Source of the DNA: Rhodospirillales bacterium
Lineage (GTDB): Bacteria; Pseudomonadota; Alphaproteobacteria; Bin95
DNA length: 64,000 bases
Direction: 5' to 3'
NCBI GenBank assembly: GCA_038143065.1
Contig: JAYQLI010000035.1
Span: 1,952,894-2,016,893, forward strand
Shown: one piece after another, positions 1 through 64,000 of the stretch
How positions within the stretch are numbered: position 1 is the stretch's first letter
How the letters are laid out: the number at the start of each line of letters is the position of its first letter
The notes under the pieces: generated by a model
Told to the model about the DNA's origin: nothing
Database searches by the model: none
The model's input: the letters and a program-made list of their open reading frames with translations, nothing else
Program-made: the position numbers and the translations under genes

Positions 1-751
1 GCTCTCAAAAATGCTAAAAAAAAAGGGTGCTCAGATCTGCCTTCTCTCCAATGGGCCACGCCGCGTCTCCGCTATTCTTTCACGGCTGGATGAAATGGGA
101 GTACCGCGCGACGCCTATGATCATGCAGTAACCTCGGGCGAAGCCACTTGGAACGCACTCGCCAATCCGACAGATGCCTGGCATCAAGCACTCGGAAAAA
201 AATGCTACCACCTTGGACCAGAGCGTGACAGTTCTGTGCGTGAAGATGCAGGACTTGAGATTGTAAGTCGACTGGAAGATGCAGATTTCATTGTAAATAC
301 AGGGGCTTATGAAAATGCAGACCCTCTTGAAATGTATGAAGATACGCTTCAACGCGCGGCAAAAATGAAGCTGCCAATGGTTTGTGCAAACCCTGATTTA
401 GTAGTTCACGTTGGTGATTTTTTATCCATTTGTGCCGGTCTCATTGCCGAGCGTTACACGGCGATTGGCGGGAATGTTGCATATCATGGAAAACCGTTTC
501 CAAGTGTCTATTCAATGTGCTTTCAACTTTTAGAAATTTCAGATCCTGCACGGGTGCTTGGAATTGGCGATGCTATCCGTACCGACGTTGCCGGTGCTAA
601 GGGCGTGGGAGCTGACGCACTCTTCTTAGCAGGTGGCATCTACAGAGAGAACTTTGGAACAGACGACCCTTCACCAAAAGCTGTTAAAGCTGCGGCGGCC
701 GAGGAAGGAAACCCAATGCCCGACTATTTGCTCCCACAACTTGTTTGGTAG
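1..751 (+). CDS. HAD-superfamily class IIA hydrolase (TIGR01459-like), N-terminus cut by window edge
   Basis: Motifs LLSNGPR, CANPD, GKP and IGDxxxTDVxGA; the N-terminal DxD motif is absent and the frame is open to the window start. Confidence 0.85.
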   Translation, partial: LSKMLKKKGAQICLLSNGPRRVSAILSRLDEMGVPRDAYDHAVTSGEATWNALANPTDAWHQALGKKCYHLGPERDSSVREDAGLEIVSRLEDADFIVNTGAYENADPLEMYEDTLQRAAKMKLPMVCANPDLVVHVGDFLSICAGLIAERYTAIGGNVAYHGKPFPSVYSMCFQLLEISDPARVLGIGDAIRTDVAGAKGVGADALFLAGGIYRENFGTDDPSPKAVKAAAAEEGNPMPDYLLPQLVW

Positions 752-760
752 CTAAAAGTC

Positions 761-2014
761 ATGTCCCAATCAGAAATGACTCTTGGCCGAATTGCTACAA
801 CAGTTCTTCTGCCCTTTGGCTGCGGATATTTCCTCTCCTACCTCTTTAGGGCTGTGAATGCTGTGGTTGCGCCAGATCTGATCGCGGATGTAGGCATTTC
901 GACTGAAGGGCTTGGCCTGTTGACAGCGGCATACCTGATTGCTTTTGCCGCTTTCCAAGCACCGCTGGGAGTCTTGCTCGACCGTTTTGGGCCAAGACGC
1001 GTTCAAGGCTCCTTGCTAATAGTGGCTGCAGGGGGTGCTGCTCTCTTTGGCGCCGCCACTAATGAAACTGTTTTGATTATTGCCCGCGCCCTTATAGGAC
1101 TGGGCTTTGCAGGTGGCCTGATGGCAAGTTTCAAGGCGGTTGCATTATTTGCTCCACCAGGCCGCATACCACTTCTAAATTACTGGGTAATGGCGTTTGG
1201 TGGGGTTGGGGTGTTGGTAGCCTCTTATCCTGCTCATGCAACCGCAGAGATACTTGGTTGGCGTGGTCTTTTTTTTCTGCTCGCTGCCCTAACAACTGCA
1301 GTCGCGTGTTTCATTATTTTGGCAGCCCCAAGACGAGGTGAACCAGAGACTGGGACCAGTCTAGCCAACCAGCTTCTAGGTCTCAAAAAAGTGTACAGTT
1401 CATTGGAGTTTTGGAGAATTGCTCCCTATGTGATGACCACCGCTGGTGCACACATAGCCATTCAAACACTATGGGCTGCCCCTTGGCTTTCTGATGTAGC
1501 TAACCTGAGCCGCGGTGAAGTGGCAGGTGTGCTGACTGGTATGGCGGGAGCATTTCTTGTAGGCATCCTCGCTGGCGGTGCAGCTGCAGACTTAGTATCC
1601 CGCACCCTGGGGAAAGGTCCTCTCTTCGTTATGCATATTGCGATCGGGCTTTTCATAATATCACAAGCTCTGATTGTCTTAGGCTTCGTCGAATGGAAAT
1701 GGTCTATTTGGCTTGTATTTGGACTCACTGGTCAGCTTGGTGTGCTAGCCTACGCCCATCTTGCTGATCATTTTGGTCCAGAGCTTGCTGGCAGGTCTAA
1801 TACAGCGCTTAATCGCCTCCTGTTTGGTGCCGCAGCTGCTTTCCAATTTGGAATTGGAGCTGCGTTAGAACACTGGCCTATGGTCGAACAACAACGCCCT
1901 GCCGAAGCATATTCAGTAGTTTTTGGAAGCATCTTAGCTATTCAAATTGTTGCTGGGCTTTGGTGTTGGGCTTCAACCGCCATGCAATCTCGACCTCTAA
2001 ACAATAGTAATTAA
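761..2014 (+). CDS. MFS transporter
   Basis: About 12 hydrophobic segments; MFS motif A GVLLDRFGPRR. Confidence 0.9.
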   Translation: MSQSEMTLGRIATTVLLPFGCGYFLSYLFRAVNAVVAPDLIADVGISTEGLGLLTAAYLIAFAAFQAPLGVLLDRFGPRRVQGSLLIVAAGGAALFGAATNETVLIIARALIGLGFAGGLMASFKAVALFAPPGRIPLLNYWVMAFGGVGVLVASYPAHATAEILGWRGLFFLLAALTTAVACFIILAAPRRGEPETGTSLANQLLGLKKVYSSLEFWRIAPYVMTTAGAHIAIQTLWAAPWLSDVANLSRGEVAGVLTGMAGAFLVGILAGGAAADLVSRTLGKGPLFVMHIAIGLFIISQALIVLGFVEWKWSIWLVFGLTGQLGVLAYAHLADHFGPELAGRSNTALNRLLFGAAAAFQFGIGAALEHWPMVEQQRPAEAYSVVFGSILAIQIVAGLWCWASTAMQSRPLNNSN

Positions 2015-2192
2015 TAAAATTTAGCTCACGCTTACCCACTAAGACTCAAAAATCTACAAATCTATTTTGGATTCAAAAGGATAGCGCGGGCCTTATTTGG
2101 TGAAACTAAACTCGCCAACAACCTAAAAACAAATTTTAAAATTCCCAACTTAAGCTTGCTGTTGAAGAGAAGAGCGCATAATTCTCCCTATC

Positions 2193-3575
2193 ATGACAGA
2201 CGCTATTCACATCGTTGGTGGAGGACTTGCCGGCTCAGAGGCAGCCTGGGCATGCGCAAAAGCAGGCGTGCCTGTTATTCTCCATGAAATGCGTCCTAAA
2301 CAAAAAACGCCAGCTCACCAAACAGAGGGATTGGCGGAACTTGTTTGCTCGAATTCCTTTCGTTCAGACGACTCGGAGGCCAATGCTGTAGGGCTGCTTC
2401 ATTGGGAATTAAGAGCTGCCGGTTCGTTGGTAATGTCGTCCGCTAAACCAGCAATGGTGCCAGCAGGGGATGCACTCGCAGTAGACAGAGAAATATTTTC
2501 GAAGGCAGTGACAGCAGCTCTCGAAGCAGAACCACTCGTCGAGATAAGAAGAGAAGAAGTTAAGGAGCTATCCCCTGAAGACTGGACGAGCGTTATAATT
2601 GCAACCGGCCCGTTGACCAGTGATAGCCTTGCTAGTGCCATTAGAACCGAAACCGGATCCGAATCACTTGCGTTCTTCGACGCAATCGCGCCGATCGTTT
2701 ATGCTGATAGCATCGATATGACGAGAGCCTGGCGTCAATCACGCTACGATAAATTGGGGCCAGGCGGTACTGGTAAAGACTATATCAATTGTCCAATGAC
2801 GCATGATCAATATTGTGCATTCGTCCAATCCCTAATCACTGGAGACAAAACAGAATTCCGCGATTGGGAAAAGGAAACCCCTTACTTTGAGGGCTGCCTT
2901 CCGATCGAAGTTATGGCGGAACGCGGTATACAAACCCTGCGCTTTGGCCCCATGAAACCTGTAGGTCTTACTAACCCTCACAACCCTGAAAAGCCCTATG
3001 CAGTAGTTCAACTTCGGCAGGATAATATTTCAGGAACCTTATTCAATATGGTGGGCTTTCAAACAAAATTAAAGCACGGGGCACAAGCCGAAATTTTTCG
3101 AAAAATACCTGGGCTTGAACGTGCTGAATTTGCCAGGCTTGGTGGTATCCATAGAAACACTTTCATAAATGGGCCACACCTACTCGACAGCCAACTCCGC
3201 CTCAAATCACGACCTGCAATCCGCTTTGCTGGCCAAGTTGCGGGCGTCGAAGGCTATGTCGAAAGCGCAGGCCTTGGCCTAGTCGCCGGTTTCCTTGCTG
3301 CAGCCGAACGCCTAGGCCGTCCAACGTCCCCACCGCCAATAACCACGGCGCTAGGTGCGCTGGTAGCTCATGTTACGGGTCATTCGGCTGGACAAGAGGA
3401 GCGCCCAAGTGATTTTCAGCCGATGAACATCAATTTTGGAATTCTACCGCCCTTAGCTGGGCGCGCGCCTAAGGGCCGGCGAGGCCGTGTCGAGAGGCGA
3501 AAGATGATGACAGAAAGGGCCAAAGTTGATCTTCAGGCTTGGCTAGCCGGCACTAATACCGCGGCAGCTCAGTAA
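2193..3575 (+). CDS. trmFO: Folate/FAD-dependent tRNA m5U54 methyltransferase
   Basis: [49 protein letters not shown]. Confidence 0.96.
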
Positions 3576-3578
3576 TAG

Positions 3579-4226
3579 TTAGGCTGGAGCCTTCTTATAA
3601 TAATGCCAAAGTAGAAGCGCAGCCGAACCGCGCCAAGGCCTCCACCGTTCAGCAATACCCATAGCTTGTTCCATAGTTGGCCTAGCATCCAATCCCTTCA
3701 CCCAGCCAATGGCGTTCATTAGGGCGAGATCAGCTGCAGGCCATACATCTGGTCGCCCTAGGGAAAGCAATAAATATACCTCCGCCGTCCAGCGACCTAT
3801 TCCGCGCAATTCTATGAGTTGAGCGATAGCTTCTTCATCGGACATACGCTCCAAGGCGGCAAAATTTATTTGTCCAGACAGTTCTGCATCTGCGAGACCT
3901 AACGCATATTCAGATTTGCGTTGGCTCAAGCCAAGTTCTCTGCAACCAGCTACACCCAATCTTTTAAAATTTTTGGCTGTTAATGGTTGACCCACTTTAT
4001 CCTCAACTCGCCCGTAAATTGAAGCCGCCGCCTTCACAGAAACCTGTTGGGCAATGATTCCACGAAGAAACATCGCAAATCCACGGGGACGCAGAGCGAT
4101 ATCTGGAGATCCTACTTCAGCAAGAACTCTGTTCATATCAGGGTCTACCTTAGCAACCTCAATAATGCCACGATGCAGCTCAATGGCTGCGTTTTCATGC
4201 GACATTGCTTGAGACGGAACTATCAT
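3579..4226 (-). CDS. DNA-3-methyladenine glycosylase II (AlkA family, HhH-GPD)
   Basis: IIAQQVS, LRGIGRWTAE, PAAD, WRPWRG. Confidence 0.9.
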   Translation of the reverse strand: MIVPSQAMSHENAAIELHRGIIEVAKVDPDMNRVLAEVGSPDIALRPRGFAMFLRGIIAQQVSVKAAASIYGRVEDKVGQPLTAKNFKRLGVAGCRELGLSQRKSEYALGLADAELSGQINFAALERMSDEEAIAQLIELRGIGRWTAEVYLLLSLGRPDVWPAADLALMNAIGWVKGLDARPTMEQAMGIAERWRPWRGSAALLLWHYYKKAPA

Positions 4227-5263
4227 CTTTGCGCAGGATCACCGCGCAATGCCCATACTGTCCAGACAATTGAGAGAAAAAGGAGAAGACCCATTACTTG
4301 GTGACTTGCAGCGAGTGGTATCCAGACAACCGATACTAATGTTGCAACACCGAGAGCAACCTGACATGCAACGGCTAAAGCCATAAGTGCTGCGGGAACC
4401 CGAGCTCCGGGAGCCTCTTCTCGTACCCTCAGCCATAAATAGAGGGTCGCGACTGCAGCCACAATTGCAGCCCAACGATGGATAAATTGTATGGTGCCAC
4501 GGTTTTCAATTGGATTTAGCCACCAAGGGTCTAGAGACCAGATATCCTCTGCCAGAAATTGACCGTTCATCAATGGGAAGTCGGTGTAAACCATACCTGC
4601 ACTGGTGCCAGCAACGAAAGCTCCAAATACTATCACAAAACCAACCCAGCAGAGCACAGCTTGAGCCAAGGTGACTAAGCTTCTTGGACCCGGCGCAGGC
4701 CGGTCGCTCAAAATTCCAAGAGCAGTCCAAATAAGAAGCCCTGCAATTAAGAAAGCCATTGAGAGATGAATCGATAACCGGTAGTGGCTAACATCTGGCC
4801 GGTCGACAAGCCCCGATCTGACCATCCACCAACCAATCAATCCCTGCAGTCCGCCCAAAGCCAAAAGAACTAAGAGTCGGCGTGACAGGGGTGGTTTTAC
4901 CCAACCTCTTAACCAAAACACGAGAAGAGGCACTGCAAATATTGCACCAATTAAACGGCCCCAAACTCGATGGATAAACTCCCACCAAAAAATTTCTTTA
5001 AACTCTGCCAAGGACATACCGCTGTTAATTTTTTGGTATTCCGGTGTTTGACGATATAGATCAAAAACCCGAAGCCATTCCGTATCTGTCCACGGTGGAA
5101 ACAGACCAATAAGAGGTCTCCACTCGACCATGGAGAGGCCAGATTCCGTCAGACGCGTTACACCGCCAATAACCGTCATAGCCCCTACAAATGCAGCAAC
5201 AATTAAGAGCCAATAACCAATCCAATGGCGTGCCTGAGGTGATAAATTCGGATAACTTGTCAT
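4223..5263 (-). CDS. ctaA: Heme A synthase (COX15/CtaA type 2)
   Basis: GGVTRLTESGLS, WWEFIHRVWGR, GWWMVRSGL, QFIHR. Confidence 0.95.
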   Translation of the reverse strand: MTSYPNLSPQARHWIGYWLLIVAAFVGAMTVIGGVTRLTESGLSMVEWRPLIGLFPPWTDTEWLRVFDLYRQTPEYQKINSGMSLAEFKEIFWWEFIHRVWGRLIGAIFAVPLLVFWLRGWVKPPLSRRLLVLLALGGLQGLIGWWMVRSGLVDRPDVSHYRLSIHLSMAFLIAGLLIWTALGILSDRPAPGPRSLVTLAQAVLCWVGFVIVFGAFVAGTSAGMVYTDFPLMNGQFLAEDIWSLDPWWLNPIENRGTIQFIHRWAAIVAAVATLYLWLRVREEAPGARVPAALMALAVACQVALGVATLVSVVWIPLAASHQVMGLLLFLSIVWTVWALRGDPAQR

Positions 5264-5467
5264 GGTTCACATCTAGACCCATCAACTAGTATCGCCGACG
5301 CGCCCGGTCGCCGCAGGGGTACGGTAGACGATCTAAGTACTGATTATGGACGAACTTAAATTATGTCCATGATGACGCCTTAGGGTTTTGATAGAAAAAG
5401 CGATGGCCCCAAGGCATAGAAGAAGCATAGACTAAAATGCACAACTCGCATTAGAGGAGCCCTCACC

Positions 5468-6637
5468 ATGCGCATTGCAAAAGTGGAAGCAACATGGCTG
5501 AGCGCGCCAATTCCACCAGAACGCCAGCACGTTTCGGACTTTGGCCGAATGACATCCTTCGACACGACGTTAGTGCGCCTGGAAACCGAAGAGGGAATTG
5601 TAGGCTACGGCGAAGCGAAAGCAGCTGTTGGTAGTCAGGCCAATTGTGCGGCTCTTGTAAATCTGATCGAGAAAGAATTAGGGCCCCAAATAATAGGAGA
5701 GGACGCTCGTCAAATTTCTCGGATCTGGGACATTTGTTATAACGGATCACGCGCCCACTATGCGCTAGATAGAGGGCACGCTTTTCCAATAATGGGCCGC
5801 CGAGGCATAACAATAGCAGCACTCGGAGGGATCGACATCGCCCTTTGGGATATTTTGGGCAAAGCCCTGCAAACTCCCATACACCAATTACTTGGAGGAA
5901 AGCGTAAAGATCATTTCCCTGCCTATGCCTCCGGCGGTTGGAAACCCGTAGATGGAATTGGCAAAGAGTTGCAGAGCTTCATTGAACGAGGAAATTTCCA
6001 GGCGGTTAAAATGCGCGTTGGATCACAAGACAATACGGTTGCTAATTCAATTGAGCGTGTTCTGGCAGCTCGGGACGCCCTAGGTCCAAATATTGATATC
6101 ATGGTTGATGCCCATGGCACATGGAATGTAGCCGAAGCAAAGCGCTTCGCCAGAGGGGTTCGTGACTGCACTCTCGCTTGGTTTGAAGAACCTGTTACAG
6201 GCGATGACAAACGCGGCATGTCGGAGGTACGTGCCGCTACAGATATACCTATAGCAGCTGGAGAGAGTGAGTTTACTCGTTTTGATTTCCGCGATTTAGT
6301 AGAAGCTCGTGCTGCAGATATCCTGCAGCCTGACCTAGCGATTGCAGGCGGTATCACTGAAGCAGTTCGAATTGGAGCGCTAGCAGCCGCCTGGAATCTG
6401 GGCTTTGCTCCACATTTGTGGACTGGGGCACTTGGATTCTCCGCTGGATTGCATGTCCTTTCTGCCTCTACATCAGGATGGATTGTCGAGTACAGCCTTG
6501 GCCACAATCCACTACTTCATGATCTTGTTGTAGAGGACTTCCCCGTTGTAGATGGCAAAGTCGAAATCCCGGACCGGCCAGGTCTTGGGGTTACAATTAA
6601 TGAAGATTTTGTTGAAGAAACCAAACAGCCAAAATAG
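5468..6637 (+). CDS. Mandelate racemase/muconate lactonizing (enolase superfamily) enzyme
   Basis: GIDIALWDILGK, KMR, MVDAH, WFEEP, AAGE, LQPD, PH, PDRPGLG; SD GAGGAG. Confidence 0.9.
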   Translation: MRIAKVEATWLSAPIPPERQHVSDFGRMTSFDTTLVRLETEEGIVGYGEAKAAVGSQANCAALVNLIEKELGPQIIGEDARQISRIWDICYNGSRAHYALDRGHAFPIMGRRGITIAALGGIDIALWDILGKALQTPIHQLLGGKRKDHFPAYASGGWKPVDGIGKELQSFIERGNFQAVKMRVGSQDNTVANSIERVLAARDALGPNIDIMVDAHGTWNVAEAKRFARGVRDCTLAWFEEPVTGDDKRGMSEVRAATDIPIAAGESEFTRFDFRDLVEARAADILQPDLAIAGGITEAVRIGALAAAWNLGFAPHLWTGALGFSAGLHVLSASTSGWIVEYSLGHNPLLHDLVVEDFPVVDGKVEIPDRPGLGVTINEDFVEETKQPK

Positions 6638-6707
6638 GCGACTTGCTTCATTAGTTGTGACAGGTAGAGTGCCCAGAGAACAATTTCTGACGAAGATGTG
6701 AGTTGCT

Positions 6708-8135
6708 ATGTACATAAATGGTGAATGGCGAAATGCCCTTTCCAAAAAATCATTCGAGAGCATTAACCCAGCTACTGGAGAAGTAATCGATGCTGTTCCG
6801 GACGGTAATGCAGAAGATGCAAAACTAGCAATTGACGCAGCGAACAACGCCTTCCCAAGCTGGGCAGGAAAAACTGCATATGAGCGTTCAGCTATTCTCT
6901 ACAAAGCATGGCAGCTTATGAGTGAACGCAAGGGTGAACTTGCGCGTTTAATGACAATCGAACAGGGAAAACCGCTCCGCGCCGCTGCCAATGAAACACA
7001 GTATGCTGCTGACTTCTTACTGTGGTACGCAGAGGAAGCTAAACGTGTTTATGGGGAGACAATTCCATCAGCACGTGGAGATCAACGCTTTATAATTTCA
7101 AAAGCCCCAGTAGGTGTCGTCGCAGCAATTACACCTTGGAATTATCCAATTTCTATGCTGACCAGAAAATTAGGTCCAGCTCTGGCGGCAGGTTGCACAG
7201 TAGTTTTAAAACCGGCTGAAGCTACACCTCTCTGCGCAATTGCAGTCTACAAAATACTCGAGGAAGCTGGCGTACCTCCTGGAGTAATTAATTTAGTCAC
7301 AGCGAAAGATCCGAAACCGATTGGCGATGTATTCACCAGTGATCCACGCATTGCAAAGATTACTTTTACTGGCTCCACCGCAGTTGGACGGACATTAGCC
7401 AAAGAAGCGGGACATAATCTCAAACGGATCAGTATGGAACTTGGGGGTCATGCTCCATTCATTGTATGGGAGGATGCTGATCCGACTCACGCGGCAAAGG
7501 GTGCCAGTCTCGTAAAGTTCTTGAACACGGGCCAAGCCTGCATCAGCCCAAACCGCATGTTCGTCCATGAAAACCAGGCGGAAGCTTATGTTGCGGAATT
7601 AACCAGTCGCGTCGAACGCCTTCGCGCTGGCAATGGACTCGATGATGGTATTGGAATTGGGCCACTGGTGAATGAAGCTGCCGTGGCCAAAGTAGAAAGA
7701 CAGGTAGAAGATGCTCGGTCGAAAGGTGCAAAAGTAATGTGCGGCGGGCATCGACTGATGGAATCTGGTCTCGACAAAGGGCATTTTTACGCTGCAACAG
7801 TTTTGACTGATGTCACCCCCGACATGCTCATCTACAGAGAAGAAACATTTGGGCCTGTCGCTGCGGTGGTACCATTCAGGGATGGCGATGATGTATTAGC
7901 GATGGCTAACGACACGCCTTATGGGCTCGCAGCCTACGTCTATACCAACGATATAGCTAAGGCGATGCGAACAGTTGAAGGGCTTAACTTTGCCATTATC
8001 GGGGTCAATGACATCAACCCAACTTCGGCAGCAGCTCCCTTTGGTGGAATGAAATCGTCGGGTTTAGGCCGTGAAGGGGGACATGAGGGAATCGAAGAAT
8101 ATTTAGAATCTAAAACAGCTGGTTTCTCAATTTAA
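6708..8135 (+). CDS. gabD: NAD(P)-dependent succinate-semialdehyde dehydrogenase-like ALDH
   Basis: ITPWNYP, FTGSTAVG, MELGGHAP, NTGQACI, EETFGP, PFGGMKSSGLGREG. Confidence 0.85.
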   Translation: MYINGEWRNALSKKSFESINPATGEVIDAVPDGNAEDAKLAIDAANNAFPSWAGKTAYERSAILYKAWQLMSERKGELARLMTIEQGKPLRAAANETQYAADFLLWYAEEAKRVYGETIPSARGDQRFIISKAPVGVVAAITPWNYPISMLTRKLGPALAAGCTVVLKPAEATPLCAIAVYKILEEAGVPPGVINLVTAKDPKPIGDVFTSDPRIAKITFTGSTAVGRTLAKEAGHNLKRISMELGGHAPFIVWEDADPTHAAKGASLVKFLNTGQACISPNRMFVHENQAEAYVAELTSRVERLRAGNGLDDGIGIGPLVNEAAVAKVERQVEDARSKGAKVMCGGHRLMESGLDKGHFYAATVLTDVTPDMLIYREETFGPVAAVVPFRDGDDVLAMANDTPYGLAAYVYTNDIAKAMRTVEGLNFAIIGVNDINPTSAAAPFGGMKSSGLGREGGHEGIEEYLESKTAGFSI

Positions 8136-8179
8136 ATACTCTTAACTAGGCATTAAGCGAGCTGCATTAGGTATAAGAC

Positions 8180-8204
8180 TTTCCGCAGTTTTTTGCGGGA
8201 AAAA
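8180..8204. terminator. Short hairpin between convergent gabD and HMG-CoA lyase-like genes
   Basis: TTCCGCAG-TTTT-TTGCGGGA flanked by T/A runs; weak stem. Confidence 0.35.
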
Positions 8205-8266
8205 TGTTAACTAATATTTTTGTAGAGCTCGCGGTGGCTCAGCCGATGAGTAGATTATTGGGTAGC

Positions 8267-9240
8267 TCAAGCCAAAGCAGCTCTGGCCTTAGCTTCCCGA
8301 CGCAATGCTGAAAGCGCGCCACCCCGCATCACCTTTCCTGGAAGATCATGGCCAACCACATCCTCTGCAAGGCGAGCACACTCAATCAAAGCTTCCAGGT
8401 CAATACCGGTATCGATGCCCATTTCCTCGCACATAAAAACCATATCCTCAGTACAGACATTACCAGCTGCACCCTTATGGCCAGCAAAGGGACATCCACC
8501 AAGACCACCGACAGAGCTGTCAAATAAGTCGACGCCCATCTCTAAACCCGAATATACGTTGGCGAGACCACAACCTCGCGTGTCGTGGAGATGCAAACAA
8601 ATTCGCTTATCCGGCCAGCGGTTCCTTACGGCGCCAACAACCTGCTTCACTGAATGTGGTGTTGCCCACCCAACCGTATCGGCAAGGCTAATTATTTTGA
8701 TATCTACATCCTCACCCTCAGCAATGCCTAGTAGTTCTTCAAGACGCTCTACGACACGACTCGGCGCAACATCTCCTTCAAAATTACAACCCCAAGCAGT
8801 CATTATGGATGCGCGTGTAACTGGGATTCCATGCTGCTGATACACAGCGATCTGGTTGCGTTGGACCTCAACATTCTCCTTGAAACCGCGGTTTGTGTTC
8901 ATCCCCATAAAGGTTTCTGATGTTGTTGTAGAAATAGATCCAAACATATTCAGGCCATCTGCCTGAATAGCTCTTTGTAGACCCTTCTCATTCAGCCAGA
9001 GAACATGGTGGGCTACCCTTCTTTTCGCTTGAATCCCGCAACCACTTCATCCGCATCGGCCCACCCAGGAACCCGCTTTGGATTCACGAAAGACGCAACT
9101 TGGATCTTCTTCAGGCCAGAGTCAGTTAAAGCATCGATCAACTCAATTTTACGGGCTGTTGCTATAGGGCCAGGCTCAATCTGAAAACCCTCTCTTGGAC
9201 CTTCCTCTTGAATATCCACGTGCTTTGGCAGATCACCCAT
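8267..9240 (-). CDS. HMG-CoA lyase-like DRE-TIM metallolyase (one frameshift near 9017)
   Basis: EEGPREGFQ, SFVNPKRVP, ADTVG, LHLHDTRG, GGLGGCPFA, GNVCTED; adding one G joins ORFs 9013-9240 and 8267-8947. Confidence 0.85.
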
Positions 9241-9530
9241 GCCTCATACTCCCGGCTGAAATATTTTATCTAAAAGCGTAGATTATTAATTTCGATTTCG
9301 AAATAGAAGATGATCGAAGAAATTGCTCAAACTTCTTAGTTGGACTGGTATTCCAGCCCCGAACACGTCCCGATAAATCAATCAAAAAATCTAAGGGGTT
9401 TTCTTTATAAAGATGCTTACGAAATACTTGAGCAAATAATAAATTTTTTTGTAGGACTTTATCTAAGAAGTTCTTTCGCTACCTAGAATATGCCTTAAGT
9501 TAAGCTCGCTGGCGGAACACTTAGAAAATA

Positions 9531-9947
9531 TTAGTGCGAAGACCTGCGAATTGCCTCTAGCTTTCCTTGCGCAACGCCAAGTCGTCTCTCAGCATCGGCG
9601 CGGTCATTATCAGAAGCTGCATTCGCTAAATCGCTTTCTGCAGATCGCAGATCAGCCTCGGCATCACCAACATTAATCTCGGATACTCGAACAGCTGATT
9701 CCGCTAGGACTGTACATCGCTCCCACGTAACCTCAGCAAAGCCACCAGCAACAAAGATACGATCACTGACCTCCCGGCCATCATATATCTCTATCACGCC
9801 TGGACGCACACTCGCTATCAGAGGTGCATGACCAGGCAGAACACCAAAATCACCTTCTCCCCCAGGCACGACAACCATATCTACTGGCATCGATACCACA
9901 AGGCGTTCTGGCGATACTAACTCAAACGCGACTTTATTATCGGCCAT
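9531..9947 (-). CDS. atpC: F1 ATP synthase epsilon subunit
   Basis: FELVSPE, GDFGVLPGHAP, FVAGGFAEV; position after atpD. Confidence 0.96.
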   Translation of the reverse strand: MADNKVAFELVSPERLVVSMPVDMVVVPGGEGDFGVLPGHAPLIASVRPGVIEIYDGREVSDRIFVAGGFAEVTWERCTVLAESAVRVSEINVGDAEADLRSAESDLANAASDNDRADAERRLGVAQGKLEAIRRSSH

Positions 9948-9974
9948 TTCAGCCCCCAACTGATGGCAATGAGA

Positions 9975-12339
<2,365 letters not shown>

Positions 12340-12404
12340 GCGCGTTAGCTTCCCGCGTCAAACTAGGTTCGCTTAAAAGGACCTGTTGTCCTAAAAAGCC
12401 TCGA

Positions 12405-13933
12405 TTAAGCGAAATTCTTAACGAATTCGCCCAAAAATTCGCTCAACTTGGATTTATTGTCATCCGACAACTGACCCGTTGCATTCACGTCCTCCATCAG
12501 ACCTGCCAGCTTATCTCTGGCAGCGGAGAGCATTGCTGTTTCAAACCTTGTCACGTCGCGGACTGCCACTTGATCAAGGAAACCATTAACCCCAGCAAAA
12601 ATAGATACGACCTGTTCAGCAACTGAAAGAGGTGTGTATTGGGGCTGCTTCAGAATCTCTGTTAACCGCGACCCACGAGCCAACAGTCTTTGCGTTGCTG
12701 CATCTAGGTCGGATGCAAACTGACTAAAGGCTTCCATCTCTCTATATTGGGCTAGCTCAAGTTTAATCGAGCCGGCCACGGACTTCATTGCTTTAGTCTG
12801 TGCAGCTGAACCAACACGGCTAACAGAGAGGCCAACGTTAATTGCAGGCCTGATACCCTTATAGAACAGGTTGGTCTCAAGGAAGATTTGCCCGTCGGTA
12901 ATTGAAATAACGTTCGTTGGAATAAATGCCGATACGTCGTTACCCTGTGTTTCAATCACTGGTAATGCCGTAAGAGACCCGCCGCCGTTAGCATCCGACA
13001 TCTTAGCCGCGCGCTCAAGTAAGCGGCTGTGGAGATAGAAGACGTCACCAGGGTATGCTTCACGACCTGGCGGGCGCCGTAACAGCAGCGACATCTGTCT
13101 ATAAGCTGTAGCCTGCTTTGAAAGGTCGTCATAAATAATTAAGGCATGCATTCCATTGTCACGGAACCATTCGCCCATGGCGCAACCAGCATAGGGGGCT
13201 AAAAACTGCATAGGCGCAGGCTCAGATGCCGATGCTGCCACCACAATGGTGTATTCCATTGCTCCGTATTCTTCCAGGGTCTTGACGACCTGGGCAACGG
13301 ACGAGCGCTTCTGTCCAACCGCTACATAAATGCAATAAAGTTTGCGCTTTTCGTCATCGCCAGAATTTACAGTTTTCTGGTTGATAATCGCGTCAATCGC
13401 AACCGCTGTTTTACCAGTTTGACGGTCTCCGATGATAAGCTCGCGCTGACCACGACCAATAGGAACCAGAGCATCGAGAGCTTTAATTCCAGTCTGCATC
13501 GGCTCATCAACAGATTGGCGCGGAATAATTCCAGGGGCCTTGACCTCAGCTAACCGCCGCTCGGCTCCTTCAATTGGGCCTTTGCCATCAATCGGGTTGC
13601 CAAGACCATCCACAACGCGCCTAACAGACCTTTTCCAACAGGGACGTCAACGATATCGCCAGTACGCTTAACGGTAGCGCCTTCTTGGATATTTCTATCA
13701 TCACCGAAGATAACAACGCCGACATTATCTGTCTCTAAGTTCAGCGCCATACCTTTGGTGCCGTCCTCAAATTCAACCATCTCGCCCGCTTGTACCTGGT
13801 CAAGGCCATAAACACGAGCGACGCCGTCGCCGACAGAGAGAACCTGTCCAACTTCAGCAACGTTTGCCTCGGTCCCAAAGTTCGCAATTTCGTTCTTTAG
13901 GATTGCGGAAATTTCGGCAGCCCGAATATCCAT
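12405..13933 (-). CDS. atpA: F1 ATP synthase alpha subunit (one frameshift near 13620)
   Basis: [10 protein letters not shown]-terminus, [32 protein letters not shown]; one extra G restores LLGRVVDGLG. Confidence 0.97.
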
Positions 13934-14493
13934 CAAGCAGCTCCCTTCATGGAATTCTCAAGACGCTGCAGCTTTGAGCTGAGCGAACTGTCATACATAC
14001 GACTACCGACCCGAACAATTAGTCCGCCCAGCAGTTTAGGATCAACGTGGGTTTCGACCTGGGCTTGTGCGCCAACAGTTCTTTTCACCGCGTCTGTCAG
14101 TTTTGCGAGCTGCTCATCTGTCAGCTCTCTCGCAGATGTGACGTGTGCTGTAACCTCGCCACGTCGCTCTGCTAAAATTTCTAGAAAAGCACCGATGATG
14201 CCATCAAGGGCAAAGAGCCGACGGTTCTTTGCTACTAAAGCCAGAAAATTGCTGGAAAGCGGGTGTGCTCCGGCCTTAGCAGCGATAGCCTGAAGAGCTT
14301 TAACCTGGCTCTCACGTGCTAGATTTGGACTCCGTACCAAACGAACCAAATCTTCGCTTTCACCAAGAAGCGAGCGGAACGCGCGCAAGTCGTCCGCCAC
14401 GGCATCAAGTGCCTTCTGTTCATCAGCCAGTTCGTAGAGCGCCGAAGCATACCGCCCCGCGATCCCGGACCTCGATCCAGCTTGGGAAGCCAC
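13933..14493 (-). CDS. atpH: F1 ATP synthase delta subunit
   Basis: [31 protein letters not shown]; GTG start at 14493 behind a G/A-rich SD. Confidence 0.95.
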
Positions 14494-14705
14494 CGATGGA
14501 CCCCTTCCTCTTAGACTTGTGTTCTTTGCCTTCTGAAACGACTGCTCAAACACCACTATGGCCGCCGCTGAGCGTCGACGCTCAAAACGGTCTCAATTTC
14601 GAAGCCTTCGCTATCACAGGCCAATCACGCGATGCAAGCTGAGTCCAACTTTTATTTGTGGTCTCTGAGTATGCTTGCTGCAATTTGCCGCAATTTAATC
14701 GCACC

Positions 14706-16908
14706 TCACATAAAATTGTACGGATCAACATCAATTGTTACTCGCACACCACCTCTGGAAATAGTTTCACCTATCCAATCTCTTAAAACCGCCTGCACGT
14801 CGACATGTCGAGCGGCCATTACTAGAAGACGCCAACGCCAACGCCCCCTTAGCTGAGCAATAGGCGCAGGCGCAGGGCCTAGGATTCGGACGTCGTCGTA
14901 GTTGGGTGCAGACTTAGCAATTGCACGCGCCATCTTTTCGGATTCAACCGAGTCCCGTCCAGAAATTATTATGGCTGCGAGACGTCCAAACGGAGGAAGT
15001 TTTGTATATTTTCGCGCTGCCGTCTCAGCATCGATAAACGCGTCACGATCGCCTGAAATTAATGCCTGCATCACAGAATGGTCTGGTTGGTGCGTTTGAA
15101 TAAGCGCTCGTCCAGGTCTTTCAGCTCGGCCCGCTCTACCAGACGCTTGTGTCAATAATTGAAAGGACCGCTCTCCAGCCCTTAAGTCTCCGCCCCCGAG
15201 TCCAAGGTCGCCATCCACTATGCCCACCAACGTCAAATTCGGAAAATGATGGCCTTTCGCAAGAACCTGCGTACCAACTGCAATATCTATTTCCCCCTCA
15301 ACCATTGCTCGAATAAATTCTTGTATAGCTGATGGTCCCGATAGGGTGTCAGAAGAAGCGATTTCGATGCGTGCTTTTGGCCAACGCTTGCGAGCTTCTT
15401 CAGCAACTCTCTCTACCCCAGGACCGGAAGCAGTAAGCTGGCCCTCAGCCCCACAATCTTCACATGAGTTTGGAAATCGTTTGGAAAAGCCACAGTGATG
15501 GCAAATTAGGCGGCCATTTAGCCTGTGCTCAACCAACCAAGCGCTGCAGCTAGGACATTCAACACGCGAACCACAGGATCGACATAAGGTTAGTGGTGCA
15601 TAGCCTCTACGATTTAAAAAAGGAGGGTTTGTTCTCCGGCAGAAAGTGTTTTTTCAATGGACTCCACCATCGGTTGTGCCAACCAAGAACCACGTTCAGG
15701 TGGTGTTGCCCTAAGATCAATTAAATCGACCTCCGGCTTCACAGCCACCCCGTGTCTGGAAGGGAGCTCTACGCGCCCATATCTTCCTCGCTGGACGTTA
15801 TTCAAGGTTTCAAGAGATGGGGTGGCTGACGCCAACACAACAGAGGCTTGTTCAAGCCGGCCACGAACTACGGCAATATCCCGAGCTTGATACCTTACCC
15901 CATCGTCCTGCTTATAGGCAGCTTCGTGTTCCTCATCTATCACTATTAGACCAAGGTTTTTAAATGGTAAAAAAGTGGCCGAACGAGCGCCAACAACTAC
16001 AGACGCTGAACCATCCGCTATTGCCCTCCACGCTCTACGACGCGCTGCACCACCCAATTCTGAATGCCAAATGATCGGCTGAGCTCCGAATCGATCAGTA
16101 AAGCGCTTCAGCCACTGATCTGTCAGAGAAATTTCTGGAACGAGGCATAGGGTCTGTCGGCCCATTGAAAGCGCTGCAGCAATTGCTTCCATGTACACTA
16201 CTGTCTTTCCTGATCCAGTAACGCCATCCAGTAAATCAACAGAAAATGCCGACGCGCATACCCTATGACGAAGAACATCCGCAGCTGAAGCTTGGTTTGA
16301 AGATAATGCTGGCTTCTTAAAGTTTCTCATCACCTCCGCTGGGTCATCGCTAGAGACTTCATGACTGTTGAGGAAGCCTGCTTGTGCCATTGCTCTCACA
16401 ACTTGTTGACCAACTCCAGCCAATCGAGCGGCCTCAACAGCTGGAAGGGGAGGCGCATTGGCTAAAGTTGCCAAAATGCGCTTTCGTTGTGGCGTAAGCC
16501 TGGCATTGGCCGGATATGATCTTGCTGACTGATAAACTGTCTTTGTGGGTGGGGGAGATAAAACAGTTCTCGGCAATGACAATCGCAAAACATTTCCAGG
16601 AGGCACAACCAGATATGCCGCCGTCCAATTAATTAGTCGACGCAGGCCTTGGGGTAACAAAGGGGCTTCGAGACGCCTTCGTATTGGTTTGAGCTTTGCC
16701 AAATCAATATTTGGATCGCCAACACCATCCCAAATAACTCCAATAGCCATACGGCCGCCTAGAGGCACCTCAACAAGAGAGCCAGGAGGGAGCTCTGGCG
16801 GCGCAAGATAGGATAAAGCAGTACTTAGGGGGCCGTCGTCAAAACAGGACGAACGACAAGAGTTTCGTCGATCAAATCGTCTACAATGCTGGCTTCAAGA
16901 TCCGGCAT
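14706..16908 (-). CDS. priA: Primosomal protein N' (frameshifts near 15620 and 16830)
   Basis: GVTGSGKT, DEEH, SATPSLE, reconstructed LFLNRRGYA, Cys-rich Zn region, DVDPYNFM C-terminus. Confidence 0.93.
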
Positions 16909-16962
16909 AGGTTATTTAATAGATCCTTAAGTTGAAGCGGTTTGCAAAAAGGATGGCCCGCA

Positions 16963-17619
16963 ATGAAGTTCTTTGTCGATACGGCAGACGTCTCTGAAAT
17001 AAAAGATTTAGCAGCTACTGGACTACTGGATGGGGTAACAACCAACCCTTCTTTAATAGCAAAGTCTGGTCGTAAAATCTTGGATGTCATCAGCGAAATC
17101 TGTGAACTTGTTGACGGCCCAGTGTCTGCCGAAGTTGCTGCAACTGACTTTGAAACAATGCTCAAGGAGGGACAAAAACTCTCCAAAATTGCTTCTAACG
17201 TAACGGTAAAGGTGCCGCTTACAGTTGATGGCCTCAAAACATGCAAGGCTCTGTCAGATGACGGGATAATGGTTAATGTAACCCTATGTTTCTCGGCAAA
17301 TCAGGCTCTTTTAGCTGCAAAAGCTGGAGCAAGCTTTGTATCCCCGTTTGTGGGAAGGTTAGACGATATAGGCGAAGACGGAATGTTTCTTATCGAAGAT
17401 ATCGTTGGCATATATGACAATTACCCATCCCTAGGGACTGAAGTACTTGCCGCATCAATTCGCCATACAGCACATGTTCTAGCAGCCGCAAAAGCGGGGG
17501 CCCATGTCGCTACAATTCCCCCAAACGTCATAAGACAATTGTATAATCATCCCCTCACAGACAAAGGCTTAGAAGCCTTTTTAGCCGACTGGGCATCAAC
17601 CGGGCAGTCAATTCTTTGA
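16963..17619 (+). CDS. tal: Transaldolase (short TalC/FSA family)
   Basis: [18 protein letters not shown]; SAEV and SPFVGR carry the Glu/Phe pair typical of transaldolase rather than FSA. Confidence 0.9.
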
Positions 17620-18332
17620 CCTCTCAAAGCGCAGCTTCTCCGAAGTCTACTCTAAACGCAGAGGAAGTTGCTGGCTGGTTAAAAGAAAACCCTAATTTTC
17701 TCATTGAGAGACCCGATGTTCTAGCTGCATTAAATCCACCGGACAGAGGTGGTGGAAGCGTGGTCGACTTGCAGCATGCAATGGTCAAACGCCAGCGCGA
17801 AGAGTTAGATAAATTAAAAGCAAATTGGCGGGATTTGCTCGCTCTTTCTCGGACTAATTTGTCCAATCAAGCTTCAATCTTCGAAGCTACACTTACAGCC
17901 ATTCGGGCTGCTAGTTTTGAAGCGTTGATTGAGGCAATTACAGAACGCTATCCAGAAATCCTAGGGTACGAAGCAGTTACTCTTTGTATTGAAACGGATA
18001 GAGCAGCAAGCTCAAGTCCTCAAAACGTGCGTCAAGTGCGATTTGGCGATATAGACGCCTATCTTGGCGGCAATCTAAAACAATCTCGCTTTATTGCAGA
18101 TTTAGAACCTGACCCTACCCTGTTTGGGCCGGTCTCAGGAATTATAAAATCCGCGGCACTGGTTCGGGTAGATATGGGTTCAACCGCGCCCAAAGCTCTC
18201 TTAGCAATAGGTGGTCGCGAGGTTAATACCTTTACCCCTGATGATGGTGATGATCTCCTTGTTTTTCTTGGACAGGCCCTCGGTGGAACTTTCACTGCTT
18301 GGCTTGATTTCACGCCAGATATTAGCGAATGA
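17616..18332 (+). CDS. DUF484 (YigA-like) protein
   Basis: V..WL.ENP.F, VVDLQ, GAF-like C-terminus; usual position before xerC. Confidence 0.8.
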
Positions 18333-19285
18333 TTTCTTCCAGATCCGATTTAAACCTCGCTGGGTTAGCACCGAATCTTACCAGAGCAATAGCCCTCTGG
18401 AGAGATTGGTTGAGAGGGCAGCGTCGCCTCGCCGAGAATACAGAAAAAGCCTATGTAACTGACGTTTCTGAGTTCATGGCATTTCTTATCGAGCACCTTG
18501 GTGAAACACCAGATTTAGCAGCCATCGAGCGTTTACATATTCGCGACTATCGAGCATGGCTTGCGAGGCGCGCTGCAAAGGGAATTTCTGCCTCAAGTCG
18601 GGCCAGAGGACTTGCGGCTGTCCGAGGGCTAATGCGTTTTCTAACGAGGCAAGAGTTCATTAAGGAGTCGGCCGCTTCGGCCGTTCGTGCACCAAAGCAA
18701 CCCAAACGTCAGCCTCGACCACTTGGTGTTCAAACTGCAAAGGCCGTCCTCAAGGAGGCAGCCACACCGCCGCGACCAGAAGTGGAAGCTTGGGTCGCGC
18801 TACGCGATCATGCTCTACTTTTTCTTCTCTATGGAGCAGGATTGCGTATAGGAGAAGCGTTGTCTCTTACCCGCAGGCAAGCACCTATAGGGGAAACACT
18901 TACCGTAACCGGCAAGGGCGGAAAAACGCGAATGGTGCCAGTCATTCCATCAGCACGTCTAGCCGTAGATTCTTATTTGGCTGCCTGCCCTCATCAAGTC
19001 GGAAAAGATGGACCACTATTTTTAGGCGTAAGAGGCGGGCTTTTAGCTGATGGCATTGCTCGGCGGCGCATGAGGGAAATACGGGTGAGCTTAGGATTGC
19101 CAGAAAGCGCTACCCCTCATGCTTTACGCCATAGCTTTGCGACTCATTTATTAGAAGCCGGTGGTGACCTCCGGACCATCCAAGAACTTCTTGGCCACGC
19201 AGGACTTTCAACAACACAGCGCTATTTAGGCGTCGACAGGGCACGGCTGCTTGATGCGTACAGGGCTGCTCATCCACGAGCCTAA
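18329..19285 (+). CDS. xerC: Tyrosine recombinase XerC
   Basis: [47 protein letters not shown]. Confidence 0.93.
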
Positions 19286-19425
19286 ATCCACAAAGAGTGT
19301 CGTTTTGTTTTTTTGTTAAGTTTATTTTGGACGAAAGTCTGAGTTACCAGATTGCGAGGAATACCCACCCACGCTAGAACCACGTCCATTCTGTTATATT
19401 TTCTACCATAAGGGGCCACCCAGAT

Positions 19426-21108
19426 ATGGCGTCGTATCAATACATTTATGTGATGAAGGACCTCTCAAAAGTATACCCTGGAGGGAAGAAAACATTAGAA
19501 AATATATGGCTGTCATTCTTACCTGGCGCCAAGATTGGCGTGCTTGGTGCTAACGGCGCTGGTAAATCCACTTTGCTAAAAATTATGGCCGGCGTGGACG
19601 GAGAGTTTCAAGGAGAAGCATGGGCTGCCGAAGGCGTTAAGGTAGGGTACCTTCCTCAAGAGCCCGAGCTTAACCCGGCTAAAGACGTTATGGGAAATGT
19701 CATGGAAGGTGTGGGGGAAATTCAATCTCTCATAGACCGATTTAATGAAGTTTCCATGAAATTTGCAGAAGAACTCTCCGACGATGAAATGAACCAGGCA
19801 ATAGCAGAACAAGGCGAATTGCAGGAACAAATTGATGCTGTTGATGGTTGGGAAATTGAACGCAAGGTTGAAATTGCGATGGACGCCCTTCGCTGTCCAC
19901 CAGGCAATGCCGACATTACCAACCTTTCTGGTGGTGAAAAACGACGAGTAGCACTCTGTCGGCTTTTACTCTCCAATCCAGACATGCTCTTGCTTGACGA
20001 ACCAACTAACCACCTCGACGCAGAATCAGTGGCCTGGCTAGAGCGCTTTCTCCACGACTTTCCTGGAACTGTCGTGGCAGTAACTCACGATCGCTACTTT
20101 CTAGATAATGTTGCCGGATGGATACTCGAACTAGATAGAGGAAAGGGCATCCCCTACGAAGGCAACTACACCGGTTGGCTTGAACAGAAACAGAAGCGGC
20201 TTCTCCAAGAAGAACGACAGGAGAAGGCACGCCAGCGCACCATCTCCCAGGAACTCGAATGGGTACGTCAGTCGCCTCGAGCTCGCCAAGCTAAAAATAG
20301 GGCTCGGATACAAGCTTATGACGCTCTGGTAGCAGAGGCTGGAAAGGAAACTCTGGAAACGGCCCAAATTGTAATTCCTCCTGGGGAACGACTGGGCGAC
20401 AACGTTATAGAGGCAACACACCTCACCAAGGCGTTTGGTGATAGACTATTAATTGATGACCTCACTTTCCGACTGCCTCCTGGCGGCATTGTTGGGGTTG
20501 TGGGCCCAAATGGCGCCGGCAAGACAACCCTGTTCAGAATGCTTACTGGACAGGAGACCCCTGACTCTGGGGCTCTGAAGGTGGGCGACACAGTCAGTCT
20601 TGGATACATCGATCAGAACCGTGACGCGCTCAGTCCGGAAAAAACCGTATGGGAAGAAATATCTGATGGACTTGACGTCATTGAACTTGGGAAGCGTCAA
20701 GCACCTAGCCGTGCTTACGTAGGCGCTTTTAATTTCAAAGGATCAGATCAACAAAAGCGCGTGGGGCAATTGTCGGGTGGTGAACGTAACCGAGTATATC
20801 TGGCAAAAATGCTGAAGTCAGGGGCCAATGTTCTCCTTTTAGACGAACCCACAAATGATCTTGATGTTGATACGCTACGGGCACTTGAAGAGGCACTTCT
20901 TACGTTCCCAGGCTGCGCCGTCGTGATTAGCCATGATCGATGGTTTCTGGACCGCATCGCCACTCATATCATGGCTTTTGAGGGTGATAGCCATGTGGAG
21001 TGGTTTGAAGGAAATTATGAAGACTATGAAATTGATAAAAAACGGCGCCTTGGGAAAGACGCCGACCAGCCTCAAAGAATTAAGTACAAACCAATAGCCC
21101 GAAGTTAG
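19426..21108 (+). CDS. ettA: Energy-dependent translational throttle ABC-F protein
   Basis: Two ABC domains without TM segments; [31 protein letters not shown]. Confidence 0.96.
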
Positions 21109-21111
21109 GGT

Positions 21112-21822
21112 CTAACGCCCTCCTTCATCCGGATCCAAATGTTGGCCAAGGTCAGCGGCTGCTTCTGCGTCAGGGTCTACAGAGGCTGCTGGACTGGGCA
21201 GTTCTAATTCTTCTTCTCGATGAGTAAAGTCTGCAATGGATGACGCTTGCTCATCAAGCAGGCCTAACTGCTCCAGCTCTTTAATTCCTGGAAGATCGCT
21301 GACTGCATTTAGACCAAAGTGAAGCAAAAATTCATTGCTTGTCACCCATGTTAAAGGCTTGCCCGGGGCATCGCGTCGTCTGCCGGGTCGAATCCACCCT
21401 AGATCCAACAAGGCGTCCATCACACCACTAGATAAAGATACGCCACGCATGCGCTCAATTTCCGGTCTCGTAATGGGCTGGTGATACGCAATTATGGCAA
21501 GAGTCTCGACTTGAGCTCGGGTAAGCTTCTTAATCTCTTCGCGCTCTACAGTAAGTGCGGCCGCAAGATCTGGAGCGGTTTGGAAAACCCAGCCACCGGC
21601 AACCCTCATGACATGTACACCACGGCTGCGATAACGATCCTGCAGTCGTGACATAACGCGAGCAATATCCGTACCTTTGGGTAGGCGCTCAGCAAGAGCG
21701 GGCTCCTCCACGGGTAAAGGAGAAGCAAATAGAATTGCCTCGGCTAATCGTTCTGCCAGCTCTAGCTTTTCTGGGTTCTCTAATTCGGGACCTACATCGA
21801 AAGCGGGGCTATCATCAGTCAT
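21112..21822 (-). CDS. scpB: SMC-Scp complex subunit ScpB
   Basis: EAILFAS, ETLAIIAYHQPITRPEIE, FLLHFGL..DLP; ATG at 21822 overlaps the scpA stop. Confidence 0.93.
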   Translation of the reverse strand: MTDDSPAFDVGPELENPEKLELAERLAEAILFASPLPVEEPALAERLPKGTDIARVMSRLQDRYRSRGVHVMRVAGGWVFQTAPDLAAALTVEREEIKKLTRAQVETLAIIAYHQPITRPEIERMRGVSLSSGVMDALLDLGWIRPGRRRDAPGKPLTWVTSNEFLLHFGLNAVSDLPGIKELEQLGLLDEQASSIADFTHREEELELPSPAASVDPDAEAAADLGQHLDPDEGGR

Positions 21823-22609
21823 CAATTTGGGCATTCTCTTGAGCGCGTAAATAAATTGGACCAAACAGATTGTCTTGGCGAATTGCCAGTTTACCATCTT
21901 TGCTAAGCTGAAGACTTGCAACAAAGGTAGAGGCCCAGGCACTGCGTCGCATTATCGGGTCACCTGTTACAAGCGGCAGAAAAGTCTCCATAGTCTGCCA
22001 GTCCATACCTATCCCCAGCATAGCAGTGAGACGGGTTATAGCTGCCTCCACCGTGTGAAGGTTAGATCGCCGAATGGATAGCGCACGGCTGCGGGTACGT
22101 CTCTGGATACCAGCATAGGCTTGAAGCAATTCAGTTATATCGGTTACCGGTATGGAGGTTACGTCTTCGGGGAGAGCTTCTTCTTTTCCTCTTGAAAACC
22201 TATCAATTCCAAGGCGTGGGCGGCTAAGCAGCTCTTTCGCGGCTTCCTGTAATACAGCCAATCGTTGAAGGCGCTGCGCTAGCGCGGCAGCCATTGCCTC
22301 TGGCGAAGGCCCATCTTCAGGTAGGACTTCCTCCTTTGGAAGAAGAAGGCGTGATTTAAGATATGCTAACCACGCAGCCATGACGAGATAGTCAGCAGCA
22401 ATCTCTAATTCCAGTCCCTTTGCTTCTTCTATAAACGCCAGATATTGCTCGGCTAATTTTAAAATTGATATTTGCAAAAGATCTACCTTTTGATCTCTTG
22501 CCATTTGTAACAAAAGGTCGACCGGTCCTTCATACAAACCTAGATCGACAACCAATTGATTGCGAGGCTTAGGAAAGTCCGGTTCAAATTCAACAGTCTC
22601 GTTCATCAC
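21815..22609 (-). CDS. scpA: SMC-Scp complex kleisin ScpA
   Basis: YEGPVDLLL, ADYLVMAAWLAYLKSRLLLP, RQDNLFGPIYL. Confidence 0.95.
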   Translation of the reverse strand: MMNETVEFEPDFPKPRNQLVVDLGLYEGPVDLLLQMARDQKVDLLQISILKLAEQYLAFIEEAKGLELEIAADYLVMAAWLAYLKSRLLLPKEEVLPEDGPSPEAMAAALAQRLQRLAVLQEAAKELLSRPRLGIDRFSRGKEEALPEDVTSIPVTDITELLQAYAGIQRRTRSRALSIRRSNLHTVEAAITRLTAMLGIGMDWQTMETFLPLVTGDPIMRRSAWASTFVASLQLSKDGKLAIRQDNLFGPIYLRAQENAQIDD

Positions 22610-23292
22610 CAGCCGGTTATCCCGTAAACCACGGAAAGAATAAAGCCCGCGCCACCAACGGCCCAGTCGGCTATTGGGTTAAATCTAATGCCAAACTCCG
22701 ACAAAAGAGCGGGTAGAATTAACGCTAGACCAAAAACTAAAAGAATGCCAAAGCGCTCAAAAACCTGGATCCGTTCTGAAACCCTAGCAGGAAGCGCCAC
22801 CATCATAACTCTTCCACCATCGAGGGGGGGCAAGGGTAACATGTTGAACGCCGCCAGCAGCGCATTAACAACGATTAAATTTTTTAGGTTTGGTTCAAGC
22901 CAAGAGCCGACGAAGTTAGGCAATAACGGAACGATGTAGAGTAAAACCGCTGCTAAAAGTGCGAGAACTATATTCGCTAATGGTCCCGCCAACGCTACCA
23001 GAGCTGTGCCAATGCGTTCAGGCTTTAGCCTCTTAAAAAATACAGGCACTGGCTTCGCGTAGCCAATAATAAATCCAGCACTCGTTATCAGCAGAAGTGC
23101 TGGAAGTAACAAGGTTCCGAAAATATCTATGTGAACCAAGGGATTCAGGGAGGTGCGGCCATTTCTGTGGGCAAAGTCGTCACCAAGCCAATACGCAGCA
23201 TAAGCGTGCCCCGCCTCATGAATCGTAATTGCTAAAACGACAGGTAGGGCCCATATCGAGACTAAATATGCAATTTGACCAATGTCACTCAT
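22606..23292 (-). CDS. Site-2 protease (M50) family membrane protein
   Basis: HEAGH, AGPLAN, FNMLPLPPLDGG. Confidence 0.92.
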   Translation of the reverse strand: MSDIGQIAYLVSIWALPVVLAITIHEAGHAYAAYWLGDDFAHRNGRTSLNPLVHIDIFGTLLLPALLLITSAGFIIGYAKPVPVFFKRLKPERIGTALVALAGPLANIVLALLAAVLLYIVPLLPNFVGSWLEPNLKNLIVVNALLAAFNMLPLPPLDGGRVMMVALPARVSERIQVFERFGILLVFGLALILPALLSEFGIRFNPIADWAVGGAGFILSVVYGITGW

Positions 23293-24320
23293 TTAAGAAC
23301 AATCTCGTCAAGTACTGCCCATAGTTCTGCGGCGAGCAGAAATGCATCATCATCGAAAGTCATTTGACGAGAACTAGACCAGTTTTGCCAAGTTTTTTCC
23401 AATCTATCTCCAGCGGGGCCTGCACCTTCAATGGCAGCAATATTCCCCCGCATGTCGCCAGGACAATAAAGCAATGCATCGCATCCAGCAGAGATAGCTG
23501 CAGCAGCCCTATCTCGAATAGGTCCATTCAATGCCTTCATTGCAAGGTCATCCGATAAAATAGCACCGGTAAAACCAGTCTCTAACCTGAGCCAGTCTAA
23601 ACATTTTCGTGAGCACGTGGCTGGCAAATCCGGGTCTAGGTGTCGATAAACTATATGAGCCGTCATAAAAAATGGGGCTTCTTTTACGGCCATAAATGGG
23701 GCCAAATCTGAAAGCAACTTGGCTAAGGGTGCTTCAACCACAGGCAACTGAAAATGGCTGTCACTAGTGGCCCTGCCATGACCCGGTGCGTGTTTTGCTG
23801 TTGTTGCTATACCCACCGACCTGAGGGCCTGCTCAGTGGCCGCAGCCAAATTAGCAACCTGAGATGGTATTTCTCCATATGAACGATCTCCGATTACCGA
23901 AACATCTGAGCCAGGAGCCGCGACATCACACATAGGCGCACATGCCACATCAATACCCAAAGGTGCTATAGTTGCCGCAATCGCAAGTCCTTGAAGTCGA
24001 GCAGCGAGCAGCCCTTTTTCCCTATCCCGCTTCCATAAAGCGCCTATTTGTCCTGCTGCTGGTAAACTAGGCCAATTTGGTGGTCCCAAACGTGCTACGC
24101 GCCCGCCCTCTTGGTCAATGAGAACGGGTGCATCCTCACGACCGACAACTTCACGAAAATCACTCGTTAAGCGGCGTATGCTTTCTGGAGCACCAAGATT
24201 TCTGGAAAATAAAATCAATCCGTACGGATTAGCCTCAGCAAAAAAACTTCGCTCCTCAGCCGTAAGGCGAGTGCCTGAGCAACCCAATATCGCCGCTGAT
24301 GGTCTGTTACTTTGCGACAA
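23289..24320 (-). CDS. nagZ: Beta-N-acetylhexosaminidase (GH3)
   Basis: DQEGGRVARL, KHAPGHG, DSH, SDDLAMKAL. Confidence 0.92.
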   Translation of the reverse strand: MSQSNRPSAAILGCSGTRLTAEERSFFAEANPYGLILFSRNLGAPESIRRLTSDFREVVGREDAPVLIDQEGGRVARLGPPNWPSLPAAGQIGALWKRDREKGLLAARLQGLAIAATIAPLGIDVACAPMCDVAAPGSDVSVIGDRSYGEIPSQVANLAAATEQALRSVGIATTAKHAPGHGRATSDSHFQLPVVEAPLAKLLSDLAPFMAVKEAPFFMTAHIVYRHLDPDLPATCSRKCLDWLRLETGFTGAILSDDLAMKALNGPIRDRAAAAISAGCDALLYCPGDMRGNIAAIEGAGPAGDRLEKTWQNWSSSRQMTFDDDAFLLAAELWAVLDEIVLK

Positions 24321-25185
24321 CGAAACAGCCAGCTCCTCGACTCTTTAATTGACCACAGGCTATTTCTGCCAAAGTTTGATCCGGCAAAGGACCCGCCTGC
24401 ATGCGATGAAAAATGCCGCGTCCTTCGATTTCTACTTCTCGGGTGAATAACTGCATACCACCAAGGATATCTAAATTGGCTTCGCGTAGGCGACGCCATT
24501 CCTTTTGTGCAATAGTTTTGCTCCTGACCGCCCCAATCAGAATGAGAAATTTGTTACTCGGAGCTAAATTTGCAGTCTTGATAGTTTCGGATTGATCTGT
24601 GGTTTTTGAATTAGTGAGACTATCTCGAACTATCTTCAAATTATCCGCTGCCGCAGTGGCTTTGCTGCGGCGTGGGGGTAATGGAAGAGCAGGCGCATTC
24701 TGAAGAATCTCATTCGAATCTGCTGCCGAAGGGTCAGTGAGTTTAGCCTGAAGTTTCTTGTTTGAAGGGGGGTCAATTTGCTTCACCTCTGGCGTCAGAG
24801 GGAGTAATTGGATGGGCCCTTTGGGTTGCGGTATATCAGTCGATTGAATGGGCTGACTAACTGGAAAGGGTATCAACTTTTCTTCCGCTGGAGCTATCCC
24901 TTGTTTTTCTGATTGCGGTCCACCTCCACCCACAATTTCATAAATAGTTTGGCTGGTGTGGGGAATATCAGCTCCATTAATCTTGTTTGGGTCAGGAGGC
25001 AGTCTTTCTGGAGACCTCTCAGCCATCACGAGAGGTGGAGGACCGTAGTTTCCAGTTCCGCCTACTGCAAGCCATATGGCCGCAGTAATCGCCAGCCCAA
25101 AGAAAATCACAGCTAACGCGATCCGAGAGAACTTAACGGCACGGGCGCGGTCAGGCCTTACTTCTGGATCGAACGCTTTACTCAT
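24307..25185 (-). CDS. SPOR-domain membrane protein (FtsN-like architecture)
   Basis: N-terminal TM, Pro-rich linker, C-terminal SPOR with two Cys; lies between argS and nagZ. Confidence 0.8.
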   Translation of the reverse strand: MSKAFDPEVRPDRARAVKFSRIALAVIFFGLAITAAIWLAVGGTGNYGPPPLVMAERSPERLPPDPNKINGADIPHTSQTIYEIVGGGGPQSEKQGIAPAEEKLIPFPVSQPIQSTDIPQPKGPIQLLPLTPEVKQIDPPSNKKLQAKLTDPSAADSNEILQNAPALPLPPRRSKATAAADNLKIVRDSLTNSKTTDQSETIKTANLAPSNKFLILIGAVRSKTIAQKEWRRLREANLDILGGMQLFTREVEIEGRGIFHRMQAGPLPDQTLAEIACGQLKSRGAGCFVVAK

Positions 25186-25188
25186 GCG

Positions 25189-26934
25189 TTACATTTCCTC
25201 TGCTGGCTGAACACCAAGGACATTAAGGCCAGAGGCTATAACAGCGATCACACCTTGAACTAGTGCAAGACGTGCTTTTGTTGCCTCTGGATCCGAAGTT
25301 TGAATGAACCTCAAGGTAGTGTCATCCCGACCCTTGTTCCAGAGCTGGTGAAATGCAGCTGCAGCTTCCTGAAGATAAAACGCGACGCGATGTGGTTCAT
25401 GGGCCTCCGCAGCTTGCTCGATGATACGCGGCCAACTTGCCAACAACTTAATGAGTCCAATCTCATCTTCATCCGTAAGCTGAGTAAGATCGGCGTGGAT
25501 GCGGTCTTCGGCCCTTGCTGAAAAACCAGCCTCTTTCGCATGGCGTAAAACACTGCAACAGCGAGCATGCGCGTATTGTACATAAAAGACTGGATTGTCC
25601 TTAGACTGATTAACAACACGAGCCAAATCGAAGTCGAGTGGCGCATCGTTTTTACGAGTCAACATTATGAAGCGAAGTACATCCCGCCCAACTTCATCGA
25701 CAACTTCACGTAGTGTTATAAAATCACCAGAGCGCTTGGACATCCGAACCAGCTCACCGTCTCGAAGCACCCGCACTAACTGACAAAGTTTCACATCCAA
25801 GGCATCTTTTTTATCAGTCAACGCTTGAACGGCCGCGGAAACTCGTTTGACGTAACCGCCGTGATCTGCCCCCCAAACATCAATTAATTCTTCGCCGCGG
25901 TGGCTTATTTTATCAAAATGGTAAGCGATGTCTGTGGCAAAATATGTCCAGGAGCCATCAGATTTTTTCAGTGGTCGATCAACATCATCCCCGAAATTTG
26001 TTGCCCGAAATAAAGTTTGAGGTCGCTCCTCCCAATCTTCAGGTATTTTTCCCTTTGGCGGCTCTAGAATGCCCTCGTAAACAAGGCCTTTACTTTCAAG
26101 GGTTGCTAGAGCGGCATCTACGGATCCGGCTTCTACTATCGACCGCTCTGAAGAAAAAACATCCTGTTTAATTCCCGCGGCAGCTAGGTCATCGCGGATT
26201 GAATCCATCATCATTGAAATTGCTTTACCACGAGCCACTTCATTTTGCTCCTGGTCTGACATACGAAACAGGTCATCCCCATGAGCAGAAACAAGAGCTT
26301 CGCCCACCGGAATCATATAATCACCAGGATAAAGACCATCAGGAATAGGACCTATTTCTTCCCCTAAAGCCTCACGAGCGCGAAGTAAGGCTGTTTGCGC
26401 CAAGATATCGACCTGCGCACCCGCATCATTGATGTAATATTCTTTGACAACTTCGAAACCAGCCTTCCGAAGAACAGCGGCCAGGGCATCCCCAAAGACC
26501 GCACCCCGCCCATGCCCAACATGCAGAGGACCCGTGGGATTAGCAGAAACATATTCAATGTTTACTCGGCGGCCTGCTCCCATATTAGAAGCGCCATATT
26601 CACGGCCCAAAGATAGGATTTCCAAAAGTCTGGCAGGCCAGAAGTCAGGTCTTGCCTGAATATTTATAAACCCAGGCCCAGCCACCTCAACTAACTCAAT
26701 GTCATCATGGGAACGAAGGCGAGAAGCAATCAGTTCTGCTAGATCTCTTGGCTTCATTCGGGCGTCTTTAGCCAAAACCATGGCAGCATTCAAAGCAACA
26801 TCGCCGTGGTTGGGGTCGCGCGGAGAACCGGCAGTAGCACGATCCAGATTGAGATCACTGGGAATGTCGCCATTTTTGGCTAAAAATTTGAGCTCTTCGA
26901 GAGCTAAGTTATTGAAATGCTCAAAGTAGTTCAT
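25189..26934 (-). CDS. argS: Arginine--tRNA ligase
   Basis: [34 protein letters not shown]. Confidence 0.98.
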
Positions 26935-28118
26935 AGGCTTTGACTATTAATTTCGAACAAACGTTGATGCTCCAGCATAGCGTAGCGGTCTGTCATACCA
27001 GCGATATAGTCTCCAACAATACGATAGATCTTCGTTTCCTTTGATTCTTCTGCCAACTTCCGCCACTCGGCTGGCAAACTTTGGGGCTCAGCAATAAATA
27101 CTTCAAAAAGATCTGAAACAATCCGTTTTGCTTTGCTCGTCATCCGGTTTACCTGCGTATGACGGTACATATTCGTTCTTAGAAAAGCCCGCAATGCGTC
27201 AAGTTCCAGCGTCATTTCCTTTGAAAAAGAGGCCATTGGTTTACCAGCAGATCAAATGTCGGTGGCAGTTTTGGGTTTCAACTCGCGCAAACGGTTGGCT
27301 GTTTCCGTGGTCAAATCCCGCACCAAATCACCTATAAGTGCTCTAACTAACTCATAAATTCGGCGCTGGCGATCAAGTTCCGGCCAATTTTTATCAATTG
27401 CGCGCAAATGGTTCGCAACAAGAGCCGATGCGTCAGCAACAGCTCCCAGTGGGAAAAGCTGGGCACGCAAACCGTCGTCGATGTCATGCGTGTTGTAGGC
27501 AATATCGTCCGCAATAGCAGCTACCTGAGCCTCAAGACTTGCGTGGGTGGTCAATTCCAAAGAATGAGACTTGTCATAATTTCGAACCGCTAAAGCCGGT
27601 TCTAGAAGAGGACCATTGTGCTTAACAACCCCCTCAAGGGTTTCCCATGAAAGGTTAAGCCCATCGAAACCAGCATAACGTTGCTCCAAACGCGTAAGCA
27701 CCCTAAGCGTCTGCACATTGTGATCAAAGCCCCCCACATGGCTTAGCTTTGATGATAAGGCCTCCTCTCCAGCATGCCCAAAGGGTGTGTGGCCGAGGTC
27801 GTGGGCTAAAGCTACGGCCTCTGCAAGATCTTCATTAATCCCTAAGTTTCTAGCTACAGTTCGTGCTATCTGGGCTACCTCTAAAGAATGAGTAAGCCGC
27901 GTGCGAAAATAATCTCCTTCATGGAATACAAAGACCTGTGTCTTGTGTTTCATGCGGCGAAAGGCGTTGGAGTGAATTATGCGATCGCGGTCACGCTGAA
28001 AATTGGAACGGTTCTCTGGATCCGGTTCTGAAATTAGTCTGCCGCGGGAAGATTTTGCGCTGGCAGCATAGGGTGCGGCGGGATTAGGAGATGCATCAAA
28101 TAAATACTGCTCTAACAC
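26931..28118 (-). CDS. dgt: dGTP triphosphohydrolase-like protein (in-frame TGA at 27252-27254)
   Basis: [46 protein letters not shown]; both ORF halves are in the same frame. Confidence 0.9.
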
Positions 28119-28233
28119 GCTAAATCCTTAGTTTGTATTGAAAGGCCATAACAAACATCTATTTTATGTTATCTTGTTGAACTTATCGCGAAGTAAATCA
28201 ACCTAAGCCATCCTTTTAGTGGGGGTCTTAAAC

Positions 28234-28581
28234 ATGCCGGACGGCGCTCTTCAGGACGGAGTTAACATCACGGAGCGAGGGGCTGCACGTCTCAAGCTCC
28301 TTCTTGCTGATGAAAAGAACCCCAATGCGAAGTTTCGAGTATCCGTTCTAGGCGGAGGGTGTTCAGGCTTTCAGTATAGTTTTAGTTTTGACGATGTTCT
28401 GAATTCCGATGACAAGGGCTTTGAACGCAACGGTGTCCCAATTGTAGTGGACGAGATTTCCCTGGACTTGTTGGGAGGGGCCATTGTGGATTGGAAGGAA
28501 GATCTTTCCGGAGCAATGTTCGTGATCGAAAACCCCAATGCAGCCTCGTCTTGCGGTTGTGGGTCGTCTTTTTCGATTTAG
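28234..28581 (+). CDS. erpA: Fe-S cluster insertion protein, ErpA/IscA (HesB family)
   Basis: GGGCSGFQY, NPNAASSCGCGSSF. Confidence 0.9.
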   Translation: MPDGALQDGVNITERGAARLKLLLADEKNPNAKFRVSVLGGGCSGFQYSFSFDDVLNSDDKGFERNGVPIVVDEISLDLLGGAIVDWKEDLSGAMFVIENPNAASSCGCGSSFSI

Positions 28582-28592
28582 ATAACAATCAA

Positions 28593-29386
28593 ATGCGTCT
28601 TGCAACTTGGAATGTAAATTCAATTAAAGCTAGGCTGGACGCAGTATTGGCTTGGATGGATGAAGCCGGTCCGGATGTGCTCGCCCTGCAGGAAATTAAA
28701 TGCGTTGGTGAAGCATTCCCTGAACTAGAGTTCAAAGCTCGCGGTTACCACACCCTTGTGGCCGGACAGAAAAGTTACAACGGTGTTGCTCTGTTATCTC
28801 GGCACCCCTTCAAAGATCCAGTTATTGGTCTGGATGGTGACCCATCCGACGAACAAGCGCGGTATGTGGAAGCAACCGTTGAAGGAATGCGGGTGGCGTC
28901 GATATATTTGCCAAATGGGAACCCTATAGGTACAGAAAAATTCAATTATAAAATGAGCTGGATGGACCGTTTACAAGCTCGGGCAAAAATCCTTCTGGAG
29001 GACGGCATGCCCACCGCTCTTATGGGTGATTTTAATGTCATTCCAGAACCAGAAGATTGCTACAATCCATCAGCTTGGCGGAATGACGCGCTTTTCCAAG
29101 CAGAAACGCGTGCAAAATTCAGGGCATTGTGTTGGCTTGGTTTCTACGACGCGTATCGCTCGGTAAGGCCAAGAGCTCCTTCAGCATTCACATTCTGGGA
29201 TTATCAGGGGGAGCATGGCAGAAAGACCATGGCATTCGGATTGATCATATCCTTCTGTCTGCAACAGCACTTGACCGCTTGAGCGATGTAGACATTGATC
29301 GGCGCCCTCGCGGACAACCTAAAGCGTCAGATCACACACCGATTTGGTGCGAAATTTCAGATACATCACCTGCTCCACGACTCTAG
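28593..29386 (+). CDS. xth: Exodeoxyribonuclease III (frameshift in G-run near 29209)
   Basis: ATWNVNS, LQEIK, YLPNGNP, GDFN, RIDHIL, SDHTP. Confidence 0.93.
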
Positions 29387-29394
29387 AAACTGAT

Positions 29395-30081
29395 TTGCCT
29401 TTCCTCCCCCTTCATGACGACAATCCTCGCCGATGGGTATCTACACCCTATGTGACTTGGGGAATGATTCTGTTTTGTACGATTATCTATATCTGGCAAA
29501 CGGGTCTTTCGCCTGAAGAAGAGGCAAAAGTTTTGTTCAGCTATGGTTTCATTCCAGCTGTCGTTTTTGGGTATCGTGAACTCGCCGAGAGCCTTGTAGT
29601 GATGCCAGCCGACTTCTCTGTTGTGACTTCGGTCTTTCTGCATGGCGACGCTTGGCATCTGATTGGAAACATGTTGTTTCTCTACATCTTTGGCGACAAC
29701 GTGGAAGATGCGTGCGGACATTGGCGGTTTGCAATATTTTTTGTCATTACCGGAGCTATTGCAGCATTAGCTCAGGGCTACGCTGACGTAGCATCAGAAG
29801 CCCCTCTGATAGGTGCATCTGGGGCTGTATCCGGGGTTTTAGGGGCGTACATTCTTCTTACGCCTAAATCTAAAATAACTGTATTACTGCCTTTTTTTAT
29901 TCCCATACGACTTAAGGCATGGGCCGTTATTGGCAGCTGGTTCATCTTCCAGACCTTAGCCAGTGGAGGTTTAATGGGAGCAGAGAACGTAGCGTATATA
30001 GCCCACGTGGGCGGCTTTTTATCCGGCGCTTTGCTGATCAGTTTGATAAAGCGACCCGCAGCCAGGTTGTTCGCTCAATAA
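29395..30081 (+). CDS. Rhomboid family intramembrane serine protease
   Basis: FLHG..HLIGNM, GASGA, AHVGG; start codon uncertain. Confidence 0.9.
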   Translation: MPFLPLHDDNPRRWVSTPYVTWGMILFCTIIYIWQTGLSPEEEAKVLFSYGFIPAVVFGYRELAESLVVMPADFSVVTSVFLHGDAWHLIGNMLFLYIFGDNVEDACGHWRFAIFFVITGAIAALAQGYADVASEAPLIGASGAVSGVLGAYILLTPKSKITVLLPFFIPIRLKAWAVIGSWFIFQTLASGGLMGAENVAYIAHVGGFLSGALLISLIKRPAARLFAQ

Positions 30082-30082
30082 A

Positions 30083-30343
30083 TCAGGCCTGATCCGGATT
30101 AATAAACCAAAATATTAACATAAGAGTAAGCATAGCGCCGGCAGAAACCCAATTTTTGTATGTGAGCCTTGCCTCTTCCACCTCATAATCATTAGGCCTC
30201 ATTAAAATCTTGATATCACGGGAACCAAGAGACGCCTTCAGTAGTCCGTTGCGCTTACGATAGCGCCAAAGTTTAACTGTAGAGTCGATTAAAAAAGCCA
30301 TAGCTAAGATCACACATATGGCAACTATATTGTGAGGTTCCAA
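30083..30343 (-). CDS. Small hypothetical membrane protein (2 TM)
   Basis: 86-aa ORF fills the gap between genes, has two hydrophobic segments and a G-rich SD before its TTG. Confidence 0.55.
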   Translation of the reverse strand: MEPHNIVAICVILAMAFLIDSTVKLWRYRKRNGLLKASLGSRDIKILMRPNDYEVEEARLTYKNWVSAGAMLTLMLIFWFINPDQA

Positions 30344-30436
30344 ATCTGACCCCCCTTGAAATTATTAATCCCGCAAGGTCTAAATTAGTGTGTATATTTC
30401 CGGAAGCCAAAATTCCATCATCAAGCGGAGGTTTTT

Positions 30437-31048
30437 ATGAAGCTTTATAATTCTGTAGGACCTAACCCTCGCGTTGTTCGGATGTTTTTGGCTGAAAAGG
30501 GCGTTGAGCTTCCATTGGAAGAAATTGATATCCGAAAAGCCGTAAATAGACAGGCTGAATTTTTGAGTAAGAACCCAGCAGGCCAAGCGCCGTGCTTAGA
30601 GCTTGACGATGGATCCTACATTTCTGAGATCACAGCAATTTGTGAATACATCGAGGAACTACACCCAAGTCCTGTCCTGATTGGAAAAACGGCGGAGGAG
30701 AGAGCCGTAACAAGGATGTGGACGTGGCGTGTCGATTTAAATATCTGTGAGCCATTAGCTAATGGCTTTCGTTTTGGCGAAGGCCTAAAAATGTTCGAAG
30801 GCCGTATGCGTTGCCTACCCGAGGCCTCTCCAGGTTTAAAGGCTATAGCGCAGGACAAAATCACCTGGCTGGATAACCTTATGGCCGGTCAGAAATTTAT
30901 TTCTGGTGACAACCTATGTCTGGCAGATATTCTTTTGTTCTGCTTCATGGACTTTGGTACCAATGTAGGCCAACCTATCAATGCACAAAACGCCAATGTT
31001 GCTTCTTGGTTTGAACACATGCAGGGTCGGCCAAGCGCTTCAGCTTAA
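30437..31048 (+). CDS. Glutathione S-transferase family protein
   Basis: GPNPRVVRMFLAEKG, NPAGQAPCLELDDG, SEITAI, LADI. Confidence 0.92.
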   Translation: MKLYNSVGPNPRVVRMFLAEKGVELPLEEIDIRKAVNRQAEFLSKNPAGQAPCLELDDGSYISEITAICEYIEELHPSPVLIGKTAEERAVTRMWTWRVDLNICEPLANGFRFGEGLKMFEGRMRCLPEASPGLKAIAQDKITWLDNLMAGQKFISGDNLCLADILLFCFMDFGTNVGQPINAQNANVASWFEHMQGRPSASA

Positions 31049-31051
31049 TGA

Positions 31052-31809
31052 CTAAATTGGGTTAAGCGTCTGTCCACCATCAGCGGCGATGGTCTGGCCA
31101 GTTACCCAGCTAGCGGCATCTGAAGCAAGAAACACTGCTAAATTAGCTACTTCTTCCGGCGCACCAAGGCGGCCAAAAGGGATCGACGATCTGATTTTTT
31201 CGAAAAGCTCTGGTCGTTCGACTTCAGCCTTACCCCATACGCCACCTTCGAAATAGATCGATCCTGGGGCGATGCAGTTAACTCGGATATTATCTGACGC
31301 GTAATGATATGCCTGTGTTTTGGTATATTGGATAACAGCAGCTTTAGCCGCGCCATATGGGGAGTACGTCCAGCTGTAGCTAAGCCAGTTATAGAGCTAA
31401 TATTTATAATTGAGTCCCCGCCAGTTTCTGCCATTGAGGCCCTTGCTTTCCAAGAAGCTCTGACGAGTGCCATCACATCAACATTTAGGCTTGAGTCCCA
31501 ACCTGCCTCATCCTCTGACCCACCGAACGCAGATGTGTTGTTAACTAAAACGTCAACACCACCCAGGGCGGTGATAGCTGCATCCATATAGCCTTCAATG
31601 CCCTCCTTCGAGGCCACGTCCGCTGCAAGGCTATGAACATTTCCACCATGCCGGCTTAAATTTTTGGAGGCAGCGTCCAATCCTTGTTGACCACGGGCGC
31701 AGATTGATACCGCCATGCCTTCAGCGGCTAGAGCATCAGCAATGGCGTAGCCTATACCCCGGCTACCTCCGGTAACGATAGCGCGCTTTCCAGTAAGGCC
31801 TGTTTTCAT
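31052..31809 (-). CDS. SDR family oxidoreductase (frameshift near 31360)
   Basis: TGGSRGIG, INISS, reconstructed PYGAAK, C-terminal ASWVTGQTIAADGG. Confidence 0.85.
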
Positions 31810-31820
31810 AGATGCTACTC

Positions 31821-33374
31821 CTAAGGTTGGTCGAGTCTTATCTCAATACGCCTATTCCGCCTATAGGCTTCTAGGGTTTTCCCTTTATCGATCGGCCGGT
31901 ATTCACCAAAACCAGCTGGCAAAAGCCGTTCCTGTGGGATGCCTGCAGCAGCCAAGACTTTTGACACAGATTGCGCGCGCTCTAATGAAAGATCTCGATT
32001 AGATGCAAACTGCTCTGTTGAAATTGGGCGAATATCAGTATGCCCATCAATGCGAAGAACCCATTCGACCTCTGGAGGAATTGTTGCAATGATTTCCTTC
32101 AAGGCAGATGCCAGGGTTTCTATTCGCTTAACGCCTTCGGGGCCTAGGTCCGCTTGAGCCGTTTCAAACAACACTTCTGACTGAAGAACGAAACGGTCGC
32201 CTTCGACCCTTATATCTGATCTGTCTTTAACAACCTCACTGACTTTTCCAAAAAATTCAGAACGAAAGCGCCGTAACTCACTAACTTTTGCTGCAAGCGC
32301 AGCATTAAGTTTGCCCTCGAGCTGCAATATTGTGGACCCTTGGGTCTTGGCTTGATCCAATGCTTCAGTAAGAGCAGCATTGAGCGCATCTATTTTAAAT
32401 TGAAGCTCGGCATTAAGACTGGCCAGAGCCCTTTGTTCAGCCTCCGCATTCCTCTTCGCTGCTTCTAAACCTTGGGCGTCTCGCCTGGCGCCGGCAAGTC
32501 CCAACTCTGCAGCCACAGCTGCGTTTTGCAACGCTTCTGCACGGGAGGACATATCAGCTATTTTAGCTTCCAGGCTTACAATTCGATTGCGATATTCAAG
32601 CACCACGGCACTACTGGCTGTTTCCTGCTCCTTTAAACGATCTACGAGTGCCGCTGCATTAGCTTCTGCATCACCTTTAGCGGACGTCGCGGCCTCTAGA
32701 GCTGCCGCTGCTGTACGAAGTGCCTCCTCGAGTTCGCTGGCCCTCTTGGCGAGAGCATCGCGAGCAGCCTCAGCTCGAGCGGCTCGCTCAATAGCCCTCG
32801 ACAGAGTCAGCTCAGCCCGTTCTGTCGTAATAAGATAGGCGGCTTTTGCTTCATTAGCTTCGGACTGCAACGCTTCCAGTGTTGCAGTGAGCCTCGCAAT
32901 TTCCGAAGCTTGTATTTCAGCTTTTGCTATCGCCTGGTTATTTATCTCTTGAGCATCTAACAAAGATTTCTCAAGTGTTTGTACTTTATCCAAAAGAAGC
33001 TTCAACTGCTGTTCTACCGCAACCTTTTCTGCACCCTCGCGAGAGAGATCGGCCCGTGCTGCGATTAACGCCTGGGATATATTTTCAGACTCCTTTTCAA
33101 GCGTTGTTAACTGGCTTTGTAGGTCGTTTCTTCGCGCGGTTGCAGCTGCAAGAGCATCTGAGAGATTTGCGCTTTCTTCTATAAGGACAGCAATTTCACC
33201 TTCTGCCGCTGCTAGCGCTTGTTCTCGGCCCGAAAGACGCTCGGAAAGAAAATGCTGCGCTATCGCAAAGACTGACAGAAGAAAAATAACCACCATCAGC
33301 AAACTGGCTAAAGCATCAACAAACCCTGGCCAAAGGTCCTGGCGTACAACGCGTCCGCGGCGGGAACGCATCAA
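31821..33374 (-). CDS. MotB/OmpA-family peptidoglycan-binding membrane protein with long coiled coil
   Basis: WPGFVDAL TM segment with Asp, about 300 aa heptad-rich region, GHTD..LS..RA..RRNRRIEI OmpA domain. Confidence 0.85.
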   Translation of the reverse strand: MMRSRRGRVVRQDLWPGFVDALASLLMVVIFLLSVFAIAQHFLSERLSGREQALAAAEGEIAVLIEESANLSDALAAATARRNDLQSQLTTLEKESENISQALIAARADLSREGAEKVAVEQQLKLLLDKVQTLEKSLLDAQEINNQAIAKAEIQASEIARLTATLEALQSEANEAKAAYLITTERAELTLSRAIERAARAEAARDALAKRASELEEALRTAAAALEAATSAKGDAEANAAALVDRLKEQETASSAVVLEYRNRIVSLEAKIADMSSRAEALQNAAVAAELGLAGARRDAQGLEAAKRNAEAEQRALASLNAELQFKIDALNAALTEALDQAKTQGSTILQLEGKLNAALAAKVSELRRFRSEFFGKVSEVVKDRSDIRVEGDRFVLQSEVLFETAQADLGPEGVKRIETLASALKEIIATIPPEVEWVLRIDGHTDIRPISTEQFASNRDLSLERAQSVSKVLAAAGIPQERLLPAGFGEYRPIDKGKTLEAYRRNRRIEIRLDQP

Positions 33375-34547
33375 TCGGTCCTGCCGTCCGCATGACCGAT
33401 TAACGTGCGGCCCAGAAGGCGCAGTTCGTTGCGCAATTCCTGTGTTAATTCTGACTGGCCTGCTGTGACCGCTCCACCTAGCCGGGCTAATAATCTCTCA
33501 ATTTGAGCCAGCTGACGACGAGTTTCAGCGTCGATCACAGGATTCGCAAGACGTTCCGTCATTGTCTGTAAAGCTAAAGCTGATGAGTCTTCTCGCTCTG
33601 CCAACAAACCAAGTGCACGCTGTTGCTGTTCCGAAATACGACCCAGGGTTTCAAGGCCATCAGCCAAACTATGAAGCCGGTCCCCCATGGCTGTGAGTAC
33701 CTGGTCTGTCTCACGGCGCTTTTCTTCCGACCGACCCACAAGCCGACGCAAGTCGTCCAGCATCTCTGCTGTCTGCCCCAACAAGGCCTCAACATATGCA
33801 GAGGGCTGCGACGGCCCAATGGCCGCCTGACTCGATAATGCTGGCAAACTTTGAAAAGTAGCAATCGAAGAAAGCCAATCCTCGACCTCGTTATAAAACC
33901 GATTCTGGGCCTGACCTGCCTGAAGGTCCAAAAATCCAAGAGCAAGAGCCCCGCAAGACCAAAGAGAGAGGAGCTAAAGGCTGTGCCCATGCCGTCCAAA
34001 GGCGCGCGAAGCCCCCTCGCAAACTTTCAAAGGTTGTTGCGGCATCTCCTCCTACGTCTAATCCATCGACTACTTGTGAAACAGACCTGACTGTTTCTAA
34101 AAGCCCCCAAAAAGTACCCAAAAGGCCCAGGAAAATTAAAAGCCCAACCAAATAACGCGCTAATTCACGTGCTTCATCTAGCCTGCTTCCCAAACCATCA
34201 AGCAGCGCACGAGCAGATGTTGCATGAAGGCTAACCTTGTCCTCAACTTGCGTTAAGGCGCCGGCAATTGGCGCTAAAAGACGAGGTCCAGGACCTTGTG
34301 GCTCCCGAGTGCCACGCCTTTGAAACCGCTCAATCCACTCCACCTCGTTTTTCAGACTATAAGCCTGTCTCACGCAAACGATGGCACCGACAACAAATAC
34401 GCCGACGATCACCCCATTTAATGCTGGGTTTGCCATAAAAGCTGCAAAAGCAGACCGCCAAGTAACCGCCCCTGCTGCAATTGCCGCAGCCATGAAAAGC
34501 GCCATTCGTAGAAGGAATCTTCCTGGACGTGTCAGGCTGGGGCTCAT
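33371..34547 (-). CDS. MotA/TolQ/ExbB-family membrane protein (frameshifts near 34015 and 33950)
   Basis: LIFLGLLGTFWGL, GMGTAFSSSLFG, LDLQAGQAQNRFY, helical C-terminal tail; three ORF fragments join into one gene. Confidence 0.85.
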
Positions 34548-35308
34548 GTTTTGGATGCCTCCAAATAAATAACTACCGCATCCCGACTATCATCATTTGA
34601 AACAGGTTTGACTGCAATTGATGAACTCGGGACCCCACTACTAACTAAATATTGATAAACTGCGACCACCCTTGAGAGAGCTTCCTGACGGGCAGAAGCT
34701 TTTTCACTGATGCTGGATCCGCCAAATAAATGGATAGTAAAATTGGACGCTCCCGTGCTGCGCTTAACGACCTGAACGAGAAGTTGCTCGTCATCTCCGT
34801 GGAGTAATTGAATACCTTTGGCAAAAAGTATTTCTGTTTCAAATCTTTCCGATACGGCAGCTAATTTTTGTAAGGGATTTGTAGAGACATCCTCTGTGCT
34901 AATGGGGGTATTTTTATTGGTAGAATCTAGCGTCGATAGATCAGCGACAGGGAACTCTGTGCTTGGCGCCTCGTCTTTTGAGCTTGTCTTAGAAGAAGAT
35001 GGCACCTGCCTTACAGGGGGCAACGGAACCATAACAACTGTCTTTTGGCTCAAAGACGAATTGTGTTTGTTCGAAAAGTCTGGGCGGCGCGGTGGGAAAG
35101 GGGGTAAATCATTGTTGAGCCTCTCGTTGTTATTCGAGAGAGATTTTGCTTCTTTCAAGTTGAGGGCTGGGGCTAACTGACGTTCACTCGCAAGCGCTGA
35201 TGACTGGAGGTAACCACATGGAAGCAGATATAACAGTAAAAACATCCCGCAAAGCTGCCTAAAGCGGGTATTCAATGGGCCCGTGCAATGATGTTTCGAA
35301 CTCATCAT
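34544..35308 (-). CDS. Exported protein with Pro/Ser-rich linker and degenerate OmpA-like C-terminal domain
   Basis: Hydrophobic N-terminal segment; ARQEALSRVVAVYQYLVSSGV resembles the OmpA LS.RA.AV..YL...GV motif. Confidence 0.55.
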   Translation of the reverse strand: MMSSKHHCTGPLNTRFRQLCGMFLLLYLLPCGYLQSSALASERQLAPALNLKEAKSLSNNNERLNNDLPPFPPRRPDFSNKHNSSLSQKTVVMVPLPPVRQVPSSSKTSSKDEAPSTEFPVADLSTLDSTNKNTPISTEDVSTNPLQKLAAVSERFETEILFAKGIQLLHGDDEQLLVQVVKRSTGASNFTIHLFGGSSISEKASARQEALSRVVAVYQYLVSSGVPSSSIAVKPVSNDDSRDAVVIYLEASKT

Positions 35309-35386
35309 TTCCAGTTCAATTGCTTAAAGCAAGTTCTACGCCCCCGGATCTTAGCGAAGCTCGAGGCTAACCTCAACTGAGCATGG

Positions 35387-36174
35387 TTAGGCCTGTCTAA
35401 TCGACGTCGATAAAATCTGTCCGTGAAGTTCTCCCGAGGCCGCAACCAATTCGCCAGATTTTAGCCATCCAGCCCCACCGTTCAAATCAGTAATAATACC
35501 ACCTGCTTCTTGCAGGATGATTGAACCCGCAGCGAACTCCCAGGGCTTGAGGCCAACATCGACGTAACCATCAAGTTTTCCCGCTGCTACCTGCACCAAA
35601 CTAATAGAAGCTGTACCCACGATTCGTATTGTACAACTTTGGGCTAGCCGATTGAAAATCCCAGACCATTGATCTGGATTATGAGAATCATGAAGAAACG
35701 GTGCTCCCGCAACTAACGCTTCAGAGAGATGCGTTCTCCTCGAAACGCGGATGCGACGGTCATGAAGGTATGCGCCCTCATTGCGTTCAGCCCAAAAAGT
35801 TCATCTGTAACCGGGTTATAAACGACCCCAGCTATAACCTCACGACTTTCTTCCAAAGCGACTGAAACTGCGAATTGAGGCAAACCATGCATGAAATTGG
35901 TAGCGCCATCTATGGGGTCAGCAATAAAGCGGTGAGAGGTATCTGCTCCGATTATCTCATCCAGACCATCCATTAGGACGCCGAAGCGAGGGCGGGCTTT
36001 TTCAAGCTCTTCTTGTAAAATACGAGAAGCTTTTTCGTCTGCCTTTTCGACAAAATCGCGGGGGCCTTTATTCGATGCCTGGAGATGTTCAACCTCTCCA
36101 AAGTCACGAACAACCGCACGTCCAGCCTTTTCAGCCGCACGAATCATCATGGTCATTACAGGTGTGCGGCGCAT
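35387..36174 (-). CDS. suhB: Inositol monophosphatase family SuhB-like protein (frameshift near 35796)
   Basis: RDFGEVEHLQ, DPIDGATNFMHG, VYNPVTDELF, LKPWEFAAG..I..EAGG; next to efp. Confidence 0.85.
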
Positions 36175-36196
36175 TTTTATCTCTCTAGGGGCGAGA

Positions 36197-36763
36197 CTAG
36201 TCTTTTGCCCGCTCTACATATTCTCGGTTTTCAGTATGAACAACAATGCGTGTGCCAGTAACAATATGAGGAGGCACTGAGATACGCATGCCGTTTTCTA
36301 ACATAGCTGGCTTGTAAGAAGCGCTTGCAGTTTGGCCTTTCACCACTGGATCAGCCTCAACTACCTCTAGGACAACTGTTGTTGGGAGGGTGACCCCAAT
36401 TGGAGTGCCATCAACTGTGTTGATCCGAATAGCCATGCCATCCTGCAAAAAGTCTGCTTTTTCACCGACGGTCTCACCATCCATCGTGAACTGATCGTAA
36501 GTTTCATTATCCATGAAAGTAAACAATTCGCCCTCGCGATAGAGGAATTGAACTTCACGCTCATCGGTATGTAATCGCTCTACTGTATCGCCTGTTCGAA
36601 AACGGACATTAGTTTTGGTTCCCGTCATCACATCGCGCATATCAAGCGCAATAAACGCATTCCCTTTACCGGGTAAGATCAGCTCGTGTTTTATCACCAT
36701 GTAATGGCGATTATCATGCTCAATTGCGTGGCCAGCACGCAGTGTGTTTGCGATGACCTTCAT
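36197..36763 (-). CDS. efp: Elongation factor P
   Basis: PGKG loop, FMDNETYDQ, KGQTASASYKPA, YVER. Confidence 0.96.
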   Translation of the reverse strand: MKVIANTLRAGHAIEHDNRHYMVIKHELILPGKGNAFIALDMRDVMTGTKTNVRFRTGDTVERLHTDEREVQFLYREGELFTFMDNETYDQFTMDGETVGEKADFLQDGMAIRINTVDGTPIGVTLPTTVVLEVVEADPVVKGQTASASYKPAMLENGMRISVPPHIVTGTRIVVHTENREYVERAKD

Positions 36764-36809
36764 AATGGCCCCGTTATATCCGTTTCGAAACTAAATCGAG
36801 GTGCTTCTA

Positions 36810-37871
36810 TCAGTCGTCGACTAAACCCGCAACCGGCGGCGGGTATCGGTGTTCTTGCCCAAAGGGGTCACTAATGACCCAGTCTCCTTTTTCAGACGCC
36901 TGCACATAGCTCGGGGTGAGAGGTGATTTTCCATATCCCCCCGGCACATCTAAAACGTAGGTTGGCTGACAAAGACCTGACACTCTTCCGCGAAGCGCTT
37001 TCATCAGCTCCTGCCCAACCGAAATATCAACACGAAACCGCGCTGTCCCAGGCGCTAAATCCAAATGATGCAGGTAATAAGGCCGAATACGAGAGGCAAC
37101 CAACGCTCGCATCAAATCTTCTAGAGGACCGATCTCAGCATTAACGCCCGCCAACAGCACGGACTGTCCTAACAAAGGAATACCTGCATCAGCAAAAAGT
37201 GCAGCAGCTTTTACTGCTGCTTCAGTAAGTTCACTGGCATGGTTGCAATGAATGGCGACATAAGACGAGAGCCTTCCTGTGCCCTTAACTGCCGCCACCA
37301 ATTCAGGTGAAACTCTGTCAGGGTCTGCAATTGGAACGCGCGTATGGATGCGCAGGATCTTAACATGGGAGATGAACTCCAGCTGCTTGATGATCCTTGC
37401 AAGAATTGACGGCTTCAGCATGAGTGGATCGCCACCAGTCAAAACGACTTCCCAGATCTCCGGGCGGTTGGCGATGTAAGCCACGGCGTCGGAGATCTCT
37501 GTCGGTTTCATAGCTGGAGCGGAACCAACTGTCTCTCTTCTAAAGCAATATCGACAGTATACAGGGCAAACGCTTATTGGTTTGAGTAAAACACGGTCAG
37601 GGTAACGATGTACAAGTCCTGGGGTTGGGCTGTGTGAATCATCACCGATAGGATCAGACAACTCTTCTGGCATTTGTGTGAGTTCATTAATGTCTGGCAG
37701 AAATTGCTTCTTGATTGGTTCACCATAAGCGTCAATCAGTGCTGCCATCACTGGTGTGACCCGAATGGCATAGTGGCGGCCGACTAACTCAGCTTGCTCG
37801 GCGGCTTCGGTATCTATAAGCCCAGCACCGAGCAGTGCTTGAGCAGAAATAAGAGCAGGTTTAGCGTTCAT
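36810..37871 (-). CDS. epmB: Lysine 2,3-aminomutase family radical SAM protein (EpmB-like)
   Basis: HRYPDRVL, CPVYCRYCFRR, TGGDPL, PYYLH; between efp and epmA. Confidence 0.9.
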   Translation of the reverse strand: MNAKPALISAQALLGAGLIDTEAAEQAELVGRHYAIRVTPVMAALIDAYGEPIKKQFLPDINELTQMPEELSDPIGDDSHSPTPGLVHRYPDRVLLKPISVCPVYCRYCFRRETVGSAPAMKPTEISDAVAYIANRPEIWEVVLTGGDPLMLKPSILARIIKQLEFISHVKILRIHTRVPIADPDRVSPELVAAVKGTGRLSSYVAIHCNHASELTEAAVKAAALFADAGIPLLGQSVLLAGVNAEIGPLEDLMRALVASRIRPYYLHHLDLAPGTARFRVDISVGQELMKALRGRVSGLCQPTYVLDVPGGYGKSPLTPSYVQASEKGDWVISDPFGQEHRYPPPVAGLVDD

Positions 37872-37897
37872 ACAGCTTTCTATAAGGGGATCTAGCG

Positions 37898-38926
37898 ATG
37901 ACAGGAAGCGCACCCGCCTGGCGGCCCGATAAATTCGAGCACCGTCGCCCCTATCTCATGGCCCGTAATCGCATTTTGAAAGCCATGCGACAGTGGTTTG
38001 ATGATCAAGGTTTTTCGGAGGTAGAGACACCAGCTCTTCAAATATCGCCTGGTATGGAACCGAACTTAAATCCCTTTGAGACCACTCTTGTTGAGCCTGA
38101 TGGCAGGTCTCAAGTGATGGGGCTTCATACAAGCCCAGAATTTGCGATGAAAAAGCTGCTGGCTGCTGGTGCCGGTCCTATTTTCCAAATCGCACGGGTT
38201 TATCGAAACGGCGAACGCTCAGCGACCCACCATCCCGAATTCACGATGTTGGAATGGTATCGTCCCGGCAGTGATTGGAAACAAGGAGCTATTGATACTC
38301 TAAGCCTCCTTAAAATCGCAGCCAAGGCTGCTTTCCCGTTACTTCAATGTGGCAAATTTGATCCCCAGGCGTCAGCTGATTGGTTAAGTGTTTCAGACGC
38401 CTTTCTGGAAAAACTTGGTTTCGATCCATTGCCCTTTCAAAACGATGAGGCCGCTCTGCGCAGTGCCGCTAACACGGCAGGGATAAAAACCGACGAGAGC
38501 GACGACTGGGACGACATTTTTTTTCGTTGTCTTTTAAACCGGATAGAGCCACACCTTGGGACTAATAAACCTTTAGTTTTGCACCACTACCCAGCTCGAA
38601 TGGCAGCCCTTGCGCAGATAGACCCATTAATTCCTCTAGCCGCAGAGCGCTTTGAGGTTTTTGCTGACGGTATAGAGCTTGCTAATGGTTTTGGTGAACT
38701 TACCGACCCCGAAGAATATAAGCGAAGGTTTAATGCAGACCTCAACGCCATAACCGCGAATGGTGAATCACGCAAAATTGATGAAGATTTTCTCAATGCT
38801 ATTGCTCACGGCCTTCCATCAGGTTCAGGGGTTGCAATGGGTTTTGACAGAGCTGTTATGCTAGCAACCGGAGCACGGCACATTGAAGATGTTCTTTGGC
38901 TTCCCGTGGCAAATTCAGCTAAATAG
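37898..38926 (+). CDS. epmA: EF-P lysine aminoacylase (GenX/PoxA)
   Basis: EVETP, LHTSPEFAMKKLLA, HHPEFTMLEWY, ELANGFGEL, GVAMGFDR; no anticodon-binding domain. Confidence 0.94.
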   Translation: MTGSAPAWRPDKFEHRRPYLMARNRILKAMRQWFDDQGFSEVETPALQISPGMEPNLNPFETTLVEPDGRSQVMGLHTSPEFAMKKLLAAGAGPIFQIARVYRNGERSATHHPEFTMLEWYRPGSDWKQGAIDTLSLLKIAAKAAFPLLQCGKFDPQASADWLSVSDAFLEKLGFDPLPFQNDEAALRSAANTAGIKTDESDDWDDIFFRCLLNRIEPHLGTNKPLVLHHYPARMAALAQIDPLIPLAAERFEVFADGIELANGFGELTDPEEYKRRFNADLNAITANGESRKIDEDFLNAIAHGLPSGSGVAMGFDRAVMLATGARHIEDVLWLPVANSAK

Positions 38927-39057
38927 GGCACAGTTGTCACATTTTTGCCCAATTAACAGCAATAAAAAGTGCATAAATAGATTGGTGACGAGATGCTCGC
39001 ATCAGTTTAGTCTCTGAAACCGTTCTCAAAGTAACTAACCAAGGTTTCTGAATACCA

Positions 39058-40338
39058 ATGGATCGCCTGCGCATCAGTGGTGGACACTCTCTTGTGGGCG
39101 AAATCCCAATCAGTGGAGCTAAAAATGCTGCTTTGCCCCTAATGGCAGCTGGATTGCTATCAGAGGACGGGCTGACTCTCGCAAATGTGCCTAGCCTAGC
39201 CGACATCGCTTCAATGGCGGATTTGCTAAATGAATTAGGCGCCGAGTTAACCATAAAGCGAGATGACAATAACCAAGGTCAAACCGTCAGAATTCACGCA
39301 CAAGAAATTACTAATATTGAAGCGCCGTATGACATTGTCCGAACGATGAGAGCTTCGGTCCTGGTTTTGGGGCCACTCGTTGCCCGCGCAGGAGAGGCCA
39401 AAGTGTCACTTCCCGGAGGCTGCGCTATTGGCAATCGACCGGTAGACCTGCACTTAATGGCATTAGAGAGCATGGGAGCAAAAATCGAGTTGGAGTCAGG
39501 ATACATCCATGCATTTGCTCCAAAGGGTCTTCATGGCAACCGCATTACATTTCCAACAATTTCGGTGGGCGCAACAGAAAATGCCATGATGGCTGCCGCA
39601 CTTGCCAATGGTGAAAGCACTCTAATCAACGCTGCGCGGGAACCGGAAATCGCGGATCTCGCCAAATGCTTGATCGGTATGGGTGCTGAGATCACTGGCG
39701 CTGGCTCAGATACGATTTATATTCAAGGTAAACCGCGACTAAATCATACAAATCATTCAGTTCTACCAGATCGAATAGAAGCCGGTACGTTTGCAATGGC
39801 AGCAGCGATGACCTCTGGCAATATAGAGCTCCTTGGTGCCAAATTATCCCACATCGAGGCCGCTGCAACCATTTTGAAAGAATGTGGAGTCAACTTAACT
39901 GAGACAGAGCGTGGTTTACGTGTGAGCCGTTTGGGAGACCGATTGGTAGGCGTAGATGTCATGACTGAACCATATCCAGGCTTCCCTACCGACCTACAAG
40001 CCCAGTTTATGGCGTTGATGACCACTGCTGATGGCGCGTCTATGGTCACAGAAACAATTTTTGAGAACCGGTTTATGCATGTGCCTGAACTTACACGCAT
40101 GGGTGCAAACATTAATGTTCACGGATCCTCAGCAATGATCCGCGGCACTTCCAACCTGAAAGGTGCGCCCGTGATGGCGACAGACTTACGGGCTTCTGTA
40201 AGTCTTGTTCTCGCGGGATTGGCGGCCGAGGGCGAGACTATCGTCAATAGAATTTATCATCTGGACCGCGGATATGATCAGGTAGAAAACAAACTAAAAG
40301 CTTGTGGGGCGGAAATTAGGAGGGAGAAAGAAGCATAA
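39058..40338 (+). CDS. murA: UDP-N-acetylglucosamine 1-carboxyvinyltransferase
   Basis: SGAKNAALP, LPGGCAIGNRPVDLH, PGFPTDLQAQ, HLDRGY. Confidence 0.98.
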   Translation: MDRLRISGGHSLVGEIPISGAKNAALPLMAAGLLSEDGLTLANVPSLADIASMADLLNELGAELTIKRDDNNQGQTVRIHAQEITNIEAPYDIVRTMRASVLVLGPLVARAGEAKVSLPGGCAIGNRPVDLHLMALESMGAKIELESGYIHAFAPKGLHGNRITFPTISVGATENAMMAAALANGESTLINAAREPEIADLAKCLIGMGAEITGAGSDTIYIQGKPRLNHTNHSVLPDRIEAGTFAMAAAMTSGNIELLGAKLSHIEAAATILKECGVNLTETERGLRVSRLGDRLVGVDVMTEPYPGFPTDLQAQFMALMTTADGASMVTETIFENRFMHVPELTRMGANINVHGSSAMIRGTSNLKGAPVMATDLRASVSLVLAGLAAEGETIVNRIYHLDRGYDQVENKLKACGAEIRREKEA

Positions 40339-40787
40339 TGTCTTATCCCATCCGCCCACTCCGCTTATTTGCAAAAGATGAAACCGACTTAACGATTATG
40401 GCTACTTGTTTACAGGATGCGATAATTCCAGTTGGAGATATCGCCTGGCTAAAAAGCAAAAACGAATTCGCGCTCGCCTTTAACCGGTTTATGTGGGAAG
40501 CAAGTGGAGAGGTTTTGGACAACAGTCCTGTTTATTTCCGAACACATAGTTTGCTAAAGATTGAAAATGTCATCAACGTCCAATCACGCTCATTAAACCT
40601 GCAAAATCGATCAGAAATTCTTTCCATGATGAGCTTGAAAACTTTTGATAAGGGTGTCGATCTATTGTTTTCGGAAGATAAAGCTATCCGAATACAGGTC
40701 GAAAAGCTCAATCTTGTATTAACTGACATGGGCCAACCCTGGCCAACTCGCTGGCAACCCAATCATCCAGAAGAAAACTCGGCCTAA
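40338..40787 (+). CDS. DUF2948 family protein
   Basis: DL.I...LQDAI, NRFMWE, D.G.PW; usual position after murA. Confidence 0.85.
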   Translation: MSYPIRPLRLFAKDETDLTIMATCLQDAIIPVGDIAWLKSKNEFALAFNRFMWEASGEVLDNSPVYFRTHSLLKIENVINVQSRSLNLQNRSEILSMMSLKTFDKGVDLLFSEDKAIRIQVEKLNLVLTDMGQPWPTRWQPNHPEENSA

Positions 40788-40798
40788 GGAAACTCAAT

Positions 40799-41539
40799 AT
40801 GATTAATCTAAGTAATAAAAAAGCATTCGTAACTGGCGCCGCCTCCGGAATTGGCCGAGCAACTGCTACAACGCTAGCCGAAGCTGGTGCTTACGTTATC
40901 GCGACAGACATTGATGAATCCGCAGGCGCTAAGTTAGCCGAGGATTTGAAAAGTGGTGAATTCAGAACCTTAGATGTGACGGATCCAGACGCCATAATTG
41001 CTTGTGCAAATCAACTAACAAATGACCACGGTCCTATGGACATAATTGTAAACGTAGCAGGTTGGGACAAAACCGAGCCATTCATGGAGAATTCACCTGA
41101 GTTTATTGAGAAGATTGTTCAACTAAATTATCTCGGCCAGGTGCGGGTTTGCCAGGCATTGTTGAAACCAATTATTGAAGGTGGAAAGGGTGCTAAAATC
41201 GTTAATGTGTCGTCTGATGCAGGCAGGGTTGGCTCGATGGGGGAGACTGTTTACGCCGGCGCAAAAGGCGGTGTAATTGCTTTTTCAAAGTCACTCGCTC
41301 GCGAAATGGCCAGGCACGGCGTTTGCGTGAATGTTGTGGCGCCAGGGCCAACTGATACACCCTTGTTTCAGGGGCAAAATGAGCGCCTGAAAGAAGCATT
41401 GCTTCGCGCAATTCCGTTTCGAAGGTTAGCTCAGCCTCAGGATATTGCAGATGGGATACTTTATTTTGCAAGCAACCGTGCCGATTATGTCACCGGGCAA
41501 GTGTTAAGCGTTTCAGGCGGCCTTACAATGCACGGTTGA
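40799..41539 (+). CDS. SDR, BadH-like (2-hydroxycyclohexanecarboxyl-CoA dehydrogenase-like)
   Basis: NVAGWD, SDAGRVGSMGETVYAGAKGG, PGPTDTPL, VSGGLTMHG. Confidence 0.8.
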   Translation: MINLSNKKAFVTGAASGIGRATATTLAEAGAYVIATDIDESAGAKLAEDLKSGEFRTLDVTDPDAIIACANQLTNDHGPMDIIVNVAGWDKTEPFMENSPEFIEKIVQLNYLGQVRVCQALLKPIIEGGKGAKIVNVSSDAGRVGSMGETVYAGAKGGVIAFSKSLAREMARHGVCVNVVAPGPTDTPLFQGQNERLKEALLRAIPFRRLAQPQDIADGILYFASNRADYVTGQVLSVSGGLTMHG

Positions 41540-41548
41540 TTTTGCTCA

Positions 41549-42800
41549 ATGCCGAACTCCATAGATTTCCGGAAATATTTGGAGCCAGGTGACCTGGTTG
41601 TTGTAGCGCAGCTAGGGAGCTGAACCTACAAAACTGACAGCAGCGCTTTTCAATGCTGCAAAGGACATCGAGGGGATTAGGGTGCTGACCAGTTTCCCTC
41701 TGGGCGATGCTGAAACACGGCTTGCCAATGAACACATCCGATTTCTTTCCATGGATGGTTTTGGCGCAAATGGTCAACTATTTCAGAAAGGTCGCTTAGC
41801 CGTAGCACCTGCCCGTTTTTCGGATTATTCACGGTTATTCGAAGGCAAGCTTAAGCCAGCAATTACTCTTTGTTCTGTAACACCGCCAGACTCTGAAGGA
41901 AACGTAAGCCTAGGGGTTACTGTCGACCATCTTCCCGCCGCAATCCGGGAGGCAAAGGTAGCTTTCGCGGAAATAAATCCTTTTATGCCATGGACACAAG
42001 GTGATGCTGTTCTGCCACTATCAAGTTTTGGGGGCACGGTTAACGCTATAACAGCACCAGCTGAGTGGGTTTCTCGTGCGCCAGGACCAATTGATCACGC
42101 AGTTGCCGCAAACGTTGCCAGGTTGGTACCTGACAGGGCTACTGTGCAATATGGTGTAGGTTCACTGCCTGACGCCGTGGCTGCTGCACTTGCAAAAAAG
42201 CGCGACCTTGGCCTTCATTCTGGCAGTTTTGCTGACAGTATTGTTGATCTAGTCGAGGCTGGAGCTGTTTCGAACAAATATAAAGAGATTGATCAGAACA
42301 AACATGTGGCAACAGCTTTATATGGGTCTCGCCGGCTATACGACTTTGTAGATAGAAATCCGGACTTAATCATGAGAGCTGGTACGTATACCCACAGCGC
42401 TAATACCCTCTCTAATTTTAATTGTTTTTTCGCGATAAATTCGGCGCTTGAGGTTGATCTTTCTGGCCAAGTGGGCGCAGAAGCGGCAAATGGAAGGTAC
42501 CTAGGAGCCATTGGTGGCCAGTTAGATTTCCATAGAGCCGGATTACTTTCTCCAAACGGGCGCGCAATTATTGCGCTTAGTTCAACAGCTGGAAAAGCAA
42601 GAAAAACTAAAATTGTATCGAGTTTATCAGGGCCGGTAACAGGCCCAAGGGCAGATGCAGATACAGTTGTAACAGAGAATGGAATTGCGGAGCTTGCAGG
42701 CCTAACTCTCGAAGAAAGAGCAGAAGCCCTGATATCTATAGCAGACCCAGAGTCCCAAGCGGCTCTTCGCAGCGCTGTAGAAAAAAATGGACTAGTCTGA
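41549..42800 (+). CDS. Acetyl-CoA hydrolase/4-hydroxybutyrate CoA-transferase family protein (frameshift near 41616)
   Basis: QYGVG, INSALEVDLSGQV, GGQLDF, VVTENGIAEL; upstream ATG frame joins by removing one G. Confidence 0.82.
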
Positions 42801-43517
42801 TCCAGCTATACCTTTCAGCCAAAGTGGGTCTTTGATTTTCATCAAAAAGGCCTCGTGCGCCTCTAATTCTTCCAGCGAGGGGATGTGGGGGCGTGGCGCC
42901 AATTTCTTTCGATTAGTGGAGGAATTTGAAATAGAGGTTTCTATTTTTTGATTGGTACCATCAGTCGAATTTTTCTTATCAGCGGACAACAGCAATCCTG
43001 GCTGCTTTCCACCAATTAATTCTAAATAAACTGCTGCTAGAAGCCGGCAGTCAATTACAGCCCCGTGCTTTTCTCGCACTGAAAGATCAACATCAAAACG
43101 TCGACACAGAGCATCCAAACTATTTGAGCCACCAGGATACTTTTTTCTGGCAATCTCTAGGGTATCAATCAGTCTTGTCGCCGGTATTGGAGGTTTTTTA
43201 AGAGACTCCAATTCCCAATTTAGGAACTTGGCATCAAAGGGCGCATTATGTATCACGAGCGCTGCATCGTCTCCGAGGAATTCCAGGAATTCGTCCACTA
43301 TGTCACCAAAAATTGGTTTGTCCTTCAGGAAATCCTCTGAAATTCCATGAATGGCAAACGCTTCTTCCGGCATATCCCGCTCTGGATTTATGTAAAGGTG
43401 CAGTTCACGACCTGTAGGCACATGAAAGTTAAGTTCCACGCAACCAATCTCGACCACCCTGTCACCTGAACGGGGATCAAGTCCTGTTGTCTCCGTGTCC
43501 AGTACTATTTCGCGCAT
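42792..43517 (-). CDS. dnaQ: DNA polymerase III epsilon subunit
   Basis: LDTETTG, HNAPFD, HGAVID, GGKQ clamp-binding motif. Confidence 0.96.
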   Translation of the reverse strand: MREIVLDTETTGLDPRSGDRVVEIGCVELNFHVPTGRELHLYINPERDMPEEAFAIHGISEDFLKDKPIFGDIVDEFLEFLGDDAALVIHNAPFDAKFLNWELESLKKPPIPATRLIDTLEIARKKYPGGSNSLDALCRRFDVDLSVREKHGAVIDCRLLAAVYLELIGGKQPGLLLSADKKNSTDGTNQKIETSISNSSTNRKKLAPRPHIPSLEELEAHEAFLMKIKDPLWLKGIAGSD

Positions 43518-44138
43518 TTACCGCCCATAGTCTTTGCCTTTCTGACGAATACCGCGCAACGCTTGTCTAATTCTGTCTCGAGTTAGCCTTTTTCCAAGCC
43601 CTGATGGTATAATTATATCTGCTTTCCTGCGTTTTTCAGCATCAGGCAATTGCTTAGCAAGGACCTGACTGAGCCTTTCTTCTGTCATTCCAGGACGAGC
43701 CAACACACGCGCACGCTGGATATGTGCAGGTGCGGATACCACAAGTGTAATGTCACAGCGCTTATCGCCACCAGTTTCAAAAAGTAGTGGGACATCACGT
43801 GCCACAACCTTGTGACCGGAGCGAGCGGCACGAGCTATAAAACTGCGTTCTTCCTCCCCAACCATGGGATGCAGAATTCTTTCTAACTTTGATAATGCTT
43901 CTTGGTTTCCAAAAACCAAAGGTCCCAGTTTCGTCCTGTCAATTGATCCATTTTCAGCATCTCCGGGAAATTCTGCTTCTAAAGATCTGACAGCACGGCC
44001 GCCTTTTGCCATCAACAAATGAACTTCGGCGTCTGCATCAAACACAGGAACGCCTTCTTTGCGTAGGCACGAAGCCGCGAAGCTCTTTCCCATGCCAATA
44101 GATCCGGTAAGTCCAATAACAAAACGCCCACGGATCAT
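43518..44138 (-). CDS. coaE: Dephospho-CoA kinase
   Basis: GLTGSIGMGKS, DADAEVH, PLLFETG. Confidence 0.95.
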   Translation of the reverse strand: MIRGRFVIGLTGSIGMGKSFAASCLRKEGVPVFDADAEVHLLMAKGGRAVRSLEAEFPGDAENGSIDRTKLGPLVFGNQEALSKLERILHPMVGEEERSFIARAARSGHKVVARDVPLLFETGGDKRCDITLVVSAPAHIQRARVLARPGMTEERLSQVLAKQLPDAEKRRKADIIIPSGLGKRLTRDRIRQALRGIRQKGKDYGR

Positions 44139-44980
44139 TTAAGATCATCCAAAATCAATTGCCGAAGTTCTGAGTCAACAGCAGGTTTTGTACCAAACCA
44201 AGCATGAAATCCGGGAACAGCTTGATGCAGCAGCATTCCCAGGCCATCTACGACTTTGTTGCCACGATGTTTCGCTGCTGCAAGTAAATTTGTCTCTAAA
44301 GGAACATAAACGATATCGTAAACAACTGCTTCTTTTGGCAAATCATCTAGGGGAATTTCTAAAGGATGAGCGCCCTTCATTCCAAGGCTTGTTGTGTTCA
44401 CAAGTAGATTACTTTCTGCCAATGAAGACGCCCGTTCTGACCAACTTATAACTTTGATTTTATCTCCAAAATTACTGGCAATAATCTCCGCCTTGGATTT
44501 AGTTCGATTTACTAATCTTATTTCTTTAACACCAGCTTCCAGCAATGAATGAATTGCCGCGCGAGCTGATCCACCTGCCCCTAAAACCACCACTGGCCCA
44601 GCCTGTGGATCCCATTCGGGTACAGTCGCTCGAAGGTGCGCAAAAAACCCTGGAGCATCTGTATTCGAACCAAGTAATGAGCCTTCTGGTGAAACTACAA
44701 TTGTATTAATCGCACCAATTGCTTGAGACGCGGCATCACGCTCATCAACAACTTCAAACGCTGTTAGTTTGTGAGGAACGGTTACATTCATCCCTGCTAT
44801 TCCAAGCTTTGGAAGAGATCGAATAGCATCCGCCGCTGCATCTGGATGAACAGCCAACGGAACATAAGTCCCGTCTATTTTATGCTTTTCAATCCAATGG
44901 CCATGGATCAGGGGTGACCGTGAGTGACTAATAGGCCAACCAATGATCCCAGCAACGACAGCGTTACCTGACATTTTCAT
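44135..44980 (-). CDS. aroE: Shikimate dehydrogenase
   Basis: HSRSPLIH, NVTVPHK, NTDAPG, GAGGSA, DGLGMLLHQA. Confidence 0.96.
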   Translation of the reverse strand: MKMSGNAVVAGIIGWPISHSRSPLIHGHWIEKHKIDGTYVPLAVHPDAAADAIRSLPKLGIAGMNVTVPHKLTAFEVVDERDAASQAIGAINTIVVSPEGSLLGSNTDAPGFFAHLRATVPEWDPQAGPVVVLGAGGSARAAIHSLLEAGVKEIRLVNRTKSKAEIIASNFGDKIKVISWSERASSLAESNLLVNTTSLGMKGAHPLEIPLDDLPKEAVVYDIVYVPLETNLLAAAKHRGNKVVDGLGMLLHQAVPGFHAWFGTKPAVDSELRQLILDDLK

Positions 44981-45582
44981 ATTAATAATGCCCCCTCTAA
45001 TCGAAGTGCATTAAGAAGAGGTGCCATAGGGAGACCTAATATAGTGAAATAGTCTCCCCTCACTTGATCAAACATTTGTACCCCTAGACCTTCAAGAAAA
45101 TAGCCACCTACAGATTTGCAGGCTTCTTCTCCAACAGTTTGGATATAACTATCTAAAAAAGTATCCGAAAAATTTCTCATTGTTAGATCTGCTGACTCAA
45201 TATGGGTCCAGCGTTCTTTTTCCGGTGCAAGCAAAACTAAGCCTGAAAGAAGTCGATGGGTCTTACCACGAAGAGCTTCAAGCTGTTTTTTTGCAACTTC
45301 AACAGAAGAAGGTTTGTCAAACCAATTACCTTCGAGTTCTAACATCTGATCAGCACCAATGATAATCGCCTCGGGATGCATAGTTTGAACAGCTTCAGCT
45401 TTTGCAGCAGCTAAAGCCAAAGCCGTTTTTGAAACAGTCCAACCATCTTGCTTGGCTATGTTTTTAATCTCGTCTTCGTCGACATTCGAGACAAACACAT
45501 CAAATTCAACACCAGATGCAGATAGAAGAGACCGTCGTGATTGGCTCGCAGATGCTAATATAATTGGCTTTAGTGTCTTCAA
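44977..45582 (-). CDS. maf: Maf family nucleotide pyrophosphatase
   Basis: ILASASQSR, IGADQ, KP, GDYFTILGLP; SD AGGAAGG before TTG. Confidence 0.93.
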   Translation of the reverse strand: MKTLKPIILASASQSRRSLLSASGVEFDVFVSNVDEDEIKNIAKQDGWTVSKTALALAAAKAEAVQTMHPEAIIIGADQMLELEGNWFDKPSSVEVAKKQLEALRGKTHRLLSGLVLLAPEKERWTHIESADLTMRNFSDTFLDSYIQTVGEEACKSVGGYFLEGLGVQMFDQVRGDYFTILGLPMAPLLNALRLEGALLI

Positions 45583-46169
45583 TATATTTACCTTCCTACA
45601 TATATATATATTTATTATTTATATTTTATTTATTTTTACTTAATTTATTCATGGATTACATTTTTCTACATCGTAACAATAGTTAAAAAGATAAAAAATA
45701 TCTTGAAAATATTCCACCTACAACAAACGTCAAAACGAATCTTAATGACTAAAACGTAAAAAAATCTCTCCTCAAAGCGACGCACATCTATGGAAGAAAT
45801 GGTGGACTAGTAGAGGATAAACAGGTGGATGAAATGTATCTTTTTTCTCATTGTGGATACTTCCCTCATAAGAGATATTTCCTTCAGTCGTGATATCCAC
45901 AGTGGAAATCCAGATTGATAATTGAGGGGAAAAAAAACCTATCCCTGATACTTCCACAGGATACTTCCTTTAGGTCTTTAATAAATTTAACGAGTCGATT
46001 GCCCTGTCTATGATAAATCAACGAATGGAGTTTTTTTTTATCCTGTTAGTAATTTTTTGCTTAGAGTTTTTATCCCCGATATCAGTCGCCCTAACTACAA
46101 CAATCAATATTAAATTAAGTTTTGTTTTGTAGTGTTATTTAACAAAATAAGAAGATATTCCTTGTCACC
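45583..46169. other. Probable chromosomal replication origin (oriC)
   Basis: 587-bp non-coding AT-rich gap between divergent maf and hemE, the usual alphaproteobacterial oriC position; DnaA-box-like TGTGGATAC (45852), ATATCCACA (45893), TTATCCCCG (46070); GCCC followed by trio-like TAACTACAACAATC and an AT tract. Confidence 0.85.
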
Positions 46170-47207
46170 ATGACTAAAACTCAAACTCTCCTATCTTCTG
46201 TTCTTAGTGGCAAAGCAGCGCCAAGACCTCCTGTGTGGCTAATGCGTCAGGCAGGTCGTTATCTACCTGAATATCGCAAGCTTCGAACACAAGCGAAAGA
46301 TTTTCTAACATTTTGTTACACGCCTGATATGGCGACTGAAGCAACTTTGCAGCCGATAAGCCGTTTTGGATTTGATGCTGCAATAATTTTTTCTGATATT
46401 TTGGTTTTACCTCATGCACTTGGGCAAAAAGTATGGTTTGAACCGGGATTTGGTCCAAGATTAGATGCTTTGAATACATCCGATGACGTGAACAATTTGG
46501 ATCTTGGACAGGTAACAGAATTTCTCAAACCAGTTTATTCCGCTGTGACAAAAACCAGAAATAAGCTTCCAAAAGAAACAGCGCTTATTGGATTTGCAGG
46601 AGCTCCTTGGACACTTGCAGCTTATATGCTTGAAGGTGCGGGTAGTCGCGATTATTCGAAAGCAAGAAAGTTTGCTTTAGAAAAACCAAGCGCATGGTCA
46701 AAACTCCTAAATTTATTGGAGTCAGCAATATCCAAGCATCTGATCAACCAAATCGAAGCTGGGGCTGAAGTTGTGCAAATATTTGATAGTTGGGCTGGCG
46801 CATTGCCGGCTTATGGTGTGAAAGCATGGAGTTTGGAACCTATTGGTCGAATAGCACAAAGTGTGAAAGCAGCTCATCCAGGAGCCAAGGTTATAGCATT
46901 TCCGCGAGGGGCGGATGCATTTGTTAGTGATTTTGCGGCTTTGCCAGCAGTTGATGCTGTGTCATTGGGTCAAGCTTTACCTACAGACGCGTTTGATCAT
47001 GTTCGTAACGCTGGGGCGATACCACAAGGTAATTTAGATCCAGTTACATTAATTTGTGGGGGTGATTTCCTTATTAAAGAGATTGATAACATTCTTAACT
47101 CCAACAAAAACTCAGCGTTTGTTTTCAACTTAGGTCATGGAATTACACCTGAGACACCAATAGCTAATGTAGAGGCTCTTATTAAAAGAATTAGGGATAG
47201 CGCATGA
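46170..47207 (+). CDS. hemE: Uroporphyrinogen decarboxylase
   Basis: WLMRQAGRYLPEY, FSDILV, IFDSWAG, QGNLDP, FNLGHGI. Confidence 0.98.
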   Translation: MTKTQTLLSSVLSGKAAPRPPVWLMRQAGRYLPEYRKLRTQAKDFLTFCYTPDMATEATLQPISRFGFDAAIIFSDILVLPHALGQKVWFEPGFGPRLDALNTSDDVNNLDLGQVTEFLKPVYSAVTKTRNKLPKETALIGFAGAPWTLAAYMLEGAGSRDYSKARKFALEKPSAWSKLLNLLESAISKHLINQIEAGAEVVQIFDSWAGALPAYGVKAWSLEPIGRIAQSVKAAHPGAKVIAFPRGADAFVSDFAALPAVDAVSLGQALPTDAFDHVRNAGAIPQGNLDPVTLICGGDFLIKEIDNILNSNKNSAFVFNLGHGITPETPIANVEALIKRIRDSA

Positions 47208-47653
47208 GTGAATTTCTCGTAGGAAGTTATCCATGGTTCAAAGCAATTCATATTATTGCGGTGATGTCTTGGATGGCTGGACTTCTCTATCTTCCTCGGC
47301 TCTTTGTGTATCACGTAGAAGTCGAATTAAATTCGAAAGAAGATCATAGATTCCAGGTTATGGAGCGCCGCCTCCTGCGCGCTATAATGAATCCCGCGAT
47401 GGTAGTTTCGTACATATTTGGAATTTTGTTGATACTCACACCTGGCATTGTTGATTGGAGCTCTGCCTGGATTTGGCTGAAAATTCTGGCGATTTTAGTT
47501 TTAACAGGATGCCATCATGCCATGGGAAAATGGCGCAAGGATCTAGCGGAAGGGACGAACCAGAAAAGCCAACGGTACTTCAGAGTAGCTAATGAAGTGC
47601 CCACAATATCGATGATAATTATTGTAATAATGGTTGTGGTAAAACCGTTTTAG
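47204..47653 (+). CDS. hemJ: Protoporphyrinogen oxidase HemJ
   Basis: WMAGLLYLPRLFVYH, MERRL, NEVPT, VVKPF. Confidence 0.95.
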   Translation: MSEFLVGSYPWFKAIHIIAVMSWMAGLLYLPRLFVYHVEVELNSKEDHRFQVMERRLLRAIMNPAMVVSYIFGILLILTPGIVDWSSAWIWLKILAILVLTGCHHAMGKWRKDLAEGTNQKSQRYFRVANEVPTISMIIIVIMVVVKPF

Positions 47654-47840
47654 GTTGACAAGTCATCGTTTCCTGAGCAAATAGCGTGAAGCAATCATGG
47701 GGGTGAGTAAAGATTTCTCCATTGGTTGACTGGTCTTTCTTAAGTGCTGGCGTCAGAACGCTTCGTTTCATTTTGCTGGCAGACAACCCTAATTTAAATC
47801 AAAGAAGAGTGGCGACGTGCTTCAGAATGTTCCCCAGAGC

Positions 47841-49097
47841 ATGAATCTAGCTGAGCTAAAACAAAAAGGCCCGGCAGAACTTTTGCAGCTAGCTGAAGAG
47901 CTTGAAATTGAAAATGCTAGTTCGCTTCGCAAACAGGATATGATGTTTGCAATTTTGAAGGAACTCGCTGACCAAGAAGTCGTTATTACTGGAGAGGGTG
48001 TAGTAGAAGTCTTGCCAGATGGCTTTGGGTTTTTGAGATCACCAGATGCAAACTATCTTCCTGGCCCAGACGATATTTATGTTTCTCCAAATCAAATACG
48101 TCGATTTAGTCTCCGCACAGGCGATACGGTAACTGGTGAAATTCGAGCACCGAAGAACGGGGAGAGATATTTCGCACTCGTTAAGGTTTCTACGGTAAAT
48201 TTCGATGCACCCGAAAAAGTACGTCAGCGTATAAATTTTGATAATTTAACGCCTCTTTATCCAGATGAGCGATTAGTTTTAGAGGTACAGAACACAGAAT
48301 CTAAGGACCTCACGACACGAGTGGTTGAATTGGTTTCACCAATCGGCAAGGGCCAAAGAGCGCTTGTAGTGGCTCCTCCAAGAACAGGTAAGACTATGAT
48401 GTTGCAGTCAATTGCTCATGCAATTGCTGCCAATAACCCTGAAGTTTATTTGCTAGTACTTCTGATTGATGAAAGACCTGAAGAAGTAACTGATATGCAA
48501 CGCTCAGTCCGAGGTGAGGTAATTTCCTCTACTTTCGATGAGCCTGCTCAGCGACATGTTCAAGTTGCTGATATGGTAATCGAAAAGGCGAAGCGTCTCG
48601 TTGAGCACAAACACGATGTTGTCATACTCTTAGATTCAATTACCCGATTAGCCCGCGCATACAACACAGTTGTGCCCTCTTCTGGCAAGGTACTTACTGG
48701 AGGCGTGGATGCTAATGCTCTTCAGAGGCCAAAGAGGTTTTTTGGCGCTGCACGTAACATTGAAGAAGGCGGAAGCCTATCAATTATAGCAACAGCCCTA
48801 ATCGACACCGGGAGCCGGATGGACGAAGTGATTTTTGAAGAGTTCAAAGGCACAGGTAACGCTGAAATTGTTCTGGATAGAAAACTTGCAGACAAGCGAG
48901 TTTGGCCAGCAATTGACATAGGTAAGTCTGGAACCCGCAAAGAAGAACTTCTTGTTGATCGTCAAGAGCTTAACAAAATGTGGATGCTGCGTCGGGTCTT
49001 GATGCCTATGGGTACTCAGGATGCCATGGAATTTCTTGTAGGCAAGTTACGAGAGACAAAAACTAATGGAGATTTCTTCCAACAAATGAATCAATAA
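47841..49097 (+). CDS. rho: Transcription termination factor Rho
   Basis: [40 protein letters not shown]. Confidence 0.99.
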
Positions 49098-49117
49098 CGA
49101 ATAAGGTTTTAGATACT

Positions 49118-50128
49118 TTATGCGTTTAAACGGCGAGCATAAGTAGGGCCCCATTCTCTTGTTGTTTCGAATATTTTAGGAAGAGGCCGGCCATTCGGTA
49201 GAGATAGCCAGAGGCGCAGCATGCAGCGCTTCAACCGCGGGTCTTCATAATCAGAATAATTAAAACGAGCATGGAAACAGGTAGCATTGTTAGCTATTTC
49301 CATGTCTCCCGGCTCTAAGTTTAGGGCAAGATGCATGTTAGGGTCGTTGGCTACTTCATCAAGAAGATCCATTGCCGCGATTTGTTCATCTGTCAGTTTG
49401 GGAACATCTTCGAACCGTTGTGCAAGCTCGATGTACCGTCGTTTGTAAAGTGCAGAAACCATTCCATCGTGCAGGTTAAAAATAGGAACGGTCTGTGTTT
49501 GTTTTTCCCAAGGATTTTGAGCCCTGGCATCAAAGTGAAATGGAGCTGTGAGGATTCCCGCTAGTTTCTGGTCACGGTGCAGCAACTCGTTGTAAATGGC
49601 GGTTGATGATACTAATCGGGATCCACCGCCAGATTTTGCCGGTCGAAAACATAAAAGCGCGAAAACATCATCTGCTCCGTCAGTATGAAACGTCAGTTCA
49701 TCATTGGTCTGAAAGCTGCGAATGTTATCGGTTGTTTCAACATTTGCGCCTGTGTCAGTCACGACGTGAAAGAGTTTACCTGCTTTATCTTGTGGCTCCG
49801 GATACCCTAGATGTTGGCCAAAGCACCAATGCATTACTTGTGCTTCTTCTAAGCTAAAGCGCTCAACAGGCATACCGTGTACTACTACGAAGCCTCGGCC
49901 ACCCTCCAGATCTTCTCGGAGGCTACAAATTTTTTTTGAGAGCGTTGGGAGGGCAAAATCAGATGCCGTTAATTTCTCAACAGGCACCTGTTTCTTGAGA
50001 GCAAGATCTGTTGCTTTAATAAGTTCATCGATCTCTTTAGGACTAAGCCGTAAACGCCAATCCCCCTCAGCCGCTAGATCACATGCCCTCCATGCGGCTT
50101 TGCTTTCAACAGGCTTAAGCTTTGTCAC
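49118..50128 (-). CDS. TauD/TfdA family Fe(II)/2-oxoglutarate dioxygenase
   Basis: FHTD, distal HAR, R.MLRLW; GTGA overlap with the upstream gene. Confidence 0.88.
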   Translation of the reverse strand: MTKLKPVESKAAWRACDLAAEGDWRLRLSPKEIDELIKATDLALKKQVPVEKLTASDFALPTLSKKICSLREDLEGGRGFVVVHGMPVERFSLEEAQVMHWCFGQHLGYPEPQDKAGKLFHVVTDTGANVETTDNIRSFQTNDELTFHTDGADDVFALLCFRPAKSGGGSRLVSSTAIYNELLHRDQKLAGILTAPFHFDARAQNPWEKQTQTVPIFNLHDGMVSALYKRRYIELAQRFEDVPKLTDEQIAAMDLLDEVANDPNMHLALNLEPGDMEIANNATCFHARFNYSDYEDPRLKRCMLRLWLSLPNGRPLPKIFETTREWGPTYARRLNA

Positions 50129-50826
50129 GCTAAAGTCCGTTTAAAAGCTTCCAACGACCGAGAGTTAGCTAAATTTGCATTCTCTTCGTCATACGGTACC
50201 CCTCCTATGCGAGCAAAAGCATGATCCATTCCAGGGTAGTTGTGGAGTGTCACAGAGTTGTGATCATTTAATCCCTCATTGATCTTTGCCTGTGCCTCTT
50301 TAGATACAAACCCATCTTCTTCGGCAATGTGCATAACTAGTGGATTAGTGATGTTTCGTGCCTCTCCAAGAAGTTCTTCAATCCCCACACCGTAATAGCT
50401 GACGTTGCAATCAGCGTCTGATCTGCAAGCTAGTAGATAAGCAAGCTTGCCCCCAAGACAAAAACCAACAGTACCTACTTTGCCGCTTGCTCCGTTCATT
50501 GACCGACAATGAGCAATGGTGGCCAAGAGGTCTTCAACGCCTTTGTCTAAGTCAAAACCCTGAAACAATTCAAAAGCCTTCTTCCATTCGGCTTCAGACT
50601 GATCGGTAATGTCGACTCCTGGCTCTTGGCGCCAGAACAGATCAGGAGCTACAGCTATATAACCTTGATCGGCCCAGTATTTAGCAATATCCCGCATTGC
50701 GTGATTCACGCCGAAAATCTCTTGTATGCAGATTACTACGGGACCTGCGCCACTTTTGGGCTTTTCCACGTACGCTTTAAAGCTTCCGCCATCATTTGCC
50801 TTAATTTCGATCCAGTCAGCCATCAC
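50125..50826 (-). CDS. Dienelactone hydrolase family protein
   Basis: QEIFGVN, PDLFWR, GFCLGG, YPGMDHAF. Confidence 0.93.
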   Translation of the reverse strand: MMADWIEIKANDGGSFKAYVEKPKSGAGPVVICIQEIFGVNHAMRDIAKYWADQGYIAVAPDLFWRQEPGVDITDQSEAEWKKAFELFQGFDLDKGVEDLLATIAHCRSMNGASGKVGTVGFCLGGKLAYLLACRSDADCNVSYYGVGIEELLGEARNITNPLVMHIAEEDGFVSKEAQAKINEGLNDHNSVTLHNYPGMDHAFARIGGVPYDEENANLANSRSLEAFKRTLA

Positions 50827-50903
50827 TCATACTCCCTCTGAGAGCTATATAATTCTTTAAGTATAGGATAGCCGTGTGGTCGTTAGAGGCGCAATGCTGA
50901 TTT

Positions 50904-51368
50904 TCAAAGCAACAAAGCGCCTTCGTGGGCCAAAAGCCAGCGCTTGGTTTCAACTCCACCTTGTCCCGAGTAGCCAACCATGTGGCCATTGCTGCCCACT
51001 ACGCGGTGGCAGGGAATAATGATTGGAATTGGATTACGGCCACAGGCATGACCAACGGCCTGGGCAGGTTTTCCAGTCATCTTTGCTATGTCACCATAGG
51101 TCGCTGTCATCCCATGCGGGATTTGCGTCATAGCCCGCCAGACCGACAGCTCGAACTCAGACCCTTCGGGAGCGAGAGAAACATGGAAGCTATTGATTTT
51201 ATTAAGAAAATAATGGTGCAGTTGGTCGCTGGCCTGAGATAAAGAGCTGTTTTTAGGCTTTGGCGTTATAGCTCTTTCAGTCCATTCTAGCGCGACGAGT
51301 GAGCCCGCGTCGGCTTTCAGGCAGAGGTTTCCAAGGGGCGAAGAAATAATGTGTTCATCAATCAGCAT
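50904..51368 (-). CDS. ogt: Methylated-DNA--protein-cysteine methyltransferase
   Basis: SPLG, TYGDIA, NPIPIIIPCHRV, LLAHEG. Confidence 0.92.
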   Translation of the reverse strand: MLIDEHIISSPLGNLCLKADAGSLVALEWTERAITPKPKNSSLSQASDQLHHYFLNKINSFHVSLAPEGSEFELSVWRAMTQIPHGMTATYGDIAKMTGKPAQAVGHACGRNPIPIIIPCHRVVGSNGHMVGYSGQGGVETKRWLLAHEGALLL

Positions 51369-51461
51369 GGGCTATCACGGTAATTCCTCGATATCTTATG
51401 TGTTAAGCACTTAATTTAACGCTATTATGTAGCGTAAGGCAGACTTATTGGAGTTATCTCT

Positions 51462-51737
51462 ATGAAAATAAGCATCGATATTGACGCTACGCCGGAAGAG
51501 GCTCGCCGGTTTTTTGGGTTACCAGACGTAGGGCCCATGCAAGACGCCTTGCTTTCAGAGATGACGGAAAGAATGCGCACGAGCTTAGCCAACATGGAAT
51601 CAGAGGCGCTGTGGAGCCAATGGATGCCGGGAGCCGCAGGTGCAAGTCAAGGCATAGAGTCGGTGCGTCAATTTTGGGAACAAGCGATGCAAACAGGCTT
51701 GTCAGGTGCTAAATCTCGGAAATCTGGTTCGGATTAA
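51462..51737 (+). CDS. DUF6489-like small protein
   Basis: MKISIDIDATPEEARRFFGLPDV..MQ; directly upstream of mnmE. Confidence 0.75.
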   Translation: MKISIDIDATPEEARRFFGLPDVGPMQDALLSEMTERMRTSLANMESEALWSQWMPGAAGASQGIESVRQFWEQAMQTGLSGAKSRKSGSD

Positions 51738-51751
51738 ACCAGGAAAAAGTC

Positions 51752-53053
51752 ATGACTGCAGGAGACGTGATTTTCGCCTGTGCTTCTGGTGCGGGCCAGT
51801 CTGGGGTGGCTGTGATACGGATTTCAGGCCCAGGAGCAGCCCTCGTATTTGAGGCCTTAACGCATATGAGTCCTCCACTGCCACGCAAGGCTTCGCTCAG
51901 GAAATTGTATAACTCTGATAAAGAGGTGCTTGATAAAGCGTTAACCCTATATTTCCCGGCTCCTAAAAGTTTTACTGGAGAGGAGTCGGTCGAGCTTCAT
52001 GTTCATGGCGGCCCAGCAGTTATAGATGGTGTTCTCGCTGCCCTTTCGAACCTGCAAGGTTTTCGTCCAGCTGAAGCTGGGGAGTTTACGCGACGCGCAT
52101 ATCGAAACGGCAAGATGGATCTTGCAGAAGCTGAGGGCCTGGGGGATCTGATAAGCGCTGATACCGCAGCCGCTAGACGACAAGCGTTATGGCAAATGCA
52201 AGGAGGACTGACGACGCAGCACCTATCATGGCGTGAAACCCTGATTTCTGCGTCTGCTCTGGCAGAAGCTGAATTGGATTTTTCAGACGAGCCCGTTCCA
52301 GGGGACCTAGAAGGCCAATGGAAGATGGAAATTCTAGAATTAAAAGAAACCTTAAGTCATTATCTATCGGAACGTCCTATCACAGAAAGACTATCTGAAG
52401 GGTTTCGTGTTGTACTGGTGGGGGCTCCTAATGCAGGTAAATCTAGCATTTTAAATGCCTTAGCGCGTCGTGATGCAGCAATAGTTACTGATATACCTGG
52501 AACAACCCGTGATATCCTTGAGGTCCGAATGGATTTGGATGGATATCCTGTAACAATTGTTGATACAGCGGGCCTTAGGGAAACCGAGGATCCAATTGAG
52601 CGGGAGGGTGTCCGTCGTGCATACGACGCACAGGGTTTAGCGGACCTTGTGGTTGAAGTTAGAGATATCCTTTCACCCACAGAACTCGCCAAACTTCCGG
52701 AAAATCGATTGGTTTTTCATAACAAGAAAGACCTTTCGTCAACACAACCTCCAGATGGGATTAGTGGGTCTGCAAAGACGGGAGAAGGGCTTAAGGATTT
52801 AGAAAGGGAATTGACCGCAGCAGCAAAGACTGCGATTGAAGGGGCGCCGAGGCCGCTCGCAACGCGGCATCGCCATCGCGTCGCATTAGAAGAGGTGGTT
52901 GCTGCAATTAATCGTGCTATGGAAGCCCCCGCATTGGAGCTTGCAGCTGAAGATTTAAGGCTTGCTAGCCGTGCTCTTGGGCGCATAGCCGGGCTTGTTG
53001 ATGTAGAGGACGTGCTAGATCGAATATTTTCTTCGTTCTGCATTGGGAAATAA
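51752..53053 (+). CDS. mnmE: tRNA U34 modification GTPase
   Basis: [34 protein letters not shown]. Confidence 0.98.
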
Positions 53054-53055
53054 CG

Positions 53056-54946
53056 GTGTTTCACGTGAAACAAATAAAAAATAACTATGATGTAATTGTT
53101 GTTGGTGGAGGCCACGCCGGTGTTGAGGCGGCAGGCGCAGCTGCAAGGTTTGGCGCGAAAACATTGCTGATCACCCATCGGTTTGATCGTATTGGTGAGA
53201 TGTCTTGCAACCCAGCTATAGGTGGTCTTGGAAAAGGACACCTTGTTCGTGAAATTGACGCTTTAGATGGCATTATGGGGCGTGCGGCAGATGCATCAGG
53301 TATTCAGTTTCGTGTTTTAAACCGCAGTAAAGGGCCGGCAGTTCGTGGTCCGCGTGCTCAAGCAGATCGTGCGTTGTATCGGGAGGCAATTCAAGAAGCA
53401 GTAAAAGAACAAACCCACTTAAGCGTTTTAGAAGGAGCAGTGGCTGACATTTTGGTTTCAGGCCAAGGGCACTGCTCTGGTGTCAGAATGGAAACAGGAG
53501 AAGAGCTGGTTGCGGGCGCTGTAGTTATTACAACCGGCACGTTTCTCCGAGGCGTTATCCATATAGGCACCAAAAACAGCCCAGCGGGCCGGGTTGGTGA
53601 TGCAGCGGCAACGGTTCTCGGGGAGCGCCTTGAGGTGGCAGGGTTTCAAATGGGGCGACTTAAGACAGGCACACCGCCTCGGTTGCTTAAAGAGACCATT
53701 CGGTTCGACGTGTTAGAGCCACAATTAGGGGACGATCCTCCGGAGCCATTTTCGGCTCTAACCGAACGCATAACGGTGCCCCAAACGGTCTGCCATATTA
53801 CTCGCACGACCTCGAAGACCCATGACATAATTCGGTCGCGGATCAATGAATCGGCGATCCATAGTGGGAATATCAGTGGGTCGGGCCCAAGGTACTGTCC
53901 TTCGATTGAGGATAAGATAACTCGGTTCTCTGACAAAGATAATCATCAAATATTTCTTGAGCCAGAAGGCTTAAATGACCCCCTTATATACCCGAACGGA
54001 ATCTCGACCAGTCTGCCAGAAGATGTGCAGCGTGCGTTCCTTCAAACAATTCCAGGTCTAGAGGCTGTAGAAATAGCCCGACCAGGCTATGCAGTGGAAT
54101 ATGATTTTATTGATCCAAGGGAGCTGGATCACAGTTTAGAGACGAGGCGGATACCTCGGCTATTTTTAGCAGGCCAAATCAACGGCACCGACGGGGTATG
54201 AGGAGGCAGCCGCTCAGGGCCTGGTTGCCGGATTGAATGCAGCTCGAACAGTAGGGGGCAACGACCCCGCAGTATTTGATCGCACAGAGGCATATTTGGG
54301 TGTCATGATCGATGACCTTGTTGTGCGAGGAGTAGATGAGCCATATCGAATGTTTACATCGAGAGCTGAATTTAGGTTGCGACTTCGTGCAGATAATGCT
54401 GATCGGCGATTAACTGGTCGTGGAATAGAGTTGGGATGTGTGGGAGAGCCCAGGCAGCACTTGTTTCACGTGAAACAAAATGCATTGGAGGCCCTCGAGG
54501 CTAAGCTTAACGCCCTAACTGCATCACCTTCTGAGTTAGAGGCAGTTGGATTGCCTGGTAGTTCTGATGGCAAACGCCGAACGGCTTTGGAGTTGTTTGG
54601 GCGATTTGGTCCATCTTCAACTAGACTGCTGGCGCTCTGGCCGCAAATTGCGGATACCCCCATGTGGGCGCGCGCGAGCCTATCGACTGACGCACAGTAT
54701 GCAACATACCTTGCTCGTCAGGAAGCCGATGTTGCGGCTTTCAAGCGCGATGAAACGATGGAATTGCCCGACGATCTCGATTTCTGGAAGATAGAGGGCT
54801 TATCTACGGAAGCTCGGCAAAAATTGACTGCATCAAGGCCGCGGACGATTGGAGCTGCTGCACGAACCCCGGGGGTAACTCCTGCTGCGATTACAGCTTT
54901 GTTGCGTCGGGTCAGGGCTAATCGCAGGGCTGACATGGCGTCGTAA
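53056..54946 (+). CDS. mnmG: tRNA U34 modification enzyme GidA (frameshift near 54190)
   Basis: [24 protein letters not shown], reconstructed [27 protein letters not shown]. Confidence 0.96.
53057..53072. promoter_or_regulatory. parS centromere site (perfect palindrome)
   Basis: TGTTTCACGTGAAACA, the canonical parS consensus, overlapping the mnmG GTG start. Confidence 0.93.
54462..54477. promoter_or_regulatory. parS centromere site (perfect palindrome)
   Basis: Second exact TGTTTCACGTGAAACA, inside mnmG about 1.1 kb upstream of parA. Confidence 0.93.
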
Positions 54947-54978
54947 ACCCCCTAATTGAATTCCAGCCACCTCACGAT

Positions 54979-55610
54979 GTGCGCGTTGCGTTAGAAAATT
55001 TTGGTGTTACCGATTTAAGCATAGAGAGGCTTATTCGTTACGTTTCTGTGCTAGATCGCTGGCGTCAACGGATCAATCTGATTGGCCCAGCTAATTTAAA
55101 TGATATTTGGAACAGACATGTCTTAGACTCTGCGCAGGTCTTTCCTTTATTAGGGGCAAGCCGAAGCTCAAGTGCTTTGGTGGATTTTGGCTCTGGTGCT
55201 GGTTTTCCTGGCCTTGTGTTATCATGCATCAGTGGCTTGCCCGTAACCTTGGTAGATAGTGATCAACGAAAAGCAGTTTTTCTTCGTGAGGCTGCAAGGC
55301 ATGCTGGTGTTGATGTGCGTGTAATATCAGAGCGGTTTGATAAAGCTTTAAAGAATGAGACTTTTGGCAAATTCCAGTTTGTAACTGGCCGGGCTGTAGC
55401 TCCTCTGGTTCGACTTTTACCTTTTATCTATGGGTCTCTTGAACCCGCTGGTTTTGCTTTGATGCATAAGGGGCGCAGGTCGAAAAAGAATTGACCGAAG
55501 CAATGAAAAGCTGGACAATGAAATATGAAATGATCCCTAGTATTACCTCTGATGATGGTATAATACTCAAGATATGGTGTCTAATGCCGGATGACGCAAA
55601 TAAACTCTGA
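54979..55610 (+). CDS. rsmG: 16S rRNA m7G527 methyltransferase (frameshift near 55471)
   Basis: INLIG, RHVLDSAQ, DFGSGAGFPG, RAVAPL, KG. Confidence 0.92.
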
Positions 55611-56454
55611 TACAAATGATAACGCTCATGAGGAAAGATTGCCTCGCGTTATTGCAGTAGTTAATCAAAAGGGTGGTGTTGGCAAAACCACCACTGCAGT
55701 TAATCTTGCGGCTGCTTTAGCTGCTTGCGGCCAGCGAACTCTCGTAATTGATTTAGATCCACAGGGAAATGCATCGACCGGAGTGGGAATTCCAGCCAAT
55801 CGGCGGAAGGTTGGGGTGTATGATGTTTTAATTGGCGAATGTAGCCTTGCTGAGGCAGCTTTTAAGACTGAGATGCCGCTCTTTGACATTGTTCCATCTA
55901 CGATGGATTTGTCTGGTGCAGAAATCGAATTGGTAGATATGCCGAGGCGGGAGCGCCGATTAGCAGATGCTTTAAACCAAGCAAAAAGCGAATCAGGACC
56001 ATTAGGATACTCATTTATTTTGATTGATTGTCCTCCGTCGCTTGGCCTTTTGACTTTAAATGCGCTTGTTGCTGCAGATGGCGCTTTTGCCCCACTGCAA
56101 GCCGAGTTCCTTGCGCTTGAGGGGCTAAGCCATTTGAAGAGAACAATTGATCTGGTCGCCGAGCGATTAAACCCCAAGTTAGCGCTTGAGGGCATTGTGA
56201 TAACAATGATGGACAGAAGAATTCGGTTGGCTGAAGCCGTTGCGGCCGATGTGAGAGCGCACTTTGGTGACATTGTTTATAAAGCCGAGATTCCAAGGAA
56301 TGTGCGAGTTTCCGAGGCCCCGTCCCATGGAAAGCCTGTGTTGCTCTACGATCTTAATTGCACGGGCAGCAAGGCCTACCTGGATTTAGCCCGTGAGTTT
56401 TTGCAACGTGAAGGTTTATTGCCGGGTGGGCCAGTTAAGGTGGTAGCAGCATGA
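55591..56454 (+). CDS. parA: Chromosome partitioning ATPase ParA/Soj
   Basis: NQKGGVGKTT, DLDPQGNAS, DCPPSLG, IPRNVRVSEAPSHG. Confidence 0.97.
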   Translation: MTQINSDTNDNAHEERLPRVIAVVNQKGGVGKTTTAVNLAAALAACGQRTLVIDLDPQGNASTGVGIPANRRKVGVYDVLIGECSLAEAAFKTEMPLFDIVPSTMDLSGAEIELVDMPRRERRLADALNQAKSESGPLGYSFILIDCPPSLGLLTLNALVAADGAFAPLQAEFLALEGLSHLKRTIDLVAERLNPKLALEGIVITMMDRRIRLAEAVAADVRAHFGDIVYKAEIPRNVRVSEAPSHGKPVLLYDLNCTGSKAYLDLAREFLQREGLLPGGPVKVVAA

Positions 56455-57347
56455 GCATTGTCGAAAATAAATCTGTTCGTCCAAAGCTAGGTCGCGGCTT
56501 AGCCGCGTTACTGGGAGAAGATGGTTCAGACCACGTAAGTGAGGGCAGTGCTAACAATAAAGCCACCCGGTCTCTACCTGTGGCATCACTCCAGCCTGGT
56601 GTTGGTCAGCCCCGACGACATTTTAATGAAGAAGCTCTAGACGCGCTTGCACAATCCATTCGTGAGCGTGGAATGCTACAACCCATTATTGCTCGAAGGC
56701 TGTCTGGCGAGCTGTCTGGTTATGAAATTATTGCCGGTGAACGACGCTGGCGCGCTGCTCAAAGGGCGGGTTTGGCAGAGGTTCCAGTAATTTTAAGGGA
56801 TATGACGGATCGTGATGCCTTAGAAATTGCTTTGATTGAAAATATTCAAAGGGAAGACCTGAACCCAATCGAAGAGGCAAATGGTTATCAGAACTTAGTG
56901 GATTCATTTGGCTATACCCAGGAAGATTTAGCTAAAGCGGTTGGTAAAAGCCGACCTCATGTAGCCAATATGATGAGACTTCTAAATCTTCCAGCAAAAC
57001 TTCGTACCTATGTGGCGGAAGGTCGTTTATCTGCGGGTCACGCGAGAGCATTGCTGGTGGCCAAAGACCCAGAAAAACTTGCTGAACTAGTGGTTCAACG
57101 TGGATTGAATGTGCGTCAGACCGAGCGATTGGTGCAAGAGGGCGGTATGCAAGTACCCCGCAAACCCTCTAGTAGAGACCCAAATGTCGTGTCTGCAGAG
57201 AAAGATCTGAGTGATGCGCTTGGTCTCAAAGCTGCTCTACAGCCTGTTGGAAAGCGCGGCGGCCGTCTTGTTTTGCATTATAAAGATTACGATCAATTAG
57301 AGTTTTTAATCTCCCGTTTGACCAAGCGGCCACACCAATACACTTGA
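56451..57347 (+). CDS. parB: Chromosome partitioning CTPase ParB
   Basis: LGRGLAALL, QPR, GERRWRAA, ENIQREDL, GHARALL. Confidence 0.97.
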   Translation: MSIVENKSVRPKLGRGLAALLGEDGSDHVSEGSANNKATRSLPVASLQPGVGQPRRHFNEEALDALAQSIRERGMLQPIIARRLSGELSGYEIIAGERRWRAAQRAGLAEVPVILRDMTDRDALEIALIENIQREDLNPIEEANGYQNLVDSFGYTQEDLAKAVGKSRPHVANMMRLLNLPAKLRTYVAEGRLSAGHARALLVAKDPEKLAELVVQRGLNVRQTERLVQEGGMQVPRKPSSRDPNVVSAEKDLSDALGLKAALQPVGKRGGRLVLHYKDYDQLEFLISRLTKRPHQYT

Positions 57348-57466
57348 TGCAATCAATACAACAATATAAATATTAAAAATTACAATACAATAAGAACAAA
57401 TATAAATTAAATATTTAATATAAAATACTACGTATTTAGTGATATAATTTGTTTTTTATTATACTT

Positions 57467-58461
57467 TTATATTGATATTGTTTTCCTGCTTTCTGCGGAT
57501 TGAATAATTGCCTCTAAGACATTTGTCGCATGCTCAATCTCTTCGGCACTAACGGGGAAACTATCTCCACCGGTAACGTCGTTACCAAAGCATTCGAGTG
57601 CGGCTTGAATGGTCGCCATCGCCGGGTAATCAAACCCGGGGTAACTAGACTGTGAGGTACCTTCTGCAATAGATGATATTTCTATTTTATCTTGGTCTCT
57701 AATCTCTACCCAACCACCAAGGCAATAGGCCGAAATGCGCCAGAGCGTGTTCGTCGCGGATAGGGTTGTCAAATGCCCGGTACAGCCATTCTCAAAATTC
57801 ATGCGAACTAGGTAGAGTCGTCAACATCAATTGGTGAAGCGACCCGTAGGCTTTGAACATTAACGTCTTTTATTCGCCCAAACATGTTGATGAACATGTC
57901 TAGCGCATGGATCCCCATCGAAGTCATACCGCCGGCTGGGCTCTCTTTTCGGCTATCGCGCCATAATCCACCCGCAGGTGCTAAATTAGAATCAAAGTGC
58001 CCATCAATATGGATGGGAGCCGCCAATTGCTTGCTATCTAGAATTTTCTTCATTTCTATTGAGTTTGGTGCAAACCGCCGATTGTGACCTATAGCAACCT
58101 TTAATCCCAGGGACTTGAAGGCATCTAAAGCTTGTTTTCCTTCTTTGCCGCTCAAGGTCCAAGGCTTTTCGCAGAAAACATGTTTTCCTGCCTCAGCTAC
58201 GGCCATTAATTGCTCAAAATGCTGGGTGTGGGGGGTTGCGATAACAACGACATCAATGGAGTCGTCGTTTAATGCATCTTCTAGACTGTCGGAAAGCGCT
58301 ATTTTACGATCTTCACAAAACGTATCTACTTTCGATGGTGTTCTTGTTACGGCCCTTTTAAATCGAAATGAGGCGCTGTCATCAACGGATGAGACCAAAA
58401 GTTGACCCCATCGACCTAAACCAACAATTGCTGCCCCGACCACATCACCCATTCTAAGCAC
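57467..58461 (-). CDS. Gfo/Idh/MocA family oxidoreductase (frameshift near 57811)
   Basis: GLGRWG, ATPHTQH, GKHVFCEKP, GHNRRF, GIHALD; one extra C joins the two ORFs. Confidence 0.88.
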
Positions 58462-58619
58462 CTTTCTTAAAAGAGCTTTCAGTATAACAAAGAAAATACC
58501 AAGAAGCCCACGACTGATTCATCTACACTAGAACTGAGTTTTACCTAACATTCATCGCTATTTGATGGGTTGTCTAAGCACTGGAAATCTAAAGCCCCCC
58601 AAAAATAGCTGAGACCTCT

Positions 58620-59330
58620 TCAGTGATTTAGATAAAGCTTAGTCATTACTTCTGGGTCTCTGAATGCCTCTGGAGGGCCGCTCGCAACAATCTGACCTCT
58701 ATTAATAACTACGGTGCGGTCCGCGACCTCTAAGGCGTGATGAGTATTTTGTTCAGATATTAAAACAGCGGTTCCTGCATCTCTGACTTTGCGAATAGCA
58801 TCAAATGTTCGGCCAACAGCCATTGGAGCAAGACCAAGTGATGGTTCATCAAGCATAATCAACTTTGGGGAACGCATCAGAGCTCGGCCTATAGCAAGCA
58901 TTTGCTGCTCTCCTCCTGAAAGTCGCCAGGCTTCAGACCGGCGCCGGGCCAATATCTCGGGAAATAAGGTCCAGATTTCTCCCATCCGAACTTTGGTGGC
59001 ATGCCAATTTCCATTGAAGACGGCCATCAGATTTTCTTCTACGCTTAGGCCGGGGAAAACCCGCCTTCCTTCTGGAACATAGCCAATGCCCAACAAGGCT
59101 ATCTCTGTTGGTTTCTGCGATGGAACAGGCTGACCTTCCCATGTTACTTGGCCAGAACTTATGGCCTCTAAACCCATTACCGCCCTTAATAGGCTGGACT
59201 TACCAGCGCCATTTGGCCCAAGTAATGCAAGTATTTCGCCGCTTCTAATCTTAAGGCTTATCGGGCCGCACCTTGGGGTTTCCGCGGGTCCGATAGTGGC
59301 CTGGTCAATATTGAGCAAGTCGCAGGTCAT
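58620..59330 (-). CDS. LivF-type ABC ATPase
   Basis: GPNGAGKS, YVPEGRRVF, LSGGEQQMLAIGRAL, DEPSLGLAP. Confidence 0.92.
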   Translation of the reverse strand: MTCDLLNIDQATIGPAETPRCGPISLKIRSGEILALLGPNGAGKSSLLRAVMGLEAISSGQVTWEGQPVPSQKPTEIALLGIGYVPEGRRVFPGLSVEENLMAVFNGNWHATKVRMGEIWTLFPEILARRRSEAWRLSGGEQQMLAIGRALMRSPKLIMLDEPSLGLAPMAVGRTFDAIRKVRDAGTAVLISEQNTHHALEVADRTVVINRGQIVASGPPEAFRDPEVMTKLYLNH

Positions 59331-60842
59331 TGCTCATGTCCTAAATCAATCGCTGTGCCTAGGTATGCAGAAACTACGACAGGGTTACGAACAACGTCTT
59401 TTGGTTTTCCATCAGCAATTATACGACCTTCTGAAAGGCACACGAGCCGATCAGCAAGATTAGCAACGAAAGGAACGTTGTGTTCCACTATAACCACAGC
59501 CGCAGTATTTGCTAATTTCCTGACTTCTTTGGCTAGTTTATTCCGTTCATCGGATGAGAGACCGGCAGCAGGTTCGTCTAGCAGAACGACCCCGTTGGCG
59601 TATTCACGCGCCCTGGTCATCTCAACAAAACGACGCTCGCTCTGCGAAAGGGATTTTACCAGGCGCCGGTCGTTGTTTTTGTAGCCCACCACCGCATAAT
59701 TACCGTCAACTGTTTCATCCTCAATTAATGCGGGTGTTTGAAAAGTTCGGCCAATTCGAACACCGAACACTAGTTCAATTTGACCAGAATCCGGTCGATC
59801 GATACCAGACAGCAGATTGAGAAGTGTTGACTTTCCCGCGCCGTTTGGACCGATAAGGCCTACAATTTCTCCCTTTTTAAGGTTCAGAGAAACGTTATTC
59901 ACAGCAGTTAAACCGCCAAAACTTCGGTAAAGTCCCAGCGATCGAAGCGGTATTTCATCGCTTATAGGAAATTTTTTGGCTTTCTTATCTGAGTATCTGA
60001 TAAGCGAAAATTTGGGGAAAAGGCCTGCTATGCCAGTAGGAAGAAATAAAATAGCTATAAGGAGAAGAAGGCCATAAAAAATCAAATAGGAATCTTCTAA
60101 AAATCGCAGGTATTCTGGCCCAAAAGTAACTGCAATCGAGGTTATTACAGCCGCTGTAGGACTATAACGCCCCCAATTAGAACCACTGCCAGAATAGCAG
60201 CCATTGTTTTAAATGACAGGATGTCTGGGGAAACAACTCCAACTGCGAGTGCGTGTATTGCCCCCCCAAACCACCGCACAGTCCACCCGCTAGCATGGCG
60301 AAAAGTCTTGTTTGTGGACCATTTATTCCAAAAGCTTTTGCTGCCAATGGCTGTGAACGCAATAGAGCTAGCTTTTCTTGCCCAGCGTATCGCTTAAATG
60401 ATGAATAAATGAATACGGCGATTAGTGTTGCGGATCCGGATAAGAACAATTTGCCTTGATCATCTAAGAGCCAATCTGGAGGGGTAGGACCGAGGAGCCC
60501 ATTAGCTCCACCAGTCAAGCTTTCCCAGTTAATAGCAACTAATACTACTCCTTCCGCCATAGCGAGTGTGGCAAGAGCAAAGTAGTGAGTTTCCAGCCTC
60601 GCAGCGGCGACCCCCATAGCCGCAATAATTAGACTGGCTATAAGAGCTGCCGCGGGAACTGCAACGGCGTAGGGCAAATCAAGTTTAAGCGCCAGAAGGA
60701 CAACAGCATATGCCCCTAGTCCCATCGCTGTTCCCGCGGCAAGCGATAGAGCTCCTGCAAGGCCAAATACAATTTGCCAACCTATGGCACCAGCTGCCAA
60801 AGCTAATGCTAATGTAAGCAAATGCAGGTCATATGGACTCAT
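59327..60842 (-). CDS. Fused LivM-type permease / LivG-type ATPase (frameshifts near 60264 and 60172)
   Basis: YFALATLA, LTGGANGL, PEYLRF, FLPTGI, then [28 protein letters not shown]; permease C-terminus and NBD share one uninterrupted ORF (59327-60085). Confidence 0.85.
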
Positions 60843-61712
60843 ACGCGGCGTCCTCTGACGTCTCCAGCTAAACCTTCTGGTCGGAAAACGAGCAGTGTTA
60901 GGAAAGCTAAATACAGAACACCTTCGGCTACAGCGTGAGAGAACAGTGCTGCGCCAACAGTTTCAAATAGCGCAATAGCAACTGCAATTAATGCAGTTGG
61001 AAAGATTCGACCCCATCCTGCGGCCGTTGCAGCGATGTAGGCCTTAAGAATGTAAATAGCTCCAACAGCAGGAGTGACATAATGTTGGGTGGATAAGATG
61101 GCTCCGGCCAATCCCGATAGAATTCCAGCAAAAACGAAGGCAAATATTGCTAGCTTTATAACAGGAAGCCCATGGGCAGCAGCTATTTCCGGATCCTCTG
61201 CGGCAGCGCGAAGCCGCATTCCAAATCGGCTTTTAAGTAGCAAAAGAGCGGTAAATGTGAAGGCAAATATTGCCATTCCTAAAGAGATTATGCCGTGGGC
61301 AGATAAATAAAGCCCATCAAGGCGCCATCCACCACTCAAAATAGCTGGCAAAGCTCGAGGCGCACCGCCAAAACCAACAGTTAAACTATTTTGTGCCACT
61401 ATTCCTAAGGCGATGGCGGCTATGAAAGTAGATTCTACTGGGCGCTGACGGAGAGGTGCCCATGCAATAGCGGCCACCTACAAGGCCTAAAGCTCCACCT
61501 ACAAGTGCTGCCACTCCAACAGCAAGGACTCCGGTCGCCCCAAATAATACTGCAGTTACCCCACCATAGGCTGCCACTGCGGCAACATCCCCATGAGCAA
61601 AATTAACTGCACCGGCAGCCCTAAGCGTTAGTGCAAAACCGAGCCCCAAGACGCCATATCCAGCTCCCAGAACAAGTCCATTAAAAAGAAGCTGAAAAGA
61701 AATTGCGTCCAA
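60839..61712 (-). CDS. LivH-type ABC permease (frameshift near 61479)
   Basis: NGLVLG..YG..GLGF, VNFAHG, G..LRAAAED, FRPEGL. Confidence 0.88.
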
Positions 61713-61733
61713 GCTAAAGCCTTATTTTTTGAG

Positions 61734-61752
61734 AGCCCTACATTTCAGGGCT
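61734..61752 (-). other. Stem-loop between the binding-protein gene and the first permease gene
   Basis: AGCCCT-N7-AGGGCT; typical position for an mRNA-stabilising hairpin. Confidence 0.4.
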
Positions 61753-61762
61753 AAACATTGGC

Positions 61763-62899
61763 TCAATCCACCCAAGCCCCGTCTTTGTATCGACGAACTA
61801 CCGTTGCATCGCGTGATGCGCCATCATAGCAAACGATGAGCGCCGAATGAGCCATATCTCCTTTTCCATCGCTGGAATAGTTCATGGCCGCACCGTTGTA
61901 AGAGTTTTTACTAAGCCAACTACGCATGCTCTCTGGCGATTGGGCGCCAGCGTCCATGGCCTCTGCGAACATACCTACGGCATCATATTCTGCGAGTGCG
62001 AACGCGTCGGGTTCAGAATCAAAGCGGGCGCGGTACGCGTCAGCAAAAACTATAGCGGCTCCTTTTGTTTCTGCGGCAGGGGCCGAACCTGATTCAGCAC
62101 AAACCCCCTTTAGCATTGAGGGCTCTAGCAAATCAGCAGTCGTAGGTTGATGCATTGCGGAACCGGCTACAATCGGTAGATCGAGGCCCAGTTCTTTTGC
62201 TTGTCGGATTGCAAGTGCTGTTGGGCCCGCATGTAAATGCAAGAGAAAGCCATCTGCACCGGCAGCTGCGGCCTTCATTAAAGCTGCTGAAAGGTCTTTG
62301 GCTGCAGGAGACAAGCCCTCTTCATAAACTGGAGCAACGCCTAGGTTTTTTAAATTTTCTTTAAGTACAGTGCGTCCGCTTTGGCCGTATGCGGTTGTCT
62401 GGAACAAAATTGCAGGGCGTTTCATACCCATTTGATCAATGGCATAAAGGGCGTGAGCGGCTTTTACCACGCTGTCTCCAGGGAAAAAGCGAAAAACGTT
62501 TGTGCTTCCCATTTCGGTAAGCTTCGCAGTTCCCGATATAGTTAGGATTGGCAAGTTTTCTCTATCTGCAAGCGGTAATAATGCCAGCATTTGGGAACCC
62601 AGTATTGGTCCTAATATCGCGGCAGGCTTGTTACCTTTAAGTGCTCTTCGAAATGCACTTACTGCCACATCTGGCGCAGTGGTTGTATCCTGAACATCTG
62701 CAACAAACGTTAAACCGTGCCGTTTGCTAGCATGCTCAGCTGCTAAAATGGCTCCGTTGCGCTGCGCTCCGCCTTCCAGCGCTAAAAAGCCTGTGATTGG
62801 AGCCAGTACAGGCACATAAACTTCTTTGGAAACTGCGGATCCGGTGAAGCCCGATAAACTGACAAAAAACGTCAAAATAGCAAAATAGGCGCGTTTCAC
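61763..62899 (-). CDS. LivK/PBP1-type periplasmic substrate-binding protein
   Basis: Signal peptide; APITG..A..G, ILGP, NVFRF, YG, YDAV patterns of HAAT-family binding proteins. Confidence 0.9.
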   Translation of the reverse strand: MKRAYFAILTFFVSLSGFTGSAVSKEVYVPVLAPITGFLALEGGAQRNGAILAAEHASKRHGLTFVADVQDTTTAPDVAVSAFRRALKGNKPAAILGPILGSQMLALLPLADRENLPILTISGTAKLTEMGSTNVFRFFPGDSVVKAAHALYAIDQMGMKRPAILFQTTAYGQSGRTVLKENLKNLGVAPVYEEGLSPAAKDLSAALMKAAAAGADGFLLHLHAGPTALAIRQAKELGLDLPIVAGSAMHQPTTADLLEPSMLKGVCAESGSAPAAETKGAAIVFADAYRARFDSEPDAFALAEYDAVGMFAEAMDAGAQSPESMRSWLSKNSYNGAAMNYSSDGKGDMAHSALIVCYDGASRDATVVRRYKDGAWVD

Positions 62900-62900
62900 G

Positions 62901-62990
62901 GCCGTTCTCCCTTCGCTGGCATGACCCAGAGCAGGTTCGACGGGTCCTTCTCAGCCGCAAGAGTTAGGTCTCGCGGCGCCCCAGTCGGCT
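62901..62990 (-). ncRNA. TPP riboswitch (THI element)
   Basis: Minus strand reads GCCGACUGGGGC-GCCGCGAGA-loop-UCUUGCGGC-UGAGAAGG-ACCC-GUCGAACCUGCUCUGG-GUCAUG-CCAGCGAAGGGAGAACGGC; it aligns by eye with the E. coli thiM aptamer (P2, P3, UGAGA, P4, P5, GCG). Confidence 0.92.
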
Positions 62991-62999
62991 CTCTTATAA

Positions 63000-63026
63000 A
63001 ATGTAGCGTAATTAATGATTGGTCAA
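63000..63026 (-). promoter_or_regulatory. Housekeeping-sigma promoter for the riboswitch leader
   Basis: TTGACCA-N12-GCTACATT resembles the Caulobacter sigma73 consensus; the implied TSS lies just before the aptamer. Confidence 0.55.
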
Positions 63027-63039
63027 TGCCATTAAAATA

Positions 63040-63067
63040 CTTGAACGGCTCTAACCGATCACCATAT
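63040..63067 (+). promoter_or_regulatory. RpoH (sigma32) promoter
   Basis: CTTGAAC-N13-CACCATAT upstream of a small heat-shock gene. Confidence 0.7.
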
Positions 63068-63072
63068 CCCTA

Positions 63073-63175
63073 CTGCTAGCAGGGTTTGCCCAAATGGGGA
63101 GCCTTTGCGGCATCAACTGGCCCAACTGGGCATTTGGCTAATTTTAAACATCGCTTTTAAGGAGGATGTGTTATG
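63073..63175 (+). ncRNA. ROSE-type RNA thermometer in the 5' UTR
   Basis: Two upstream hairpins, then ACAUC-G-CUU pairing with GGAGGAUGU (SD), with the ROSE UCGCU motif and bulged G. Confidence 0.75.
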
Positions 63176-63631
63176 CGTTCTATTGATTTTGCCCCACTTT
63201 ATCGTAGTGCCGTTGGATTTGACCGGCTTTTCAACATGTTTGAAAGCATGGACCGAGCAGACGATAGTGGTTACCCACCTTACAATATTGAGAAAACTCG
63301 TGATGACGGCTACCAGATAACTCTGGCCGTAGCTGGATTTGCGGAATCTGATTTATCGATTGAAGTAAAAGAAGATCAGCTCACCATTTCTGGGGGCATT
63401 GGACAGAGCCAAGACGAAAAGCGGGTTTTTCTACACAGAGGTATTGCATCCCGAGCTTTCCGGCGCGCGTGGAGATTGGCCGATCATGTTGAAGTGATTG
63501 GTGCCCGGCTCGAAAGAGGTCTCCTACACGTTGACCTGGAGCGGCGTGTACCAGAGGCTAAGAAGGCCCGCCAGATTAATATTTCTACTTCAAGCCTTTC
63601 AAAAACGATTGAAGCGGAAACCGTTAATTAA
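63173..63631 (+). CDS. ibpA: Small heat-shock protein (Hsp20/IbpA)
   Basis: DFAPLYRSAVGFDRL, YPPYNIE, AVAGF, FLHRGIA.RAF, PEAKKARQINI. Confidence 0.95.
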   Translation: MRSIDFAPLYRSAVGFDRLFNMFESMDRADDSGYPPYNIEKTRDDGYQITLAVAGFAESDLSIEVKEDQLTISGGIGQSQDEKRVFLHRGIASRAFRRAWRLADHVEVIGARLERGLLHVDLERRVPEAKKARQINISTSSLSKTIEAETVN

Positions 63632-63660
63632 CCTTTGGAACAGAATGCCAGAGTGAATGT

Positions 63661-63692
63661 GGGACCGTGCCATATATGCGCGGTCCCTTTTT
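63661..63692 (+). terminator. Rho-independent terminator after ibpA
   Basis: GGGACCGTGC-CATATAT-GCGCGGTCCC followed by TTTTT. Confidence 0.8.
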
Positions 63693-63699
63693 ATATTGC

Positions 63700-64000
63700 T
63701 CAAAGCGCCTCCGTCAGGGTGACTATGCCGTCACGCACTTCAAAGGCGCATTTTTCCAGAGAATCACCCAAGCATGGTCCATCGATACACAGGCCGGTAT
63801 CTGGCTCGAAGCTAGCACCATGGCTTGTGCAAAAAGATTTTGTTTTCCGCGATCAAAAAAACGATCTGGAACCCAATCTAGTGGAGTGCCTGCATGGGGG
63901 CATCGATTACGGTATACAATTGTCTCGTTTTGCCAACGCAGGACGATAAATTTCCGTACCCTGGCACCAATTTTGATTGTCACACCTCTGGCATCGTTTT
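63700..64000 (-). CDS. Rieske (2Fe-2S) ferredoxin-like protein (frameshift near 63833; start may lie beyond the window)
   Basis: NRCPHAGTPL, plus CTSHGASF..DTGLCIDGPC in the shifted frame. Confidence 0.85.

Follow-up and report, generated by a model that had tools for sequence, protein, structure and literature searches.

A TPP-riboswitch-controlled transporter of branched-chain amino-acid type as a probable vitamin B1-precursor uptake system in Alphaproteobacteria

Here, we propose that a four-gene operon labelled in databases as a branched-chain amino-acid importer is probably an undescribed uptake system for a vitamin B1 precursor. The operon lies behind a TPP riboswitch aptamer in a 64,000-nucleotide stretch of a Rhodospirillales genome (the window), and the pairing of riboswitch and transporter recurs in marine and soil Alphaproteobacteria, most of them without thiazole synthesis. 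We favour B1-precursor uptake because the pairing recurs in hosts mostly unable to make the thiazole half of thiamin. That the system is a new importer of some thiamin-related compound we consider very probable; that the compound is the thiazole moiety, a reading drawn from gene presence and absence, is an evenly balanced proposition. Full-text literature searches found no earlier description of a TPP-riboswitch-controlled HAAT thiamin importer, in agreement with a preliminary description of this DNA that took the transporter to be uncharacterised.

The riboswitch and its operon

When the whole window was scanned with cmscan against Rfam 15, the sole match above the gathering score was to RF00059 (TPP), at 60.5 bits (E 2.1e-9) against a gathering score of 54.3. 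It spans model positions 1-105 of 105 untruncated, which bears out the complete aptamer claimed in the preliminary description (Table 1). The claim that the aptamer ends 1 nt before the GTG start is likewise correct for P1 (CGGC to 62901, GTG from 62899), and the start itself is supported by a 77% identical relative (L004) that has ATG in the same alignment column. Across 39 homologous leaders, base pairing of the aptamer holds in 94.7% of cells, as against at most 53% with slid partners; two-sided changes occur in 11 pairs, and P1 and P3 show covariation. When plentiful, TPP would bind the leader aptamer, and the closure of P1 would bury the Shine-Dalgarno sequence inside AGGGAG, so that the binding protein, and probably the rest of the operon too, would no longer be translated. 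Scarcity of TPP would let the operon be expressed.

Table 1. Features of the riboswitch-controlled operon and of the gene that follows it (window coordinates)
Feature	Position	Strand	Basis or remark
TPP (THI-box) riboswitch aptamer	62890..62993	-	RF00059 and sequence
Aptamer P1 5' strand GCCG	62989-62986	-	sequence
Shine-Dalgarno GGAG	62910-62907	-	within conserved aptamer AGGGAG
Aptamer P1 3' strand CGGC	62904-62901	-	sequence
GTG start of binding protein	62899-62897	-	directly after P1
Periplasmic substrate-binding protein, 378 aa	61763..62899	-	PF13458 Peripla_BP_6, E 7.6e-41
LivH-type permease	60839..61712	-	PF02653 on both pieces
Fused LivM-type permease and LivG-type ATPase	59327..60842	-	PF02653, PF00005, PF12399; three-frame reading
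LivF-type ATPase, 236 aa, intact	58620..59330	-	PF00005, E 4.2e-30
Gfo/Idh/MocA oxidoreductase	57467..58461	-	158 nt downstream of LivF

Reading along the minus strand, the aptamer is followed by the Peripla_BP_6 binding protein and then by LivH-, LivM-LivG- and LivF-like genes, which by their sequences form an ABC importer of HAAT (LivK/H/M/G/F) architecture. Pfam upholds the order of LivK, LivH, LivM-LivG and LivF given in the preliminary description, but in this assembly the two middle genes are interrupted, three frameshifts having gone unnoticed. The two LivH pieces cover PF02653 profile positions 2-74 and 78-266, the LivM-LivG fusion protein has a median length of 572 aa in 60 relatives (505 aa in the reference locus L003), and the LivF-type ATPase scores under the cut-offs of both the LivF and the UrtE equivalogs. 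The conserved unit is limited to these four genes, with flanking genes that differ among relatives. The Gfo/Idh/MocA oxidoreductase falls outside this core and is at most a possible member of the operon; an unclustered ORF on the same strand occupies its position in the close relatives L003, L004 and L006-L009, that of L003 alone being covered by a Pfam scan.

The TPP aptamer lies just upstream of the binding-protein gene, on the same strand, in 77 of 80 homologous loci searched with a covariance model built from the 39 leaders. The three misses (L013, L056 and L061) are at contig ends, with 28, 1 and 63 nt upstream, and the aptamer is kept in all 77 loci with sufficient upstream sequence, across 51-94% protein identity. 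These loci come from Thalassobaculum, Nisaea, Azospirillum, BAL199, SAR116 single cells and many MAGs. With the Rfam RF00059 model, whose matches were mapped to the binding-protein locus by contig ranges, all 51 genomes examined show the aptamer there, 43 of them above the gathering score. The relatives of the binding protein number at least 1706, and many of these are 55-60% identical to it. The riboswitch association raised in the preliminary description therefore recurs, but the association with thi genes does not: none were seen in the inspected flanks of homologous loci, so that thiamin is tied to the operon only by the riboswitch and by the phyletic pattern.

Integrity of the window copy

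In the window, LivH is split by one single-base frameshift into ORFs 61386-61712 and 60839-61477, and LivM-LivG by two into three pieces, 60177-60842, a middle frame absent from the ORF list, and 59327-60085. Both genes are open in L003, which is 94.5% identical over 7 kb (LivH 290 aa, LivM-LivG 505 aa); relative to it, the window has an extra G at 61478, lacks a base at 60265 inside a run of G, and has G5 at 60175 in place of G6. Contigs from public runs of four studies (X1, X6, X9 and X15) are one base off the window at each frameshift that they cover, namely at 61477-61479 in 4 of 4 covering runs and at 60260-60261 and 60169-60172 in 3 of 3 each. Because L003 and these contigs lack all three, the frameshifts in the operon are probably errors of this assembly, and the window copy of the importer is probably functional.

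It is improbable that the frameshifts are instead real, as in a decaying pseudogene operon or after a very recent inactivation private to this strain, with the system inactive in this strain only. Three single-base frameshifts inside 1.3 kb do suggest decay, as does one more in the next gene, where a missing C at 57813 splits the oxidoreductase (intact in L003, 331 aa), and in the other TPP operon of this genome the LuxE- and LuxC-like genes are likewise split. Splits so scattered over unrelated genes, however, favour assembly error over targeted decay, and three of the four indels (60265, 60175 and 57813) are typical of read errors since they are length changes in short G or C runs. All covering contigs, from four runs of four studies, have the open-frame version, and one of 1213 nt otherwise differs at only 5 positions. 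Synonymous changes also predominate in the broken genes, with 24 synonymous and 3 non-synonymous codon differences from L003 in LivH and 39 and 26 in LivM-LivG.

Thiamin genes of the carriers and the likely cargo

What might the transporter carry? Its host genomes offer one line of evidence. The inventory sample comprised 51 genomes carrying the transporter, of which ThiD and ThiE are each found in 50, ThiC in 5 and ThiM in 6 (45 lack ThiM, the window's genome among them). ThiG exceeds 100 bits in three, one of these a fragment at a contig end, and gives only partial matches of 19-33 bits in 21 more; it accompanies the transporter in the sister-genus genome G069 and in two Azospirillum genomes. 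Thi4 and TPK were found in none of the 51. Many carriers are MAGs or single-cell assemblies, in which gene absences are weaker for that reason; complete chromosomes (e.g. G012, G013, G025, G026, G031 and G040) show the same pattern. The gap lies on the thiazole rather than the pyrimidine side, in keeping with the carboxythiazole (cHET)-type ligand first guessed at in the preliminary description. Three Nisaea genomes have riboswitch-controlled ThiC along with ThiD and ThiE and need an outside or unknown thiazole source, as they are without ThiG, Thi4 and ThiM. In six carriers (Thalassobaculum, BAL199 and similar) thiM is itself TPP-controlled, and no ORF recognisable as a transporter neighbours it in the ORF listings, made without a Pfam scan, of loci L083 and L086.

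There are two TPP riboswitches in 33 carriers, one in 5, three in 11 and more in two. As a rule, the other operon under TPP control is thiZXY: in 39 of 47 readable loci an NMT1/ThiY-type cluster ORF lies downstream of the other riboswitch, accompanied by ABC ATPase and permease genes (Pfam check of two representative loci). The need for pyrimidine would therefore already be served by the NMT1/ThiY-type transporter of that operon. Within the window's own order, 34 genomes with a completeness of 90% or more were sampled. None of the 34 has ThiC; ThiG is missing in 7 of 9 carriers and present in 25 of 25 non-carriers. The binding protein occurs in 8 of 8 genomes of the window's genus, 7 of which are missing ThiG; in two sister genera ThiG is present in 26 of 26 genomes and the binding protein in only 1. 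As evolutionary events, this contrast counts for no more than one or two.

The binding protein is the specificity component of the importer. It has the LivK/LivJ fold, with an N-terminal segment resembling a signal peptide, and its AF2 model (pLDDT 90.2) finds its closest PDB match in 3td9 (TM 0.80, 23% identity); the structure searches match only generic LivK-type binders of amino acids, aromatic acids, urea or amides. In an alignment to E. coli LivJ, the Ala100-Ala101-Thr102 loop, which we take to hold the carboxylate, is retained as S122-G123-T124, and Tyr150 as Y171. Glu226, Tyr18 and Tyr202 of LivJ presumably hold the alpha-amino group and cover the side chain; the alignment has no acidic residue at or near the Glu226 position, and E42 and H223, both invariant in the family, replace Tyr18 and Tyr202, respectively. 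As far as such an alignment can tell, this pattern fits an acid-bearing ligand other than an alpha-amino acid, such as cHET.

We suggest that a HAAT-type four-gene ABC importer was recruited into vitamin B1 salvage. The LivK-fold protein would capture a thiamin-related compound and pass it to a translocator of LivH and LivM-LivG/LivF. The likeliest ligand would be the thiazole half of thiamin, as HET, cHET or a phosphorylated form; ThiD would make HMP-PP from pyrimidine imported by ThiZXY, ThiE would join the imported thiazole to it, and ThiL would then make TPP. To our knowledge, ThiM is the only kinase able to use imported HET or cHET. Since ThiM is absent from 45 of 51 carriers and no kinase was found in or beside either TPP-controlled operon, no known pathway would supply these compounds with the phosphate required by ThiE. 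A thiazole cargo therefore calls for an undiscovered kinase or for import of phosphorylated thiazole, and we know of no precedent for either.

That difficulty would be spared if the cargo were TMP or TPP, which need no missing kinase. Import of intact B1 (thiamin, TMP or TPP), the transporter replacing ThiBPQ after loss of both branches, is possible, if on balance unlikely. Most carriers lack ThiC, ThiG, Thi4 and ThiM, and genomes without ThiC, ThiG and ThiM are normally scored as users of intact B1, which favours this alternative. Among five representative carriers, none has a ThiB-type protein above the TIGR01254 cut-off, with weak matches elsewhere in the genome, and all have ThiL, so that TMP would be usable once imported; ThiG loss along with the transporter in the window's genus equally suits a switch to vitamin uptake. 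Against this, the nearly universal ThiD and ThiE, and the TPP-controlled ThiZXY of most carriers, would be useless without a thiazole source, and the three Nisaea genomes control ThiC by riboswitch while having no thiazole genes. The absence of TPK from every carrier also tells against it: as we know of no thiamin kinase in Alphaproteobacteria, free thiamin too would be without a route to TPP.

A pyrimidine precursor or breakdown product (HMP, AmMP or FAMP), imported beside or in place of ThiZXY, has a slim chance of being the cargo. ThiC is missing in 46 of 51 carriers, and five (four SAR116-like loci and G034, all incomplete assemblies) show only this TPP riboswitch. Yet the whole order lacks ThiC while the transporter is confined there to the ThiG-less genus and one further genome, ThiY-type ORFs stand behind the second riboswitch in most readable loci, and the transporter persists in Nisaea and Azospirillum genomes that have ThiC. 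Hardly credible is an ordinary importer of branched-chain amino acids or other nitrogen compounds with an incidental riboswitch. Source annotations do name the relatives branched-chain amino-acid binding proteins, and the nearest solved structures are amino-acid binders; but the aptamer is never missing where enough upstream sequence exists, the binding protein scores 62.3 bits on the NCBIfam LivJ/K subfamily model, whose cut-off is 477, and the LivJ residues for the amino group and the side chain (Glu226, Tyr18 and Tyr202) are replaced by others that do not vary in the family. Riboswitch conservation and thi inventory together support the view of the preliminary description that a thiamin, precursor or degradation-product importer has been mistaken for a branched-chain one.

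Comparison with known systems

Thiazole transporters have been predicted before: ThiW, an ECF S-component, and ThiU were proposed from comparative genomics to import the thiazole moiety under thiamin-related riboswitch control, and both are membrane proteins, chiefly of Firmicutes, with no binding protein in the periplasm. ThiW is mentioned in connection with PMC6478431 and PMC6593275. Both are unrelated to the window importer, and neither is HAAT. Aromatic-acid binders of Rhodopseudomonas palustris (4evq, 4evs, 4ey3, 4eyg and 4f06) share the LivK fold (Foldseek TM 0.79-0.80, 15-20% identity) and bind small ring carboxylates, so a molecule with the size and charge of carboxythiazole can be held by this fold. 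Their ligands, according to the PDB titles, are lignin-derived benzoates, and we found no report linking these proteins to thiamin or to a riboswitch.

The E. coli LivJ/LivK-LivHMGF system (HAAT, TC 3.A.1.4) shares its architecture and folds with the window importer, the BCA_ABC_TP_C tail included. The binding protein is only 22-23% identical to LivJ and LivK, with Foldseek TM values of 0.56-0.68 against the open E. coli forms and 0.80 against closed homologues, and the importer lies far under the cut-offs of all NCBIfam Liv models. Unlike in E. coli, LivM and LivG are fused and the operon is under a TPP riboswitch; E. coli liv is under leucine/Lrp regulation.

ThiBPQ, the thiamin/TMP/TPP ABC importer of enterobacteria, is like the window importer TPP-riboswitch-controlled, binding-protein-dependent and part of a proteobacterial thiamin regulon. 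ThiB, however, belongs to a different binding-protein class, and ThiBPQ has a single permease and a single ATPase where the window importer has two permease and two ATPase domains. The ThiXYZ or ThiZXY system, an ABC importer under a TPP riboswitch, supplies ThiD/ThiE salvage with a thiamin precursor, as the window importer would, and most of the same genomes encode it as their second TPP-controlled operon. It belongs to the NitT/TauT family, its NMT1/ThiY binding protein taking HMP and formylaminopyrimidine, and combines PF09084 with a BPD_transp_1 permease, whereas the window importer combines PF13458 with two BPD_transp_2 permeases. The distribution of ThiZXY tracks the absence of ThiC; that of the window importer tracks the absence of ThiG.

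A TPP aptamer at the head of a LivK-type transporter operon

The preliminary description placed a TPP riboswitch directly before genes of the LivK, LivH, LivM-LivG and LivF types, and the RF00059 match, the sequence and the Pfam domains bear out its gene order and coordinates. In a scan of all 64 kb with Rfam 15, RF00059 (TPP) was the sole family over its gathering score, matching significantly and over its full length, and the same aptamer was recovered again in a genome-wide RF00059 scan.

Features of the riboswitch-transporter region, in window coordinates; L003 is a locus from the MAG of a close relative (94.5% identical over 7 kb)
Feature	Position	Strand	Observation
TPP aptamer (RF00059)	62890-62993	minus	60.5 bits against a cut-off of 54.3; E 2.1e-9; model positions 1-105 of 105
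Shine-Dalgarno-like GGAG	62910-62907	minus	
P1 3' strand, CGGC	62904-62901	minus	
GTG start, binding protein	62899-62897	minus	
Frameshift, LivH	61478		extra G relative to L003
Frameshift, LivM-LivG	60265		one base missing in a G run relative to L003
Frameshift, LivM-LivG	60175		G5 against G6 in L003
Frameshift, oxidoreductase	57813		one C missing relative to L003; ORFs of 217 and 111 aa
Open-frame length in public contigs	61477-61479		4 of 4 runs
Open-frame length in public contigs	60260-60261		3 of 3 runs
Open-frame length in public contigs	60169-60172		3 of 3 runs
Gfo/Idh/MocA oxidoreductase gene	57467-58461	minus	158 nt 3' of LivF
Hsp20/IbpA-type small heat-shock gene	63173-63631	plus	divergent from the riboswitch leader

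From the GTG runs the reading frame of a 378-aa protein that has a Peripla_BP_6 domain (E 7.6e-41) and an N-terminus resembling a signal peptide. Next on the same strand lie genes for a LivH-type permease, for a fusion of LivM-type permease and LivG-type ATPase, and for a LivF-type ATPase. This is the architecture of the HAAT family, namely Peripla_BP_6, two BPD_transp_2 domains and two ATPase domains (one with a BCA_ABC_TP_C tail), and the complete gene set is visible intact in L003. The NCBIfam Liv and Urt models all fall far under their curated cut-offs on these genes, with the LivJ/K subfamily model (PRK15404) giving 62.3 bits against a cut-off of 477. The binding protein matches only PF13458 and PF01094 and has no NMT1 domain (PF09084), a domain found in proteins encoded in the other TPP-controlled operon. 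Fusion of LivM and LivG into a single polypeptide recurs in 60 related loci (L003-L082; median 572 aa). The LivG domain (59327-60085 in the window, minus strand) has an ABC signature that differs from LSGGQ in every one of the 60 fused homologues listed (LSQSERR in the window, LPHGLRRR in many relatives), and LivF retains LSGGEQQ, which suggests a transporter with one degenerate and one consensus ATP site. Several close relatives also have a same-strand ORF at the position of the oxidoreductase gene.

How might the aptamer act on these genes? A single base separates the 3' strand of P1 from the GTG, and the only Shine-Dalgarno-like sequence lies inside the aptamer's conserved AGGGAG. Bacterial TPP riboswitches are described as off-switches (PMC3597705). 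Since the ribosome-binding site and the start codon lie within or adjoin P1 and the junction, ligand-induced closure should stop translation initiation: when the aptamer closes on TPP, the start of the binding protein would be blocked with no separate expression platform, and the leader should be a TPP-responsive translational off-switch. Promoter and terminator scans of 58300-63250 gave 3 and 6 sites against 5.7 and 5.9 expected. The minimum-free-energy fold of the leader differs from the aptamer and does not outdo shuffled sequences (z -1.08). Across 39 homologous leaders the paired share of cells is 94.7%, inflated because the structure was derived from that same alignment; sliding the partners lowers it to 41-53%. 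Of the 23 pairs, 11 have changes on both sides (5 in P1, 5 in P3). Contigs from an RNA-library run (X15) span parts of the operon; contigs cannot show transcription, and such libraries may contain DNA. About 180 nt lie between the start of the Hsp20/IbpA-type gene and the aptamer, and a gene of this type (cluster 22) is also upstream in the close relatives L003, L004, L006, L007 and L009.

Both middle genes are closed in this assembly, LivH being spread over two frames and LivM-LivG over three, and the genes of L003 are intact (378, 290, 505 and 236 aa, then a 331-aa Gfo/Idh/MocA oxidoreductase). Every covering contig of four public runs, from four studies, has the open-frame length, and one such contig (1213 nt) shows only five other differences from the window. 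Synonymous codon differences from L003 outnumber non-synonymous ones in the broken genes too, at 24 to 3 in LivH and 39 to 26 in LivM-LivG, against 36 to 22 in the intact binding protein. Most likely the frameshifts are errors of this assembly; that they are real, as a private and recent inactivation in the source strain, we consider improbable. Programmed frameshifting or another genetic code was dropped, as relatives and public contigs have one base more or less at the sites. Between 57000 and 64000, the window and L003 differ by 12 gap positions in 7 kb (63836 among them); several alter the length of a short homopolymer run by a single base, and four break genes. Splits also occur in the other TPP operon of this genome, in both its LuxE-like and its LuxC-like gene. 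The whole assembly may hold many such length errors, and other apparent pseudogenes of this genome therefore need caution.

Conservation of the riboswitch-transporter pairing

At least 1706 relatives of the binding protein came out at E <= 0.001 (8000 candidates scored), and among the matches listed nearly all are unnamed or labelled as branched-chain amino-acid binding proteins. A 23-member alignment scanned against one genome per species gave 376 relatives, and the analysis went on with the best 80 loci (51-94% identity); their sources are Thalassobaculum, Nisaea, Azospirillum, strain BAL199, SAR116 single-cell genomes and many alphaproteobacterial MAGs. By ORF clustering, the unit conserved across the 80 loci is binding protein, LivH, LivM-LivG and LivF. 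A crude motif search found a TPP-like core directly upstream and on the same strand in 56 of them, and a covariance model from 39 leaders matched 77, always on the gene's strand and directly upstream, as well as the window and the genome's other TPP riboswitch. The unmatched loci (L013, L056 and L061) have only 28, 1 and 63 nt before the match. Because the covariance model was built from these same loci, Rfam's own model was also applied, to the whole genomes of the window and of 50 of the 80 loci. It placed a TPP aptamer at the binding-protein locus in 51 of 51, with places matched to the contig ranges of the loci; 43 are over the gathering score and the remaining eight score 46.6-53.4 bits. 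The association of riboswitch and transporter holds for all examined loci with enough upstream sequence. One MAG (G011) has two riboswitch-plus-transporter copies on different contigs (L019 and L029), each with its own TPP aptamer.

For the neighbourhoods, 962 ORFs from the 80 loci were clustered and representatives of 20 flanking clusters were scanned against Pfam; longest-ORF calling preferred antisense shadow ORFs where loci are GC-rich (clusters 6 and 17), which makes the cluster counts lower bounds. The flanks vary by lineage (aminotransferases, epimerase, GST, phosphoribosyltransferase-like, SBP_bac_5, enoyl-CoA hydratase, PhyH and others), and no thi gene or kinase was found among these representatives. 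The check proposed earlier, whether TPP riboswitches or thi genes recur beside homologues, came out positive for the riboswitches and negative for thi genes in the flanks scanned. With flanks free of thiamin genes, the riboswitch is the only local link to thiamin.

Thiamin genes of the carriers and the candidate cargo

Six-frame Pfam searches of 51 carrier genomes (those with a homologue of the binding protein), in each of which control genomes gave the expected responses, found ThiD in 50 carriers, ThiE in 50, ThiC in five (three Nisaea, two Azospirillum), ThiM in six (Thalassobaculum, BAL199 and relatives), and Thi4 and TPK in none. ThiG gave a strong match in three (two Azospirillum at 333-338 bits and one 121-bit fragment at a contig end) and only weak, partial matches of 19-33 bits in 21, which were taken as other barrel proteins. 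Among five representative carriers, ThiL is present in all and TenA in four (the exception is the window's genome), and none has a ThiB-type protein (TIGR01254) over the cut-off, the best reaching 83 bits against 93.4 elsewhere in its genome.

Carriers have one (5 genomes), two (33), three (11), four (1) or five (1) TPP riboswitches. Downstream of the others, 48 loci were examined (one only 400 nt), excluding the binding-protein locus and those beside thiC, thiG or thiM. A ThiY-type cluster ORF occurs in 39 of the 47 readable loci, usually with ATPase and permease clusters, and three more have the permease cluster; Pfam confirmed ABC_tran, BPD_transp_1 and NMT1 in two representative ThiY-type loci. 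The extra riboswitches precede thiC, thiG-region genes or thiM. No kinase was found in the second TPP operon, where ten more ORFs 3' of thiY have no Pfam match or match CoxG, Mnh/Mbh subunits or Usp. Besides the pyrimidine importer ThiZXY, the typical carrier's only other TPP-controlled unit is the LivK-type transporter.

Judged from its gene content, a typical carrier can probably take up pyrimidine through ThiZXY, activate it with ThiD, couple it with ThiE and complete the cofactor with ThiL; for thiazole, the inventory shows no known route of synthesis or activation. The inventory, proposed earlier as a means of predicting the moiety required, hence puts the gap on the thiazole side. The retention of ThiD and ThiE, mostly without ThiG, Thi4 or ThiM, marks a second gap in the pathway, the source of ThiE's thiazole phosphate. 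It is sharpest in the three Nisaea genomes, which still make pyrimidine via ThiC: they have riboswitch-controlled ThiC with ThiD and ThiE and lack ThiG, Thi4 and ThiM, so that thiazole must come from outside or via an unknown enzyme.

The only other TPP riboswitch of the window's genome (65 bits) lies outside the window, on the same contig (C35:2185724-2185865), in locus L134 (G000:C35:2178524-2186065). Its operon, with relatives in L087, L090, L091 and L120, encodes a LuxE-like acyl-protein synthetase, a LuxC-like acyl-CoA reductase, thiZ, thiX, an NMT1/ThiY-type binding protein and a short-chain dehydrogenase. With a dehydrogenase and an acid-to-aldehyde reductase pair encoded beside a pyrimidine importer, the operon may serve to salvage a thiamin precursor in oxidised form, as carboxylic acid or aldehyde. 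Its dehydrogenase may be OarX, which is reported to cluster at times with acyl-CoA synthetase genes (PMC11223231). In two genomes of the window's genus (G004: C59, 27815-38647; G005: C1, 223093-233906) the two TPP operons are convergent with about 10 kb between them, a small island for thiamin salvage, against a spacing of about 170 kb in the window's genome.

The comparison within the window's order covers its 34 genomes at least 90% complete, from one family and three genera, with presence set at E <= 1e-80 for a binding-protein orthologue and E <= 1e-20 for ThiG. ThiC is absent from all 34. In the window's genus (8 genomes including the window's) the binding protein is present in 8 and ThiG in one, as the fragment; in the second genus the counts are 0 and 17 of 17, and in the third 1 and 9 of 9. 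ThiG is thus lacking in 7 of 9 carriers against 0 of 25 non-carriers. Since the need for pyrimidine is equal in all three genera, the transporter follows the need for thiazole, in a contrast that amounts to one or two evolutionary events and not to 34 observations, the genomes being related. ThiM is also missing from five sister-genus genomes. Nisaea is an independent case alongside the window's order.

An AlphaFold2 model of the binding protein, from the 23-sequence alignment, has a mean pLDDT of 90.2 and a pTM of 0.87, and Foldseek aligns it with LivK-type structures at a TM of about 0.8 and 15-24% identity. The ligands of these structures are amino acids, 4-hydroxybenzoate and other aromatic acids, urea and amides; the best PDB sequence match is 3td9 (120.9 bits), and the ESM Atlas returned only generic 'ABC transporter substrate-binding protein' clusters. 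Reading a ligand from structure was set aside, as the PDB and Foldseek matches are many LivK-type proteins with mixed ligands that single out none. The family was also aligned to E. coli LivJ and LivK (22% identity; a sequence alignment, not a structural superposition, with numbering checked on the E. coli sequence). In LivJ the Ala100-Ala101-Thr102 loop holds the carboxylate of the ligand, and Glu226, Tyr18 and Tyr202 hold the alpha-ammonium group and cover the side chain. The loop is kept as S122-G123-T124 and Tyr150 as Y171. Tyr18 is replaced by E42 and Tyr202 by H223, both invariant in the 23-member alignment, and the Glu226 region by the invariant G246-S247-A248-M-H250-Q251-P252/T253 (GSAMHQP), with no acidic residue; none of the three LivJ/K residues is thus retained by the family. 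This argues against a canonical alpha-amino-acid ligand, and the pattern would be compatible with a small ring carboxylate such as carboxythiazole, without identifying the ligand.

What, then, might the transporter carry? That its transport is linked to thiamin we infer from the conservation of the riboswitch and the phyletic pattern. The cargo may well be the thiazole moiety of thiamin, a reading in which we place middling confidence. Against it, ThiM is absent from 45 of the 51 carriers and no kinase was found among the ORFs scanned in either operon, so that a thiazole cargo requires either that it arrive phosphorylated or that an unknown kinase act on it. The chief rival is uptake of the intact vitamin as thiamin, TMP or TPP. 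Were a phosphate ester the cargo, this reading would call for no kinase, but ThiD, ThiE and ThiZXY, kept almost universally, and ThiC, kept in Nisaea, would go unexplained; we judge it less likely. Returning to thiazole, we propose, tentatively, that the family is the missing bacterial importer of HET (the thiamin thiazole) or carboxythiazole, mostly on a ThiM-free route via phosphorylated cargo or an undiscovered kinase. Under B1 shortage the importer would be made, the binding protein would hand its cargo to the LivH/LivM channel, and the LivG and LivF ATPase domains would power import.

Proposed place among thiamin transporters

Marine microbes trade vitamin B1 and its fragments at picomolar levels, and B1 needs are called from genes on the basis of few known transporters and enzymes. 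The operon described here is probably widely mis-annotated: it is labelled a branched-chain amino-acid transporter everywhere, yet a TPP aptamer precedes it in every examined locus with enough upstream sequence, and correcting the annotation touches at least 376 genome loci. As it tracks the loss of thiazole synthase, it is a concrete, testable candidate, and cultured hosts exist in Nisaea denitrificans DSM 18348, Thalassobaculum fulvum KCTC 42651, Azospirillum spp. and BAL199. B1 auxotrophy calls in metagenomic surveys would change; if the proposal is true, Alphaproteobacteria of the SAR116, Thalassobaculum and Nisaea types are precursor salvagers that join two imported halves, not the intact-B1 users they are now scored as.

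The system had been put forward as new, and no prior description, nor any mention of a HAAT- or LivK-type thiamin transporter, was found in the literature searched, including the available parts of PMC9870897, PMC12452182, PMC11223231, PMC12442306, PMC12998435, PMC10881298 and PMC3766115. Supplementary transporter lists (PMC3766115 Additional file 5, with 19 transporter orthologues; PMC11223231 Supplementary Table 1) and the RegPrecise tables lay outside this search, and a database-only annotation of the system may exist. The transporters named in the available text are thiBPQ, thiXYZ, thiT, thiV, cytX, ThiPerm and omr1 (PMC12998435, PMC10881298), and one of these two papers assigns uptake of carboxythiazole to thiM, a kinase. 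No binding-protein-dependent thiazole importer is named in the text available from the literature searched. The regulatory logic and the transporter superfamily are both known; their combination appears to be undescribed.

By architecture the window's system belongs with the HAAT family. It parts from LivJ/LivK in the subfamily score and in the residues expected of a branched-chain amino-acid binder, from ThiB of ThiBPQ in that the carrier genomes tested stay under the TIGR01254 cut-off, and from ThiY of ThiXYZ in that its binding protein has no NMT1 domain. Its likeness to ThiXYZ and ThiBPQ is predicted to be one of function, that of a TPP-controlled salvage importer.
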